A program made the translations under genes and the position numbers. A stretch of DNA of 63,093 nucleotides, counting the filler, from Globobulimina sp. (taxonomy: Eukaryota): NCBI GenBank assembly GCA_003354225.1. It is 51 parts of 51 records of this genome, joined end to end, with 100 filler letters (N's around TTAATTAATTAA, not from the genome) between each part and the next. Parts side by side here need not be neighbours in the genome. Positions count along the whole stretch, not along the records: positions 52,052 to 53,189 come from PIVH01022575.1; 50 more parts are not named here. One strand, 5' to 3'. This document shows, piece after piece, positions 1 to 63,093 of the stretch (position 1 is the stretch's first letter; each line of letters begins with the position of its first letter). The notes beneath the pieces are model-generated. The model saw only the letters and a program-made list of their open reading frames with translations. It did not search any database and was not told the origin of the DNA.

Positions 1-2
1 AT

Positions 3-788
3 TTGTTTAATAAGTTAATGGTGCCGCAGGGGACAAAGTTTTTCATTTTAATGCGTGATCCGATTAGACGCACTTTTTCATACTGGAGCCATCAAACAAC
101 GCTTGGTCATTTACATGGAAAATGGGTACAATTTATAACCAATTCTTTGCAGAATACGCACATTCAAACTATGATAACGTTGCTGAAGGATGAAAGTAAA
201 AATATTCTGGAAATAAAGGATGATTTATTAGCACAATGGAAAGCTTATACGTATGCCAATGATAAGCCATATGGATACATTGGGAAAAGGGATGGAATGG
301 ACAGAGCTAAAAAAGGTGGTTTTCGACATAAACATATTCAGCGAAGGAAGTTGTTGTGGAGTCAAAAGGATCCTGGCTATGTCAAAGCGGATACAAACCC
401 CAAATTGGGACTTGGCGCAAGCTGTTATGTGATACCTTTGTTGATGTGGCTGAAATATGTGCCATCCGCACAGTTAACCGTCATGCAAAGTGAGTTGATG
501 TATGGTGGGAACCATAATAACTTTATATCGGATGTACGGTGTTGGTATTCATTGGGTTATGAATATGACACGTTGGAAGAATGCAAAAAAGAAAAGAAAA
601 AGAATGTGGAAGTATCAGAGGAACATTTGACTGTCTCTTCAAAAGGGAAAATAGAGGATAATGATGCGAGGAGATTACATAATGAATTGTTTCAGTTTTG
701 TAATCAGAGATTAAAAGAGTTATTGGAAATGGATGAGTATAAACATTTGCCATTGCATCAAATAGAATGGGATGCGTGGTATTCATAA
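3..788 (+). CDS. PAPS-dependent sulfotransferase (heparan sulfate 3-O-ST/NDST-like), 5'-truncated
   Basis: KFFILMRDPIRRTFSYWSH matches the 3'-phosphate-binding motif (RxPxxRxxS); later WLKYVP..QL..MQSE segment is also typical. Confidence 0.72.
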   Translation: MFNKLMVPQGTKFFILMRDPIRRTFSYWSHQTTLGHLHGKWVQFITNSLQNTHIQTMITLLKDESKNILEIKDDLLAQWKAYTYANDKPYGYIGKRDGMDRAKKGGFRHKHIQRRKLLWSQKDPGYVKADTNPKLGLGASCYVIPLLMWLKYVPSAQLTVMQSELMYGGNHNNFISDVRCWYSLGYEYDTLEECKKEKKKNVEVSEEHLTVSSKGKIEDNDARRLHNELFQFCNQRLKELLEMDEYKHLPLHQIEWDAWYS

Positions 789-1140
789 TTGATTTGTTTA
801 TCTAATTTGTTTTGTTGTAACGAACCCGTGATATTAGTATCATGCGAACCTAATTTAAGATTTTCTTTTTCCACTATATATGATTATCAAAGCGATTTTT
901 GATCAACAATCATGTCAGTTTTATTTTGTCTCCTTGGAATAATATATGCTGCGTTATAATTTGCAAGCTTTTTTGCGTGATTATCGATACGTTGTGGATG
1001 AGAATCGAAATGCCTTTGAAATGTGGCAAGAATCGTTTGTATGTGATATTGGATCATGTTATTTGACGGCGCGAAGTAATCGAAATAAATCATTAATGGC
1101 CAAAGCAAATAATAAACGAAAAGAGATATTTTTTGCGACT

Positions 1141-1240
1141 NNNNNNNNNNNNNNNNNNNNNNNNNNNNNNNNNNNNNNNNNNNNTTAATTAATTAANNNN
1201 NNNNNNNNNNNNNNNNNNNNNNNNNNNNNNNNNNNNNNNN
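1141..1240. other. Artificial contig linker (first of 50 identical copies)
   Basis: N44-TTAATTAATTAA-N44, a stop-codon cassette recurring every 1238-1240 bp; 58093 bp of contigs plus 50 x 100 bp equals 63093. Confidence 0.99.
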
Positions 1241-1411
1241 CTGCCACATTTCACATGTAGTATGCGGGAGTATGATTAAAATTATTTATATCAATTGCCT
1301 GTGTACAAAGTTGCCCTGATAAGTCACTTTTATAATACCATCATCACTTAAGTAACAAACTAAGTAACAAAATAAACAAATATACTGCATGCAACCGTTA
1401 CCGATTCAATT

Positions 1412-2380
1412 GTGACATTTCGTGAGAATAATTGGCTGATGATTAAGTATGATCACCCAAAGAAATTGCACGCCGGGCCAGTTGTACACAAACGAATTGA
1501 ACCATTTAAACATTCGTTAAAATATTTATATAATCTAAGTGCGGATAAATGGTTATTACGATATGTTACAATTCGATATTTTGCTCGAGTTCAATTGACA
1601 TTTACAGGACAAATATCCTGTGTTAGTAATAATGGACAGATTCGCTTACAATACATACGATATACAACTTCGCAACATACAAATGCTGAAATACTTGATT
1701 TCATTGATCCATTCCATTCATTTTGGTTTCATTATAAACAGATTGATATTATTTTACATAAAAACAAAGATGTCACTGCTGAAATATTAGATATATTAAA
1801 AATGAAAATAGCGCAATCATTTATATATTTTAATGAATTCAAAGCATTACAAAAAGAAAATGCCCTCAAAGTTCTTGGCGGGACCTGTTGTCAACAATAT
1901 ATTCAACAAATAATTGAAATGAAAAATGGTATTTTAATTAGTTCAGAATTTGCAAAGAAAGCTCGTACATTTTTATTCGATATCGACCGACCAAACAAAT
2001 ATTTAGTATTAAAGAAGAATGTATATTTAAATGAACAACGAAGATTAGTGGAATGGAGCAAGTCCGACATCTGTAAAATTGTTCATTATTATAAGGAATT
2101 ATTTGTTAAACAGTTACTTAAAAGTATGCATATCCATAATAAGGAGGAAAAGCAAAAAGAAATTGAATATAAAAGTTATTTGTTTTGGGATAATGTTGCA
2201 ATTCGCAATGAGATTAAAAAAGAATTGATACGCTCAGAGAATACAATGGCTTTATTGGTGTATAATTGCAAAAAAGGTGGAGTTAAAAACATGGAAAACA
2301 TTGTAAAATTAAAATTATACAATGTATCAAAATGGGGAATAAAAAATATAAAACCTTATATTCGTAATCCCAGAAAATAT
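1412..2380 (+). CDS. Orphan basic protein, 3'-truncated
   Basis: More than 320 open codons in AT-rich DNA; no motif recognised. Confidence 0.5.
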
Positions 2381-2514
2381 NNNNNNNNNNNNNNNNNNNN
2401 NNNNNNNNNNNNNNNNNNNNNNNNTTAATTAATTAANNNNNNNNNNNNNNNNNNNNNNNNNNNNNNNNNNNNNNNNNNNNATAAAAACGATCACAACGTT
2501 GCAGTTCATCGGAT

Positions 2515-3620
2515 ATGATGCATATGTTTAATAAAAACAAACATCACAATTCATGTGTTCACAAAAGTTGTAAGAATAAGCATAATAAATCAACGAAGAA
2601 AAGAGGCAAATCTGCATGCAATTGGATGTCAAAAAAAACATTCCAAATTGACAAAACTCGTCAATATTACAAAAATGAAATCAAACGACAGCTGATTGAT
2701 CATGTTGCAAAACAGCAATTTGGTGTTAACCGAGCAGAGAATGGATGCAACATTGACATAAAAAACAATTGCAACGCCTCAACCGGCTCAGACTTATTAT
2801 ATGATTATGATATCGCAACTATAGCCACTGGACTCAAGCAAAGGAAAAAGAAGAAGTACCCACAAAAAACAACAACTGCTCTGAAGCTGCAACAAATGAT
2901 ATCAAACAAATTACTGATACCAAAGCGGAACATTCCAATACATTATTTGGTCAGAAAAAAAACTTTGAAACATATAACCAAAAAGTATAAAAACTATGTT
3001 TATATCGACAACATTGATCAGCGTAACATCGATATTCAGGTTGCAGTGAATAACCAAATAATTAAGCATTTCGCTGCCATATTTTATGGAGTGTTCATGA
3101 TGTTTATGCGGAATCTGATGGTTGTAATACCCGATGATATCATCGGTTTATGTCGGATATATTTTGGTGATGAAAATGATATTACTCAAAACATAGATAG
3201 TTTTGGCAATTTATCCAAATTGATGGACGCTGGAACGACATTTGTGTACAACAGTAAACGCACTTTCTTTGTGGGTGCAATTCTGAACGAAAACTCATTC
3301 GATAAAGAATATATTCTGCCAATGTATGAGATAATGAATGTGCAATTTGCATTTGATAATGAATATGTACGTAAAGCATCGAATTCTGTCTATCATGGCG
3401 TGCAGCATACTTATGCTTGTTATGAGTATTCGTGTGAAGGAGTAACCGATGTGTGGTTTGTGCAGAATTACAATATGGAACACCTAATATTGATGAAAGG
3501 ATTTGCAACCAAATTTGCATTAAATCATAATAGATATTTGCGGAGAAAATGGAGTGCATATTATAAACTGCAACAGACCAAACCCATCGCATTGATCAAC
3601 AAAATCATTGTTGAAGAAGG
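2515..3620 (+). CDS. Hypothetical protein, Lys-rich N-terminus, IPxDIIxLCxxYF motif
   Basis: About 368 open codons; IPDDIIGLCRIYFG resembles a motif I recall as expanded in foraminiferan proteins. Confidence 0.55.
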
Positions 3621-4352
3621 NNNNNNNNNNNNNNNNNNNNNNNNNNNNNNNNNNNNNNNNNNNNTTAATTAATTAANNNNNNNNNNNNNNNNNNNNNNNN
3701 NNNNNNNNNNNNNNNNNNNNGACACAAAACAAATACACCCACAAAAAAAACAGAAAAAAATCATATTTACATGCATGTGATAAAGCATTGTATTGATGTT
3801 CAACTTTTTTCTTGGATAAAGAACGTGTTTCCGAAAACATATATTATTTGTTTTTAATATTGATGACACTAAATTCCCTGTATCGTCATTTTTTGGTTAT
3901 AAAAATAACAATTAACCCGGATAACGTTTCTGTTGTTGTAATTTTGTTAACACTGAACATGTTTCTGAGCTTTTTGAAGTACAGTAGCGAGTAAGTCTTG
4001 GATTTCGACACAAAATTCAAAACATTCATTCAAACCCAAAATAATGATCAAAAACTAAAAAAAAATGAAAATAGTAAATAAAGTCTGCAGTTACATTAAA
4101 ATAAACAATTGTACCATCAATGAATGTGGAACAATATAAAGTGGAATGAGTTATTAAATCACAGAGATTGAATCTTCTGTATCAGGACTATTATTGTATT
4201 GCGATTCTCTCATTTGTATATCCTGTACATCGTCCTCATCACTCTCTATTTCCACTGAATGTTCCACAACGACATCGCAGAAGCTCCTAAATTCTGTAAT
4301 TTTAATATGAAAACGTTTTTTTTTATTTCTTGGAAAAACAAATCATGAGCGC

Positions 4353-4715
4353 TTAACTATTGTTTTGCATAATTTTATGACATCGTTGCTTCATATTCAA
4401 TAAAATATAGACCGGCAGAAGTTCATCACAACCATCTAATTTATCACTTGGTAGCCAACTGTCCTTCCATTCCACTTTATATTTATATTCATTTTGATTA
4501 ATAGTTATTTTATTAATATTTTTTATTTCATGCAGCCATGCTAAGAATTGGTTCGTTGAGGAGAATGTTGTAGGTTTCCATGCAACATTGTATAATACAT
4601 TTCGATCCAAAGTGATATGATTTATTATCTTTGCAACCTCAAATTCTGTGCTGTTGGCTTTAATATTTTCTTGATTTTTTTCAGATTTTCTTTTAGATTT
4701 ATGATGTCTTGGCAT
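4353..4715 (-). CDS. Small chromodomain-like protein with a duplicated N-terminal half
   Basis: EFEVAKIINH...YNVAWK...YKVEWKDSWLPSDKLDGCDELL follows the chromo pattern; basic N-terminal segment; complete ATG-TAA ORF. Confidence 0.6.
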   Translation of the reverse strand: MPRHHKSKRKSEKNQENIKANSTEFEVAKIINHITLDRNVLYNVAWKPTTFSSTNQFLAWLHEIKNINKITINQNEYKYKVEWKDSWLPSDKLDGCDELLPVYILLNMKQRCHKIMQNNS

Positions 4716-4960
4716 TTTTTATTAAGTGATGGAATGTGAATTGTGAATTGCGTACAAGCTGATATTGTATGTGTATATGAATAGTTCTGAGATAAATCAA
4801 TTGAATGGAAGTGTCAGAAGTGAAGTGCAAGGAGATAAATAAATGATTTTTAGTCTTCAANNNNNNNNNNNNNNNNNNNNNNNNNNNNNNNNNNNNNNNN
4901 NNNNTTAATTAATTAANNNNNNNNNNNNNNNNNNNNNNNNNNNNNNNNNNNNNNNNNNNN

Positions 4961-5497
4961 AGAAAATTTCACGCTTTGGCTTTATTACCACCTGCACTGG
5001 TCCCCAAAGCATGCAATCTTTTGGTAAGATCTTATAAGGAACACACCCCTACTGCGTTCTATATAAAAGCAGAGGGATGGATCAGATACCATAAGCGTTA
5101 TTGGATGAAAAATGGCCGGTTTATTAAAGAATGGAACTGTTATAGATCTGAAATGCGCACAAACAATATTTTGGAGTCTAGGAATAAATGTATTCATCAA
5201 CGGTTCGGCGCTCATCCCTTTTTATTCGAATTTGTGTGGCGTCTTAGTGAATGGTTTGCTGATGGAATAATCGAATATGATCAATATTCTGAGCATAACA
5301 AGACTCGTCCAAGGAAAGGTATAGAAGTCTCGAAGAATGAAGTTTTACGGATATTGTGGGATCATATTGATAAATATCAAACGAAGGAAGATATTTTATT
5401 TTTTTTGAGTAAAGGAAGCATTGCTTTACATGCAAAGAAAGAAATTCTTGACAAAATGCTGTTAAACTTTAAAAACATTTTGCAAAAAAATTCTTAA
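4961..5497 (+). mobile_element. Mutator/MULE DDE transposase, C-terminal part
   Basis: RKFHALALLP...RYW...WNCY...RTNNILESRN...HPFLFEFV is the MULE signature, including the catalytic Glu of TNNxxE. Confidence 0.8.
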
Positions 5498-5504
5498 TAT
5501 AATT

Positions 5505-5640
5505 ATTAGATCTATTATTAGATCTATTGAATCTATTGAATCTACGTTAATCTATTGGATCTACTTAAATCTACCTTAGATCTATTGGATCTATTAGATC
5601 TACTCAAAAAGTAGATCCAAGTAGATTTAGAAGATCTAAG
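5505..5640. repeat. Array of AGATCTA/TAGATCT-like motifs just 3' of the transposase
   Basis: About a dozen (T)AGATCTA, GAATCTA or GGATCTA variants; the last copies are in the opposite orientation. Confidence 0.65.
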
Positions 5641-5943
5641 ATTGTCTGAACTGAATATGGGTACAATATTTTACCCAAAAAAAGACCGTACAGTGAATCC
5701 ATCGGAGCATGATAATAAAAAATAATATTCCCGTGATATTTTTGAAATTATAAATATGATCATGTACATATTTATAATTTCAGAGATATTGATTTGTTTC
5801 ATGTGACATAAAATTTAACAAAACACAAAACAAAACAAAAGACCGATGACATTAAGCTTAAAGTCTAAAGTTTTTTTCAAGAAACATCAAAAACAATGGA
5901 TGCTGACTTAGGGGTTGTTCTTATATTGCGCAATATAAATTTG

Positions 5944-6100
5944 GACCTAGGACTTAGGTATCCTTAATTGCAATAAATTGCAATAACTCGAGACTTGTCT
6001 GTGATCCATATTGTTGTGCCAAATAAGCTTGCGTTAAAAGCCCACAACTCAGGTCTAAATTGCAATAAATTGCAATAACCATATACCTAGGTCCTAGGTC
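5944..6100. repeat. Small element bounded by an 18-bp inverted repeat (MITE-like)
   Basis: GACCTAGGACTTAGGTAT (5944-5961) and ATACCTAGGTCCTAGGTC (6083-6100) match 17/18; internal 22-bp direct repeat AATTGCAATAAATTGCAATAAC at 5966 and 6058. Confidence 0.6.
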
Positions 6101-6202
6101 NNNNNNNNNNNNNNNNNNNNNNNNNNNNNNNNNNNNNNNNNNNNTTAATTAATTAANNNNNNNNNNNNNNNNNNNNNNNNNNNNNNNNNNNNNNNNNNNN
6201 CA

Positions 6203-7308
6203 TTTGGGGCATCATGGATGTTAATAGCAATATCATTGGGCCATTCATTAACAATTTATAAAATAGGATTTGTGCACGAATCAGGATTATATATAATATT
6301 AGGTTTATTTGGTGGTGCAGTATGGCTATTATTTGGCCCATCCGACGTCACAGAATATAATTTTAGTCCAGATATGTTTTTCGAAGTAGTGTTACCACCG
6401 ATAATATTTGCAGCTTCCTATAATTTAAAAAGAAAACAATTTATCAATAATTTTGTGCCCATCATGGTATTGGCCATAATTGGCGCCGTGATCAATTTCT
6501 TATTAATGGCAATGATCGGTGTAACTGTCGGTCCATTTGGTTTGGAAGAATCTGAAATAATGTTATTTGCCGCCACTATGTCAGCCACCGACGGCATCGC
6601 AGTCGTAGCCTTAATCGACGCAGAGGCGTATCCCACAATATTTGGCACATTGATTGGTGAGGGATGTATCAACGACGCAGTGGCCATAATATTATATTCA
6701 TCCATCGACTCGTTACAAAGTGAAAATGCGCAGTTTGGTTTCACAGCGAGCGATTTAGGCCAAATGTTCATTAAAGTGTGTGAAACTGCGGCCATTTCAA
6801 TCTCAATTGGCGTTGGTGTTGGCTTAGTCTCTGCGTTGTATTTTCGTTTCGTTCGCATGCAACCAACACCAAAAACTGAATTGACATTAGTGTTTTTATT
6901 TGGATATTTAGCATATTCCATCTCTGATATCAGCGGCCAGTCCGGTATTATTGCTGTTTTTTTCTGTGGTGTCTGTATGTCGCATTATACATTCCATTCA
7001 TTGACACATGAGTCACAGGAGGCGTCTCAAGAGGGCTTCGAAGCCATTTCGTATGCGGGAGAGACATTTATTTATATTTCTTTGGGCTTTTATACATTTT
7101 CCTATACAGATTCCGCAAATTGGTCCTTTCAGTTTTTAATCGTTATGTTAACGGTGTTGATTGTTGGCAGAGTGTTGGTTGTGGGTCTTTGTGTTTTCTT
7201 GGTCAACATCTTCAGTAAAAAGGGGAAACGTATCGGTGTCAAGAAACAAGCGGTGTTTTGGTGGGGTGGCATTGTGCGCGGTGCCATATGTTTTGCATTA
7301 TCATTAAG
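6203..7308 (+). CDS. Na+/H+ exchanger, CPA1 (NHE/NHX) family, internal fragment
   Basis: HESGL, FFEVVLPPIIFAASY, SATDG, GEGCINDAVAI, SGIIAVFFCG, GIVRGAICFAL; probable intron donor GT at 7309. Confidence 0.93.
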
Positions 7309-7442
7309 GTATTCATAATATGTACAAAAATAATTGTCGTNNNNNNNNNNNNNNNNNNNNNNNNNNNNNNNNNNNNNNNNNNNNTTAATTAATTAANNNN
7401 NNNNNNNNNNNNNNNNNNNNNNNNNNNNNNNNNNNNNNNNTT

Positions 7443-8533
7443 GCAGTGATTGTCATACCACTCTCTATCATGGATATGAGTGAGCAGAAATATGTGCAGC
7501 TTGCAATGACTGGGTTGCGATATGTGGTCGTGTTCACAATGACTGCAACGTCGGTGTTGTTGTTGTATTCATATTTCATCCCAGATGCAGAAGGGGGATA
7601 TGATTATGATCCCGATGTGAATATACCAAATATCGGCAATGGCAATGAAGCTTTCAAGATTAAGGGCTTTGTTACCTTTATAGCGGTGGCTTCGTTTGCT
7701 TGTGCATATCAACATGGCGTGCCATCATTATCGCAGCCTGTTGAAAATAAACAATGTCTACCAACGGTTTATTTCAGTGTATCCATGTCATGTTTTATAC
7801 TGTTTACAATGTTGGGAATCAGTGTATCGTTGTACTTTGGGGATAATGTTGAAACACCTTGTTAGCTTTAATTGTATTGGATAGTTATTCTAGATTTGAT
7901 ATATCATAAACTGCATCATATTCATAAATCAAATCTAGAACAATAAAATCCGTACAGTATTTTTTTAAAAACATATATTAATTTAATAAAGGCACATTAA
8001 GTTGGGGTGAATTCCCAGGTTTTGGTAAGGATGATGATGGTGAATGGTGGGTATATTTGATTCAATATTTAGTTGTGTTGTTTCCAGCTGGCGATGTAAT
8101 ATCAGCTTTCCCTCTCAATGCCGTAACATTGAGCAATAATATGATCGCAGCATTTTTATCCTCAACAATGGATGCAAATAAAGTTAGAATATATTCGACT
8201 TTAATAAAATTTATTTGTGCATTTATTCCCATTGCGTTGGGCTGTTTAATCAATGACTTAGGCTCAATTTTGGAGTTTGCTGGAACATTTGTGATATTTG
8301 TTTGTTTTTTATTCCCTGCGATAATTGAATATAAATCGAAAAAATTGTGTGATCAAATATTAATGAATCCAAATGGACATAAAACCCCATTTACATTTTG
8401 GTATTGCGATGATAAAATACTTTTATTTGCGATGTCTTTTGCAATGATATCGTTTATTGCTGCCATTTATGGAACAGTTGACAGTATAATGCACGACGAA
8501 ATTCCCATTGAGGATATCGATATGTTGATATAA
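7443..8533 (+). CDS. Amino-acid transporter, TMEM104/SLC38-like; two exons (intron 7861-7991)
   Basis: QHGVPSLSQPV and LFPAGDVISAFPLNAVTLSNN; a 131-bp GT..AG intron joins ETP-C-TLSW in frame. Confidence 0.8.
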
Positions 8534-9128
8534 AAACATTTAACACTAAACATTACTGTGTTGATTTTTTGTACATATAGNNNNNNNNNNNNNNNNNNNN
8601 NNNNNNNNNNNNNNNNNNNNNNNNTTAATTAATTAANNNNNNNNNNNNNNNNNNNNNNNNNNNNNNNNNNNNNNNNNNNNCCAAAGAATAATGAGCAATG
8701 AATGCTCGAAAGTCCGTTGACTCTTGGCTTGCTACAAAATTGCCAATCGTGACAAGCAGGTTCTCTACTAAAAAAACAACATCAATAATTCATTTATCAA
8801 ACATATTCACAAGCCTCTACAAATATTATAAATTACAGCCAACAACGGCTGATGAAGCGGCATCAAAGTTACGGTAAACAACGTTTAAGGCAGGAGAGAA
8901 ATCAGAGAATTAAAGGCGATAAGAGGAGCAGACCAAAACAAAGCAGTGATACAGATATGTTATGAGAACTGTTAAATGGCAAAATAGTGCCAAGATATGG
9001 GTGATGAGATAAGATCTTATTGGTAAGTATGTGATATCAGCGATATCAGACGGATTCGAGACTGACATCATATTTATCGATACAATGATAGCAATCTGAA
9101 AAATTATGATAACAATATATTTTTTAAA

Positions 9129-9818
9129 TTATGAATATTTATTCATTTCAAATAAACATTTTCTAATATCTCCATCATATTTAACATATGAACACATTAA
9201 TAATTCCATTTCTGTTTCGCTCACTCTCTGTTTGTTCATTTCTGATTTAAATGTATCCAGACATATATCAAACGCATTTGTATTGGATTGATTTGTGGGT
9301 CTTAGTGGCGATTCAGTTATAGTCATTTTTTGTTTTTTCTTCAAAGGATACCGATCTTGGCTTGTAGGACATTTTCGTTTCCTGCTTCTACGTTTTCCAA
9401 AACGTGGCGGACAGTCACTTACTTTTCCATTTTCAGATTCATTTTGTGTACATTGCACTTTCTCTGTATCACACATATCACACTTGGCATCGCTATGTTT
9501 ATTTGCAAGAGTACATAATGGACAGATCCAGCCCAATAAAGTATTATTTGTATTGCTTTCTTGTGGTATTTCTGTGTTTGTTATATCAATATTTTCATTA
9601 TTTTGTGTGATAATTTCATTTTTTGTTTCTTTTTTTTCCGTATTAGTACTTGTTAAATGTTCCCATGGAATCACAATATTGGTTAACGTTTTTTGTTTTT
9701 TTTGATTTGATGTGTTTTGATTTGAATATGGATTCTTTCGTACATCAATATTTGGGTGGCTCTTATTTGGATATTTAGTTTGTTGTATTGCTAGAACAGC
9801 TTTTTTGAATTTAATTTG
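9129..9818 (-). CDS. RanBP2-type zinc finger protein, 5'-truncated
   Basis: WICPLCTLANKHSDAKCDMC; the frame stays open to the contig end. Confidence 0.7.
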   Translation of the reverse strand, partial: QIKFKKAVLAIQQTKYPNKSHPNIDVRKNPYSNQNTSNQKKQKTLTNIVIPWEHLTSTNTEKKETKNEIITQNNENIDITNTEIPQESNTNNTLLGWICPLCTLANKHSDAKCDMCDTEKVQCTQNESENGKVSDCPPRFGKRRSRKRKCPTSQDRYPLKKKQKMTITESPLRPTNQSNTNAFDICLDTFKSEMNKQRVSETEMELLMCSYVKYDGDIRKCLFEMNKYS

Positions 9819-10130
9819 TTNNNNNNNNNNNNNNNNNNNNNNNNNNNNNNNNNNNNNNNNNNNNTTAATTAATTAANNNNNNNNNNNNNNNNNNNNNNNN
9901 NNNNNNNNNNNNNNNNNNNNTATAAAGTGTGTAAAGTCATATTTTTTATTATATATTATTTTTTGCTATTAATCCTTTCTTCATTAATCTTTGTATTTTG
10001 TTAATTTCTTTTTTCTTTTAATATTAAAATTATAATATTCTTTTTTTTGTTGAGATTTCAGTTTATTTTGTAACGACGATACATTTTGTCAAGGTTTTTT
10101 GTTTGAAATCTGAGGAACACATTTTTCTCA

Positions 10131-11060
10131 ATGTTGTCTTGTAGAGCGGCAACGGTAATCAATAAAATTGATGCATTGATTGGATTCATTGATTGTGTTG
10201 CAAATAATGAGAAACTGGCAAATAGTTTGAGGTTTGAATCAAAACGAGCAATTGCCGCAACTCATTTACTTTGCAAAATATTATATGATGAGCTAAATGA
10301 TGGCAAACATCAATGTCCGTTTATCACAGAGAGCAAAGATAAAAATATATTAATAAACTTATTGGATTACATCGTGATAAGAGGCGGTGCCTGCAGAGAT
10401 TCCATATTATCTGATAAGAGAGCTATAAATGATATAGATTGTGTGGTTGAAATACATGAAACAACACAAATACATTTACAACACTTAAGAAAGTATCATT
10501 CAACAAAACAACAACAACTACAATCCAAAGATTGTGGTTGCTTATTATGGCAATATTATTTAAATAAATTTAATCCAGATAGCAGTGATAATATCTTACA
10601 AACACACTCACGAGAATTAGATGAAAAAGAATTAAAAAAAGAAGAGCAAGATTTGTATTTTAAAACAGAACGTGATATAGTAACTGCAGAATATTTGATA
10701 AATAGTCGTTTTTTTATGAAAATAATATGTAATTCGCCTATATTGGCACATAAATTGGCAATAAATAATTTCTTTTGGAACCACATTTGGAGCATACGCA
10801 TAAATGAGCCATTAATATATCATAATGTTGATTTAAATGGCGCCGAATTTGATTTTGTGGACAATACTTGCAAACATGGGGCAATCGATGAGTTAGATGT
10901 TGATTTCAATGATTTATACCCAAAAACGTTGTACAATGATCATGAGATTACGGAGAAAGATTTAATTGAGATAAAAATACCAATTTATCCAATATCAACC
11001 ATGCAATGTATATTATTTTATGATTTTACGATTAATACAATATTTATTAGTTTTGCTGAT
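10131..11060 (+). CDS. Divergent class II nucleotidyltransferase (CCA-adding/poly(A) polymerase head domain)
   Basis: IVIRGGACRD...NDIDCVV (motif A, DxD at 10431) and DFTINTI at 11022 (motif B remnant). Confidence 0.75.
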
Positions 11061-11240
11061 NNNNNNNNNNNNNNNNNNNNNNNNNNNNNNNNNNNNNNNN
11101 NNNNTTAATTAATTAANNNNNNNNNNNNNNNNNNNNNNNNNNNNNNNNNNNNNNNNNNNNGATAGACACTAAAAGTAGCTGTGATTAACACAAGTTACAA
11201 AGCCTTGTTTCCCTCTCCTTTAAAAAAAATGTTAAATCAG

Positions 11241-12230
11241 TCACAAAAAACGTTTTTTCAAAGAAATTAACATGTACACAATCAAATAATATAACATCAA
11301 CAACGCCTTCAATGGATTGTTACAGAATGCAACGATGATTCCAATGAAAAATCCACACCAAAATCTGTAACGAGGGATCATTGATCTGTAATCTCTGGTG
11401 TCATTTTCGTTTCTCCGTTTAACCTTCATTGTAAACATTTCATCCTTCCCATTTGCAAATGGGTGAATAACTAGTCTCCATTCAAATGGTATCCTCATTG
11501 TCTGTTTCACCAAATAATTGTTAATTCGAGCCAATGGTTGAGCTGTTGTGCTTTGATACCATTTCGCCAAATCAGTATCTGGAATCATATTCAATTCCAC
11601 CCATGCATTGTCTGTATCAATATATTCTTGATCAAAAACTTGGCAATTGACATGACAGTACATTTGATCACAAATTGCAATGGCAATTTTGTCATTCATC
11701 AAATGCTGATTTTGTTTAAACTCTTCGGGATCACATTGAAATCCATTTGTTTCTTTGAATAATTTTTCCATACCATTTCTGGAGATAATATAAGCGTGAT
11801 TGAACACACCTTTTGCACTCCATATTCTATCAGGAAGTACTATTGATTTTTCCACTGGATAGAGAATAGCTGACCCTAAAAGAAAGATATCCCAACTTTG
11901 TTCATTGTCTTCCTTTTCTTTAATAAATGCAACAGCATCTCTCAATACATTTTGCCATCCTTCCTTGAACACAACATCATCTTCAAATATTATGCCAAAT
12001 TTGATATGCTTATTGTTGTGATAACTTTTAATTACATTCCAATGGGATTCTGTGCACCCATATCTGCCACCATGTGGTGACCTTTTTGGTTGATGGAATT
12101 TTACTTTGCTTGCAATGCCCACTCTTTCAAATCTTTCTGACACTCTTTGCTTTCGCTCTGTTTTGCCAATTAAATTTATGCATTGAATATGTTCAAAAAA
12201 ATCGAATGGATTGTTTGCAGTGTCTGACAT
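11241..12230 (-). CDS. Glycosyltransferase family 25, complete, with C-terminal TM segment
   Basis: CINL...ER, GCTESH, IIFEDDV, HAYIISRNGMEKL. Confidence 0.85.
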   Translation of the reverse strand: MSDTANNPFDFFEHIQCINLIGKTERKQRVSERFERVGIASKVKFHQPKRSPHGGRYGCTESHWNVIKSYHNNKHIKFGIIFEDDVVFKEGWQNVLRDAVAFIKEKEDNEQSWDIFLLGSAILYPVEKSIVLPDRIWSAKGVFNHAYIISRNGMEKLFKETNGFQCDPEEFKQNQHLMNDKIAIAICDQMYCHVNCQVFDQEYIDTDNAWVELNMIPDTDLAKWYQSTTAQPLARINNYLVKQTMRIPFEWRLVIHPFANGKDEMFTMKVKRRNENDTRDYRSMIPRYRFWCGFFIGIIVAFCNNPLKALLMLYYLIVYMLISLKKRFL

Positions 12231-12402
12231 TTTTGCGAGTTATAATAATTTAATCAGTGTACTTTGGACTATGCTTTGTTTGCTCTATTTTTAGATTGTT
12301 NNNNNNNNNNNNNNNNNNNNNNNNNNNNNNNNNNNNNNNNNNNNTTAATTAATTAANNNNNNNNNNNNNNNNNNNNNNNNNNNNNNNNNNNNNNNNNNNN
12401 TT

Positions 12403-13403
12403 TTAAAAGCAAGTAATTGCAAATTAATCAGTAAAATCCAGCAGTTACAACTACAAAATCAGCAACAAGGAAATGAAAATTTATTATTAAGGGAGCTACA
12501 AAAAGAACAGCAACAAAAACAGCAGCAACAAAACAATGAAATCCAGCAATTACAATGCAAAAATCAAGAAATTGAGCAAGAAAATATATCATTAAAACAA
12601 AGCAATTTTATATTAGAAACACAGATTAATTTACAACCGGTACTTGCATCCCATTATTCCCATAACAATCGGTTTCACCAATATCAATATATGATAATAT
12701 ATCCAATTCAAATAACAATGAAGTAAATTATAATGGAACAGAGTCAGAGGATGAAGATGAAGATGACAATGAATTTATTGATTATTGTTGTTCAAACCTG
12801 TCAACTATTTCCGATGAACATTTCATTAAATTATTTGAAGAGAAATATAAATGTTTATTGGATAAAAAGCAACGAAAAAAAGCGCGTAAAGAGCGTGATC
12901 ATCGATTATCGGATCATATTGAAAAATATCCTCCGATAGAATGTGCATTAGAAAGATCGAACACGTTCTCAGTTTTCCAGCCTCGGATAGCAACGTTGTG
13001 GAAAAAAATTAGAAAGGAAAAGCAAGAGTTATTTGTTGATATTATACTCGAAAGATGCAATTTAAATAAAATTAGTGCAGAGTTACTGGTGTATTTAATT
13101 GAAGAATGCGGAAATGTTTTGAAAAGAAAACCAATGCGAATGGAAGAATTAAAAACAATAAGAAAACGTGAAATGCTCCAAATCACACAGATGGCATATG
13201 ATGATAAACAAAACTTATTTGCTCAGCATAGAAATAGATATGAAATATTGTTGGATGCACGTTGTGATGAAGCAGAAAAAAAACAGTTCGTAGAAGAACG
13301 ACTGAAAAAAGATTGGTTAAAAATTTTACAGGAAAAGCGAAAATCTGATAAACAAATTACAGATGATTGGGATAAAAAAAATCGTAATTTTTATAATTTA
13401 TAA
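12403..13403 (+). pseudogene. Frameshifted coiled-coil/helical hypothetical gene
   Basis: A Gln-rich frame from 12403 stops near 12724; a second frame is open from 12666 to 13403; no suitable intron found. Confidence 0.35.
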
Positions 13404-13641
13404 TTATTTAATTTAATTTCCATTTTTCCGGCCCTGGCCGGGTTAATTTTCCATTTATTTAATTATTTTCTTTTTTCTATTTTTGAGTAGTTCTTATTTC
13501 TTAGTGTGAACTTACTGTTTTTGACTAATTAATTTACAAANNNNNNNNNNNNNNNNNNNNNNNNNNNNNNNNNNNNNNNNNNNNTTAATTAATTAANNNN
13601 NNNNNNNNNNNNNNNNNNNNNNNNNNNNNNNNNNNNNNNNA

Positions 13642-14004
13642 GATGCAATGAAAGAAGCTGTACTACTGGGAAAAGCTCATATCAATAAAGAAGCATGTTT
13701 AGCACATAAGGGAAGAGGATTTAATGGTATTTCCCGAGGTAAAGACTTTAAAGGTATTTATAAGTCACCAAATAGTAAACATGAATTCGCCACTCCTTTA
13801 AAGGATGAGGTGTTCAACAGAGAGATATGTAATTTATGTATCACCGAATGTCCCATAGGTGAATCCGCTATTGTATTTGATGGTAGGAATAGTGCGGGAA
13901 ATATGCTGCCAAAAGTACTTACTGGATGCACCGGCTGCGGTGTTTGTGTTATGGTTTGTCCCACAGATAAACCCAGTATCATTGTTGAACCCTTTATATC
14001 ATAG
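13642..14004 (+). CDS. nosG: Bacterial 4Fe-4S ferredoxin-type protein, NosG/NapG/MauM family, C-terminal part
   Basis: CLAHKGRGFNGISRGKDFKG, CNLCITECP, CTGCGVCVMVCP; the GFxGxxRGxDFKG insert resembles clade II NosG as I recall it. Confidence 0.65.
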   Translation, partial: DAMKEAVLLGKAHINKEACLAHKGRGFNGISRGKDFKGIYKSPNSKHEFATPLKDEVFNREICNLCITECPIGESAIVFDGRNSAGNMLPKVLTGCTGCGVCVMVCPTDKPSIIVEPFIS

Positions 14005-14009
14005 TTATT

Positions 14010-14780
14010 ATGTTCGATTTTATAAAATCCGGTAAGAATAAACCTCCCCTTACACCGAAGCATATAGCTGACATGCCTCACACTGCATTGGGTATGGATT
14101 ATAAAAAATGGTGTGATTCACAGAAATCATCTCATAAATTGAGAAATATCAGGTGGACTGTACTAATTATAATGAATTTATTTTTTGTAGTTTCGTTTGT
14201 GTTTGATATCGCCATTCTAAAAGGATCATTAAGCGGATCAAAGTTAATTGGATTTTATTTTATGGAGCCATTTAATGCATTACAGGTATTGGCAATATCT
14301 TCTACTACGGGTTACATATCCATGCTTACTTTAAACTTTTGGATTGGGTTATTGACTATAATTTTGTTTTGGTTCATATTGGGTGGTCGCACATATTGTT
14401 CATGGTTGTGCCCATATCATTTATTAGCAGAATTCGCTGAATATCTTCATAACTACTTTGTTGAGAAGGGAAAAATTAAAGAACATATTTTTCAGAGATC
14501 ACTTCGATACGTATTTTGGTTTGGGTTCTTAATACTTGCGTTTATTACGCAAAACCTTGTCTTCGAAAATTTGAACATGGTAGGAATAGTTTCTCGTGCA
14601 ATGATATACGGACCTGGACTAGTGTTACTATGGGTAATAGCAGTATTAATATTTGAAGTTGTTTATAGTAAGCGTTTTTGGTGCAGATATGTATGCCCCA
14701 TAGGAACTACATGGGGTATGGTTGGGAAATTCTCACCTTTATCGATAAAATTTGAGTTTAGTAACTGTGCATATTGCCGC
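14010..14780 (+). CDS. nosH: Bacterial membrane Fe-S quinol dehydrogenase subunit, NosH/NapH/MauN family
   Basis: GGRTYCSWLCPYHLLAE, SRAMIYGPGL, RFWCRYVCPIG; starts 5 bp after the upstream stop; family is secure, nos versus nap less so. Confidence 0.7.
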
Positions 14781-15133
14781 NNNNNNNNNNNNNNNNNNNN
14801 NNNNNNNNNNNNNNNNNNNNNNNNTTAATTAATTAANNNNNNNNNNNNNNNNNNNNNNNNNNNNNNNNNNNNNNNNNNNNGGAGATGGCATATAATTAAA
14901 AATACCTAGTAAAACTTTCTGCTTAATTAGACATATGCGCATGAAGCAGGCAGCCACTGACTGAGCGATCAAAACGAGATGAGAATTTTTGGGTTTAAAA
15001 TTAGCGAAAATTCAAGCAAAATATACTTTTACCCAGTTTTTTACTTTACTTCAGATTTTGAAAACTCTCGTTCCCAAACCAAATAATAGTGTGCATGATT
15101 GCATGCATGTAATGGGATATTTAAACATTTCAG

Positions 15134-15616
15134 AACCTCGTTCCTGACGATCAATACCTGTATATTGGTGGACATAGAAGTTCTGGTTACTGGGAATGGC
15201 ATTCTGGTCCAAAACATTGGAGATGGGTGTCTAATTTGGTAAACAAAGTTCCATGGGATAAGGATGAACCAGACAGAAGTCCCGGAGAGTATGCTGCTGT
15301 TTTTCGTACATCAATTAACCCTGTTTTACACGATTCAGCTCCTGCGCGAGATTTCAATTATATATGCCAATACGAAGACTCCGAAATGTGTTTTGAATTG
15401 GTCAAACAAAGCCACAAAGGCAGTGATGTAGCTGTAGCTGAAACAACCCATCATGCGGATCACATAGCATGTGCTAAGTATTGTATGAGAATACCAGTAT
15501 GTCAAAGTTTCGCTTACAACCTTAACACCAATGAATGCATTCTCTATCAGTACATGAGCAAAGATATGGAGCCATTGCAAGGTGCACCAGGTTTCATTTT
15601 GTATCAGAAGCTGTGA
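15134..15616 (+). CDS. Terminal exon encoding a C-type lectin C-terminal half plus a PAN/apple domain (animal-like)
   Basis: TTTCAG acceptor at 15133; YIGG...WEW...WDKDEPD...HD...NYICQ, then CAKYC...CQSFAYN...CILY. Confidence 0.7.
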   Translation, partial: NLVPDDQYLYIGGHRSSGYWEWHSGPKHWRWVSNLVNKVPWDKDEPDRSPGEYAAVFRTSINPVLHDSAPARDFNYICQYEDSEMCFELVKQSHKGSDVAVAETTHHADHIACAKYCMRIPVCQSFAYNLNTNECILYQYMSKDMEPLQGAPGFILYQKL

Positions 15617-15652
15617 TAGATAAACCTTTGACTTCACATCATAGAATGAATT

Positions 15653-15833
15653 ACAAATATTATAGGGTTCATATAAATACCTTATCATTGTTATAACATA
15701 ACATTTATTATTTATAACATAACAAATATTATAAGGGTTGATATAAATACCTTATCATTGTTATAACATAACATTTATTATTTATAACATAACAAATATT
15801 ATAAGGGTTCATATAAATACCTTATCATTGTTA
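15653..15833. repeat. Minisatellite, 69-70 bp unit, about 2.6 copies
   Basis: Unit ACAAATATTATAAGGGTT..ATAACATA recurs at 15653, 15722 and 15792. Confidence 0.9.
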
Positions 15834-16120
15834 AACATTTATAATCATTTTGGAAAGACCAAATAATGGTACTGTCGATTAAATAAGTTTTGAACACATT
15901 GAACAAAATAAAATGATGACACAACACATCCCTGGCAAGCTGTCGACATCCAGCGCCCCTTCAGTTGTTTGATCGAAATCAATGTCAATGACAAGAACCG
16001 AATTGCATGCATAATGTCGANNNNNNNNNNNNNNNNNNNNNNNNNNNNNNNNNNNNNNNNNNNNTTAATTAATTAANNNNNNNNNNNNNNNNNNNNNNNN
16101 NNNNNNNNNNNNNNNNNNNN

Positions 16121-16328
16121 AACCAGGTAATAATTTTATTAAAGTACCGCCCTCATTATCTGAATTGGCTATATCGGCAGCTTTAAACAACGATTGAACA
16201 GGAAGTTCTTTGGTGCCAATATTAATATCTTTCCCATTAATAGCATCAACATAAATAGTTTGCGCGCTAATGCTTACATTTAATAACATGAAAGCACCTA
16301 AAATCAATATCATCATTTTTCTCTTCAT
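16121..16328 (-). CDS. Bacteroidota-type secreted beta-helix (pectin lyase-like) protein, N-terminus
   Basis: Signal peptide ending SA-Q, then TIYVDAINGKDINIGTKELPVQSL..A...IKLLPG. Confidence 0.7.
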
Positions 16329-16479
16329 AATTTACACTTTTTATTAATGATTAGTGTTTCTTTATACAAATGTGAATTAATAATGCTTTCATCACCGTTT
16401 AAAATACGTTCAAAACTCGTTTATTTTAAACTATTTTTAATTAATTTGTATCAATAAGATGTGTAAATGATGAATAACA

Positions 16480-17260
16480 ATGAATCAAACAAATGAATTG
16501 CATTTTTTTAATGAATGTAAAAATCAAGTTGAAAATAAACTGAATTGGGCAGATAGTATTGATTGGAAACAGCGTGATTTTGAGTATCTAACAGAGCTGA
16601 TTTTTGATAAATCGAAAATAAAACTAAGCCTTTCAACCCTAAAACGAATTTGGGACAAAGATTTTCATGGCTCACCTCAATTAAATACACTAAACGCTTT
16701 AACTATTTTTTTGGGCTATAAAAACTGGAATGATTATAGGCTCTCCAACGATCATCTGCGCTCAAATAACCCCACCTCCAAATTAATAGAAAACGATAAT
16801 TTGAGTAATGACTTCAAAAAAAAGAATAAAAATCTAACATGGTTTTCTATTTCACTCATCGTTATAATTAGTATAGTTCTTCTACTTTTTTACCAAAACA
16901 CAAATCTTACTAATGTAAATACAGAACAAATTATTGACACAAGCTTAGTGAAGTTTATGAGTAAAACAACTGTTATGAACGGAGCTCCTAATTCAGTAAT
17001 ATTTAATTACGATATTTCTCAAATTAATTTCGACAGTGCATTTATACAGCAATCATGGGATAAAAGGAGGTGTGTGAAAGTGAAGAAAGAAGATAACTAT
17101 TATTCCAGCATGTATTATTTTCCTGGATATCATCGAGCAAAACTGATAGTAAATGACCAAATAGTTAAAGAACACCCAATTCATATCACAACAGACAAGT
17201 GGATGTGCTTGATTCAGAAGGATTTTGAAAATCCAGTTCCAATATACATTTCCGATGATG
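16480..17260 (+). CDS. Bacteroidota membrane-anchored protein (HTH-like N-terminus, TM, PKD-like domain)
   Basis: WKQRDFEYL...LSLSTLKRIW...TLNAL..FLGY..W, then a TM helix, then PNSVIFNYD..QQSWD..YYFPGYHRAKL. Confidence 0.65.
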
Positions 17261-17360
17261 NNNNNNNNNNNNNNNNNNNNNNNNNNNNNNNNNNNNNNNN
17301 NNNNTTAATTAATTAANNNNNNNNNNNNNNNNNNNNNNNNNNNNNNNNNNNNNNNNNNNN

Positions 17361-18276
17361 ATTTCAGATAAAGGTTTTCTTCGATTTTCTTAAGTTTGTT
17401 TTTATAATTTGAGTTTTCAATATTTTTGATCCATTCTTTCTTTTTATTCCGTTTATTTGACAATTTTTTCATCGATTTACGGTCGTTGTTAATGATAAAA
17501 TTCTGCGACAAATCCACAGAAATATAATCTTCAATTTTGAGCGCACTGTAACGATGTTCTAATAATTTACGATGATTTGCAATAATATTTACAAATAATT
17601 TTGATTGTTCACCTAAATCATTATCATTTTTTGTTATTTCATCTTTGAATTTTTCCGGACACCAACTGACATCCTTGAATTCTGTTGAAATGCCAGTTAA
17701 ATAACTGTCATAATTAGTAATTGTATCAGAAATAATGGATTTAATATCACTTTGTATTAATTCTAATGTTTGATCTTGAATATCTTTATATAATTTTAAC
17801 TCAATTTGCGCGTTTACCATATCTAATAAACGTACATTGTCATCAAATGTTTCTTGCGCGATTGGATGATGTAATTGTATTTTTCCAATAATCGATGTAG
17901 TAAACCAATGAATATTTTGTGCGCAATTTTCATAATTTTCTACATTTTGTAATAATTGCATTTCAATGTCGCGCTTTTTAATTTGTAATCTAATTTTAAT
18001 GATTTTAATATTAAGTTTTTTGATCACATTTAACGACGTAATAAATAAGCTATGTAATTTAAGCGATGATTCATTTAAAATGTCTTTTAATTCAGCGATA
18101 TTTGATGGTAATTTCACATTATTATTATCAATGTATAATTGATTCTCATCATTACCAAATTTCACACGTTTTGAGGGCGGCGAAGTATATTTTCTCTTTC
18201 TTGAAATTCTATTGTTATTATTTCTGTTTTGGGAAAGACGCTGATATTGCTTTGGCGATTTACCATTGCCAGACAT
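17361..18276 (-). CDS. Orphan coiled-coil protein with NLS-like segment, 3'-truncated
   Basis: About 305 open codons from MSGNGKSPK; contains RKRKYTSPPSKRVK. Confidence 0.5.
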
Positions 18277-19366
18277 GAATATATATCGGGTTACGCTAAT
18301 AATATAGACGTAGTTTTGATGTTGTACGCGAATACAACGGTGTATGATAAAACCGGTTATCAGAATGACAGGGACGGTTAATCTAAATATAAAAGGGAAA
18401 ATACAATGAAGTACAGTAGTGTTCCCGATAAGAGGTACGCATATTAGTACTAATATATATATATTAGTTACTAATATATTTATATTCTGGAGCACATGTC
18501 NNNNNNNNNNNNNNNNNNNNNNNNNNNNNNNNNNNNNNNNNNNNTTAATTAATTAANNNNNNNNNNNNNNNNNNNNNNNNNNNNNNNNNNNNNNNNNNNN
18601 CGATAAAGAAAATGGGGAAACAAATAAAATTAAAACAGATTGTGATTCATTGTGATCCCATTGACTTTGATCAAGGATTTAATTTAAAATATCAATTATT
18701 TAAACAGGAAAAGTGGATTATAAAAATAATTGAACCGTGGCAACTAATTTTATTTAAAAAACACACGAAAAAGTTGTAAAATTCATTTTTGTATTTTATG
18801 TGTTTTGGGTTATCATTCCTTACAAATAACGACCTCCTCTCTATTTTTTAATTATTTTTTATTTTTTTTGTTTTTTTTTGTATTTACTCCTTTCGGTTAT
18901 GTTGTGATTTGAATTTACAACTTATTATGTTTGTTGTTAATTTCATCGATGTTTTGTTTTAATTCAATTAAAATAAACATACATAATGAGTTGGTGTATA
19001 TAGCTAACGCTGATATTTAATTGTGTGGGCACTATATTTTTAAAATGTTTTAATATTTTGATTGATTGATTGCTGCAATTTATAATTTTATTGAGCTGTT
19101 TATTTGCAAACCTTTAGATATAATATCATATATTATATGATATCACTGCAGACACAACCATTGAGCTAATTTATTGTGGTGAGAGATTAACTCCAAAAAG
19201 TTGAAAATTAGCTCAATAGTTGCGGTGAATGGGTGGAAACAGAAACTGCGAAAGAAAACAAATCTTACAAACAACAAGGAGTACTAATATGATTTTTTTC
19301 AATTATTTTTTTATTTACTAAACAATACATATTACCGTCATGCATCTCCCAATGCCATTAATTTAA

Positions 19367-19738
19367 TTAACATATCAATTTAATGACATTCGTAAACTGT
19401 TGCTTACAAGTTGGGCATTCTCTGTTTGTCAACTTTTCAACACATTCCATATTACAACCTTCAATTACAACATTTTTTGGATTGTTTACGCATAAATACG
19501 TATTTTCATAATAATTATCCCTTGCTTTCTTCACTTTTTTCAAACTATTATTCAATTTATCTTCTAACAATGCCAAACGATCCAAATCCATTTTATTTAA
19601 TACATTTGCACAGCCATTCATTTTATCCAATTCTTTCTGCAACGCATCGACTTTTTCATTTAATTTAACTTCATTGTTACCATTATATACTTGTGTCTGT
19701 GTTAATGCATAGTCGATTCTCCTTTTCTTTTTTGGTGG
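19367..19738 (-). CDS. Coiled coil plus degenerate C-terminal C3HC4 (IAP-type) RING
   Basis: LCVNNPKNVVIEGCNMECVEKLTNRECPTCKQQFTNVIKL. Confidence 0.6.
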   Translation of the reverse strand, partial: PPKKKRRIDYALTQTQVYNGNNEVKLNEKVDALQKELDKMNGCANVLNKMDLDRLALLEDKLNNSLKKVKKARDNYYENTYLCVNNPKNVVIEGCNMECVEKLTNRECPTCKQQFTNVIKLIC

Positions 19739-19840
19739 AGNNNNNNNNNNNNNNNNNNNNNNNNNNNNNNNNNNNNNNNNNNNNTTAATTAATTAANNNN
19801 NNNNNNNNNNNNNNNNNNNNNNNNNNNNNNNNNNNNNNNN

Positions 19841-20699
19841 TCTCCTCAATTTCTCGAATATATCCATCAATTAATAACGAATAATATGTGCTTGCTTCCA
19901 TAGCTTTGGTTTCTCTTTGAATGTCATGCATTTTACAGGTCGTATTGTGATATTTCATTGTGTTTGGATAGCTCACTAAGGTGTTAATTGTATATTCTTT
20001 TATTTGTAATTTACCCGTTCCAATCTGTACATAATCGGCAAATGTTGGTGCTCGAACCATAGCTATTTCCATATCGTCCGCGTGCACTGCGGTTCTTATT
20101 GTTTTATCATTGTTGGCATCATTATCATTGCAGGCGTTTTCTTGCAAAACGTTTTCACAAATTTTGGTGTTGGATAACGGGACTACTGACAAACGAATGG
20201 TTGGTTGTTTGTTGGTGCTTTTCCGTTTAAGTAAAGCAATAAATGCATCGTCATTTTTTTTGACTGTAAATGGTGCAGTCGATAATTGATTTATTTTATG
20301 GATTGTCAATGACATTTTATGTTTAGTTTTGCATATATTGTATATTGTATTTATTATTTCTTTCTGGTGGTTTGCATCAAATGCTTCATATCGGTAATCA
20401 TATTCGGATGCAATATTGATTGTAAATTGTGAAGATAAACAGGATAATGTAATTGATAATAATTTTCTTAAATCAATACATCTTTGATGTACAATATCAT
20501 TGTCATTGTTAATTGTAATGATATTATGGTTGTTTTTGTTAGGTTTTATATTATAGATTGACTTATCCGTTAATAAAAATATTCGTTCTTGTTTCTTATC
20601 TCGTTTATTGATTTTGAAGATTTTAGTAGATAACACAACAGTTTCTTCTGATTTCCAGCCAGCAATACTACTCACATTCCAGTAATCCAAATTTGCCAT
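19841..20699 (-). CDS. Protein with an N-terminal myosin-I TH1 (PH-like) domain and no motor domain
   Basis: ETVVLSTKIFKINKRDKKQERIFLLTDKSIYNI...RCIDL..LLSITLS...EYDYRY starts about 17 residues after the ATG. Confidence 0.78.
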
Positions 20700-21586
20700 T
20701 TGAGTAAAAAACTTAAGTACACGGTTTTGTAAATAATTTAAACCATATCAAAAGTTTCAAATGCAGCTGAAATGCGCATGCAGAAATCGGAAATTCGGAG
20801 ATATTTCCATAATTACCTATTCTTGTTTAATTGATTCAAATTTGAAGTAAATAAACAAAATACAAAAATGCCTTTTTGCAGTCAATAGAGTTTTCCTATT
20901 TGACCTTGATTTTGCTCATGATCAACTTTTTTTAATCATTTGTGAATTGTTAGAGAAAAAGCTTAAGTAAATGTTCGTCTNNNNNNNNNNNNNNNNNNNN
21001 NNNNNNNNNNNNNNNNNNNNNNNNTTAATTAATTAANNNNNNNNNNNNNNNNNNNNNNNNNNNNNNNNNNNNNNNNNNNNGAAATCAGCAAGAATAATGG
21101 ATTTTGAAAAAAGTAGTAATGCCGAAAACTCCGAAAATGTTATTGATGATGGTAAATTTATGGAAATTGCCTTTGAAAACTGTTTCATTGCCCAACACTA
21201 AATTTATTTTCAGATGTAGATGAAATGCAGCATATGCTTTTCGGTGATCATCAAACAAGTACACCACTTAGACATGCATCTTCGACGTCAGTATTAAATA
21301 AATCTCCTATCATTACCGTCGATCTCACAATTGATAGTGCAAGCCCTGATCAACAGAGGTGATATTTTTGGCGATTTTTTTTGGCTTTGCCCCCCAAAAT
21401 GGCTAATCTGCTTGGGTCCCGAGCAGGTTCCACCAAGACCGGCCGACCAACCACAACTATGCACTTTATTCGGTACATACTATACATATTCTTTTACCAT
21501 AATAAACATATTTACTGTATACATATTACATACTATACTGTATACTGCGGATTTGATGGCAAATTGTAAACAATCGCATATTTCAG

Positions 21587-21853
21587 GGTCGATTCCCAGT
21601 GGGAACATTTGTAGCTCCAGAGGACATTGCAATTGCTCATGATGAAAGATTTTGGATTCCTGGACAAAAGCATTACTCGTCCCATACCAATACGCAGACA
21701 AGATTATGCCACGCTCGATACAGTTGTGTAACGAGCCGATATCCATATTTCTGGGCCCATTTGTTGAAAATCGATGACGAAGTCGTCCCAGACCTTACCC
21801 CCGAACATGAACGTCATTTGTGGGAACAGTTTGGTATACAACTACATACATGA
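21587..21853 (+). CDS. Possible last exon of a multi-exon hypothetical gene
   Basis: TTTCAG acceptor at 21586, frame open to TGA; another candidate GT..TTTTCAG intron ends near 21213. Confidence 0.3.
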   Translation, partial: GRFPVGTFVAPEDIAIAHDERFWIPGQKHYSSHTNTQTRLCHARYSCVTSRYPYFWAHLLKIDDEVVPDLTPEHERHLWEQFGIQLHT

Positions 21854-22171
21854 AAAATTGTTAAATCATTGTTTCTTTTTTATTATTTGTATTTACTTTT
21901 ATTGCATGTACATTGTACGCATTTTCTATTATATGTACTGTAGGTATATAGTACTTAAAAAACTGTTGTTTGGTTGGTGTTAAAACACATTTAAAATATT
22001 GTTTTGTCGTCTAATAATTTGTCGCGCAAATATGTTTTTATTTGTTGGTAATTGGTATGTGTTTCTTTTTCAAAAGTAAAATATCTTGTTGAGAAGAATT
22101 AAATTTGTTTACGTTAAGGTGGGCGTTCTTTAAACATTTATACGTTGCCTGGCGCCATTCTATTTAGCAGC

Positions 22172-22220
22172 CTGCCGCACTGCCGCATAGACTGCCGCAT
22201 ATAACTGCCGCACTGCCGCA
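22172..22220. repeat. Five copies of CTGCCGCA at the contig end
   Basis: Copies at 22172, 22180, 22192, 22205 and 22213. Confidence 0.85.
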
Positions 22221-22320
22221 NNNNNNNNNNNNNNNNNNNNNNNNNNNNNNNNNNNNNNNNNNNNTTAATTAATTAANNNNNNNNNNNNNNNNNNNNNNNN
22301 NNNNNNNNNNNNNNNNNNNN

Positions 22321-23088
22321 GTATATTTTCAAATGAATATTTTTTGTATTGATTGTATCCCATTTATTTGAAATAGCATTCATTAAATCATTCATTCTAT
22401 ACGGACTATTAACCCAACCAATAATTGCAGATCTTCGTTGGTTAATATTATTTATTGATAAATTTTTCTTATAAACCGGAGTATAAATCATAACACCTGC
22501 TTGTAGAACAGTTGTACCTTCTTGCTCAAGAACAACTTTTGTGGTCATTGCAGGAACATTAAAATCGCGGGAATGTATCATTGCTTTTTGCCTCATGGGC
22601 TCGGTGTAAGTGTCGTATCCAAAGGCTTTGGCATAACTCTGTTTAAATGGTTCCAAAAATTGGAGTGAAGTATACAATTCTCGTTCGCCAACTGGTCGAA
22701 TAGAGTAGTTATTGTATCCATTTAATTGCATGTGTATTACATGCTCCTTTAATTTTGTTTTAGGAACAATGTAATTATACCCAACAACCTGAAATCCAGG
22801 ATTATTGAAGACAATTTGACTGTTTTGAATAAAAAATGCAAAATCATCCCTTGTTACGGTATCAGAGACAGTTATGAATGATGCACAATTTTGCAAAAGT
22901 TGTACATGTGTATTTAGTCGTGTTTGTATCCTAGATTTTATATCATTACAAAACATTGAAAGTTCAGCTTTTTTGGCTATAACTATATGCCTACGTGTAT
23001 GATAAGTTGCCACCCCAGTTAATATAAAGCATCCAATAAGTATACAAAAAGTAATTAACAGATTTTTTGATTTTATATTAATTCTCAT
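22321..23088 (-). CDS. Bacterial CHASE-domain sensor (N-terminus of a histidine kinase or cyclase)
   Basis: TM helix, then PGFQVVGY...YSIRPVGERELYT...FLEPF...AFGYDTYTEPMRQKAM..SRD...GWVNSPYRMNDLM. Confidence 0.88.
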
Positions 23089-23306
23089 GTCCCCATTTCC
23101 TTTCAATAATTGTAATATTCTAAACAATACAATCCGCTATTCCAAATGTAACGTTTTTTTTGTAAAATTAGAAATCGTCATCAAGTTGCTTAACAAATCA
23201 CAGTGGTATTTCAAATGGTTACAAGCTTTTTTCTAATTCAATGTGCAGGTAAATGATTTGTTAAAAGGCTTTATGTTTTTTTCATGAACCTAGGATCGAA
23301 CAAATC

Positions 23307-23459
23307 TTATTCAGATAGTTTAGCCTGAAATCCCCAACCACCAAAATTTTCAGCAACTAATACCAGCAATTCATTGTCACCCTCTTTTAAGTTTAAATAA
23401 ACTGCATCATTATAGTTAATCCATCCACCAAATGCCATATTCCGACTCCTAAAAACATT
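23307..23459 (-). CDS. C-terminus of a bacterial (Bacteroidota-like) hypothetical protein
   Basis: Hand translation NVFRSRNMAFGGWINYNDAVYLNLKEGDNELLVLVAENFGGWGFQAKLSE*. Confidence 0.6.
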   Translation of the reverse strand, partial: NVFRSRNMAFGGWINYNDAVYLNLKEGDNELLVLVAENFGGWGFQAKLSE

Positions 23460-23647
23460 NNNNNNNNNNNNNNNNNNNNNNNNNNNNNNNNNNNNNNNNN
23501 NNNTTAATTAATTAANNNNNNNNNNNNNNNNNNNNNNNNNNNNNNNNNNNNNNNNNNNNTTTAACAGTCAAGTTCGGCGACTTTCCTTTAACAAACAAAC
23601 AATCAACAGTCGCATTAAACAATCAACAAAAGTATAAATCATTTAAT

Positions 23648-23714
23648 GGTCATCTAGCTCAAGAAGAGCAATTGGTTTATACCATATAGGCAGGTTCAAT
23701 TCCTGCGGTGGCTT
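23648..23714 (+). tRNA. tRNA-like sequence, probably a pseudo-tRNA-Ile(TAT) or SINE head
   Basis: Acceptor GGTCATC/GGTGGCT, D arm GCTC-AAGAA-GAGC, perfect T arm GCAGG-TTCAATT-CCTGC; anticodon arm defective (TGG-TTTATA-CCA). Confidence 0.55.
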
Positions 23715-23876
23715 TATGTGGTTGCGACACGAAAGGTATGTGTTTTTTATTATTTTATATGTTGGTCGTGGCAGATATTAACATGGCACAATACAATACA
23801 ATAAGGTACAGTATTTGGGGAAAACGAACTGATTGGAAATACTTCATCAATTATGTGATGTCATTTTGTGTGATTG

Positions 23877-24346
23877 GAATCATTGGATTAAGAGATGTAT
23901 TAATAAGGGATATTACTAAATATAAATTGGAGATGATTATACCGTATTTTTGCATATCAAATTTGTGGAAAAGAATAGGTGGGAAATGAACATATTATTG
24001 TGTGCAAGGATTGTTTTGTCGAGTACAAAGTGCAAGGATACAATAAAAAAATGCAGCACATATCATTCTCTGCAAATGAGAATTTTCTATTTTATATCAA
24101 GCAAAACAAGTTTATCACCAAAAATAGGCAACGCCATATCACCCTCAAGACATCACTAATTTTTATATCAATTATATCCAATTATGTCTACATTTTTCCC
24201 TTGTTTCCAGACAAATATTGTCTCTCTTTCCTGTGTGGTCAACCAAAATTTATCCACTTACACCATATTTGATATGCGAAAATGCGGTATAGTCATCTCC
24301 AATTTATATTTAAATCCATTAAATACATTTCTTAATCCAGTGATTC
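23877..24346. repeat. Diverged inverted duplication (arms 23877-23962 and 24267-24346)
   Basis: Core TAAATATAAATTGGAGATGAYTATACCGYATTTTYGCATATCAAAT is present on both strands. Confidence 0.8.
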
Positions 24347-24798
24347 GAGTTCCTTTGCTTCAGCTCCACTTGCTATAATTATTTGCATTTGGTAATTGAT
24401 ATTCCAATGATCGAATTGGTAAATACAATCCTATCCAAATTCAAGTTTCAAACCTATACAAACATAAAAGACAGAGAGAGCAGAGTAGTGAACCTAAAAA
24501 CATTTGGCTTGCATTTTGAAAACTGGCTGGCATTTCTGAACGGACGCAATTTTGAGCATGAGATCAAGTTTTCGCTTTGCTGTGTAACAAAACAAATTGT
24601 AAAAAAACATACTTCAGAATAGGACGTGTTTACAATATTGCCTTTTGGAAATTTTTCATTTAAAGAGCCCATCGCACCATGTTTTACATTCGTGATCTNN
24701 NNNNNNNNNNNNNNNNNNNNNNNNNNNNNNNNNNNNNNNNNNTTAATTAATTAANNNNNNNNNNNNNNNNNNNNNNNNNNNNNNNNNNNNNNNNNNNN

Positions 24799-25937
24799 GA
24801 AAACATGGAAAAGCATAATAAATTGGATCGGAATGCAGAAAGATTTAAAATAACAAATCGGTTCAATGTCCCATGCGATTTTAATTTCAAAATTGAACCA
24901 AGAATGGGTCCCAAACCCTGTCCGTTCAAATTAGCACAGCCAACAATGCATTTATCGCCGCACGAATACAAATATATTTCATGCGATTTTGTGCCATCTA
25001 ATTTGGATTATTACTCTGCGATGTTGAAGGCGGAGGTGGTGGACGGCCAAGACGAGCAAACCAAACAATTAAGTTTTGAATTGCGAGGACGTGGCATATT
25101 GCCCCGCTTATCATTGCATACAAGTTTGTCCAATGACCAGTTATTGCGTAAAGTGGTGGAGTTAGGCCGAGTCTTTGTCAATCAGTCGAAGCATGTTTCA
25201 TTTATTATTGGTAATCACGGCATTATCGATGCGAAATATTCATTCGAATTACATGTTGCCAATGATAAGCCAGATAAGGAGGAGAAGGAAGATGAGACTC
25301 ATCAAATACAAAATGTTTATCAAATGTTTTCTGTATTGACTACTGATACGGATACTGATGGTGCGCCGAAATTAATTGATGTGCGAACCAAAGAATTTGT
25401 ATTAACACCGACCTCCACGCAAACTGTAAATGTTACTTTTCATCCAACGGAGCCTGGCAATTATTCATTAATAATTAAATTAAATATTGATAAAAATCCA
25501 TTCGAGAGCACCACCATTATTTGTCAAGGTATTGCCTATCGACAGGATATCACCATATTTTCACCAGATTTAAAAGTCGAAACTATCACAACTAAAAAAA
25601 ACGTATTTGATATGCATCGCTCATTGAATTTCAATGATTTGGCGGTTGGTTCAATTCGACGAAAACAAATCACATTAACCAATCACAGCCATTTTCTATA
25701 TAGATTTGTGGCAAATTTGCCTGCGGATTGCATCAGTATACGACCCAATATTGGTCACATTTTGCCAGATTCCTCGCGGATATTATTATTAACATTGCAC
25801 GCAAGACAAGCTGCAGAAATCAAACAAGTTTTAAATATTAAATTAGATCAAATTAAATATGAGAATGAGAATGAAGAAATTATGGAATGGGATAACACGA
25901 TGCCTCAGTTTCGCCGACTAACGGTCGAGCAATATAC
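24799..25937 (+). CDS. HYDIN: HYDIN-like axonemal central-pair protein (ASH/Ig-like repeats), internal fragment
   Basis: RFKITN, ELRGRGILPRL, LGRVFV, NPFE....QGIAY.QDITI, LTNHS, PNIGHI.P, EWDN. Confidence 0.78.
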
Positions 25938-26376
25938 NNNNNNNNNNNNNNNNNNNNNNNNNNNNNNNNNNNNNNNNNNNNTTAATTAATTAANNNNNNN
26001 NNNNNNNNNNNNNNNNNNNNNNNNNNNNNNNNNNNNNGTTGAAAGTAATTATACTTTTTGCAAATGTATAAAATGCTGACGCGATAACTACTATTTTATT
26101 AGCTTAATTGGTTAGTGACATTTTATTATGTTGCATTTAATTTACATTTGTATAAACATTTGCATTAAATAAAACTATAATTTCATACATAAAGCATTTT
26201 GTCTACATTTACATTATATGAAACCAGTGTATGAAACTAAAGTTTGTATAGTTAATACATTTTAAATGTTAAAATTAAGATTTTTTTACTTTAAACATCA
26301 TTAAACATTCTCAAAATTCCTTCTTTTGTTAACAGACTTATTTGCACATCGATAAGCACATCAAAACTTACACGAA

Positions 26377-27176
26377 ATGCCTAGAAGAAAACGTAAATTA
26401 ACTGAGGCATTTGACAACAAACAAATAAACAAAAAGACAGACAACCCACCAAAAAAAATGAAACGTGACAGAACAAACACTCAAGAAAATATACAATCAA
26501 ATAAAACACATAACAATAACAAAAATTATAACAAGAATGAACAAATATTAAAAACATTAAATGAATTTTCTACAGAAATTTCTGTAATAATTAGGATAAT
26601 TTTTATAAGTCAAAGGAAAACATTTAATTCACAAGGCCTAGCAAAAACTACATTTTTTGTTATTATTATGGATGACACTGGATTTATGATGAAATTTATA
26701 TTTTATGATTCTAGCGTTTTTAAATATGCTAATTTGCAATGTAATAAAATTTATCGAATTTCAGATGTTCACATTAATGTTAGTAAATATAAAATTTTTG
26801 GAAATTACCAAATGATTTGCCATTACAGAACAAAAATGAGTTGTTTACCAAATATTTCTTCTTTTCCATATCAAAATTGGGATTTAATATGTAGCATTGA
26901 AGATATCACTTCTGATAGAATTAACACTTATATTGATATTATTGGTATTGTTTCATATATTGCACCAATTGAAGATATAACTACACAACAAGCAAGAATT
27001 GTGAAAAAACGTGTTTTCGAAGTGACTGCTTGGGATGAAATGTGTGAAATTAACATTAAAGAAAAACAAATAGTTGGTATTAAAAAGGCAAAAGTTACAA
27101 ACTGGAATAATTTATCATTAACTGTCAGTGGTTTTATAGAAACAGAACCAGAACATGTATATTCAAAAAAATTAAT
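26377..27176 (+). CDS. RPA70-like ssDNA-binding protein (OB folds A and B), short basic N-terminus
   Basis: IMDDTG, KIYRIS, IDIIGIV, KKR...VTAW, IVGIKKAKVTNWNNLSL. Confidence 0.78.
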
Positions 27177-27276
27177 NNNNNNNNNNNNNNNNNNNNNNNN
27201 NNNNNNNNNNNNNNNNNNNNTTAATTAATTAANNNNNNNNNNNNNNNNNNNNNNNNNNNNNNNNNNNNNNNNNNNN

Positions 27277-27867
27277 AGTAGAATACGAAACTATTTTATC
27301 AGCCATGAATGCTCCGTTTGAAAAGCCAGTGAGCCATACATATCCATCATGGTTTTCATTGCCAACTGTAGCAAAGGGGAAGATGCTGGGAAACGATGTC
27401 TGTGCGCCATTGATTATTGTTTGTATAAAGCCTATGTCGTCAATGTCATTTTGCACCGCAGGGTCACAGCATTGATCTGCATTCCATGCGCTGTCAATTC
27501 CGTGTGGTGCGATTAAAATAAATGTATGCTGTTCTGCATAAGATTGCCATTTTGAGAGTGCACGTTTTGGTGTACATCCTAAGCAATGTATTGCGAATAA
27601 CATTGGTATTGCCATTTGATGGTTTTTTGGGTCAAAGGGATTATCGGTGTTTACAAGTCTTTTGTTGACAGCTTTTGTAAATAGATCCGCATCGCAAAAT
27701 ATGTTTGGAATATACATTGATAATTGACGCTCCATGCTATCATATGTCATGGTAATGGTATATGCTTCGCCACATTTTTTTTGAATGTTTAATGTGGAAT
27801 CTTCTGCGCCAAAACCTGACACGCAAAGTGGTAGTAATAATGCAAAGCATAGGAAAAGCGGTGACAT
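27277..27867 (-). CDS. Secreted alpha/beta hydrolase, LpqC/PHB-depolymerase-like esterase
   Basis: Signal peptide; APHG..SAWNADQCC...DDIGFI; nucleophile elbow TGFSNGAFMA. Confidence 0.85.
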
Positions 27868-28517
27868 TATTCAACTCTCTTTTCATACAATTTTTTGAGC
27901 TCAAGGTGTTTGGCGGTATCTGTCGGAATGGTTAACCAACCAAATATATTGTTTAATTTTCCTAAATATTTCATATGCATTAAAACAATTACAACGAGGA
28001 ATACAATAATATTATTTTAAGTTTTAATGTCAATTCTAATTAAATCACACGATGCGACAATTGACGAATCGGAATCGTTTTGTTTTAAGAATTCTTGTGA
28101 ACGGTATAATGTGTTTGATATAACTGTGTGTTTACAGTATTCAGTAATGTGAAAGTGGAAAGAAAAAACGTAGTCAATTCAAACCTCACTTAAACGTCAT
28201 CCTGCCACGCAACATTTTATTTTGTCAAGTCATCCTATCTATAATCACCACATAGATCGTAGTATTTCGTTGCATTTACTATGGGCAATGAAAATAAAAA
28301 AGCAGCTGCTGTACAACAACAGCAATCTTTGAAAGCAGAGCAAGAACGTAAAGCGAAGGCAGCGATGCAAACAGGGGCTGCAAAACAGAAATATCTCAAA
28401 CAACAGAAACAATCANNNNNNNNNNNNNNNNNNNNNNNNNNNNNNNNNNNNNNNNNNNNTTAATTAATTAANNNNNNNNNNNNNNNNNNNNNNNNNNNNN
28501 NNNNNNNNNNNNNNNTA

Positions 28518-28823
28518 TATGAACGTATGACAGTATCGGATGAACAGCAAATCTGGATTGATTTTTATGACAGGATAAACGAGATCGGACGGGTATTCAT
28601 TGCGAGTCCGGGAGTTGCCTCAGATAGAGTTAAAACCTTAAGCGACGCGGTACATAAAGTTCTGAGTGACGAGAAAATTGTCGCGATGGCGAAGAAACAG
28701 AAACGGCTCATCCACTATCTTCCTGCTGCGAATGTGGGTGAACTGCTCCTCTCGGCACAGGCTGCTATTGATGAGTTGGGTGATGAGAAAATAAAAACGG
28801 TTCTTCTGCAAAAGTATTATTGA
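28518..28823 (+). CDS. Bacterial tripartite tricarboxylate transporter binding protein (TctC/Bug), C-terminus
   Basis: GRVFIASPGVASDRVKTLSDAVHKVLSD..V..AKK; GC content higher than in the eukaryotic contigs. Confidence 0.7.
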   Translation, partial: YERMTVSDEQQIWIDFYDRINEIGRVFIASPGVASDRVKTLSDAVHKVLSDEKIVAMAKKQKRLIHYLPAANVGELLLSAQAAIDELGDEKIKTVLLQKYY

Positions 28824-28950
28824 GCCTTCAACGTTAGTGATATGCGTCGGAAAAATTTGTTGAACGACTTTTCGCCATGCTGCCTGGTTATTAGATATAG
28901 TTTGGTGAAGTATCGACTCCCGGTCATGTTAGCGAAAGGAATTATTCAAA

Positions 28951-29001
28951 ATGTGGCAGGTATGGATAGATCGTGGCGGGACCTTTACTGATATTGTTGT
29001 T
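28951..29001 (+). pseudogene. First 17 codons of a bacterial 5-oxoprolinase/hydantoinase, cut at a chimeric junction
   Basis: AAGGA RBS, then MWQVWIDRGGTFTDIVV; similarity ends abruptly. Confidence 0.85.
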
Positions 29002-29654
29002 TTTAGAACCACCACATGTACAACAATGGCAACAGGTTCCAATTCAACAACAACAAGAAGAGCGACATGAGCTTATTCAACAACAACATGTTGCTGCTGA
29101 ATGGCGAGTCCAACAAATTGGTGATACAAGACAGCTTCTTAGGGAATATATTAACAACTATGATAAGTCTATTCAACATTTGGAACAAGTAATTTGGCTC
29201 AATGACAATCCACAGTCCAAAGGTTTGGAAATGAAAATGAGTCAGATTGAAATAGAATTAGACACTCTGCGGAGATTTCGAGTTGATGCTGTTACTCATT
29301 TGGATAATATGTCAACAGTAGAAGAACATTCTGCAAATGTTGAACTGGATCAAATCAGACAACGAACACAGGAGGAACCAAGATTTTTTATGGTGGAAGA
29401 AAGGGGAAATTCTCCAAATCATTTTGAACAAGAAATGGTTGAACAACAAAATAAACATGATATTGAGCATAGGGTGATGGAAAATCTCAAACTGGTCAAC
29501 CAATTGCATCAACAATTGACACAAGCTTATTGTGATACAGCTTTACTATGTCTTGACACCAAAGATACTGAAAATCAGAGTCAAATCCTTCAAATGCATG
29601 CTACTCAAAACATTCTTCTTAACCGCGCACATAAACTATTGACTACAAATTCAG
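29002..29654 (+). CDS. Gln/Glu-rich coiled-coil eukaryote-like fragment
   Basis: Open frame EPPHVQQWQQ... to the contig end; composition differs from the bacterial left half. Confidence 0.45.
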
Positions 29655-29754
29655 NNNNNNNNNNNNNNNNNNNNNNNNNNNNNNNNNNNNNNNNNNNNTT
29701 AATTAATTAANNNNNNNNNNNNNNNNNNNNNNNNNNNNNNNNNNNNNNNNNNNN

Positions 29755-30342
29755 AATACAGCAAATGCGAATGATTCGAGCACGCCGAAGAAACACAAAA
29801 GTTTTTATAAATCATTGGACAAACATTTTAAACATATTTCTGAAAAGCAAAGCAGACAAAGGCAAGCTGACGATTTTGAGCTTGAGGATTCGGAACAAGT
29901 GTCAATAAAATTAGATGACGATGAAGAAACACAAAACACGCAGGAAAAACTGGGGGATGATGAGAATAATGCAATGTATCATCCATTTTTGATATTTTTA
30001 CAAGAATTATTGCTGAAAAATCCGAAATTGAATGAGAAAATAATTCAAAATGCGGCACAATTTTGGAAAGTTAAAATGGAAAATGTTGTAACATTAATAA
30101 ACGAAGCAAAAGAATATATTATTGATTCTGTCCCTTTATCACCACAACCAAAAGGTGATGGAGACAATGAAACAGATTCAGATGAAGAGGATTTAGAGGA
30201 AGAGCCGGAGCAATGGATTGAACATCAAATCACTTTTTATGATGGAAAGTTTGATGATTTGGACAACAAGAAATTAAAAGAAATCCAAGCTCGATTTAAA
30301 AGTCATGATAAACAAAATACGACCAATTGTATCGTTATGTAA
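29755..30342 (+). CDS. 3' part of an acidic hypothetical eukaryotic protein
   Basis: Open from the contig start; ends in CIVM, a CaaX prenylation-like motif. Confidence 0.6.
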   Translation, partial: NTANANDSSTPKKHKSFYKSLDKHFKHISEKQSRQRQADDFELEDSEQVSIKLDDDEETQNTQEKLGDDENNAMYHPFLIFLQELLLKNPKLNEKIIQNAAQFWKVKMENVVTLINEAKEYIIDSVPLSPQPKGDGDNETDSDEEDLEEEPEQWIEHQITFYDGKFDDLDNKKLKEIQARFKSHDKQNTTNCIVM

Positions 30343-30488
30343 CTTATTATTTAAATTTTACAATGTCAGTCTGTAAACTTGAGCAGATCAAAATACACTT
30401 TGTGAAAAGATAAATTCTTTTTTTTTTATCAAATTCACCAACAAAAAATATATACAATTTGTGCAAGGATAATTAACAAAAATTTGCT

Positions 30489-30892
30489 CTACATTGGAGG
30501 TTTTCCGTCTGTAGAATATTGATTCGGTGCAGATGGCGCCGCTTGTGCAGGTCTTGCATATTGGATTTGAAGTTCTGTTTGTTGCTGAATATTACCATTG
30601 TTCTCGTTTCCATTGTTGTTAACCACTGGTTTCGCTGCGACATTGGCTAAACAATCACCAAATATTGCATTCATAATGGCACCAACAATTTGTGCAGCGG
30701 GACCATATAATAATTGTACAATTTTCTAGATAAAGGAATGTGTTTTTGGGTCGTTTTCGCTGTTATACACAAAAACAAATAAGGACATACAAGAGATGGA
30801 TGTATCAACCAAATGAGAACAAATGGAACTGTGCGAGAAATAAGACCCCATAATAATGATAATAGGGCACCAATTAGTACGGATAATAAATT
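30489..30892 (-). CDS. Caveolin-like protein, 5'-truncated; exons 30892-30791 and 30725-30489, 65-bp intron
   Basis: Spliced translation NLLSVLIGALLSLLWGLISRTVPFVLIWLIHPSL|KIVQLLYGPAAQIVGAIMNAIFGDCLANV; phase-0 GTATGT..CTAG intron. Confidence 0.65.
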
Positions 30893-30993
30893 GNNNNNNN
30901 NNNNNNNNNNNNNNNNNNNNNNNNNNNNNNNNNNNNNTTAATTAATTAANNNNNNNNNNNNNNNNNNNNNNNNNNNNNNNNNNNNNNNNNNNN

Positions 30994-31453
30994 TATGATA
31001 TCTGAGGACTTGTGTACTTGACAAAATTATATCTCCAAATATACTATTTGTGACAGCTAAAGGTTGATTTTCAAATGATGGGTATGATGACCATGCTGCA
31101 CCGTCTTCCAATGATATTTCCACACTGAAATATTGTGTATCACCTACACCAAATAGCATTAAAAATTCACCAGATAAATAAGTTATATTTGGTGTAAATC
31201 CATGGATTGTGATGTTGATTGTTGATTGAACAGATGGATGGAATCCCCATTCGCTGGGTAATCTAAGTTCTAAATCTGTACCATCTTGTGTTGGAGGGTC
31301 AATATGCCAAGTATTGTTGATTGTGACTACGTTGGGTGTCGTGATAACAGTCGTAATGCCTTCTCCACCTTCTCGCGACGTATTCAAAGTCACGGATTTT
31401 TCAAAAGCGTTGCTGAAGAAGCAGCAGAACAGATATGCTATATGCAGCCTCAT
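30994..31453 (-). CDS. Secreted protein of unknown family, paralog A
   Basis: Signal peptide; homologous by eye to the divergent ORF at 31522. Confidence 0.7.
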
Positions 31454-31521
31454 TGCAAGTTGCGACTATATAGTAACAAAATGATTTTCTGACTCAAACA
31501 ATCCGAAAAAATAATAACTCA

Positions 31522-32132
31522 ATGCAGTCAATGGCACATAGTACTTATCGTATCACACCCGTGATACTGTTATTTAACATGGTAATATCAAACATACTAA
31601 AGTCAACAACATTTAATGGAAATTATCACTCTTCCTCCAACATATCGATCACTAAAGGGTCTGGCACCACTATCGACGCAGCAGGAAATTGGCATATTAA
31701 TGTTAATACCCAAATGGGATCAGATTTAGCATTATTTCTGGATGAAAGTTGGAAATTTGATGACCATCAGCCATCGACACTGACACTAATAATAAATGGA
31801 ATTACCCCTTCAACAGAGAGTGATGGTGACTTTCTAATCCTTTTCAGCAGCAACAATAATGAATTTTTCTCTGCAGCATTTCATCTGGATATTGCCCGTT
31901 ATGCGTACAAAATATATCCAAATACAAACTCAACATTAGCAGTGGCAAATGTGCAGTCAATGATATCTTCAAATAGTATTGATAGATGGTACAGATATTC
32001 ACAAAATGATAAATGGGCAAATGCAGTGCCAGAATATAAAGAGAAAGCACACTGGCCTTTGCATTTTACAATTACAAATTATCCGACTACAAACAGAGTG
32101 TTATATGAATGGAGGGATGGAATGAATATGGA
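31522..32132 (+). CDS. Secreted protein of unknown family, paralog B
   Basis: Hydrophobic leader; shares WHI..TQ.G.DL.L.L...W.F....ST...I.G.TP...G.FL.LF...FS...YP...LAV.N with paralog A. Confidence 0.7.
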
Positions 32133-32232
32133 NNNNNNNNNNNNNNNNNNNNNNNNNNNNNNNNNNNNNNNNNNNNTTAATTAATTAANNNNNNNNNNNN
32201 NNNNNNNNNNNNNNNNNNNNNNNNNNNNNNNN

Positions 32233-33371
32233 ATTTATATTGTTGTTTTTTGCGTATTTCCTGCTTAGTCCTCCGCAGTAAATACGGCTTCACTGTCTTT
32301 TTTATTAAGTTCAATAGCCGGTTACTTAGCTGCTTCTGGAACAACGAGGCGTGTTTCAACCGCCCCGCATTTATATGCACTTTGAATTCTTTATTGAACG
32401 CACGGTATGAACCAAATAAGTGACCCTCAGAAATGAAATCAAATAACGACCATAACTCTGACAATTCATTTTGCAAAAAAGTGCCAGATAATATAATTTT
32501 ATTTGAATTATTCACTGGAATCTGTCGAACTGCTTTGGAGGTCCCAATTAAGTGGTTTTTAATTTTATGCCCTTCGTCCAATATCATATAATCCCACTTT
32601 TTGCCCTCTCGGATGACTTTATTATTGCGTACTTTTTGGGTTAATGACTGTATGTCCATTGCTGCATAATTTTTCTGTACCATGCCGTAGGACGTTATTA
32701 GTATACCGCCGCGTTTTGCGATTGAGGCTAAGTTTTCGGCTCTCCTTTTTTTGGTGATGGAGGAGTGATATTTTTTCACTTTATACCCAGCTATTTTACA
32801 CCAGACATTTAACTCTTTGATCCAATGCGACATGACGGAGACTGGCAGCACCAATAAACATCGGGTTGCTAAGCCACTGAGGTAGGCGCCATGCAAAAAA
32901 GCGCAGATTTGTACAGTTTTACCTTAACATTTTTACAAAAAGTTTTTTTGCTGATAAAAGCAGAGTACACTTACCTAAACCCATGTCGTCGCCTAAAATG
33001 CCACCACAAGGCGATTGGTATAGCTTCCAAAGCCATACTAAAGATTCTCTTTGATAGTCATATAGTTTGTCGAATATCTCAGCTGGTATTATATATTCTT
33101 GTTCTTCTTCATCGTACAATTCATCCTCGTCTATGTCTTCTTGCTTATTTGCTTCGAGATGGTAATTGTCTGTGACAATATTTTTATGCCACGGAGAATC
33201 ACCAATTTGTTCAAATGCTTCTTCGTTTGCCTCTAATTTTTTGTCGTAGCATAAATCTTGAATTTTTTCAATTTTATTTTTTAATTTGGGGAATTCTTTT
33301 GGCGCTACTTTTGATGCTGAAATATATGATTTTAAAGCGGGTAAATATTTTTTTTCATTTTGTAATGCTTT
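32233..33371 (-). CDS. ERCC6L: SNF2-family ATPase, ERCC6L/PICH-like (intron 32974-32923)
   Basis: TPR-like N-terminus, LYDYQ, GGILGDDMGLG|KT, WDYMILDEGHKIKN, LSGTFLQNEL.ELWSLFDF, PYLLRRTK; a 52-bp GTAAG..AG intron restores Walker A. Confidence 0.8.
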
Positions 33372-33785
33372 NNNNNNNNNNNNNNNNNNNNNNNNNNNNN
33401 NNNNNNNNNNNNNNNTTAATTAATTAANNNNNNNNNNNNNNNNNNNNNNNNNNNNNNNNNNNNNNNNNNNNGGATATAACTGTATTGGATACATTATGCG
33501 ATTTTGAGAATTTGAGGCCAGCCATCAACGCCGCAACAAACCTATTATCATATTATAATGTCACTTTCCAAGGTCCATTGATAAAACACGCACACTACCA
33601 AACCAACGCAAAAATGAATGAGATCAGCTACAAATATAAGTTGAATGATTTAAACATATTGGAAACATTTCATATAAAAACGTTTCCGCAAAAATAGGAC
33701 AAAAACATGCGACCATACACATAATTAACTGTATATTTAATCATTTATTTGGAATTATAATAATTTTAAAAATATACAATTTAGA

Positions 33786-34544
33786 TTGATTGAACATGAT
33801 AATAACAGAAACATGTTTAAGTTAATAAATGCGAATAATATAAATAATATAAATAAAAAGAAATTGCATCTCGAGTTCCAGGAAGAATATAACAATTTAT
33901 TTGTAATCCACGATGCTATTTTAAAACGGATATTTTATCCAATTTGCGATTGTATAACAAAACAATTTATTGAGAAAAAAAAAATAGTAAATATAAATTT
34001 ATTTGATGCATTAATTAAACACTATGTTGCCGCTATAAAAAGAGTTGAAAATATATTTATTTTTTATGGGATTGTGTTTAATGAAAAAAATAATAAAATT
34101 ATGGATGCAAAATATTTAATGAATACACCCAAAACAAAAATGATAACTTACATTTTTGAATGGGACAATATCAAAATAAATAAAGTAAAATCTTTTGAAC
34201 ATTTGCGTGGTGATTATTGGCATAGGAAAGCGATCAGATATTGCACCATGGAAATGATTACAAAAATATTTTATAAACTATTTAAAATTGATTTGACTGC
34301 ATTTCAATTTGTATTAAAAAAAGACGAAAACGATTATAAATTTAGGTATAAATGTTATACATTGCATTGTAATGAGCGTAATATGCTAGAAATACCATTC
34401 AATAATCGGCCAAATGAGATTAATGCAGTTGCGTTTGATGGATATTTGGTTCTCGCAAAGGTTAAAAAAGAAATTATGCGACAAATATTTTTTAAGGATA
34501 TTGATACGCCAAAAATATCGTTTTTTCCATTTATGTGTCCATGA
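33786..34544 (+). CDS. Orphan protein
   Basis: 252 open codons in very AT-rich DNA; no motif recognised. Confidence 0.45.
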   Translation: MIEHDNNRNMFKLINANNINNINKKKLHLEFQEEYNNLFVIHDAILKRIFYPICDCITKQFIEKKKIVNINLFDALIKHYVAAIKRVENIFIFYGIVFNEKNNKIMDAKYLMNTPKTKMITYIFEWDNIKINKVKSFEHLRGDYWHRKAIRYCTMEMITKIFYKLFKIDLTAFQFVLKKDENDYKFRYKCYTLHCNERNMLEIPFNNRPNEINAVAFDGYLVLAKVKKEIMRQIFFKDIDTPKISFFPFMCP

Positions 34545-34710
34545 ATATTTAATGTTTTTGATACCAAATCTTGTCCTAATTTATTGCTAATGCTTGAAAT
34601 ATTGAACATTNNNNNNNNNNNNNNNNNNNNNNNNNNNNNNNNNNNNNNNNNNNNTTAATTAATTAANNNNNNNNNNNNNNNNNNNNNNNNNNNNNNNNNN
34701 NNNNNNNNNN

Positions 34711-35440
34711 GAACAAAAACAACATTCAATTCGATGTTATTCGCGCGCAATGATGGTATATGCAGAGAGGGGATGGTGTCATATCGAAGATCATATTAAT
34801 TATAATTTGGGTTATTTATCTTCAAAAGTATTGCGATATAACCCGGCCATTCAATATTTTTTAGAGTTATTGGGGGAGGGACGTGGTTCGGCGACGCGGC
34901 AAAAGAACTTTTTAGATAAATTCATCTCAATCATATCGAAGTGGCCTAACACGAATCAGAATAACTCCTCGCTTTTGGTGAATGACATTGGCATTTTATG
35001 CTCCCAGTCCATCTCCAAAACCTTAAAGTTTGTGCCAAATTTAAATATTCCCAAATTTAATGCCAATGAGATATTAATCATATTAAACGATCCCAATCTG
35101 CAGCCAAGAGATTATTGCATTGTTGGCGAGCCCATCATTGTGCAATTCCCAATATACAATCCATTAAAAAGGGAATTAATTGTCAACAATTTATGTTTAC
35201 ATATTTCAGTCAGCGACGTCGACGTCGACACAAATACAAATATTGATATCAGTGTCATTGGTTATGACGACTTATTTGAATATCAAGCAGCCACAATTAC
35301 ATTGTTAGCATCTGAGACGAAATTGTTTTCATTATCGATAATACCAAAGAATAATATCTTATGTGGTTATAATATTAAGATTGTCGGCATTCGCTGGCAA
35401 ATATTTGATTGCATGCAAGGTTTTTATAAATTTGAAAATG
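34711..35440 (+). CDS. TRAPPC8: TRAPP III subunit TRAPPC8/Trs85, internal fragment
   Basis: QKQHSIRCY..AM.VY...GW.HIEDHINY.LG; VGEPI.V...IYNPL. Confidence 0.82.
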
Positions 35441-35639
35441 CGTTTAAAGAAAGTAAATTGTGCTCTGCTTTATCAATTGCAGTAGCTATATCTGTCTCTA
35501 GTAAAGAATTTTCATAATCTACTATATTTTTCAAGGCAAAAAATCTATGCTGTAAGCCTTTTTGCAACAGTATGCCACCTAATATAGCAAACAAAAATCC
35601 TATTATCCCACTTACAGCTAATGTTGTAGTGATGTTCAT
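35441..35639 (-). CDS. Prokaryote-like membrane-anchored protein, N-terminus
   Basis: MNITTTLAVSGIIGFLFAILGG; its start overlaps the upstream stop (ATGA). Confidence 0.5.
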
Positions 35640-35848
35640 GATTTATTACCACTTTCAAATTTTTCTAAACGTCTTACTAATTTCTCGATTTCAGTATCGC
35701 GTCCTTTTTTTTGCATTTCTAATTGATGTTCTAGTAACAGTTTACGCCTCTCAGCAATAACATCTAACTTATGTGCGTATGATAACTCGTCACGCTTAAG
35801 AAAGTATGCGAAAAACGCATTTAAAGGAATGGAAATTAATCCTCCTAT
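35636..35848 (-). CDS. Prokaryote-like TM/coiled-coil protein, C-terminus
   Basis: Hand translation IGGLISIPLNAFFAYFLKRDEL...EKFESGNKS*; ATGA coupling to the next gene. Confidence 0.5.
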   Translation of the reverse strand: MGGLISIPLNAFFAYFLKRDELSYAHKLDVIAERRKLLLEHQLEMQKKGRDTEIEKLVRRLEKFESGNKS

Positions 35849-35949
35849 ANNNNNNNNNNNNNNNNNNNNNNNNNNNNNNNNNNNNNNNNNNNNTTAATTA
35901 ATTAANNNNNNNNNNNNNNNNNNNNNNNNNNNNNNNNNNNNNNNNNNNN

Positions 35950-36221
35950 TGCGGCTTAAGTTCTGGGGTTAATCTAACGCTGTATTCTTGTAGCTTGAAC
36001 TGCTTGAACCCCAGGCGGCTGCACACTTCATATCCGCCCGTGCAGGCCAAAAAAAACATGAGCCCAGCAACAATTTCGATGGTTTTGGCAAAATCGCCTT
36101 CCGTTGGATTGTAGGTGAACCATCCTGTTACGAACACCAGGATTCCAGTCAAATAGGAAGGGACAACAGAACTGTACATTCTGTAGACAGACGTTTTACT
36201 TGAGTGCTTGTAGCATGACAT
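35950..36221 (-). CDS. Small two-TM hypothetical protein, possibly bacterial
   Basis: Two hydrophobic segments; GGAG upstream; higher GC. Confidence 0.35.
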
Positions 36222-36398
36222 GTTGAATACACAGTCTCCATAGGAGGCAAATTAAACCACACTCGTCTACAGATGGGAAAATGTGAAGCGGAAATACATT
36301 CCGGAAAATTGCTACTACCACATTTAGTTTTGTCATATTCTACCGTACCAGTTATAGGGTGTAAATATTTTCAAAGGTTGGTGATGCTATTTCGATTC

Positions 36399-37088
36399 AA
36401 AGAATATTTAATCTTTCGCGGTTACCACAAAACCTGGGAACAATTTTACCGCGAACGCAAACGCGACCAAACCAAGAACAAAAACATCGGCGGCTATCAG
36501 GTGGACTTAATCGTGGACCAATTGATTGGTTACATCCGCAATCTCAAATTATCCGAATACTTGGATTTCTGGAACACTTTAAATCTCCGCATCTTCAACA
36601 AATTGCCCCCTCAATATCGAGAGTCTATATATCATTTAGACACTGCGCTGAAACGATATTATCTCATCACTGCGCGCAAACGAAACAACATCGTATCCAT
36701 TCAGACGTTCTTCAACAAGTTCGGCGATGAACTAATATCTCGCCCGGACGCTAACGATTGGATGAAATGGTTTATTTTACCGCACATAAAACACCCTGAA
36801 AAGCACCAAGAATTTGAGTCTTATTTCAACAAAAACTGGTCGTATTCTGTCCAAATTTCACTCAAAAATTTCTTATCCACCGCACTTTGTCGCTTCCCAC
36901 GCCCCAAAATCTTGGCATTTATGATCTTGAAGCAGGAGAGACAGGAATTTAAGACCAAAATCACCAAATTGACCGAGAAATTAAACGACGCCGACTTTAT
37001 TATACGTTCCTTGCATCAACAATTGAAATTATTAATGAATAACAAATTGCATAATCATGTACAGGACAATGACGATGAGGAACATTAT
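36399..37088 (+). CDS. WDR91: WDR91 N-terminal LisH/helical region
   Basis: KEYLIFRGY..T, QVDLIVDQL, W..WFILP, FESYF.K.W, SLKNFLS...P.P.IL. Confidence 0.85.
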
Positions 37089-37199
37089 NNNNNNNNNNNN
37101 NNNNNNNNNNNNNNNNNNNNNNNNNNNNNNNNTTAATTAATTAANNNNNNNNNNNNNNNNNNNNNNNNNNNNNNNNNNNNNNNNNNNNAACAACAGTAA

Positions 37200-38327
37200 G
37201 AACAACAACAGCAACAGCAACAGCAACATGATAGCAACGGACATCACGATATTAAAGAAATACAGTTAGAAATATATTTATCGGCATCCGCCTCCGCCTC
37301 CGCCTCCGCAGAGATGTCGATGCAGAAAGATGACGATCCCATATTTGTAATAAGCATTTTATCAGATTTTAGTTATAAGGATTTAGTGGCATCCATCTGC
37401 AAAATGTCGCAATATGTATCCTCTGTCTTTCATATTCGATTCGAGCCACTGTCAATGGACAATAACAGCAATAGCAATGGCAATGGCAATGGACGCAATA
37501 ATATAAATAATGGACACCATAATCACAATCATAATCACAATCACAATCATAATCATACGACGACGCATCATACGCATAATGGTGGCGGTGGTATGCATAA
37601 GAAAATCAATTCCCTTTTAAACCAACAGCAATTAGATTTATTGCGGTCGCATTCCTCCAATTTTTATGAATTTGGCAAGTTTGTGGTGATTGAGCCATTG
37701 CGCGAAGGCATAGGGTTTGAAGAGTCTGGCGACTTCGAACAAGCCTTATCGATATATTGTCGCTATATAAATGTAAATAAGTCAAAAACTGAGGCTTTAA
37801 CCTATTACGCAAATTGTTTGGTGCTTTTAGACCGATTCGAATCAGCGGAAGAATATTATAAAAAAGCATTAGATATCAATCCATTTTGTGGCGATATTTG
37901 CTATTTTTATTCGCGTTTATTAGAATATTTGGATAAATACGACGAAGCAAAGAATTTATGCAATGGTGTGATGAACTATGTGTTGGCGGAGAAGTCGCTA
38001 AATCCGTTGCTTTCGACGGGTGGCCACCATCCCATTGACTATAGTTGCTACGCCCGCTTATCCTCAAAATATGTCTCTTTGTCTTTAGATCGCTATAATC
38101 GGTCAAAGCAATTAACCCAAGATAAGCTACAAAGATTTATGCGCGAAAAGAAAGAATTGTTGCACCAAATAAATCAATTAAATTCTTCCACAAACATTAA
38201 AAAATTAAACCAATTAAATATAATTATACAAAAATTAGAAAAACAATTATTGAAAAAAGAAGAAATTATAAAAAATAAAGACAAACAATTAGTTATAAAA
38301 CAAAATGAAATTAAGTTATTAAAGAAT
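37200..38327 (+). CDS. TPR-repeat protein with Asn/His low-complexity tract and coiled coil
   Basis: ALTYYANCL..LDRFESAEEYYKKALDINP; (NH)n tract. Confidence 0.75.
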
Positions 38328-38928
38328 NNNNNNNNNNNNNNNNNNNNNNNNNNNNNNNNNNNNNNNNNNNNTTAATTAATTAANNNNNNNNNNNNNNNNN
38401 NNNNNNNNNNNNNNNNNNNNNNNNNNNGCCTCATTGCTGATATCGAGGCCTCTCTCATCACATAAATATTGCAATAATGCCCTGCTTTTGTTCGGATTAT
38501 GAAAATCGTTAGAGAATAATTACTAACTCCGTTTGCATGCATGCAAACCATGCATGAACACTAATGTCAACGACAGATAACAGACCACCGAGGACAGCAC
38601 CATCACTGCGATTCATCCGACTGCCAAACACAAAAACGCAATATCTCATATATAATGATTGGTTGAAAAAATTTGCAGCACAATTCGCTGCACATATGGT
38701 CAAATATGAACAATATCAAATATGGATGACAACAAGAAGGAGAGCACCAAAAGAAGTGTTAAAAAATACAATAATACATATGGAATGGAAGAGAATCTCG
38801 AAGGATGAAACACCGCAATCAATTATTCGTTTATTGCGTAAATGCAGTCTTGCCATGAAAGTCTTGCCATGAAACTTTGACTAAAATGATTAATAATTAC
38901 CATTGACAATGGCTATATTCGCTATAGA

Positions 38929-39080
38929 TTTTGAGAAATTTGATAAATTGAGAGAAATCTGATGGATTTTGAGAAATTTGAGAAATCTAATATCAAAGTG
39001 TTAGGTTTGAGAAATTCATGAGAAATTTGAGAAATTTGTATAGATTTATAGCCATTCAAATTTCTCAAAATTTCTCAAAT
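38929..39080. repeat. Array of TTTGAGAAAT motifs ending in inverted copies
   Basis: About 7 forward variants at 38929-39038 and two ATTTCTCAAA copies at 39060-39080. Confidence 0.75.
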
Positions 39081-39784
39081 CAGGTCTTGGCTCCAATTTT
39101 GACATCTGAATGTTCATCACCACGGCGAACAATGTACATGTCTCTAAAATGACGCTATTTTAAGTTTTTTCAAATTTCTTTTTTGGAAAACAAACATCTC
39201 TATATTGGATTGCATTTTGTCAAGTTTATTTTTTTCTGCGATACACATAAAGTCAAAATAATGATGAAAAAAAATCCAATGATCATTGTCAAAATCAACT
39301 GGATTTGAGAAGGGATGTCAAAAGCTTATGGTACCACGCGATGTAAATTATGTTCACAAGAATATGTTCAAAATAAACCTTGCAAACAAGTTTACTATCA
39401 ACCATATTATCAGTTCCTTTTCCCTTGTTTACTACCACCTTTTTCTATGCACTTGTTTTATTTATGGTGCACCACTTTGATGTACTTCCTATTCCCCACG
39501 TTTATGTCCCCCACCGTCCTTTGCTCCACTTTTCTATAATTATTTGCATTGGCAATTGATACCATGNNNNNNNNNNNNNNNNNNNNNNNNNNNNNNNNNN
39601 NNNNNNNNNNTTAATTAATTAANNNNNNNNNNNNNNNNNNNNNNNNNNNNNNNNNNNNNNNNNNNNAAAGCAGATATTCAATCACTGTCTCTGAACGACT
39701 TGATTGATGTAGAGAAATATATTTAGAGATCTTATACACTCGACCACAGGCTCGAAGCACTCCAATTGCAATTCGACCAAATAC

Positions 39785-40804
39785 TCAAAGGCCGCAATAC
39801 GTTTGTATGCATGTTATTTGCTGTATAATATATACCTGAATGTGTTGAGCTTCATTATCCGTTTTTTCATCATATTTATTCTCAACTTTGTCTGCAAATG
39901 ACACAGTACAGGTAGACGATGGTTGAATTGATTCCAAATCGAATTCTATAATTTTGTCATACAATTTTCTCGCATATCCTTCTGCATTGCGCATTGATGC
40001 CGTATCTGACATTGAATATTTTATACTTTGCTCAAAAACGTTTTTGCTGATCAATGAAAACAGCAAACCATTGATATCTATGCTATGCAAACACGATAAC
40101 GTATTTTTTTCATTTAAATGACCCAATAAATTCATCTCGGCCAATATCAACGACGCAACATATAAAAAATGATCGTGGTCAACACATTTAATATCAATCT
40201 TTTTTTTGCTCCAAAGAAACACCATATCGTGCTCTGATGGTGCTTTTTTAATATCTTTTAACAATTTATACATCTCAGCAGCCATTTGTATTGTGGTCAC
40301 ATTGAATGTTTTAATAAATGTCGCCATCCATTCTTCTCTTTTTATGGATAATAACCATTTTTCATCATAATCACGAGATTCCCAATTTGTTAAAATGTTA
40401 TGTTTATTTAATAATAACTGCTTTCGCCATGCGTAGGCTACGGATTTTATTTTATTTCTATTGATATGATATATTTTATGTAAATATGCGCCCGATTTGA
40501 ACTGCTCATTTATTCCATCAATGACTGCATTCACTTTTTGCAGAAATGGATTATTTTCAAAATCAATGATATCTGAAATGTCGTATTTTTCTTCATTATG
40601 TATGACCTAAAAACATATAATATTTCGGTGTGGGGCTAATAAACTGTGTAGAGGCTGTACCTGGATATCTGGTTCAATTTGTTTTGCTTTTTGTGATTGA
40701 ATAGTTGTTATATAATTGATGCATTCACCCAAATCTGAACCATACTTATTTACAGCTTGCACACTAACTGAACTCTCAAAACCCATACTGATGAGAATTT
40801 GTGA
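39785..40804 (-). CDS. UBA-domain protein, multi-exon (intron 40660-40607)
   Basis: LISMGFESSVSVQAVNKYGSDLGECINYI, joined in frame to the long ORF by a 54-bp GT..TTAG intron. Confidence 0.7.
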
Positions 40805-40905
40805 TNNNNNNNNNNNNNNNNNNNNNNNNNNNNNNNNNNNNNNNNNNNNTTAATTAATTAANNNNNNNNNNNNNNNNNNNNNNNNNNNNNNNNNNNNNNN
40901 NNNNN

Positions 40906-42044
40906 ATTGATAATCATAGTTTTTTGAAGGTAATGAATCACCGACTGTCTTTCCTTTGTTTTTATTGTTTAAACACCAACAAACCATCCCATTTACCATT
41001 AAAAATATAACCATCATAATACTAAATTGAAATAACGTCGAATCACCGACCTCCATTGTAACTATACTCGTTTTATCTGAGTCCGTTCCTTCATCGTACC
41101 GTTGATCCCCAAATAAAGCATTCGCATTATAATTATCAGAGGAATCAGAATCATCACCTTTCCTTTTCTTATACTTCTTAAAAAACCCACTTGAATCATC
41201 AACTGAATCACTGACCGAGTCACTTAAGCATATTATTGGTTGTTTACAATGTTTGTATTACAAACTGAGAAAACGATTTAGACAAAAAACCTAACTCTGA
41301 ATCAGAACTATATACCGCCAATACCGGTGATGCTGTAGGAGATGATGTAGGTTGGCAATCATAGACCAATGTCAATCCAGTAATACCATCTGTCATATCA
41401 GTCGCCGCCAAAAATGTGCCAGCACCCGTTTCTGTATCAATAGTATATATATTGCCGCCATCTTTTTGATTTCCACCTGCGAATAATACTCCATCAGCAC
41501 TGAATTGTAGTGAACCCAACGTTACATTTCCACCGACAGGTCCAATAAAGGTTGGGTTTCCCGTTTCTAAATTAATTGAAATTAGCCAACTTGGTTCACC
41601 TCCGCCAGTAACGCCATACATTATATTTGAATTTGTATCATATGCTAGGCCTGGAATTGCCGGGATCTGTAATTCACGTGCAATGTAGGTGAAATCTCCA
41701 GTTTCAGGATCGAAGATTGTAAATGATGGTGGTTCACTTCCATGTCGTGATGGTCCTGGACAGCCTTGACACGAAGCATATAAAGTTGAGCCGACATATT
41801 CCATCCCAGTGAAACTACCGTTTGTATTAAATGGACCAGCAACATAAGCCCCGGTAACTGCATCAATCTCATAAACATCTAATATATCTTCTGATAGCAT
41901 CAAATACATTTTCTCGTTTAAACAATCATATTCAATTTCTGTTATAGCCTGACTTATAGGACTAGTTATGCCAGAGATAAACGTTGTTTCGCCTGTAATT
42001 TCATTTAATGTAAAATAAGCACCATTCCTGGACATTCCATATAA
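40906..42044 (-). CDS. Type I surface protein: beta-propeller-like repeats, PTxxPT stalk, TM (intron 41295-41223)
   Basis: Repeats such as GLAYD....MYGV...LISINLETG..T.IG; PTSSPTASP; a 73-bp intron joins the acidic linker and TM exon. Confidence 0.72.
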
Positions 42045-42144
42045 NNNNNNNNNNNNNNNNNNNNNNNNNNNNNNNNNNNNNNNNNNNNTTAATTAATTAA
42101 NNNNNNNNNNNNNNNNNNNNNNNNNNNNNNNNNNNNNNNNNNNN

Positions 42145-42692
42145 ACGTAATTTATTTCTTTTATATCAATATGTTTTTCATTTTGTAAATCGTTTAGTAA
42201 ATGATTTATATTTTCATATCTTTTGTTACCATTTATAAGAACCATGAAAGCAGATGCTATGCCATCATATAATTCGTGTTTTATTGCGTTTTCAATGTTT
42301 ATCCATTTTAAAATTGGCATATTGTCCTTAATAATTGGTATCGATATATCTAATAAACGTTCAATGGTATTGATTTTTGGCGGTATGCCGTATCGATAGC
42401 AATATTGTAAAATATAAAATATTTCATCAGTACGTGAATATTTATCGTTTCTTATTTCTTCTCTATAGCGAATTAATGGGAATTTCTCATCAATATCAAT
42501 GAATGCGCAATCATATGGAATTACATCTTGTCCCAGCTCCAAATCAATATCTTCCTCACTGCATCCATTTTCGTTTACAAATTCAATAAATTTACCATTC
42601 CCATTTGCATAGTAATAGTCGTCCCGACAACAGCATGTATAATATTTTGCTAACGCTTTGTCAATTCTTTTAAACGGTGAATTCATTGCCAT
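42145..42692 (-). CDS. Protein with an uncharacterised N-terminal motif domain
   Basis: RIDKALAKYY...DY...NGNGKF..F..ENG....I..EL...C.F.D.D..FP. Confidence 0.6.
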
Positions 42693-42880
42693 GCCAGCAG
42701 TGAGCGGCCAGCCCACGCAAATAAAAACTGTTTTTCTGCCAAGCACAAAAACAATGGTGAACTGCGTGTGTCGCTGTGTTTGCGATTGCTTCGATTTCAT
42801 TATGGATTGTTTCACAAGCTTGGACTTTATGGATGAGTTTATTCGAAGTCGTTTGGTGAATATATGTTATTAATTTCAAT

Positions 42881-43283
42881 TTGTGGCCATTATTAAATTG
42901 GTTACATGCATTAGCACCATTTGATAAACACGGAGTAACCTTAATTTTAATGTATTTTATATTAGCATTAGCTGTGTGTTTATTTATATTGAATCCCGGT
43001 CAATTGGCTAATAAGTTGTCATCAACCAATTATTGTCAATTTTTAATCTCAATAACAACGATGCTATGCTTATTAATCTATGACATAACATTGGTTGCAG
43101 TCAATGTAAGTTCAACAGAGCTACATTGGAATACACATCAATATCTTTATTCCGCTCAAATCTTTTATTTTATGTCGATTGCCTCTACAATTTTTATTCT
43201 TTTTTATTATGTCATCACTTTAATGAAATTATGCAAAAACAAAGAGAAAAATAACGACCCCTTTAATTTAGAAAAATATATTA
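42881..43283 (+). CDS. Multi-TM protein fragment
   Basis: Three hydrophobic helices in an open frame. Confidence 0.45.
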
Positions 43284-43409
43284 NNNNNNNNNNNNNNNNN
43301 NNNNNNNNNNNNNNNNNNNNNNNNNNNTTAATTAATTAANNNNNNNNNNNNNNNNNNNNNNNNNNNNNNNNNNNNNNNNNNNNTCTTTATTTGTTCACTA
43401 GTTTAAATA

Positions 43410-44243
43410 ATGGCACAGCACCGGAGACTAAGCCGCAACTCTGTTGCTATATACATCGATACAGAGAAACGACAGTCAGTGGCAATATCCTTAGGAGCCA
43501 GATACCAAACCGTCGAAAAACTATTAAAAAAAATAAACCGGAATCCATATCATTATGAACATCAAAACTGTGTTATACTCGATATTTTATGGAACGCATA
43601 CATTTGGTGGATTGTATTACTTTTACTGATCGTTATATTGTCACTAACATTTTTCTTCGCATTTTTCCCTCTAAACATCTGGAAAAGAGAAGTATGGTTT
43701 TATTTGTGTGTCGCCGCTGACGCATTTATAATAATAAGCGTTGCTATATATTATACAATTCAATATTGTGATAGATCGCGATGGACGGAAAACGAAATAA
43801 ATCGAATCTATGTACTGATAAAACAAACCAATACCATCGAATATTCGGATAAACACAACTATAAAAAGAACAATTGGACAGATTGGACGGATTCCGAGGA
43901 CGACGACAATCCGAATAATATAAATAATTTACATTTTGTCTATTTGAAAGCCAAACCTTTGTCTCGCAAAGAAAAAGATGATGATGTCATTAAAATGATA
44001 ATTCAAATATGGCTTGAAAACAAAACTCTGCTCAAAAAAGTGTCGCAAATCGATGAAAGGGAACAGAAAGATACGGAAGTTACAGACGGAGAAATGGAGA
44101 CTCTCATTCATCATAATGACGAACGTAAACAACAAAGTATTGAACCAATAAACAAACAAAGATCTGTTGAACTTGTGGGTGAAATGAAAAATGAGCAAGA
44201 GATACAACATATACTTCCATCAAATGATACTGACTCCGACTAA
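43410..44243 (+). CDS. Two-TM hypothetical protein, complete
   Basis: ATG-TAA ORF of 277 aa with two TM helices and an acidic tail. Confidence 0.7.
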   Translation: MAQHRRLSRNSVAIYIDTEKRQSVAISLGARYQTVEKLLKKINRNPYHYEHQNCVILDILWNAYIWWIVLLLLIVILSLTFFFAFFPLNIWKREVWFYLCVAADAFIIISVAIYYTIQYCDRSRWTENEINRIYVLIKQTNTIEYSDKHNYKKNNWTDWTDSEDDDNPNNINNLHFVYLKAKPLSRKEKDDDVIKMIIQIWLENKTLLKKVSQIDEREQKDTEVTDGEMETLIHHNDERKQQSIEPINKQRSVELVGEMKNEQEIQHILPSNDTDSD

Positions 44244-44683
44244 TTGTTTGTTTTGAACTTTTTGTAGAATTTACAGCTTAGACTTGTCTATGAAACTAAA
44301 CGTTAAAAAACTATACATACAAATGTATTACATAAAACTATATGATGTTCAATTCAATTTTTATCCCTTGAATGATCTATTTTGTTTATTTAGTTTGCCT
44401 TTTTGATAGTTTTCGAGTGTATCCCTAATATAATGTTTTTGCTGTCTATGTTTCCGTTTTTTTTTCCTTCTTTTTCTCCCTTTCCTTTTCCGCGAATACT
44501 CCTTTTTTTTAAACCTGCTTTTNNNNNNNNNNNNNNNNNNNNNNNNNNNNNNNNNNNNNNNNNNNNTTAATTAATTAANNNNNNNNNNNNNNNNNNNNNN
44601 NNNNNNNNNNNNNNNNNNNNNNGCTGCAATATCATTAGGAATGGTTGCCAATCATTTGGGAGTCAAGGTGGTGATTATTTGAT

Positions 44684-44942
44684 CGTTTGCATGGATTGCA
44701 AATGCAAACGATACGTTTGCAAGCGTTTGCATTGCAAACGAGTATCGTTTGCATATGGTTTGCCAGCTTTATTGAATGGAGTATAAAATATATAATAAAA
44801 TTAAAAAAAAAGGCACACAAACAACAACCGAATGGTCTTTGATACGTTGGAGATCTTTGGAGATACATTGGTATGCTTTCTCATCGGAATTGGATACGTT
44901 GGGAAACGTTTGCAACATAACTTAAAAAAACGCCTGCAAACG
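44684..44942. repeat. Array of CGTTTGCA/TGCAAACG 8-mers in both orientations
   Basis: Forward at 44684, 44714, 44724, 44746, 44907; reverse at 44703, 44733, 44935. Confidence 0.8.
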
Positions 44943-44949
44943 GTACATA

Positions 44950-45364
44950 TTATTTGGATATGGTCTAACGGATTACATTGATTTATAAATTGCTTTGTTG
45001 CTTCAAAATAATTATAAATTGCATCATTGCCAACATCATGTAATGCTAATTGTGCATAAATAAATTCTCCATCCTTTATAAAATAATTTCTTATATCAGT
45101 TCATCATTCAGTTGTTACATTTAATATGTGTGTTATTCCTAATTTCTTCAAAATATATGCATCTCTCGCCTCATATGCTGATCCTAAATATAACCAATCA
45201 TCAATAATCTGACTCGGATATATATGCTCATCTTTATCACTCACTATATCCTTTTTATTATTATCATCTTTATAATCTTCAACACTCACTAAGATGGATG
45301 ATAGTGCTAACTGAGGTGCTAACAATTCGTGTGGTAGCTCTATTTCTTCTTTTCTTTCTTCCAT
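44950..45364 (-). pseudogene. Dual-specificity phosphatase pseudogene
   Basis: YPSQIIDDWLYLGS...LGITHILNVT, then stops and a frameshift, resuming FIYAQLALHD...YFE..KQFINQC; no HCxxGxxR before the repeat array. Confidence 0.7.
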
Positions 45365-45572
45365 TTAACTTTGAACGCCACACCAAAAATAAAATTGCGG
45401 ACTTTTTAAATTGCGAGAAGGAGGTGAACAAGAATTGAATGATGACATTATATTCACGCATAATCATTATAATAATTACATTACATACCACATAAAAACA
45501 CTACACTTATCACTACAAATATAATGATAATCACAAAATAAAAATAAAAAATAAAAATAAAGAAAATAAATA

Positions 45573-45645
45573 TGGAGTACCCGGGTTTCGATCCCGGTGC
45601 CTTAACGTTGCGAACGTTACGCGCTTCCGATTGCGCCAGTACCCC
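45573..45645 (-). tRNA. tRNA-Ala(CGC), eukaryotic
   Basis: Full cloverleaf, G3:U70 pair, anticodon stem TAACG/CGTTA, ATCG T loop, no encoded CCA, oligo-T downstream. Confidence 0.96.
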
Positions 45646-45988
45646 TTTTTTGTGTGTTGTTATGAACCTATCATTCTAATTAATGTGATATATAAACATC
45701 TAGTTTATTCACGTCATGAATTTATGGGACAGAATAAAAACATGAATATTGATTATATAAANNNNNNNNNNNNNNNNNNNNNNNNNNNNNNNNNNNNNNN
45801 NNNNNTTAATTAATTAANNNNNNNNNNNNNNNNNNNNNNNNNNNNNNNNNNNNNNNNNNNNTCTTTTTGATTTTGAGCCAGATTTAATTTTGTTTATCGG
45901 AACAACCAGCATCATCACCATAATTTTGCAGTGAAGTAAAAAAAAACATTCCAGTTTTTCATTATTAACTAGTTTGCTGTTCCAAACC

Positions 45989-46999
45989 ATGTGGCTCTCA
46001 CCAGTTGTACTCGTAACAATCCTCACCACCTCTGCCTACGCCGAAATATTAACATGCGATGCTTCACGCAATGCATACTGTGGACCATGCACTGCTGCAG
46101 ACACATCCTGCACCTTACAATGCACCAACGCAGAAGAAATTTGTGTCGACTCCCAATTACAATGTAACACCAACACCGATTGCATTATAAATTGCCATTC
46201 CTCCAATGCCTGCTTAGACGCCACCATATTCGCCGGCTTTGTCTCCACATTAACCGTAAACTGCAACGACTATTCCAGTCTGAATGGCTGCGAAGGCACA
46301 CAAATGCATATCGGCAATCGCGCCGACGTCACCATCAACTGTGCCGGCGCTGAAAATTCGTGCAAAGACAGCATAGTCAATGCGCAGGCCGCAGGCGATG
46401 TGTTTATAAACTGTCTCGGCCATAAATCCTGTTCTGGGCTCTATTTATTATGTGGTTACGGTGCATGCATCATAGACTGTTCTGGGCCTTTTGATTCGTA
46501 CAAATGTGACTCTTCGTCATTAGCACAGACCAATACGGCGAATGCGCATAAATTCCAATGCATTGGCACTGCGGCACAATGCTTAGGTGCACCGGCACCA
46601 TTTTCCAATCCCACATTGAACCCAACACTGAAACCGAGTTCTACGCCAACACAGACTCCCATAAATACCGCAAATCCATCTGTTTCGCCCACGGTATCAC
46701 CCACTTTTAAACCAACATTATTACCGACTACAGACTCACCGACCGCTGCTGATAAAGTGCCAACAACTGAGCGTGTACAGACTGCCATACCTACGACAAC
46801 CACAACGACGCGATCGCCGAGCAAACCACCTACAAATACACAGGAAATAGTTACGAAGAAACCTACCAATATGCCAACCAATGGCCCAACAAAAAGGCCA
46901 ACAAATACACCAAAACCTACTATCAAACCTACTGTAAAACACACAGTGAGTCCCACTGATAAACCAACAGCGAATCCCACGGACAAACCGACGATATTT
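45989..46999 (+). CDS. Secreted Cys-rich repeat protein with a PTxxPT mucin-like stalk
   Basis: Signal peptide; repeated I.C....(S/A)C units; long Pro/Thr tract. Confidence 0.82.
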
Positions 47000-47099
47000 N
47001 NNNNNNNNNNNNNNNNNNNNNNNNNNNNNNNNNNNNNNNNNNNTTAATTAATTAANNNNNNNNNNNNNNNNNNNNNNNNNNNNNNNNNNNNNNNNNNNN

Positions 47100-47648
47100 C
47101 GCAAAATCGCAAAAACAAAAAAAATACCTTTTCTTCCTTTTCTTTTTCATGACTGATTTTTTTAAATGATAAAATTGAGAAACTATCGTTTTTATTATAA
47201 TAAGAAATCGTTAAACAAAATCCAATTTTAGATTTTTTAATTTCAAATGCTTTTTTTAATTTTGATGAATTTTTTCCAAATGAGAGCCAATTTTTATTTA
47301 AATTTAATTCCATAGTTATTACATCTCCTTCGTTGTATTTAACTGAATAGGCACTACCTTCACCATTTGAATCACATTTATAACCACCTGCAAAATATCC
47401 ATAATGAATGGTTGAATCAGATTGACCATGAAAGTATGTATTTGTATGTTTATGATTTGCTTCATCGATTCCGATTACACAACCATTTGTCAATTTATTT
47501 ATTTTTATTTGCCATTTGAAAATGCCGCTTCCTTTCGCGACTTGTCAACTGTAAATAGTTTTATATGATTTATCCTTTTTTATGATTGTTTTTCCATTAT
47601 CTTTGATGGTGAATGAATTCTTTACAAATATTGAAAAGTGTCCGACAT
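47100..47648 (-). pseudogene. SPRY/B30.2 domain gene with an in-frame stop and a frameshift
   Basis: GIFKWQIKI...CVIGI...YGY...GDVITMELNL...LSFGKN; in-frame TGA at 47547-47545. Confidence 0.65.
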
Positions 47649-48337
47649 AAAGTAACGACTTTGGTTGTTGGACTTGGATTGAAAAACTGTTTTAAGTGGC
47701 AAAACCTCAAGAAAACAAGTATTATTTTTAACATTTATTTCTGAACTATCGAAAATAATGGAAAATAAATTATTGAAAAAACAAAACAAAATCTGAGTGT
47801 GAAATATTTCAGAAAAATAATATTTGTAAAAAATAGAGAAATAAACTTTTCGCATATCTACATCATAGGCAACAGTGAGCTCTAAATAAATGGACCAACA
47901 ACGATGCTTCATCTATACAGCAAGCAGTTATATATACTAACTACTGTTATTTCAACTGCTTTCTCATAAATATCTTGCAGTAAAAATAATTGATTTGTGC
48001 AATCTGTAATCATGGAAGTTTAATATATTTATATGGTTGTACAGGTATACGTATTCTTTAAGTTATTTGATTTGGGAAACTGACAGCATGCTTTTGTAAA
48101 CAAACAAAATCATAATAGTCCGTATCAAAACAATATTGGGTATAGTGTGTTTTGTTGAACAATGTCTTATATATTGTTTTGTAATATTCGTAAAACTTGG
48201 ACTTTTTTCGCAGTCATTTTAAACAATGTCATAAACANNNNNNNNNNNNNNNNNNNNNNNNNNNNNNNNNNNNNNNNNNNNTTAATTAATTAANNNNNNN
48301 NNNNNNNNNNNNNNNNNNNNNNNNNNNNNNNNNNNNN

Positions 48338-48858
48338 CTAAAATGCCCAACATAATCGACGTAATATAACTGTTTTTATTTATATCTTGATTGCTTATTT
48401 CAAATTCTTCACAAATCTCAAATCCAAATATGTCATAAAACTTTATATTATCATTCGCATCGCCATTAATATAACGTATCACAGTGTCATCATGAATATC
48501 AACTGGACATACACGCGGTATTAAATTCGGTAAAACAAGATTCGAAATAGCTTCCTCGTCTAATTTTGTTCCAGCATTGATATTATTTATTAATATATTC
48601 TCTAAATTCACATAAGATTCTTTATATATCGTCAATCCATTAGCTTCGCCACGAAACGATTCAATATTTTCAATATGAATATTGGTATAATCGCCAGAGG
48701 TATAATCTATCACCATTCCATGAGCTCTGGTCGCCGTATATCCATACGAAATATCAAGGTCTTCCGTGGTCAATTTAGGTCCAACATATTGCCCACAAAC
48801 ATCCATTCCGAGCTCAGCCCAGTTATAAACATCATGGATATAAATATTGAATTGAATT
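48338..48858 (-). CDS. Beta-helix-like surface protein, C-terminal part entering a TM segment
   Basis: NIHIENIES..GEA.G....V.LENILINNI repeats. Confidence 0.55.
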
Positions 48859-49157
48859 TATAAACGTCAGGATCGCAAGCACAAGACTGTGATACGTACA
48901 ATTTTCTTTCCTGTCCTTGCGGACAAACCGAATTGGTCAACCGGGAAAGAAAAAAGACATCACCTCACAGCAAAGCACCCAAAAAAAGAAACAATAAAAA
49001 CAACAAATCAAAAGAAATAAATAAGAAAGCACCAATACATCCGAATCACAATCTGAGCAACACCGAGGATAGGACAATAACCTAAACAAAGGTGAGTATA
49101 GCCCAAATCAGGCAGGAAGCATAGTACCAGACCATATGTATCAAGCCATAGTAACAG

Positions 49158-49210
49158 AAAGAGTAATATTCAGGCAATATAAAAAGAGTAATATTCAGGC
49201 AATATAAAAA
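49158..49210. repeat. 25-bp tandem duplication
   Basis: AAAGAGTAATATTCAGGCAATATAA twice. Confidence 0.85.
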
Positions 49211-49575
49211 CAATACCCATGGCAATATAAAATGATGGTTCTGAGACGCAGGTGGACGGTGCATTTCCCTCTCGAAATGATAAAACAGGTTCAGTGGCAC
49301 CTCAAGCCATATCCAGCTCGGATGATGATGCAGTCGCATTATTTTTACAAGCAGAGATCCATTCCATGGATGGTACGACCACTGACACGGTACAGTTAGA
49401 TTGTGACCGTGTTGTTGCTGTATTACAGAAAGCTGGTGGCTATGACGTAGACGTAGCTCCCCAGAATGTCACCATNNNNNNNNNNNNNNNNNNNNNNNNN
49501 NNNNNNNNNNNNNNNNNNNTTAATTAATTAANNNNNNNNNNNNNNNNNNNNNNNNNNNNNNNNNNNNNNNNNNNN

Positions 49576-50713
49576 ATTGACTCATCCTACACTATGATGC
49601 ATATTGTGGCTGCTGACGATGTTGTAACCAAATATAAATCTCATTGTTTCTATGAATCAAGAGATGATTTTGTCAATTTCCAGTCATATGATATCGATAC
49701 AAAAGAAGATGAAATAGTAATGACGCAATATAGAGATAACAGGCAGATTATAAATGAGATGGATGAAAATAAAGTAATATTAAAACATGAAAACCGTTCG
49801 ATTGTTTTATTAGATCAAGGCGATGAATATTTAAATGATGATGTTAAATCCTCTCAGATTCGCAGTTATGATTCATTGCAGGATATATACTTTTTATTAA
49901 CAACATTATCAAAGAATGACGCAATAAAGTCACAGTTAAAGAATTGGGCATTTATTGTTGAATGGAATAAGTTGTCACAAATGCAAAAATTAAACAAATA
50001 TGACGAGTTTTACTGTCATGAGTTAAATTTGTTTTTGTCGATTAAAGATCAAACATTTTTCAATAAAATATGTAAACCGATGATTGCTTCCAAACTTCGC
50101 AAAGATATGATGGACTATTTCTTATTAAATGATACCAAACATTTATTGCAATATACAGCGCCGCATTTATTTCAACGTTTAAATTGTTTGGAAAAGATAT
50201 TGTTGGCATCGACATTAAATAAAAATGAGGAATCTTTACAATGTGTTTGTGGTTTAAAGTTAACGTCCATTGAAGCAAAGCTATTGTATGGAAATAGAAT
50301 TAATATCTTAGTGTATTGCGACATTTGTGATGGAGCAATAACAAGAAACGATAAAGTATTTCATTGTGATCATGATCAACATCCAAATGGTTATGATATT
50401 TGTATTTTATGTGCGTTAAAACAAAATATTAATTTACGAGCCAGCGCACTGAAATATTTTCAAAATCACCAACAAAAAACAAAAATAAAACCACAGAAAT
50501 TGGATAAATTATTCCGTACTGCATTAACAGAGAAACAATTAAATGAAGATATCGATGAAGAGGAGGAAGAAATTTGTGCCTCTGATGATGAGGCAGATGA
50601 TGCCATGTTTGAGTCAGCCGCAGTACTTCCACCACTTTATTACGATCCATCTAAGCCATCCAAACGATTTGGTGCAGTTTTTATTTATGATATTACCGAT
50701 TTACAGTCATTTT
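49576..50713 (+). CDS. Fragment of a large conserved hypothetical protein with an inserted ZZ-like zinc finger
   Basis: YDSL, CHELNLFL..KD..FF...KP...SK..KD.MDYFLL, LN.LEKILL; then CVCG...CDIC...FHC..H..GYDIC..C. Confidence 0.65.
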
Positions 50714-51537
50714 NNNNNNNNNNNNNNNNNNNNNNNNNNNNNNNNNNNNNNNNNNNNTTAATTAATTAANNNNNNNNNNNNNNNNNNNNNNNNNNNNNNN
50801 NNNNNNNNNNNNNGATCTTCATGTTTACATTAAGGCACCTGTAGCAGAATGCATTAAACGCATTCAATTACTGGGACAAGCATGCGAAACAACTATTAAC
50901 AAGGAATACATTAATCAATTAGAAAAATGTCATCAAACAATGATTAATCATGTCAAAAACATTAATTGTAACAATAGAGGGGACACAAACCAAAGCGAAA
51001 GTTGTACAAGACTTTATTAAAGAAATTAAATTGTATTTAAAAACATCGTAAATAAACAAACATTTAAATAACCTTTAAACTGTTGCATTATTGAGTACAG
51101 TAACCACATCTTCGACAGAAAGTTTTTTATAAGGTACCATAGATTGTTTTTTGTAAACTAAAGTTTTTTATAAGGCACATGAACTGGACAAGATTCCAGG
51201 CAATTACAAACTGTATTAAACCACTGGTTCAAATTTTCCATACTGACTCGTTTTAGAGTGATTGAATGTATAATCACACGCGAATCGATTGGATAATAGG
51301 TTTGTTACCAGAGGACCGAATACCATATAACAGTTTGATTATAACAGACCGAATACCATATAATTCATTTTTTATTGATTTAGAAGAAATATTTGATGTT
51401 TTAGCACGAAATGTCACATATAAACATAACATATCCTCTGAAGGCTTCATCGACTCAAAGCAAACTACTTCTTTCAGTGACCATTATTAACATATACAGA
51501 GGGGCAACACAGTAGCATTGCGGGTCGGTAGACCCAG

Positions 51538-51593
51538 AGGCAAGAAGCCGGGATGCAAGAACCTCGGAGGCAAGAAGCCCGAAGGCAAGAGGC
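51538..51593. repeat. Repeat with a 15-bp period (AGGCAAGAAGCC-like, four copies)
   Basis: GCAAGA at 51540, 51555, 51570 and 51585. Confidence 0.8.
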
Positions 51594-52051
51594 TTTTTTG
51601 TTATGTTTGAATTTTTTGGACCTAGAGTTTTTTTGAGTAACTCAGAAGTTTCCTTTTTTTTTGCTGACTAATCATTAAGTTATTTTTTAAACTGATTGGT
51701 AGATTTTAGGGGTTTGTATTTTTGAATGTAGTCATTTGGAATATCTGTTAAATGTCATTGAAAGACGGATCTATCAGAGACGGATCTATCAGAGCCACCG
51801 CTCTTTTGCAGACCATTAGACGGAGCAAACTTGATTGGAATGTCCAGTCCAAAGTAATAATGATTCCTTCAAAGCCGGTAATTATGCATTCGAATATATC
51901 CTTTGTTGTTTGCCTTAACGATATATTCCAAAAGATAACCCCCCCCCTGCTNNNNNNNNNNNNNNNNNNNNNNNNNNNNNNNNNNNNNNNNNNNNTTAAT
52001 TAATTAANNNNNNNNNNNNNNNNNNNNNNNNNNNNNNNNNNNNNNNNNNNN

Positions 52052-53189
52052 AAAATGCCAGAGGAAGCAAAGAAAAAGAAATTGGAAGATGCAAAAATGT
52101 TTGAGTATTTTTCAAAGTTGGGGATTAAACAAGAATTGATGAGAGAGTGTGAATGGAAATATGTTAGAAGATCTGACAGTTCAATAAGAAACTTTCTCAA
52201 TGAAAAACTTGGAATGCCACTGTCTTATCACACAAGACTCTCACACTTGGATGTTCTGGATAAAATTGCTTCAGGCAAACTTTTTGGTCTGGCTCGTGTC
52301 TCTCTACATGTTCCAGATCATCTGTATGAAAAGTTTAAAGAATTTTGTCCGATTTTCCAGAACAGAATCGTCACAAGAGAAGATCTTTCACCATATGCTC
52401 TGAAAATTGCAGAAGCAAATGATTTGTTGAAGCGGGGACAAAGAAGTTTGGTTAGTGTGATGAAAGCTGACAAAATTGTTTTGGTAACACCACTGATACA
52501 ATGGTACATGCGACATGGATTGGTAATCAGTGAAGTTCATGAAGTTGTGCAGTTCAAACCCGCAAAGTTGTTTACCAAATTCACTGAAGGTGTTACAAAG
52601 CATCGAAAGTTGGCTGATGAAGATGCCAGTAAAAAGCAACTGGGAAATCTGCATAAATTAACAGGAAACGCTGCCTATGGTACAAATTTCCCATGTGATA
52701 TATAGTTTGGTATTGTTTTCATTTTCAGGAAAAACATTGGAGAAACGATCTGAATTCACAAACATCAAGTTTGAAAATGAAGAGACTGTTTCAAAAATCA
52801 TAAATAAAAAAGAGTTTGTTGATCTGGATGAGTTAAATAACGATCTTTTTGAAGTGACCATGGCGAAACGATCCTATGTCGACTCTGTTCCTCGTATCAT
52901 TGGTGCAATGGTGTTGGGATATGCAAAGATGCGTCTATTGGAAATGTACTACGATTTTTTGGACAAATACTTTGACCGATCAACATGGGAACTTGTTTGT
53001 GCTGACACTGACAGTCTTTGTAAGTTACTGGTACAAAATCAATGTCACAAATATAACATGACACTTTACAGACATGAGCATAGCAGCCAGCAACTTGGAA
53101 GATTTTGAAAAACTCGTAAAGCCTGACATGTTGGATGAATACAAATTCAGAGTGGCGGTGAGCAATAACAAAGAAGCGATGGAAGCCGG
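52052..53189 (+). mobile_element. Polinton/Maverick-type (protein-primed family) DNA polymerase B with two introns (52680-52728, 53020-53071)
   Basis: KLTGNAAYG|KT (motif B), IG..VL.YAKMRLLE.YYDFL, DTDSL|YM (motif C); both GT..AG introns restore the frame. Confidence 0.85.
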
Positions 53190-53325
53190 NNNNNNNNNNN
53201 NNNNNNNNNNNNNNNNNNNNNNNNNNNNNNNNNTTAATTAATTAANNNNNNNNNNNNNNNNNNNNNNNNNNNNNNNNNNNNNNNNNNNNATTGTACATTA
53301 CATTACATTACAATCAATCAATAAA

Positions 53326-54426
53326 TCAATCATCCTCATCCTCATCATGTTTTTCCATATGCTTTTTATGTGCAGTTTTATCATAAAACAATTTCACACA
53401 TTGCTCACATTCATATTTGGCATATTTACGATCATTATGATAACTCACCAAATGATATTTTATCGACTCCGCCCTTGATTTCGATGAATATCTCTTATCA
53501 CATCCTTTATAAAAACATATTCCATTTTTAATTGCTTCCTTTATCGGATCGACCGGTTTATGTCCGACTTTTTTATGTTTTAAATACCGTCCCTTTTCAT
53601 AAAATCTTTTCCCACATACTCCACATTCAAACCGTGTGTATTTAATATCACTATGAATTCCAACCATATGCGATTTCAAACTGGTAAATGACCCAAACCG
53701 CGTTCCACAATACGAACAAATATGATTCTTCTGTTTCAAATGGACGGTGATGACATGTTGTCTCATCGATGATTTTTGCGCAAATCTCTTTTTACACCGA
53801 TTACATTTGAATGGTTTCTTGCCGTCGTGTACTCTCTGATGGTTTTCTAATGTTATTTTCTCGTAAAACTCTTTTGGACATAATTTGCATTTATAATCTC
53901 TAATTTTTTCGTGATCTCTGCGAATATGTTTCTTTAAGCCATAGTTGGTCGCATATCGCATACTGTTTGCAACGGGACATTTATTGCATAAATACGGCTT
54001 ATCCACTTTGTGAATGTCATTCATATGTTTTCTGTGCTTGATATATGTGGTAAATGTATCACTGCACATCGTGCATTGTAGAGGCTCGATGAATGTCTTT
54101 TTTTTATATTTATAATATTTTCGCCAATTCGTTTTACGTTTTTTTTTCTTTGCTGGTTTCTGTGTTTTTAGGTCTAATTTTTTAGTATTATTTGCTGATA
54201 AATTCGCAGATTGATTGTTAAATAATGTATTGTATAAATTCAAAATGTTATTATTATTCTTTTGAATCTTCTCTTTTGATCCGGATTGCGATGAACTGTG
54301 AGGTTCGGATTGTGTTTGTTTTGCCGTTGAATTATTATTTGTGGATTTGGGACATTCGGATTCTGATTCATTTGATGATAAATAGTATGATGAAGAGGAT
54401 GATAATGAAATATATGAGGAATCGGA
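53326..54426 (-). CDS. Multi-C2H2 zinc-finger protein
   Basis: About 8 CxxC...HxxxH units with GKKPFKC-type linkers. Confidence 0.92.
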   Translation of the reverse strand, partial: SDSSYISLSSSSSYYLSSNESESECPKSTNNNSTAKQTQSEPHSSSQSGSKEKIQKNNNNILNLYNTLFNNQSANLSANNTKKLDLKTQKPAKKKKRKTNWRKYYKYKKKTFIEPLQCTMCSDTFTTYIKHRKHMNDIHKVDKPYLCNKCPVANSMRYATNYGLKKHIRRDHEKIRDYKCKLCPKEFYEKITLENHQRVHDGKKPFKCNRCKKRFAQKSSMRQHVITVHLKQKNHICSYCGTRFGSFTSLKSHMVGIHSDIKYTRFECGVCGKRFYEKGRYLKHKKVGHKPVDPIKEAIKNGICFYKGCDKRYSSKSRAESIKYHLVSYHNDRKYAKYECEQCVKLFYDKTAHKKHMEKHDEDEDD

Positions 54427-54527
54427 TNNNNNNNNNNNNNNNNNNNNNNNNNNNNNNNNNNNNNNNNNNNNTTAATTAATTAANNNNNNNNNNNNNNNNN
54501 NNNNNNNNNNNNNNNNNNNNNNNNNNN

Positions 54528-55612
54528 GTATTAAACCTAACATTTTTATCAATACATTTCCCAATACATAATAGACACAATTTGTTTGGACATAAACATT
54601 TAAAGATTCTGATTGAAAAAGGAAAGTGAAGAAATAAGCACAAAGTATTAATAAAACAATCCAAAGATATAAAAAATTTGAAGAGAAATGCACTGTGTGT
54701 TATAAAAAAGATAATTAGTACCAACCACGAGGTCATCACCGATACAAATACCAACATTGAATGCTGCGTGGTCGTATTCACAAATTCAAGTTTTACATTC
54801 TCCACTACTTTCCTTAATTTTCTTTCTTTTTTTGTTTCTGATGGTACAAAGATCTTTTTCTGATGATCCGGTGTCGCTGCTTCTGACCGCGTACATTCAG
54901 AGGAAGCACTTTTTATTCGTATTCCGCGGACGCATACATTGGCTGTGGATACATCGGATACATTGCAATTGGATGCATTTGAATGAGTTACGACGTTAAC
55001 GGGGTCGGAGAGAGGACCAAGTCGCATGTCACTGAGTGTTATTAATTCTACGCTTTCTTTTTTTCTCATATTTGTCTGAGCGCTCTGAATGGATTTAATA
55101 TAAGATTTAATAACTTGTAATAGTTTAGATTGAAATATTAGCAGCAAACTCGTTGAAAATATAAAATCGCACAATTCCAATATAAAAATTGGTAACATAA
55201 AGAAAACAATTGGATCAACTGGATCATATATATAATATATGGCCAGAATGTTAATATACAGTGTGCATATTGGCAATGAGCTTAGTAAGCAATATAACGC
55301 CCGGAATACACATTTATTTGATTTAAATATGGTATCTTTGAACGAATGCTTTAAACGGAATATAAATACAATATTCATTAAGGTTCTGCCCCAATACCAA
55401 AAGGTTGTTGCTAATGGATTCCTGGATTTGTCGCTATTTATGTTGATGGTACACCATAATATCCGGCCATCGATAGTACAAAACATATCAATGACACTGA
55501 GAATGTGAGAAATAAAATATATGATCATGCTGCATATTGTCAAATATCGGATAGAGAGAGGGAGGGAAATGGTTAATTTATATCTTTTGATTTTATTGTC
55601 TTCATTTGACAT
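54528..55612 (-). CDS. Orphan 7TM/GPCR-like receptor
   Basis: About seven hydrophobic segments, a long loop before the last two, and LDCFINTLCLFLHF...C...C. Confidence 0.65.
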
Positions 55613-55765
55613 AAAAACATTTTTTTCACCAGATTGGATGGAGTGACTGCATAACAGAAACTTGANNNNNNNNNNNNNNNNNNNNNNNNNNNNNNNNNNN
55701 NNNNNNNNNTTAATTAATTAANNNNNNNNNNNNNNNNNNNNNNNNNNNNNNNNNNNNNNNNNNNN

Positions 55766-56903
55766 CGCATATCAACTGCGGTTCCATCGGTTTCAGGCTA
55801 ATATGCATTAAATCAGTACGCAATGATGACTTTCGTTTATGTAGCAAAGCTCGGAAATCTTTGGGAGCAAATTCTTTAATTTTATTCGCTGTATTCACCC
55901 GTAACTGCTGTACTAAATAACCAGGCACAGTAAATACTTCACAATGTTTACTTATAAACTTCGCAGCAATCAAACTGAGACAACTGGACGGAAAATAGGA
56001 CTGATCCATGGCTAAAAATTCTCTTTTTAATAGAAATAAAGCGGATTTGCTGGCTTTTAAACAAAAAGGTCGCTGTAAGTTACGTAAATGTACCGGTATA
56101 ACTCTCCAATCTTTTGGCCATAATTGGTACAATTTATCCGCAGAAAATTCACCTTTCGAATGGGACAAATGATGCGCAAATTTATGCAACGCATCAATGT
56201 ATGCACTGGCAATACCACAACGATACAATTCATCATTCCAACGAATGATATCTGTATTTAATAACTTGGCATCAAATAAATTATATCGACAGTCATTGGT
56301 TAACCTAAACATTCCATTTAAATGCAACGGCAAATTGCTTTGTAACAATGGTACTCCATTAACAAATACATATCCTTCGCCAGCTGGCAATGCTTTTAAT
56401 CCGTTATATTTCGATACGACATATCTGCCACAAATAATATTGCCGGATATTTTACCTGCGACGCCACAATACGGTATGCGGAAACTTTCATTTTTAGATA
56501 TTCCAGTTTCCATTTTCTCGTTGTGTTGTAACGCCAATATCCGTGAATTACCATCGCCCATATTACTAAATATCCAGTAATTGTCCGTGATTTGCAAGTT
56601 ATTATTTTTAATATTACCAATACCGCCAATTTTGTTGACGATCTTGCCGTAGAATGCATAGTTATCGATGGAGATATCGTCGCAAGTATGGATGTAATGT
56701 ATGAATGAATCATATGTAGTGATTTGTAATTTGTATTCATAGGTTTTTGCTTTATACCCACCAAACAAACGTGACACGGAATATTTCTGTTTCCAACTGG
56801 TGGCGTTGTACGCTTTCGCACGTAAATTGCGCTGTTTTTCATGTGTATTTCCGACGCCTGACTGCCACAATACATCCCTTACTTTCATGCGTGGCAAATA
56901 TTA
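55766..56903 (-). CDS. Sacsin-like repeat region
   Basis: G.VF...PL...LPLHLNGMF.L...R...WND.L....IA.AY..AL...Y.LWP. Confidence 0.75.
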
Positions 56904-57003
56904 NNNNNNNNNNNNNNNNNNNNNNNNNNNNNNNNNNNNNNNNNNNNTTAATTAATTAANNNNNNNNNNNNNNNNNNNNNNNNNNNNNNNNNNNNNNNNN
57001 NNN

Positions 57004-57357
57004 TAACGTATGTTTTCTTTTTTTCTGCCAAGCTGTGTGTAATACGCCGTATAAATAAGGATGATTTACCTGTAACCTGTTATGAGTTGAATCTTTTAAA
57101 TCAAATTCGTACCAATCATTATGATGTGTCGATTCGTAATCTTTGAATTGTGTCGAATACTCTGATATTTCATCACGTAAATAGGCTGTATATATTTCAT
57201 TGACAGTGTATGGTCCTCTTATTTGGGTATCATGAAACACCCAATATAATGATAGCGGCGTTGGGATTACGGCAGTTACGTCAGTAGTTGTGAGGCTTGG
57301 GACTTGTGTGCCTGCAAGTTCTGTATTTCCGTGGTTTTGGTCGAACATGTTTGCCAT
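57004..57357 (-). CDS. GYF-2-like domain protein, N-terminus
   Basis: YW....QIRGPYT..EI...Y...EI. Confidence 0.55.
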
Positions 57358-57731
57358 TAATTTGTAATCTAAATCACTCTGGCTACCTACTAAAAAAAAG
57401 ATTAATAGATTAATGGGTTTGCATTTGATCCTAAATTGCCTTTAATATACATGTTAATTCATTGACTTTATTTGAGCTACGTTTTAATCTATAAATTATA
57501 AAAGCTGACACAAGAAAGAAAAGATGACTAGTTGACAACTTGAAAACGAATAATCAAAGATTGGGATTTCTCGCATTTCAAAATCCCAAACTTTATTATT
57601 AAACTAGTCATCAAGAAACACCATCAAACACAAACAAAAATTACGATACAAAAAAAAAGATCTTAATATATTGTACAATTTTATACATTTAAAATATGAA
57701 ATAAATGGAAACACTTAATATTAATAAACAT

Positions 57732-58141
57732 TTAACTCTTAATTCCTGTGCCAATAATAGGTGTTTTATAATTATGCGATGGATTAAAATGCTCAATATG
57801 CAGTGTCCCATTTCTATTAATTAGTATATATTCATATTCATTGCTTTGATTTTTCGAATTTGCATGGATTTCAAATCTTTGATGACTTGCATCAAATGTA
57901 ACATTTGCCAATCCATTCCAACCAAAACTTGATTTTGGTTGTATTTGAACAGAGCCATCCTTGTAAATTGAATACGTAAATGTTGTAAACATATATTGTC
58001 GATACTTATTTTTATTTTTTTTCTTATTCCTCTGTTTCATCCCTTTGAATGATACAATCCATTTACCAACATATCGGTCAATACCTTTGATGCGTACTTT
58101 CTTATTTGGCCCTTTCGGCAATGGTTTATTTGGCGGTGTTG
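57732..58141 (-). CDS. C-terminus of a hypothetical beta-rich protein
   Basis: Open frame from the contig edge to TAA. Confidence 0.5.
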
Positions 58142-58504
58142 NNNNNNNNNNNNNNNNNNNNNNNNNNNNNNNNNNNNNNNNNNNNTTAATTAATTAANNN
58201 NNNNNNNNNNNNNNNNNNNNNNNNNNNNNNNNNNNNNNNNNAATTCCAAAGCTTGATCATGAACAATTTCATTATTATCATCACTAATAATCAATGGCTG
58301 TATATTGCATTCAATTTCTATGTCACTGTCATTGTTATTTGTTTCTTCCAAAACAGTGGATTGCTGCGTTAGTCTCGCCATTGTATAAAAATTCTGCAAT
58401 GAATTTTTTACATTTAACAGTGATTCCACATTCGATGATGCCATCTCTAATATTTCTAAATATCACAGCGATTAAACACAATAACCACATTCTAAGATAA
58501 ATAC

Positions 58505-59350
58505 TTAACGAGATGACTTTGTTGGAGATGTTTCCGTATTTTTATGTGGTGAAATATCTGTAGTTTCAACACTTACATTACTGTCCAATGTATCATTCAA
58601 ATCAATCATTAATTTCGGAGCACATAATATTAAATCATTATCATTCTCACTCTCACTTTCATCCATAATAATTTCCATTTCATTCGCATTTCCAGTATTC
58701 ATATCTTCCTCTACTTCTTCGTCATTATCCATTACAACCTGCAATGCACAAATATCTCCATCATTTATGTTGTCTTTTTCCTCGTTTATATCTCTCGTTT
58801 TTTGACATGAATAGCAATTATTACATAAATTAGAATTCTTCCAATGGCATATATTACAAATCCATAAATCGTTATCAATCTCTATATCATCATATTTATA
58901 ATCATCATTCCCTTCACACAAAACAACATCCAAACTCTCCCTATTTACAACCAGGGCGTTGTCACACAACTTGCAATGAGTTACATTGCCATCATTAATA
59001 TGCGTACACTGTCCACACTTCCATTTCTTCAATGCTTCATCCCGTACAATGCCACAAATATCGCATTTTATCCGCTGTTTTAAATTCAAATACTTACAAA
59101 TCGGACAGGACCAATGTTTGAATATAATATCGGATTTTAATCCTTTGCCCACATACAAATCCTTATTCATCTCGATTTTTAATGTCCGCGCCACATAATT
59201 ACTACCATTATGACCAATGCTCCATTTACTTTTCCGTCTTCTTTTTTTCTTAAAATACTCTATTTTCTTTGCCTTGGTCTGCTTATCCAACCATGCAAAT
59301 CTATACATATTATTATTAGATTTCTGTTCAGTCTCTTTAATCACAAACAA
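58505..59350 (-). CDS. Protein with three RanBP2-type zinc fingers
   Basis: WSCPIC...CDIC, WKCGQC...CKLC, WICNIC...CYSC. Confidence 0.85.
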   Translation of the reverse strand: MFVIKETEQKSNNNMYRFAWLDKQTKAKKIEYFKKKRRRKSKWSIGHNGSNYVARTLKIEMNKDLYVGKGLKSDIIFKHWSCPICKYLNLKQRIKCDICGIVRDEALKKWKCGQCTHINDGNVTHCKLCDNALVVNRESLDVVLCEGNDDYKYDDIEIDNDLWICNICHWKNSNLCNNCYSCQKTRDINEEKDNINDGDICALQVVMDNDEEVEEDMNTGNANEMEIIMDESESENDNDLILCAPKLMIDLNDTLDSNVSVETTDISPHKNTETSPTKSSR

Positions 59351-59481
59351 TGTATCGCCTTACGATGCAATCCGACTCANNNNNNNNNNNNNNNNNNNNN
59401 NNNNNNNNNNNNNNNNNNNNNNNTTAATTAATTAANNNNNNNNNNNNNNNNNNNNNNNNNNNNNNNNNNNNNNNNNNNNCC

Positions 59482-60617
59482 ATCCACAGTGAGTATGACC
59501 ATCAAAAGGGGCCAGGATATACAGATCCAGGCGCACAACAACAGCCACACAGTAATTATCCAATGGCACAAAGGATACCACAGCAGCAACAACAACAACA
59601 CCAACAGCAACCAGCACACCCGCAACAATATGGTGGCGAATCAGGTGTTGGTGGTGTTAGTGGTGTGTATATGGGTAATAATAATAATAATATGAGTCCG
59701 CATCCACAATATGGGCATGAAGCGATGCCAAATATGATGTTTAATCAATTCAGCGGCCGCGGAGGGAATGTAATGGCAATGCAGCAGAAACTGATGAAAA
59801 TGCAACAAGATATTATCAACAATCCACAGATGGCGACACAGAAATGGGTAGCCGGCGGGGGCCATGGTGCTGGGAATAGTCTGTTGGATGATGGTAAGGA
59901 GCAGAAAGAGGAGGAGAAAGTGGCGGGAGTTGGAGGGAAAAGAAATAAAACAATATTGGGAATGTTTGGTAGTGAATATTATCGGATTGAGGGCATTTTG
60001 CGAGCGATTGGATGTGATGATGATCATTGTAAATATTATATTAATCGGATGAAGGCAAATAATGTCAGTGATGGGACGTTGAGGACATGGGATACTGTGC
60101 ATAATATGAGCATGTTTAGGAAAGTGTTTCCCATCGAAGAGGGCATACGGAATAGATTCAGGTATAACGGTATATTTCTATCAGTTTTTGTTGCAATGCA
60201 TAAATAATAAACTTTTTATTTTTCTCAAAGAGCGTGGATACGTTATGATGTGCAGGGGTATCGACCCTCATTTCGTAAGGAAGAGAAAGCAGATTTGGTA
60301 CGTAAAAAATCAATATTTGGGAAGTCAAAAGAGACTGATGATGAGATAATTGAATTAAATATCGGTGGTATTCGATATTCGACTTTGAAATCAACATTAA
60401 TTGGATCGGGAAGTGGTTATTTTAAAAAATTGATGAAAATGCGGAATAATGATATTGTTATGGATGAAAATAATAAAAAAAATAAAAAAGATCGATTGTT
60501 GTTTGATGAAAGAGGTTCATATTTTATTGATAGAAATGGAATGTTGTTTGAATTGTTACTGAATTATATGCAGAGTGGTAAACTGGTGATGAATTATAAT
60601 AAATTTATGGTGGAAGA
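59482..60617 (+). CDS. KCTD-type BTB/T1 protein with a Gln/Gly-rich N-terminus (intron 60162-60230)
   Basis: A 69-bp GT..AAAG intron joins the two listed ORFs in frame; IELNIGG..YST..STL...YFIDRNG.LF..LLNYM. Confidence 0.82.
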
Positions 60618-60717
60618 NNNNNNNNNNNNNNNNNNNNNNNNNNNNNNNNNNNNNNNNNNNNTTAATTAATTAANNNNNNNNNNNNNNNNNNNNNNNNNNN
60701 NNNNNNNNNNNNNNNNN

Positions 60718-61855
60718 AAGACAGTGAATATGATATTGCATTGAAACAATGTCTAAATAGCAAAGCTGAATCATTCGACCAAATTGGATACTATTTATTG
60801 AAAATAATGAACAAAAAGAAAGATATCAGAGAGTATAATATAAAAATGATTAATTTAATCTATATTTTATCCAAATACCCAACAAAATATCACATTGTCA
60901 AATTGCACATGTTAATGAAGAGAAACACAGCGAAAATATACAGAGATTTTCGCACGATTACAATTGCCAGCAACCGCAAAACATTAATAAATATTATGCG
61001 AATTAATAGAATTAAAGATAAATACACATTAAATATCCATCCCAATCACGCTGCATATCAAAAAGGATTAAGTTGTGAAATACTATCATATGCACAACAA
61101 ATAAGTATCAATTGTGTTGTAAATGAAAATGGATTCGCAATTATGAATATATCGGACTTAAATCAAGCATTTGATCAATGCAATAGAGATAAAATGATAA
61201 TAAATGAAAATGAAGATTAATTATCGATCAACTTAAAAATATGAAAGGTAGAATAGCATGGAAATGAATGTACAGCAAATTACTAAACATAGTCAAATCA
61301 ACACCGCAAGGCGATAATGGATCTGGTGATAATTGGAATTTATACACATCACCGATACTTTACCATGGATTGGAATCAACAAAAACAATATGCTATGATA
61401 TCAATATGAGTACAAGCAAATTCTCCGACGATGGTCTAAATATTGCAAAGTGAAAAACTGCTCTTCAAAAACTAGTCAACATCGAAGAGACAGTCAGTCA
61501 CAACCTCAACCTTTCAATGAATCCAAACAAATCATTGAATATCATCTATGCAAGAAACAGCAAACTAAGAGAAGAAGTATTGAAACAATGCTATTTTTAC
61601 AATGGAAAATACTCAAAGCATATACATATAAATGGAGATCCAGTACCAATTGCAAATGAGAAAGAGGTCAAAGATGGCAAATTAAAAATACTTGGAATAT
61701 GGAGGGATTTTAATAACAAATTGGATTTCAAAATGATTCATTTTAACAAACAAATTGAAATATTTAAAAACATAAATAAAAAACTATATTTTAGTGGAAT
61801 AATCGGAGGAAATACGACATTATCACTACAGAAACAATTTTATGCATTAAAAATA
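60718..61855 (+). mobile_element. Degenerate non-LTR retrotransposon reverse transcriptase
   Basis: FRTITI, DLNQAFD, PQGD.GS...WNLY, KFSDD, NPNKS, LKILGI spread over three frameshifted segments. Confidence 0.78.
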
Positions 61856-61955
61856 NNNNNNNNNNNNNNNNNNNNNNNNNNNNNNNNNNNNNNNNNNNNT
61901 TAATTAATTAANNNNNNNNNNNNNNNNNNNNNNNNNNNNNNNNNNNNNNNNNNNN

Positions 61956-63093
61956 ACGCAAAAATATGATGAATGTTTGCAAAATGTATTATTAACAAAA
62001 CAATCATTATTTACTCATATTGTACCAAATAATGATGAAATTGCAAATAATTGCAATACAAATCATAATTTGATGAATGAATACCATCATCATTTAGAAG
62101 AATGTCAACATTTTAATTCTGAATCAAATACAAATAATAAAACACCGAATTGTATTTGCAAATATGTTGTAAATGAAAGATTAAATTATAATGATTCGCC
62201 GCGAAAAGTATTTAAATTTAATTCGAGCAATGATAAAAAGGACAATGATGATATAAATATATCATGTTTGCCAAATGCAGTGAATAAAATTCTGCAAAAT
62301 AATAAGAATGGAGTGAATAATAATAATTTAACATCGATAAATAATACGTCAAACGTATCAATTCCCTCCGAACCAATAAAAACCATCGATTTATCCACAA
62401 AACATAAATATAACCAATTATTAAATGATTATTATTATCATTTGATGGATTTTAAAAGAAATCAAAATTTTGGTTGTATTGCAATCAAAGACAGTTTGCA
62501 TTTAATTCGTGGACATTTTGGTAACTTAGATTATGCGGAAGAAAATAAATACATTTCATCATTAAACAAAAGGGCTCGTATTTCGCGAAAAGAGTATCAT
62601 TTCTGTTCAATTAAATTATCGCCAAACAACAATTCGACAAATCCTCATATTTTGTGTTTAGGGGACAATTTTGGTCGATTATTATTTTATGATTATATTC
62701 GTGCTTCGTATATTTCGACAATATACAAAAGTAATGAGTGCAGAATATCTGTTATTGACTGGAAGAATCATTACAATTCAAATAATGGTATAATTGCGGT
62801 GGGGTCGTTGGATAAATATATTCGAATTTATGACGACCGGTTTTGTCAACAAATCTATAAATTAAAGTATCATCGCGGAGAAGTTTGTGGTTTGCGGTGG
62901 AATGAATATAACGAACACTTATTATTATCCGGAGGCAATCAGAATATTGTCTGTTGTTGGGATATTCGCAAAAATGGCAATCCATTATTTGTTGGCAAAC
63001 ATAAAGCAGCAATACGTGCATTAACATGGTATCCAGATTGCGATAATATGTTTATATCTGGCGGTGGTTCGAATGATCAATGCATCAAAATTT
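61956..63093 (+). CDS. Cdc20/Cdh1 (fizzy) family WD40 APC/C activator, absent from the ORF track
   Basis: Frame open across the whole contig: NDYYYHLMDF, HRGEVCGLRW, LLSGGN, HKAAIRALTW.P, SGGGSNDQCIKI. Confidence 0.85.

What the first reader, a model, noticed from the sequence alone, without database searches (positions are those of the whole stretch)
52052..53189. Polinton-type DNA polymerase B with spliceosomal introns inside catalytic motifs B and C
Seen: a 49-bp intron (52680-52728) splits KLTGNAAYG|KT and a 52-bp intron (53020-53071) splits DTDSL|YM; both are GT..CAG, phase 1, and restore one stop-free frame. Established: Polinton/Maverick and adintovirus pPolB genes are mostly intronless. 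Inference: an intron-colonised, nucleus-transcribed Polinton-like lineage or a domesticated polymerase. The roughly 50-nt introns with a TTTTCAG acceptor could indicate a nematode-like or other small-animal host rather than the protist.
Basis: partly seen in the sequence, partly recalled or inferred. Interest (0 to 1): 0.7.

Follow-up and report, generated by a model that had tools for sequence, protein, structure and literature searches.

The report
Intron-split Polinton-type DNA polymerase fragment
A short stand-alone contig carries part of the self-replication polymerase of a virus-like jumping gene (Polinton/Maverick type), cut by two tiny introns in its catalytic motifs, which is unusual for published elements but turns out to be fairly common among unannotated database relatives.

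Summary
The window is a chain of 51 unlinked ~1.14-kb contigs, and the finding is one whole contig, so its window "flanks" are not genomic context. Two GT...CAG, phase-1 insertions (52680-52728, 49 nt; 53020-53071, 52 nt) join three frames into 345 stop-free codons. In relatives the exons abut exactly: 70 of 83 at junction 1, and one alignment column between exons at both junctions.

The protein belongs to a large eukaryotic family of phi29-like protein-primed B polymerases with a Vsr-like insert. Relatives on long contigs sit in TIR-bounded elements of 15-18 kb with an rve-chromo integrase, an A32-type ATPase, an adenain-type protease and a double-jelly-roll capsid protein. This copy's own context is unknown.

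Introns are not unique to it. Three relatives have DNA-verified introns a few codons upstream in motif B. 34 of 153 database relatives stop matching inside motif B, one of them at our site. None of 75 is interrupted at our motif-C site. Splicing could not be tested because no RNA run is listed. The source organism is unresolved. I file it as a new member of a known kind, of moderate interest.

The parts
52052..52679 (+). Exon 1, cut at its 5' end by the contig end. It runs from the last motif of the Vsr-like nuclease insert (ECEW, 52145-52156), through the region between that insert and the fingers, to the first part of motif B (KLTGNAAY at 52655-52678, plus the first base of the split Gly codon at 52679).
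   Evidence: Frame 0 is open for 209 codons. phmmer finds 1848 relatives at E <= 1e-3. It is 58-60% identical to P0001 and P0153. 27 of the 31 columns that are >=85% conserved in the family are kept across all three exons.
52680..52728 (+). Intron 1: 49 nt, phase 1, GTACAA...TTTTCAG, 28.6% GC. It splits the Gly codon of motif B (YG|KT).
   Evidence: It has GT/AG ends, and read-through stops after 8 codons. 70 of 83 relatives have exactly one residue between the projected exon ends. One alignment column separates exon 1 from exon 2. 68 of 76 metagenome relatives have no extra DNA at this site.
52729..53019 (+). Exon 2: the end of motif B (G-KT, 52729-52736), the region between the fingers and the palm, and motif C (DTDS at 53004-53015, L at 53016-53018, first base of the split Tyr codon at 53019).
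   Evidence: Frame 1 is open. A profile of 5 relatives matches the 96-aa exon translation at E 1e-20. blastp finds this exon in 83 of 152 relatives.
53020..53071 (+). Intron 2: 52 nt, phase 1, consensus donor GTAAGT, acceptor TTTACAG, 30.8% GC. It splits the Tyr codon just after motif C (DTDSL|Y).
   Evidence: Sequence and frames are. The profile changes frame exactly here. One alignment column separates exon 2 from exon 3. All 75 metagenome relatives that reach this site read through it in one frame, and the other 5 contigs end at or before it.
53072..53189 (+). Exon 3, cut at its 3' end by the contig end. It carries the conserved post-motif-C stretch (...LED...VKPDMLDEY). A possible third donor, GTGAGC, lies at 53158-53163, after ...KFRVA.
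   Evidence: Frame 2 matches the family profile, and tblastn links 53074-53142 to relatives. The third donor is inference only: relatives have W-F-P about 6 residues after the EY (listing) and this contig does not. A contig from run X1 diverges from the window contig after 53147.

Best explanation
The contig is a fragment of the polymerase domain of a phi29-like, protein-primed family-B DNA polymerase (pPolB). This is the kind encoded by Polinton/Maverick (adintovirus-like) elements, and it belongs to the subclass with a Vsr-type nuclease insert. The gene is interrupted by two genuine U2-type (GT-AG) spliceosomal introns of 49 and 52 nt. One lies inside motif B (the nucleotide-binding fingers helix) and the other just after the catalytic DTD of motif C.

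Proposed mechanism. The gene is transcribed in the nucleus. The spliceosome removes both introns and rebuilds KLTGNAAYG-KT and DTDSL-Y. Only the spliced mRNA can give an active enzyme, because an unspliced message stops 8 codons into intron 1, before motif C. The enzyme would then replicate a linear, TIR-ended element by protein priming, as in other Polintons.

Shown here: the exon/intron anatomy, the exact restoration of homology, retention of conserved residues, family membership, the fold of a full-length relative, and the Polinton gene set and TIRs around relatives.

Inferred: actual splicing, enzyme activity, and that this copy sits in (or derives from) a Polinton. The copy belongs to a small lineage (with P0001 and P0153) whose members all look interrupted. 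Introns seem to have entered this polymerase family repeatedly, often in or near motif B.
For: Anatomy and junctions: 70 of 83; one column per split codon; 27 of 31 conserved columns kept, including K, L, G and N of motif B.

The introns are richer in AT than the exons (0.29 and 0.31 GC against 0.38). They are the same size as a Pfam-validated 52-nt intron in a host-type SNF2 gene of the window, where the profile runs 1-28 and then 30-227 across the junction.

There is no in-frame stop in 345 spliced codons. Decaying relatives, by contrast, carry scattered TAA/TAG/TGA stops and frameshifts (34 of 80 loci are not a single open frame).

Family identity: PF03175 scores above its cut-off in 5 of 16 full-length relatives. 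ExoI-III and motifs A, B and C are conserved in the 57-sequence alignment. The AlphaFold model of relative P0002 has mean pLDDT 87.3, and its nine best PDB matches are all phi29 DNA polymerase (E 6e-10 to 1e-6; other B-family polymerases score E >= 6e-4). The profile of 9 relatives hits Vsr endonucleases 1vsr, 1cw0 and 1odg at E about 0.005.

Polinton context of relatives: flanks of 10 loci were scanned. An rve+chromodomain integrase is present in 5 (L001, L028, L031, L046, L060), a Pox_A32-type ATPase in 3 (L001, L031, L017), and Peptidase_C5 in L060. The conserved ~455-aa neighbour folds as a double jelly-roll capsid protein: 111 BFVD matches at E <= 1e-3, including virophage, adintovirus, MELD-virus and giant-virus capsid proteins. 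Terminal inverted repeats of 67-108 nt are present in 3 of 5 long loci.

Introns in relatives: L073 (KL|, 94 nt, GTAAGT...CAG) and L070 and L076 (KLL G|, about 200 nt). P0001 and P0153 both end at ...TPLIKW and form a clade with the window contig at SH-aLRT 99.
Against: No transcript evidence exists. No RNA run is listed, and the only contigs laid on the stretch keep both introns, in a run whose library type is not on record.

The three exons do not match PF03175 themselves. Membership rests on full-length relatives and on motifs B and C.

The copy's own surroundings are unknown, and none of the other 50 contigs carries a Polinton gene.

4 of the 31 conserved columns differ, one of them a Met that is invariant in the 57 relatives.

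Intron 1 has a weak donor (GTACAA).

A contig of run X1 continues differently after 53147, so the 3' end of the contig may be a variant or a chimaeric join.

Its codon usage fits the other contigs only moderately (RSCU r 0.56, rank 5 of 33).
Confidence: 0.72

Rival explanations
1. The contig does not belong to the organism that supplies most of the window. It comes from another eukaryote in the sample, such as a small marine animal, prey or a contaminant, and the introns reflect that genome. This concerns origin only and is compatible with the best explanation.
For: The window is a bag of unlinked contigs. 13 of the other 50 contigs are a single open frame of >=330 codons, so the main genome looks intron-poor, whereas this contig has 2 introns, perhaps 3, in 1.1 kb. 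Only one host intron could be validated. Codon-usage fit is in the lower range (rank 5 of 33). Where taxa are recorded, the family's atlas clusters are mainly Cnidaria and Echinodermata. Jeong et al. report the Vsr-bearing pPolB2 subgroup from a marine nematode and molluscs (PMC10748475, passages and section 8). A marine metagenome run holds a 169-nt piece with 4 differences.
Against: The validated host intron is 52 nt, phase 1, GTAAGT...AG, which is the same size class. The contig's GC (0.372) and GC3 (0.364) lie inside the range of the other contigs. Run X1, probably the source sample, holds 77% of its sampled words. Polintons move between hosts, so the taxa of relatives are weak evidence.
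Confidence: 0.3
2. It is a domesticated, host-maintained polymerase gene that is no longer part of a mobile element. It is inherited vertically and has gained ordinary host introns over time.
For: The frame is intact and 27 of 31 conserved columns are kept. There are several introns. The nearest relatives, only 58-60% identical, also look interrupted, as expected for old, vertically inherited orthologues. No Polinton capsid, integrase or ATPase gene lies on any other contig of the window, but that is only about 57 kb of an unknown genome.
Against: There is no synteny, copy-number or selection evidence at all. Every relative whose context could be read and named lies in a mobile or viral element. 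The alternative continuation after 53147 in run X1 hints at more than one copy or variant. A second, near-identical but non-synonymously different piece exists in a marine metagenome.
Confidence: 0.12
3. It is a decaying pseudogene in which two short insertions merely look like introns.
For: Most endogenous Mavericks are degraded; PMC8097293 (passage read) gives 96% for vertebrates. 34 of 80 metagenome relatives have stops, frameshifts or gaps. Intron 1 has a poor donor hexamer. One family-invariant Met is replaced.
Against: Both insertions begin with GT and end with CAG at exactly the bases that restore the alignment, with no residue gained or lost. For a random insertion, GT at the start and AG at the end has a chance of about 1 in 256 each (my arithmetic, ignoring small sliding freedom). 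Both are about 50 nt, like a validated host intron, and are richer in AT than the exons. There are no other stops or frameshifts in 345 codons, unlike the decayed relatives.
Confidence: 0.07

Closest known systems
Polinton pPolB2 with a VSR nuclease insertion (marine nematode Trissonchulus latispiculum and mollusc Polintons; Jeong et al. 2023, PMC10748475: abstract, passages and section 8 read)
   Same: Both are protein-primed B polymerases of Polintons with a Vsr-like nuclease domain inserted ahead of the fingers. Our family profile hits Vsr structures, and the contig keeps the last motif of the insert (ECEW). Relatives are linked to an rve integrase, the same criterion that paper used.
   Different: The paper does not mention spliceosomal introns in the polymerase: of its 2 occurrences of 'intron', the one shown concerns group I introns and the other was not displayed. 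It has 0 occurrences of 'zinc finger', whereas 7 of 16 relatives scanned here list PF00096 C2H2 fingers at E <= 0.01, 4 of them above the cut-off, mostly near the N-terminus. I could not compare directly with their sequences, so identity with 'pPolB2' rests on the description and was not tested.
Canonical Maverick/Polinton and adintovirus pPolB genes
   Same: They share the enzyme class, the element architecture around relatives (pPolB, rve integrase, A32-type ATPase, adenain-type protease, double-jelly-roll capsid protein, TIRs) and the phi29-like fold.
   Different: Published intact elements are described as having intronless core genes: PMC8097293 (which also cites Kapitonov and Jurka 2006 for this; I could not read that paper) and bioRxiv 10.1101/2022.07.12.499685 (passages read). 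This copy has two introns in 1.1 kb.
Introner-colonised eupolintoviral elements of dinoflagellates (Gozashti et al. 2025, PMC12166617: abstract and passages read)
   Same: These are Polinton-like elements that carry spliceosomal-type introns. About 25% of the viral elements contain introners, including full-length elements with a pPolB_2 gene.
   Different: Introners are multi-copy transposon-derived introns. The two introns here have no other copy in the window (a test over 63 kb only) and are ordinary short introns. The passages I read did not say whether the dinoflagellate introners lie inside polymerase coding sequence.
Bacteriophage phi29 DNA polymerase (PDB 2ex3, 1xhx, 2pzs, 2pyj, 2py5)
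   Same: It is the best structural match to the full-length relative P0002: the nine top hits, with target-normalised TM 0.52-0.66. Motifs B (K...N.xYG) and C (DTD) are shared.
   Different: The relatives are about twice as long. They have an N-terminal extension (often with C2H2 fingers) and the Vsr-like insert, sequence identity is 9-12%, and the genes are eukaryotic with introns.

Membership tests
Protein-primed family-B DNA polymerase (Pfam PF03175 DNA_pol_B_2; phi29/adenovirus/Polinton type) | A significant match to PF03175 | tested here: inconclusive
   The three exon translations give no PF03175 hit. 5 of 16 full-length relatives score above the 25.8-bit cut-off, and the hits cover the N-terminal exonuclease-to-motif-A part of the protein, which lies outside this contig. 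Membership of the contig is by transitivity through E <= 1e-30 homology.
Protein-primed family-B DNA polymerase (Pfam PF03175 DNA_pol_B_2; phi29/adenovirus/Polinton type) | Polymerase motif B (K...N[S/A]xYG) and motif C (DTD) intact | tested here: met
   After splicing the contig reads KLTGNAAYG-KT and DTDSL-Y. The family-conserved K, L, G and N of motif B are kept. The motif names come from general knowledge of B-family polymerases.
Protein-primed family-B DNA polymerase (Pfam PF03175 DNA_pol_B_2; phi29/adenovirus/Polinton type) | phi29-like fold rather than an RNA/DNA-primed B-polymerase fold | tested here: met
   This was tested on relative P0002, not on the contig itself. The model has pLDDT 87.3. 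Its nine best PDB matches are all phi29 polymerase, E 6e-10 to 1e-6, while other B-family polymerases score E >= 6e-4.
Protein-primed family-B DNA polymerase (Pfam PF03175 DNA_pol_B_2; phi29/adenovirus/Polinton type) | 3'-5' exonuclease motifs ExoI-III and motif A | not testable with these tools
   They lie upstream of the contig's 5' end. They are conserved in the 57 relatives and present in the closest relative P0001 (sequence).
Polinton/Maverick (adintovirus-like) element | The polymerase is linked to an rve-type integrase | not testable with these tools
For relatives, an rve+chromodomain integrase is present in 5 of the 10 loci whose flanks were scanned.
Polinton/Maverick (adintovirus-like) element | Double jelly-roll major capsid protein, packaging ATPase and adenain-type protease | not testable with these tools
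   For this copy these are unknown. For relatives, the capsid fold is shown, Pox_A32/IVa2 matches occur in L001, L031 and L017, and Peptidase_C5 occurs in L060.
Polinton/Maverick (adintovirus-like) element | Terminal inverted repeats bounding a 15-20 kb element | not testable with these tools
   For this copy this is unknown. For relatives, TIRs of 67-108 nt lie at or near the contig ends in 3 of 5 long loci (L037, L046, L060).
pPolB2 subgroup with VSR insertion (Jeong et al. 2023) | A Vsr-type nuclease domain inserted in the polymerase | tested here: inconclusive
   The family profile hits Vsr structures at E 0.0046-0.0066. Pfam Vsr on P0005 scores 20.5 bits, below the 27-bit cut-off. The contig holds only the last conserved motif of the insert (ECEW). 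No direct comparison with the published sequences was possible.
U2-type spliceosomal intron | GT...AG boundaries whose removal restores frame and homology exactly | tested here: met
U2-type spliceosomal intron | Removal from RNA in vivo | not testable with these tools
   No RNA holder is listed. The contigs laid on the stretch retain both introns, but the run's library type is not on record.
Introner (transposon-derived intron) | Many similar copies elsewhere in the genome | tested here: inconclusive
   There is no second copy of either intron in the 63-kb window (best other match 12 nt), but the genome is not available.

The most novel reading that the evidence does not exclude
Motif B of this Vsr-bearing Polinton polymerase family is a recurrent, possibly ancient, intron site. 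At least four break positions within about 8 codons (after KL(x), KLxG, GN(S) and YG) are spread over the family tree, and this contig represents a lineage with further introns (after motif C, and in its nearest relatives after ...PLIKW). If so, a sizeable share of these 'virus-like transposons' depend on the host spliceosome to make their replicase. That would contradict the textbook picture of intronless core genes, and it would give a marker to tell long-resident nuclear lineages, or domesticated polymerases, from freely infecting ones.
Probability: 0.3. Interest if true: 0.55.

Novelty: new member of a known kind. Interest (0 to 1): 0.38.

Why it matters
Polinton/Maverick core genes are described as intronless in the papers I could read (PMC8097293; bioRxiv 10.1101/2022.07.12.499685). 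The published exception I found is introner insertions in dinoflagellate elements (PMC12166617).

This contig, the three DNA-verified relatives and the pile-up of truncated database proteins at motif B together suggest that spliceosomal introns in the replicase gene are more common than the literature implies. That bears on three things:
- Expression: the replicase would need nuclear transcription by host machinery and splicing.
- Detection: ORF-based pipelines cut these polymerases at motif B.
- Residence time: introns may indicate how long such elements have lived in their hosts.

For this single contig the consequence is modest. It is one more fragment of a known enzyme family in an unknown context.

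Tried and rejected
- Expression: no RNA holder is listed for the contig. Of the four runs laid, X1 keeps both introns (library type not on record), X2 covers only 169 nt, and X3 and X4 gave nothing. Splicing and copy number therefore stay untested.
- No whole genome is held, and earlier scan notes returned nothing.
- Pfam on the single exons gave nothing relevant. A PDB sequence search with exon 1 gave only chance-level hits.
- Searches for context of close relatives failed: genome contigs with P0001 found none, viral contigs with the family alignment found none, and metagenome contigs with exon 1 found none. The 57-sequence alignment was too divergent for the metagenome scan, so a 9-sequence alignment was used instead.
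- Cluster look-up gave no names or accessions for P0001 and P0002.
- ORF-based scans for further host introns are not above control: 3 candidates with true donor hexamers against 5 with a control hexamer that is 2.7 times more frequent. Only the SNF2 intron is validated.
- Introner idea: neither intron has a repeat in the window.
- The C2H2 zinc-finger contig next to the finding (53290-54427) is unrelated. Its only link is generic finger similarity to the N-termini of a few relatives.
- A variant genetic code in relative L053 is rejected: its in-frame stops are a mix of TAA, TAG and TGA aligned to unrelated residues.
- Taxonomy of the source organism from the atlas, using a CDC20-like contig, gave no resolution.
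- The 'breaks near motif B' label is not one clade (32 changes against a shuffled mean of 38.6).
- Papers not held: PMC1450207 (Kapitonov and Jurka 2006), PMC11426020 and PMC5898198. What I say about Kapitonov and Jurka is second-hand, through PMC8097293.
- No supplementary files were opened. The supplementary tables of PMC10748475 and PMC12166617 could hold intron or gene-structure data that I did not see.
Full report
**What the window is.** The 63,093-base window is not one locus. It is 51 separate contigs of 1138-1140 bp, sorted by length and joined by runs of N around a TTAATTAATTAA linker. The finding (52052-53189) is exactly one of these contigs. Its neighbours in the window are unrelated sequence, and no whole genome is held for the window. 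Everything about this copy therefore has to come from 1138 bases plus comparison with other data.

**The observation.** Translating the contig shows three open segments: frame 0 up to 52679, frame 1 for 52729-53019, and frame 2 from 53072. The two intervening pieces are 49 nt (GTACAA...TTTTCAG) and 52 nt (GTAAGT...TTTACAG). Both are phase 1. Removing both gives 345 codons without a stop, whereas the unspliced frame stops 8 codons into the first piece.

Homology fixes the junctions independently:
- Among 83 relatives hit by both exon 1 and exon 2, 70 have exactly one residue (the split Gly codon) between the projected exon ends.
- A profile of the region after motif C, built from 69 relatives, follows frame 1 to DTDSL and then frame 2 from MSIAAS...KPDMLDEYK.
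- Added as fragments to a 57-sequence alignment, the three exons occupy columns 2205-2517, 2519-2717 and 2719-2772, leaving one column for each split codon.

The introns are richer in AT than the exons (0.29 and 0.31 GC against 0.38).

**What the protein is.** The single exons match no Pfam family. Exon 1, however, finds 1848 cluster representatives at E <= 1e-3, 770 at <= 1e-10 and 27 at <= 1e-30, and full-length members are about 1100-1500 aa.
- Of 16 full-length relatives scanned, 5 pass the PF03175 (DNA_pol_B_2) cut-off. 7 list C2H2 zinc fingers (PF00096) at E <= 0.01, 4 of them above the cut-off and mostly near the N-terminus. One gives a weak Vsr hit.
- The 57-sequence alignment shows ExoI-III, motif A (DANALYL), a nuclease-like insert (...VDGF...FHGC..HGH.C...WEC.W), motif B (KL.GNS.YGKT) and motif C (MDTDS).
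- A profile of nine relatives hits the Vsr endonucleases 1vsr, 1cw0 and 1odg at E about 0.005.
- The AlphaFold model of relative P0002 is confident (pLDDT 87.3, pTM 0.86). Its nine best PDB matches are all phi29 DNA polymerase (E 6e-10 to 1e-6), well ahead of other B-family polymerases.

The contig starts at the last motif of the insert (RECEW) and covers motifs B and C. It keeps 27 of the 31 columns that are >=85% conserved in the family; the four differences include one otherwise invariant Met.

**Is the family Polinton-borne?** A metagenome scan with a nine-sequence alignment found 210 relatives, and 80 loci were kept. I scanned the flanks of 10 loci:
- an rve integrase with a C-terminal chromodomain lies beside the polymerase in 5 (L001, L028, L031, L046, L060);
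- a Pox_A32/IVa2-type ATPase is present in 3 (L001, L031, L017);
- an adenovirus-type protease is present in L060.

The conserved ~455-aa neighbour, folded from 8 sequences (pLDDT 68.5, pTM 0.73), matches double jelly-roll capsid proteins of virophages, adintovirus, MELD virus and giant viruses (111 matches at E <= 1e-3; best 9e-22 to a Cotesia bracovirus protein). Three of five long loci carry terminal inverted repeats of 67-108 nt at or near the contig ends, bounding about 15-18 kb.

So the family is the replicase of complete Polinton/adintovirus-like elements. By its Vsr insert it fits the 'pPolB2 with VSR' subgroup that Jeong et al. describe from a marine nematode and molluscs (PMC10748475). 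I could not compare directly with their sequences.

On a tree of the exon 1+2 region (85 rows), the window contig groups with P0065 and P0074 (SH-aLRT 95). Loci with proven Polinton context lie in several other deep branches. The context of this copy and of its own subclade is unknown.

**Are introns unusual here?** The passages I read say that intact vertebrate Mavericks have intronless ORFs (PMC8097293, which cites Kapitonov and Jurka 2006) and that nematode Maverick core genes are intronless while cargo genes have introns (bioRxiv 10.1101/2022.07.12.499685). The exception I found is introners in about 25% of dinoflagellate eupolintoviral elements (PMC12166617). Three full-text searches turned up no report of ordinary spliceosomal introns inside a Polinton polymerase gene.

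At DNA level, 46 of the 80 metagenome loci have the polymerase in a single open frame. Many of the other 34 show plain frameshifts or mixed in-frame stops, which indicates decay.
- Our motif-B site carries no extra DNA in 68 of 76 loci. Four more differ by 3-6 nt, and one is a projection artefact.
- Three loci do have GT...AG interruptions inside motif B, but a few codons upstream of ours: L073 after KL (94 nt, GTAAGT...CAG, phase 0), and L070 and L076 in the next Gly codon (about 200 nt, phase 1).
- Our motif-C site is read through in one frame in 75 of 80 loci, and the other five contigs end at or before it.

**A wider pattern in the protein database.** Among the 153 relatives hit by exon 1, C-termini pile up at motif B. 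Of the 79 proteins that end before +120 aa, 40 end at exon-1 coordinates 200-229, against 0-6 per 10-aa bin from 230 to 329. The drop upstream of motif B is partly a search bias. After correcting my pattern matches by hand, homology stops:
- after KL(x) in 8 proteins (5 of them continue with Val, as a GTN read-through would);
- after KLxG in 19;
- after GN(S) in 6;
- after YG in 1 (P0018), which is our intron-1 site.

These 34 of 153 look like ORF calls that ran into introns, but only L070, L073, L076 and the window contig are verified at DNA level. The label is scattered over the tree (32 changes against a shuffled mean of 38.6).

The two closest relatives, P0001 (58% identical) and P0153 (60%), come from different sources. 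Both end at ...TPLIKW, where our gene runs on, and they form a clade with the window contig (SH-aLRT 99). A stop straight after TGG is what a TG|GTAAGT donor would give on read-through, but that is inference because I could not see their DNA. On that tree the interrupted rows need four changes, and at least two are forced by well-supported branches.

**Which organism?** The other contigs carry ordinary eukaryotic genes in long open frames: a Na/H exchanger, CFAP65/hydin-like proteins, CDC20, SNF2, myosin TH1 and an Armc9 domain, plus a CHASE-domain and a Fer4_5 ORF of uncertain origin. There are also two tRNA genes.

One host-type gene has a validated intron. In the SNF2 contig, the upstream exon ends at Pfam profile position 28 and the downstream exon starts at position 30, across a 52-nt GTAAGT...AG phase-1 intron at 32923-32974 on the minus strand. 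The polymerase introns are therefore of the window's own size class, and a nematode-like host is not needed to explain them.

Several points keep the other-host idea alive:
- 13 of the other 50 contigs are a single open frame of >=330 codons, so two or three introns in 1.1 kb stands out.
- My generic intron scans are no better than a control.
- The codon-usage fit is only moderate (r 0.56, rank 5 of 33).
- The recorded taxa of relatives are mostly marine invertebrates.
- The atlas gave no taxonomic resolution for a host gene.

I leave the origin open, with about 0.3 for a different organism.

**Sequencing runs.** One run (X1, probably the source sample, library type not on record) holds 77% of the sampled words. 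Its two contigs keep both introns, and one of them continues differently after 53147, which hints at a second variant or copy. A marine metagenome run (X2) holds a 169-nt piece with four differences at 52202-52217. By my reading of the codons, all four change the amino acid. No RNA run is listed, so splicing is untested.

**Verdict.** The Polinton label is shown for the family but not for this copy. The host inference is not supported. The feature is less exceptional than assumed, because relatives with introns in or beside motif B are frequent in public data, though apparently undescribed. I rate it a new member of a known kind, with interest about 0.4. Most of that interest lies in the family-wide intron pattern at motif B rather than in this single contig.

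Noticed in passing
window 1-63093: The window is a chain of 51 unrelated contigs of 1138-1140 bp, sorted by length and joined by N runs around a TTAATTAATTAA linker. Adjacency in the window carries no biological meaning.
   Followed up: yes
proteins P0003-P0152 (relatives), motif B region: C-termini of database relatives pile up at motif B. 34 of 153 stop matching after KL(x), KLxG, GN(S) or YG, often with junk tails that begin with Val or come after a retained Gly, as intron read-through would give. P0018 breaks at the same site as window intron 1.
   Followed up: partly
P0001 and P0153 (closest relatives): Both come from different sources and end at the identical residue ...TPLIKW, which aligns with W151 of exon 1, where the window gene continues. 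This fits a lineage-specific intron at a third site. Their DNA could not be fetched.
   Followed up: partly
window 53148-53189: A contig of run X1 matches up to 53147 and then continues with different sequence. A possible third donor, GTGAGC, lies at 53158-53163, and the expected W-F-P motif is missing from the last 14 codons. The 3' end may be a variant junction or the start of another intron.
   Followed up: no
window 52202-52217: A marine-metagenome contig (run X2, 169 nt) differs at four clustered positions. All four are non-synonymous by my reading (E>K, G>A, M>I, P>S), in a poorly conserved linker.
   Followed up: no
relatives P0005, P0014, P0022, P0028, P0035, P0049, P0050; L060:4574-5362: Many family members carry C2H2 zinc fingers at the N-terminus of the polymerase or just upstream of it (7 of 16 scanned, 4 above the Pfam cut-off). 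PMC10748475 has no occurrence of 'zinc finger'.
   Followed up: no
L037:1-16771, L046:1-17959, L060:1-15888: These are apparently complete linear elements of about 15-18 kb in metagenomes. TIRs of 67-108 nt lie at or near the contig ends, and the elements carry pPolB, an rve-chromo integrase, a double jelly-roll capsid protein and, in L060, ATPase- and protease-like ORFs. Because the TIRs reach the contig ends, they could be free adintovirus-like genomes rather than integrated copies.
   Followed up: partly
L028:9516-10871 (-) and homologues (alignment A3): The best structural match of the capsid candidate is an uncharacterised protein of Cotesia sesamiae Mombasa bracovirus (E 9e-22, 25% identity). 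This would fit Maverick-derived sequence inside a bracovirus record.
   Followed up: no
window 32923-32974 (-): A host-type SNF2 gene has a 52-nt GTAAGT...TTAAG phase-1 intron, validated by Pfam profile continuity (positions 28 and 30). Its acceptor is an unusual AAG.
   Followed up: yes
window 13641-14780 and 22321-23459: ORFs with a 4Fe-4S Fer4_5 domain and a CHASE sensor domain could be bacterial contigs or transferred genes in an otherwise eukaryotic set. The assembly may be a mixture of organisms.
   Followed up: no
L053:10001-13847, L077, L071, L025: These polymerase copies carry several in-frame stops of all three kinds, plus frameshifts. That is ordinary decay and not a variant genetic code.
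   Followed up: yes
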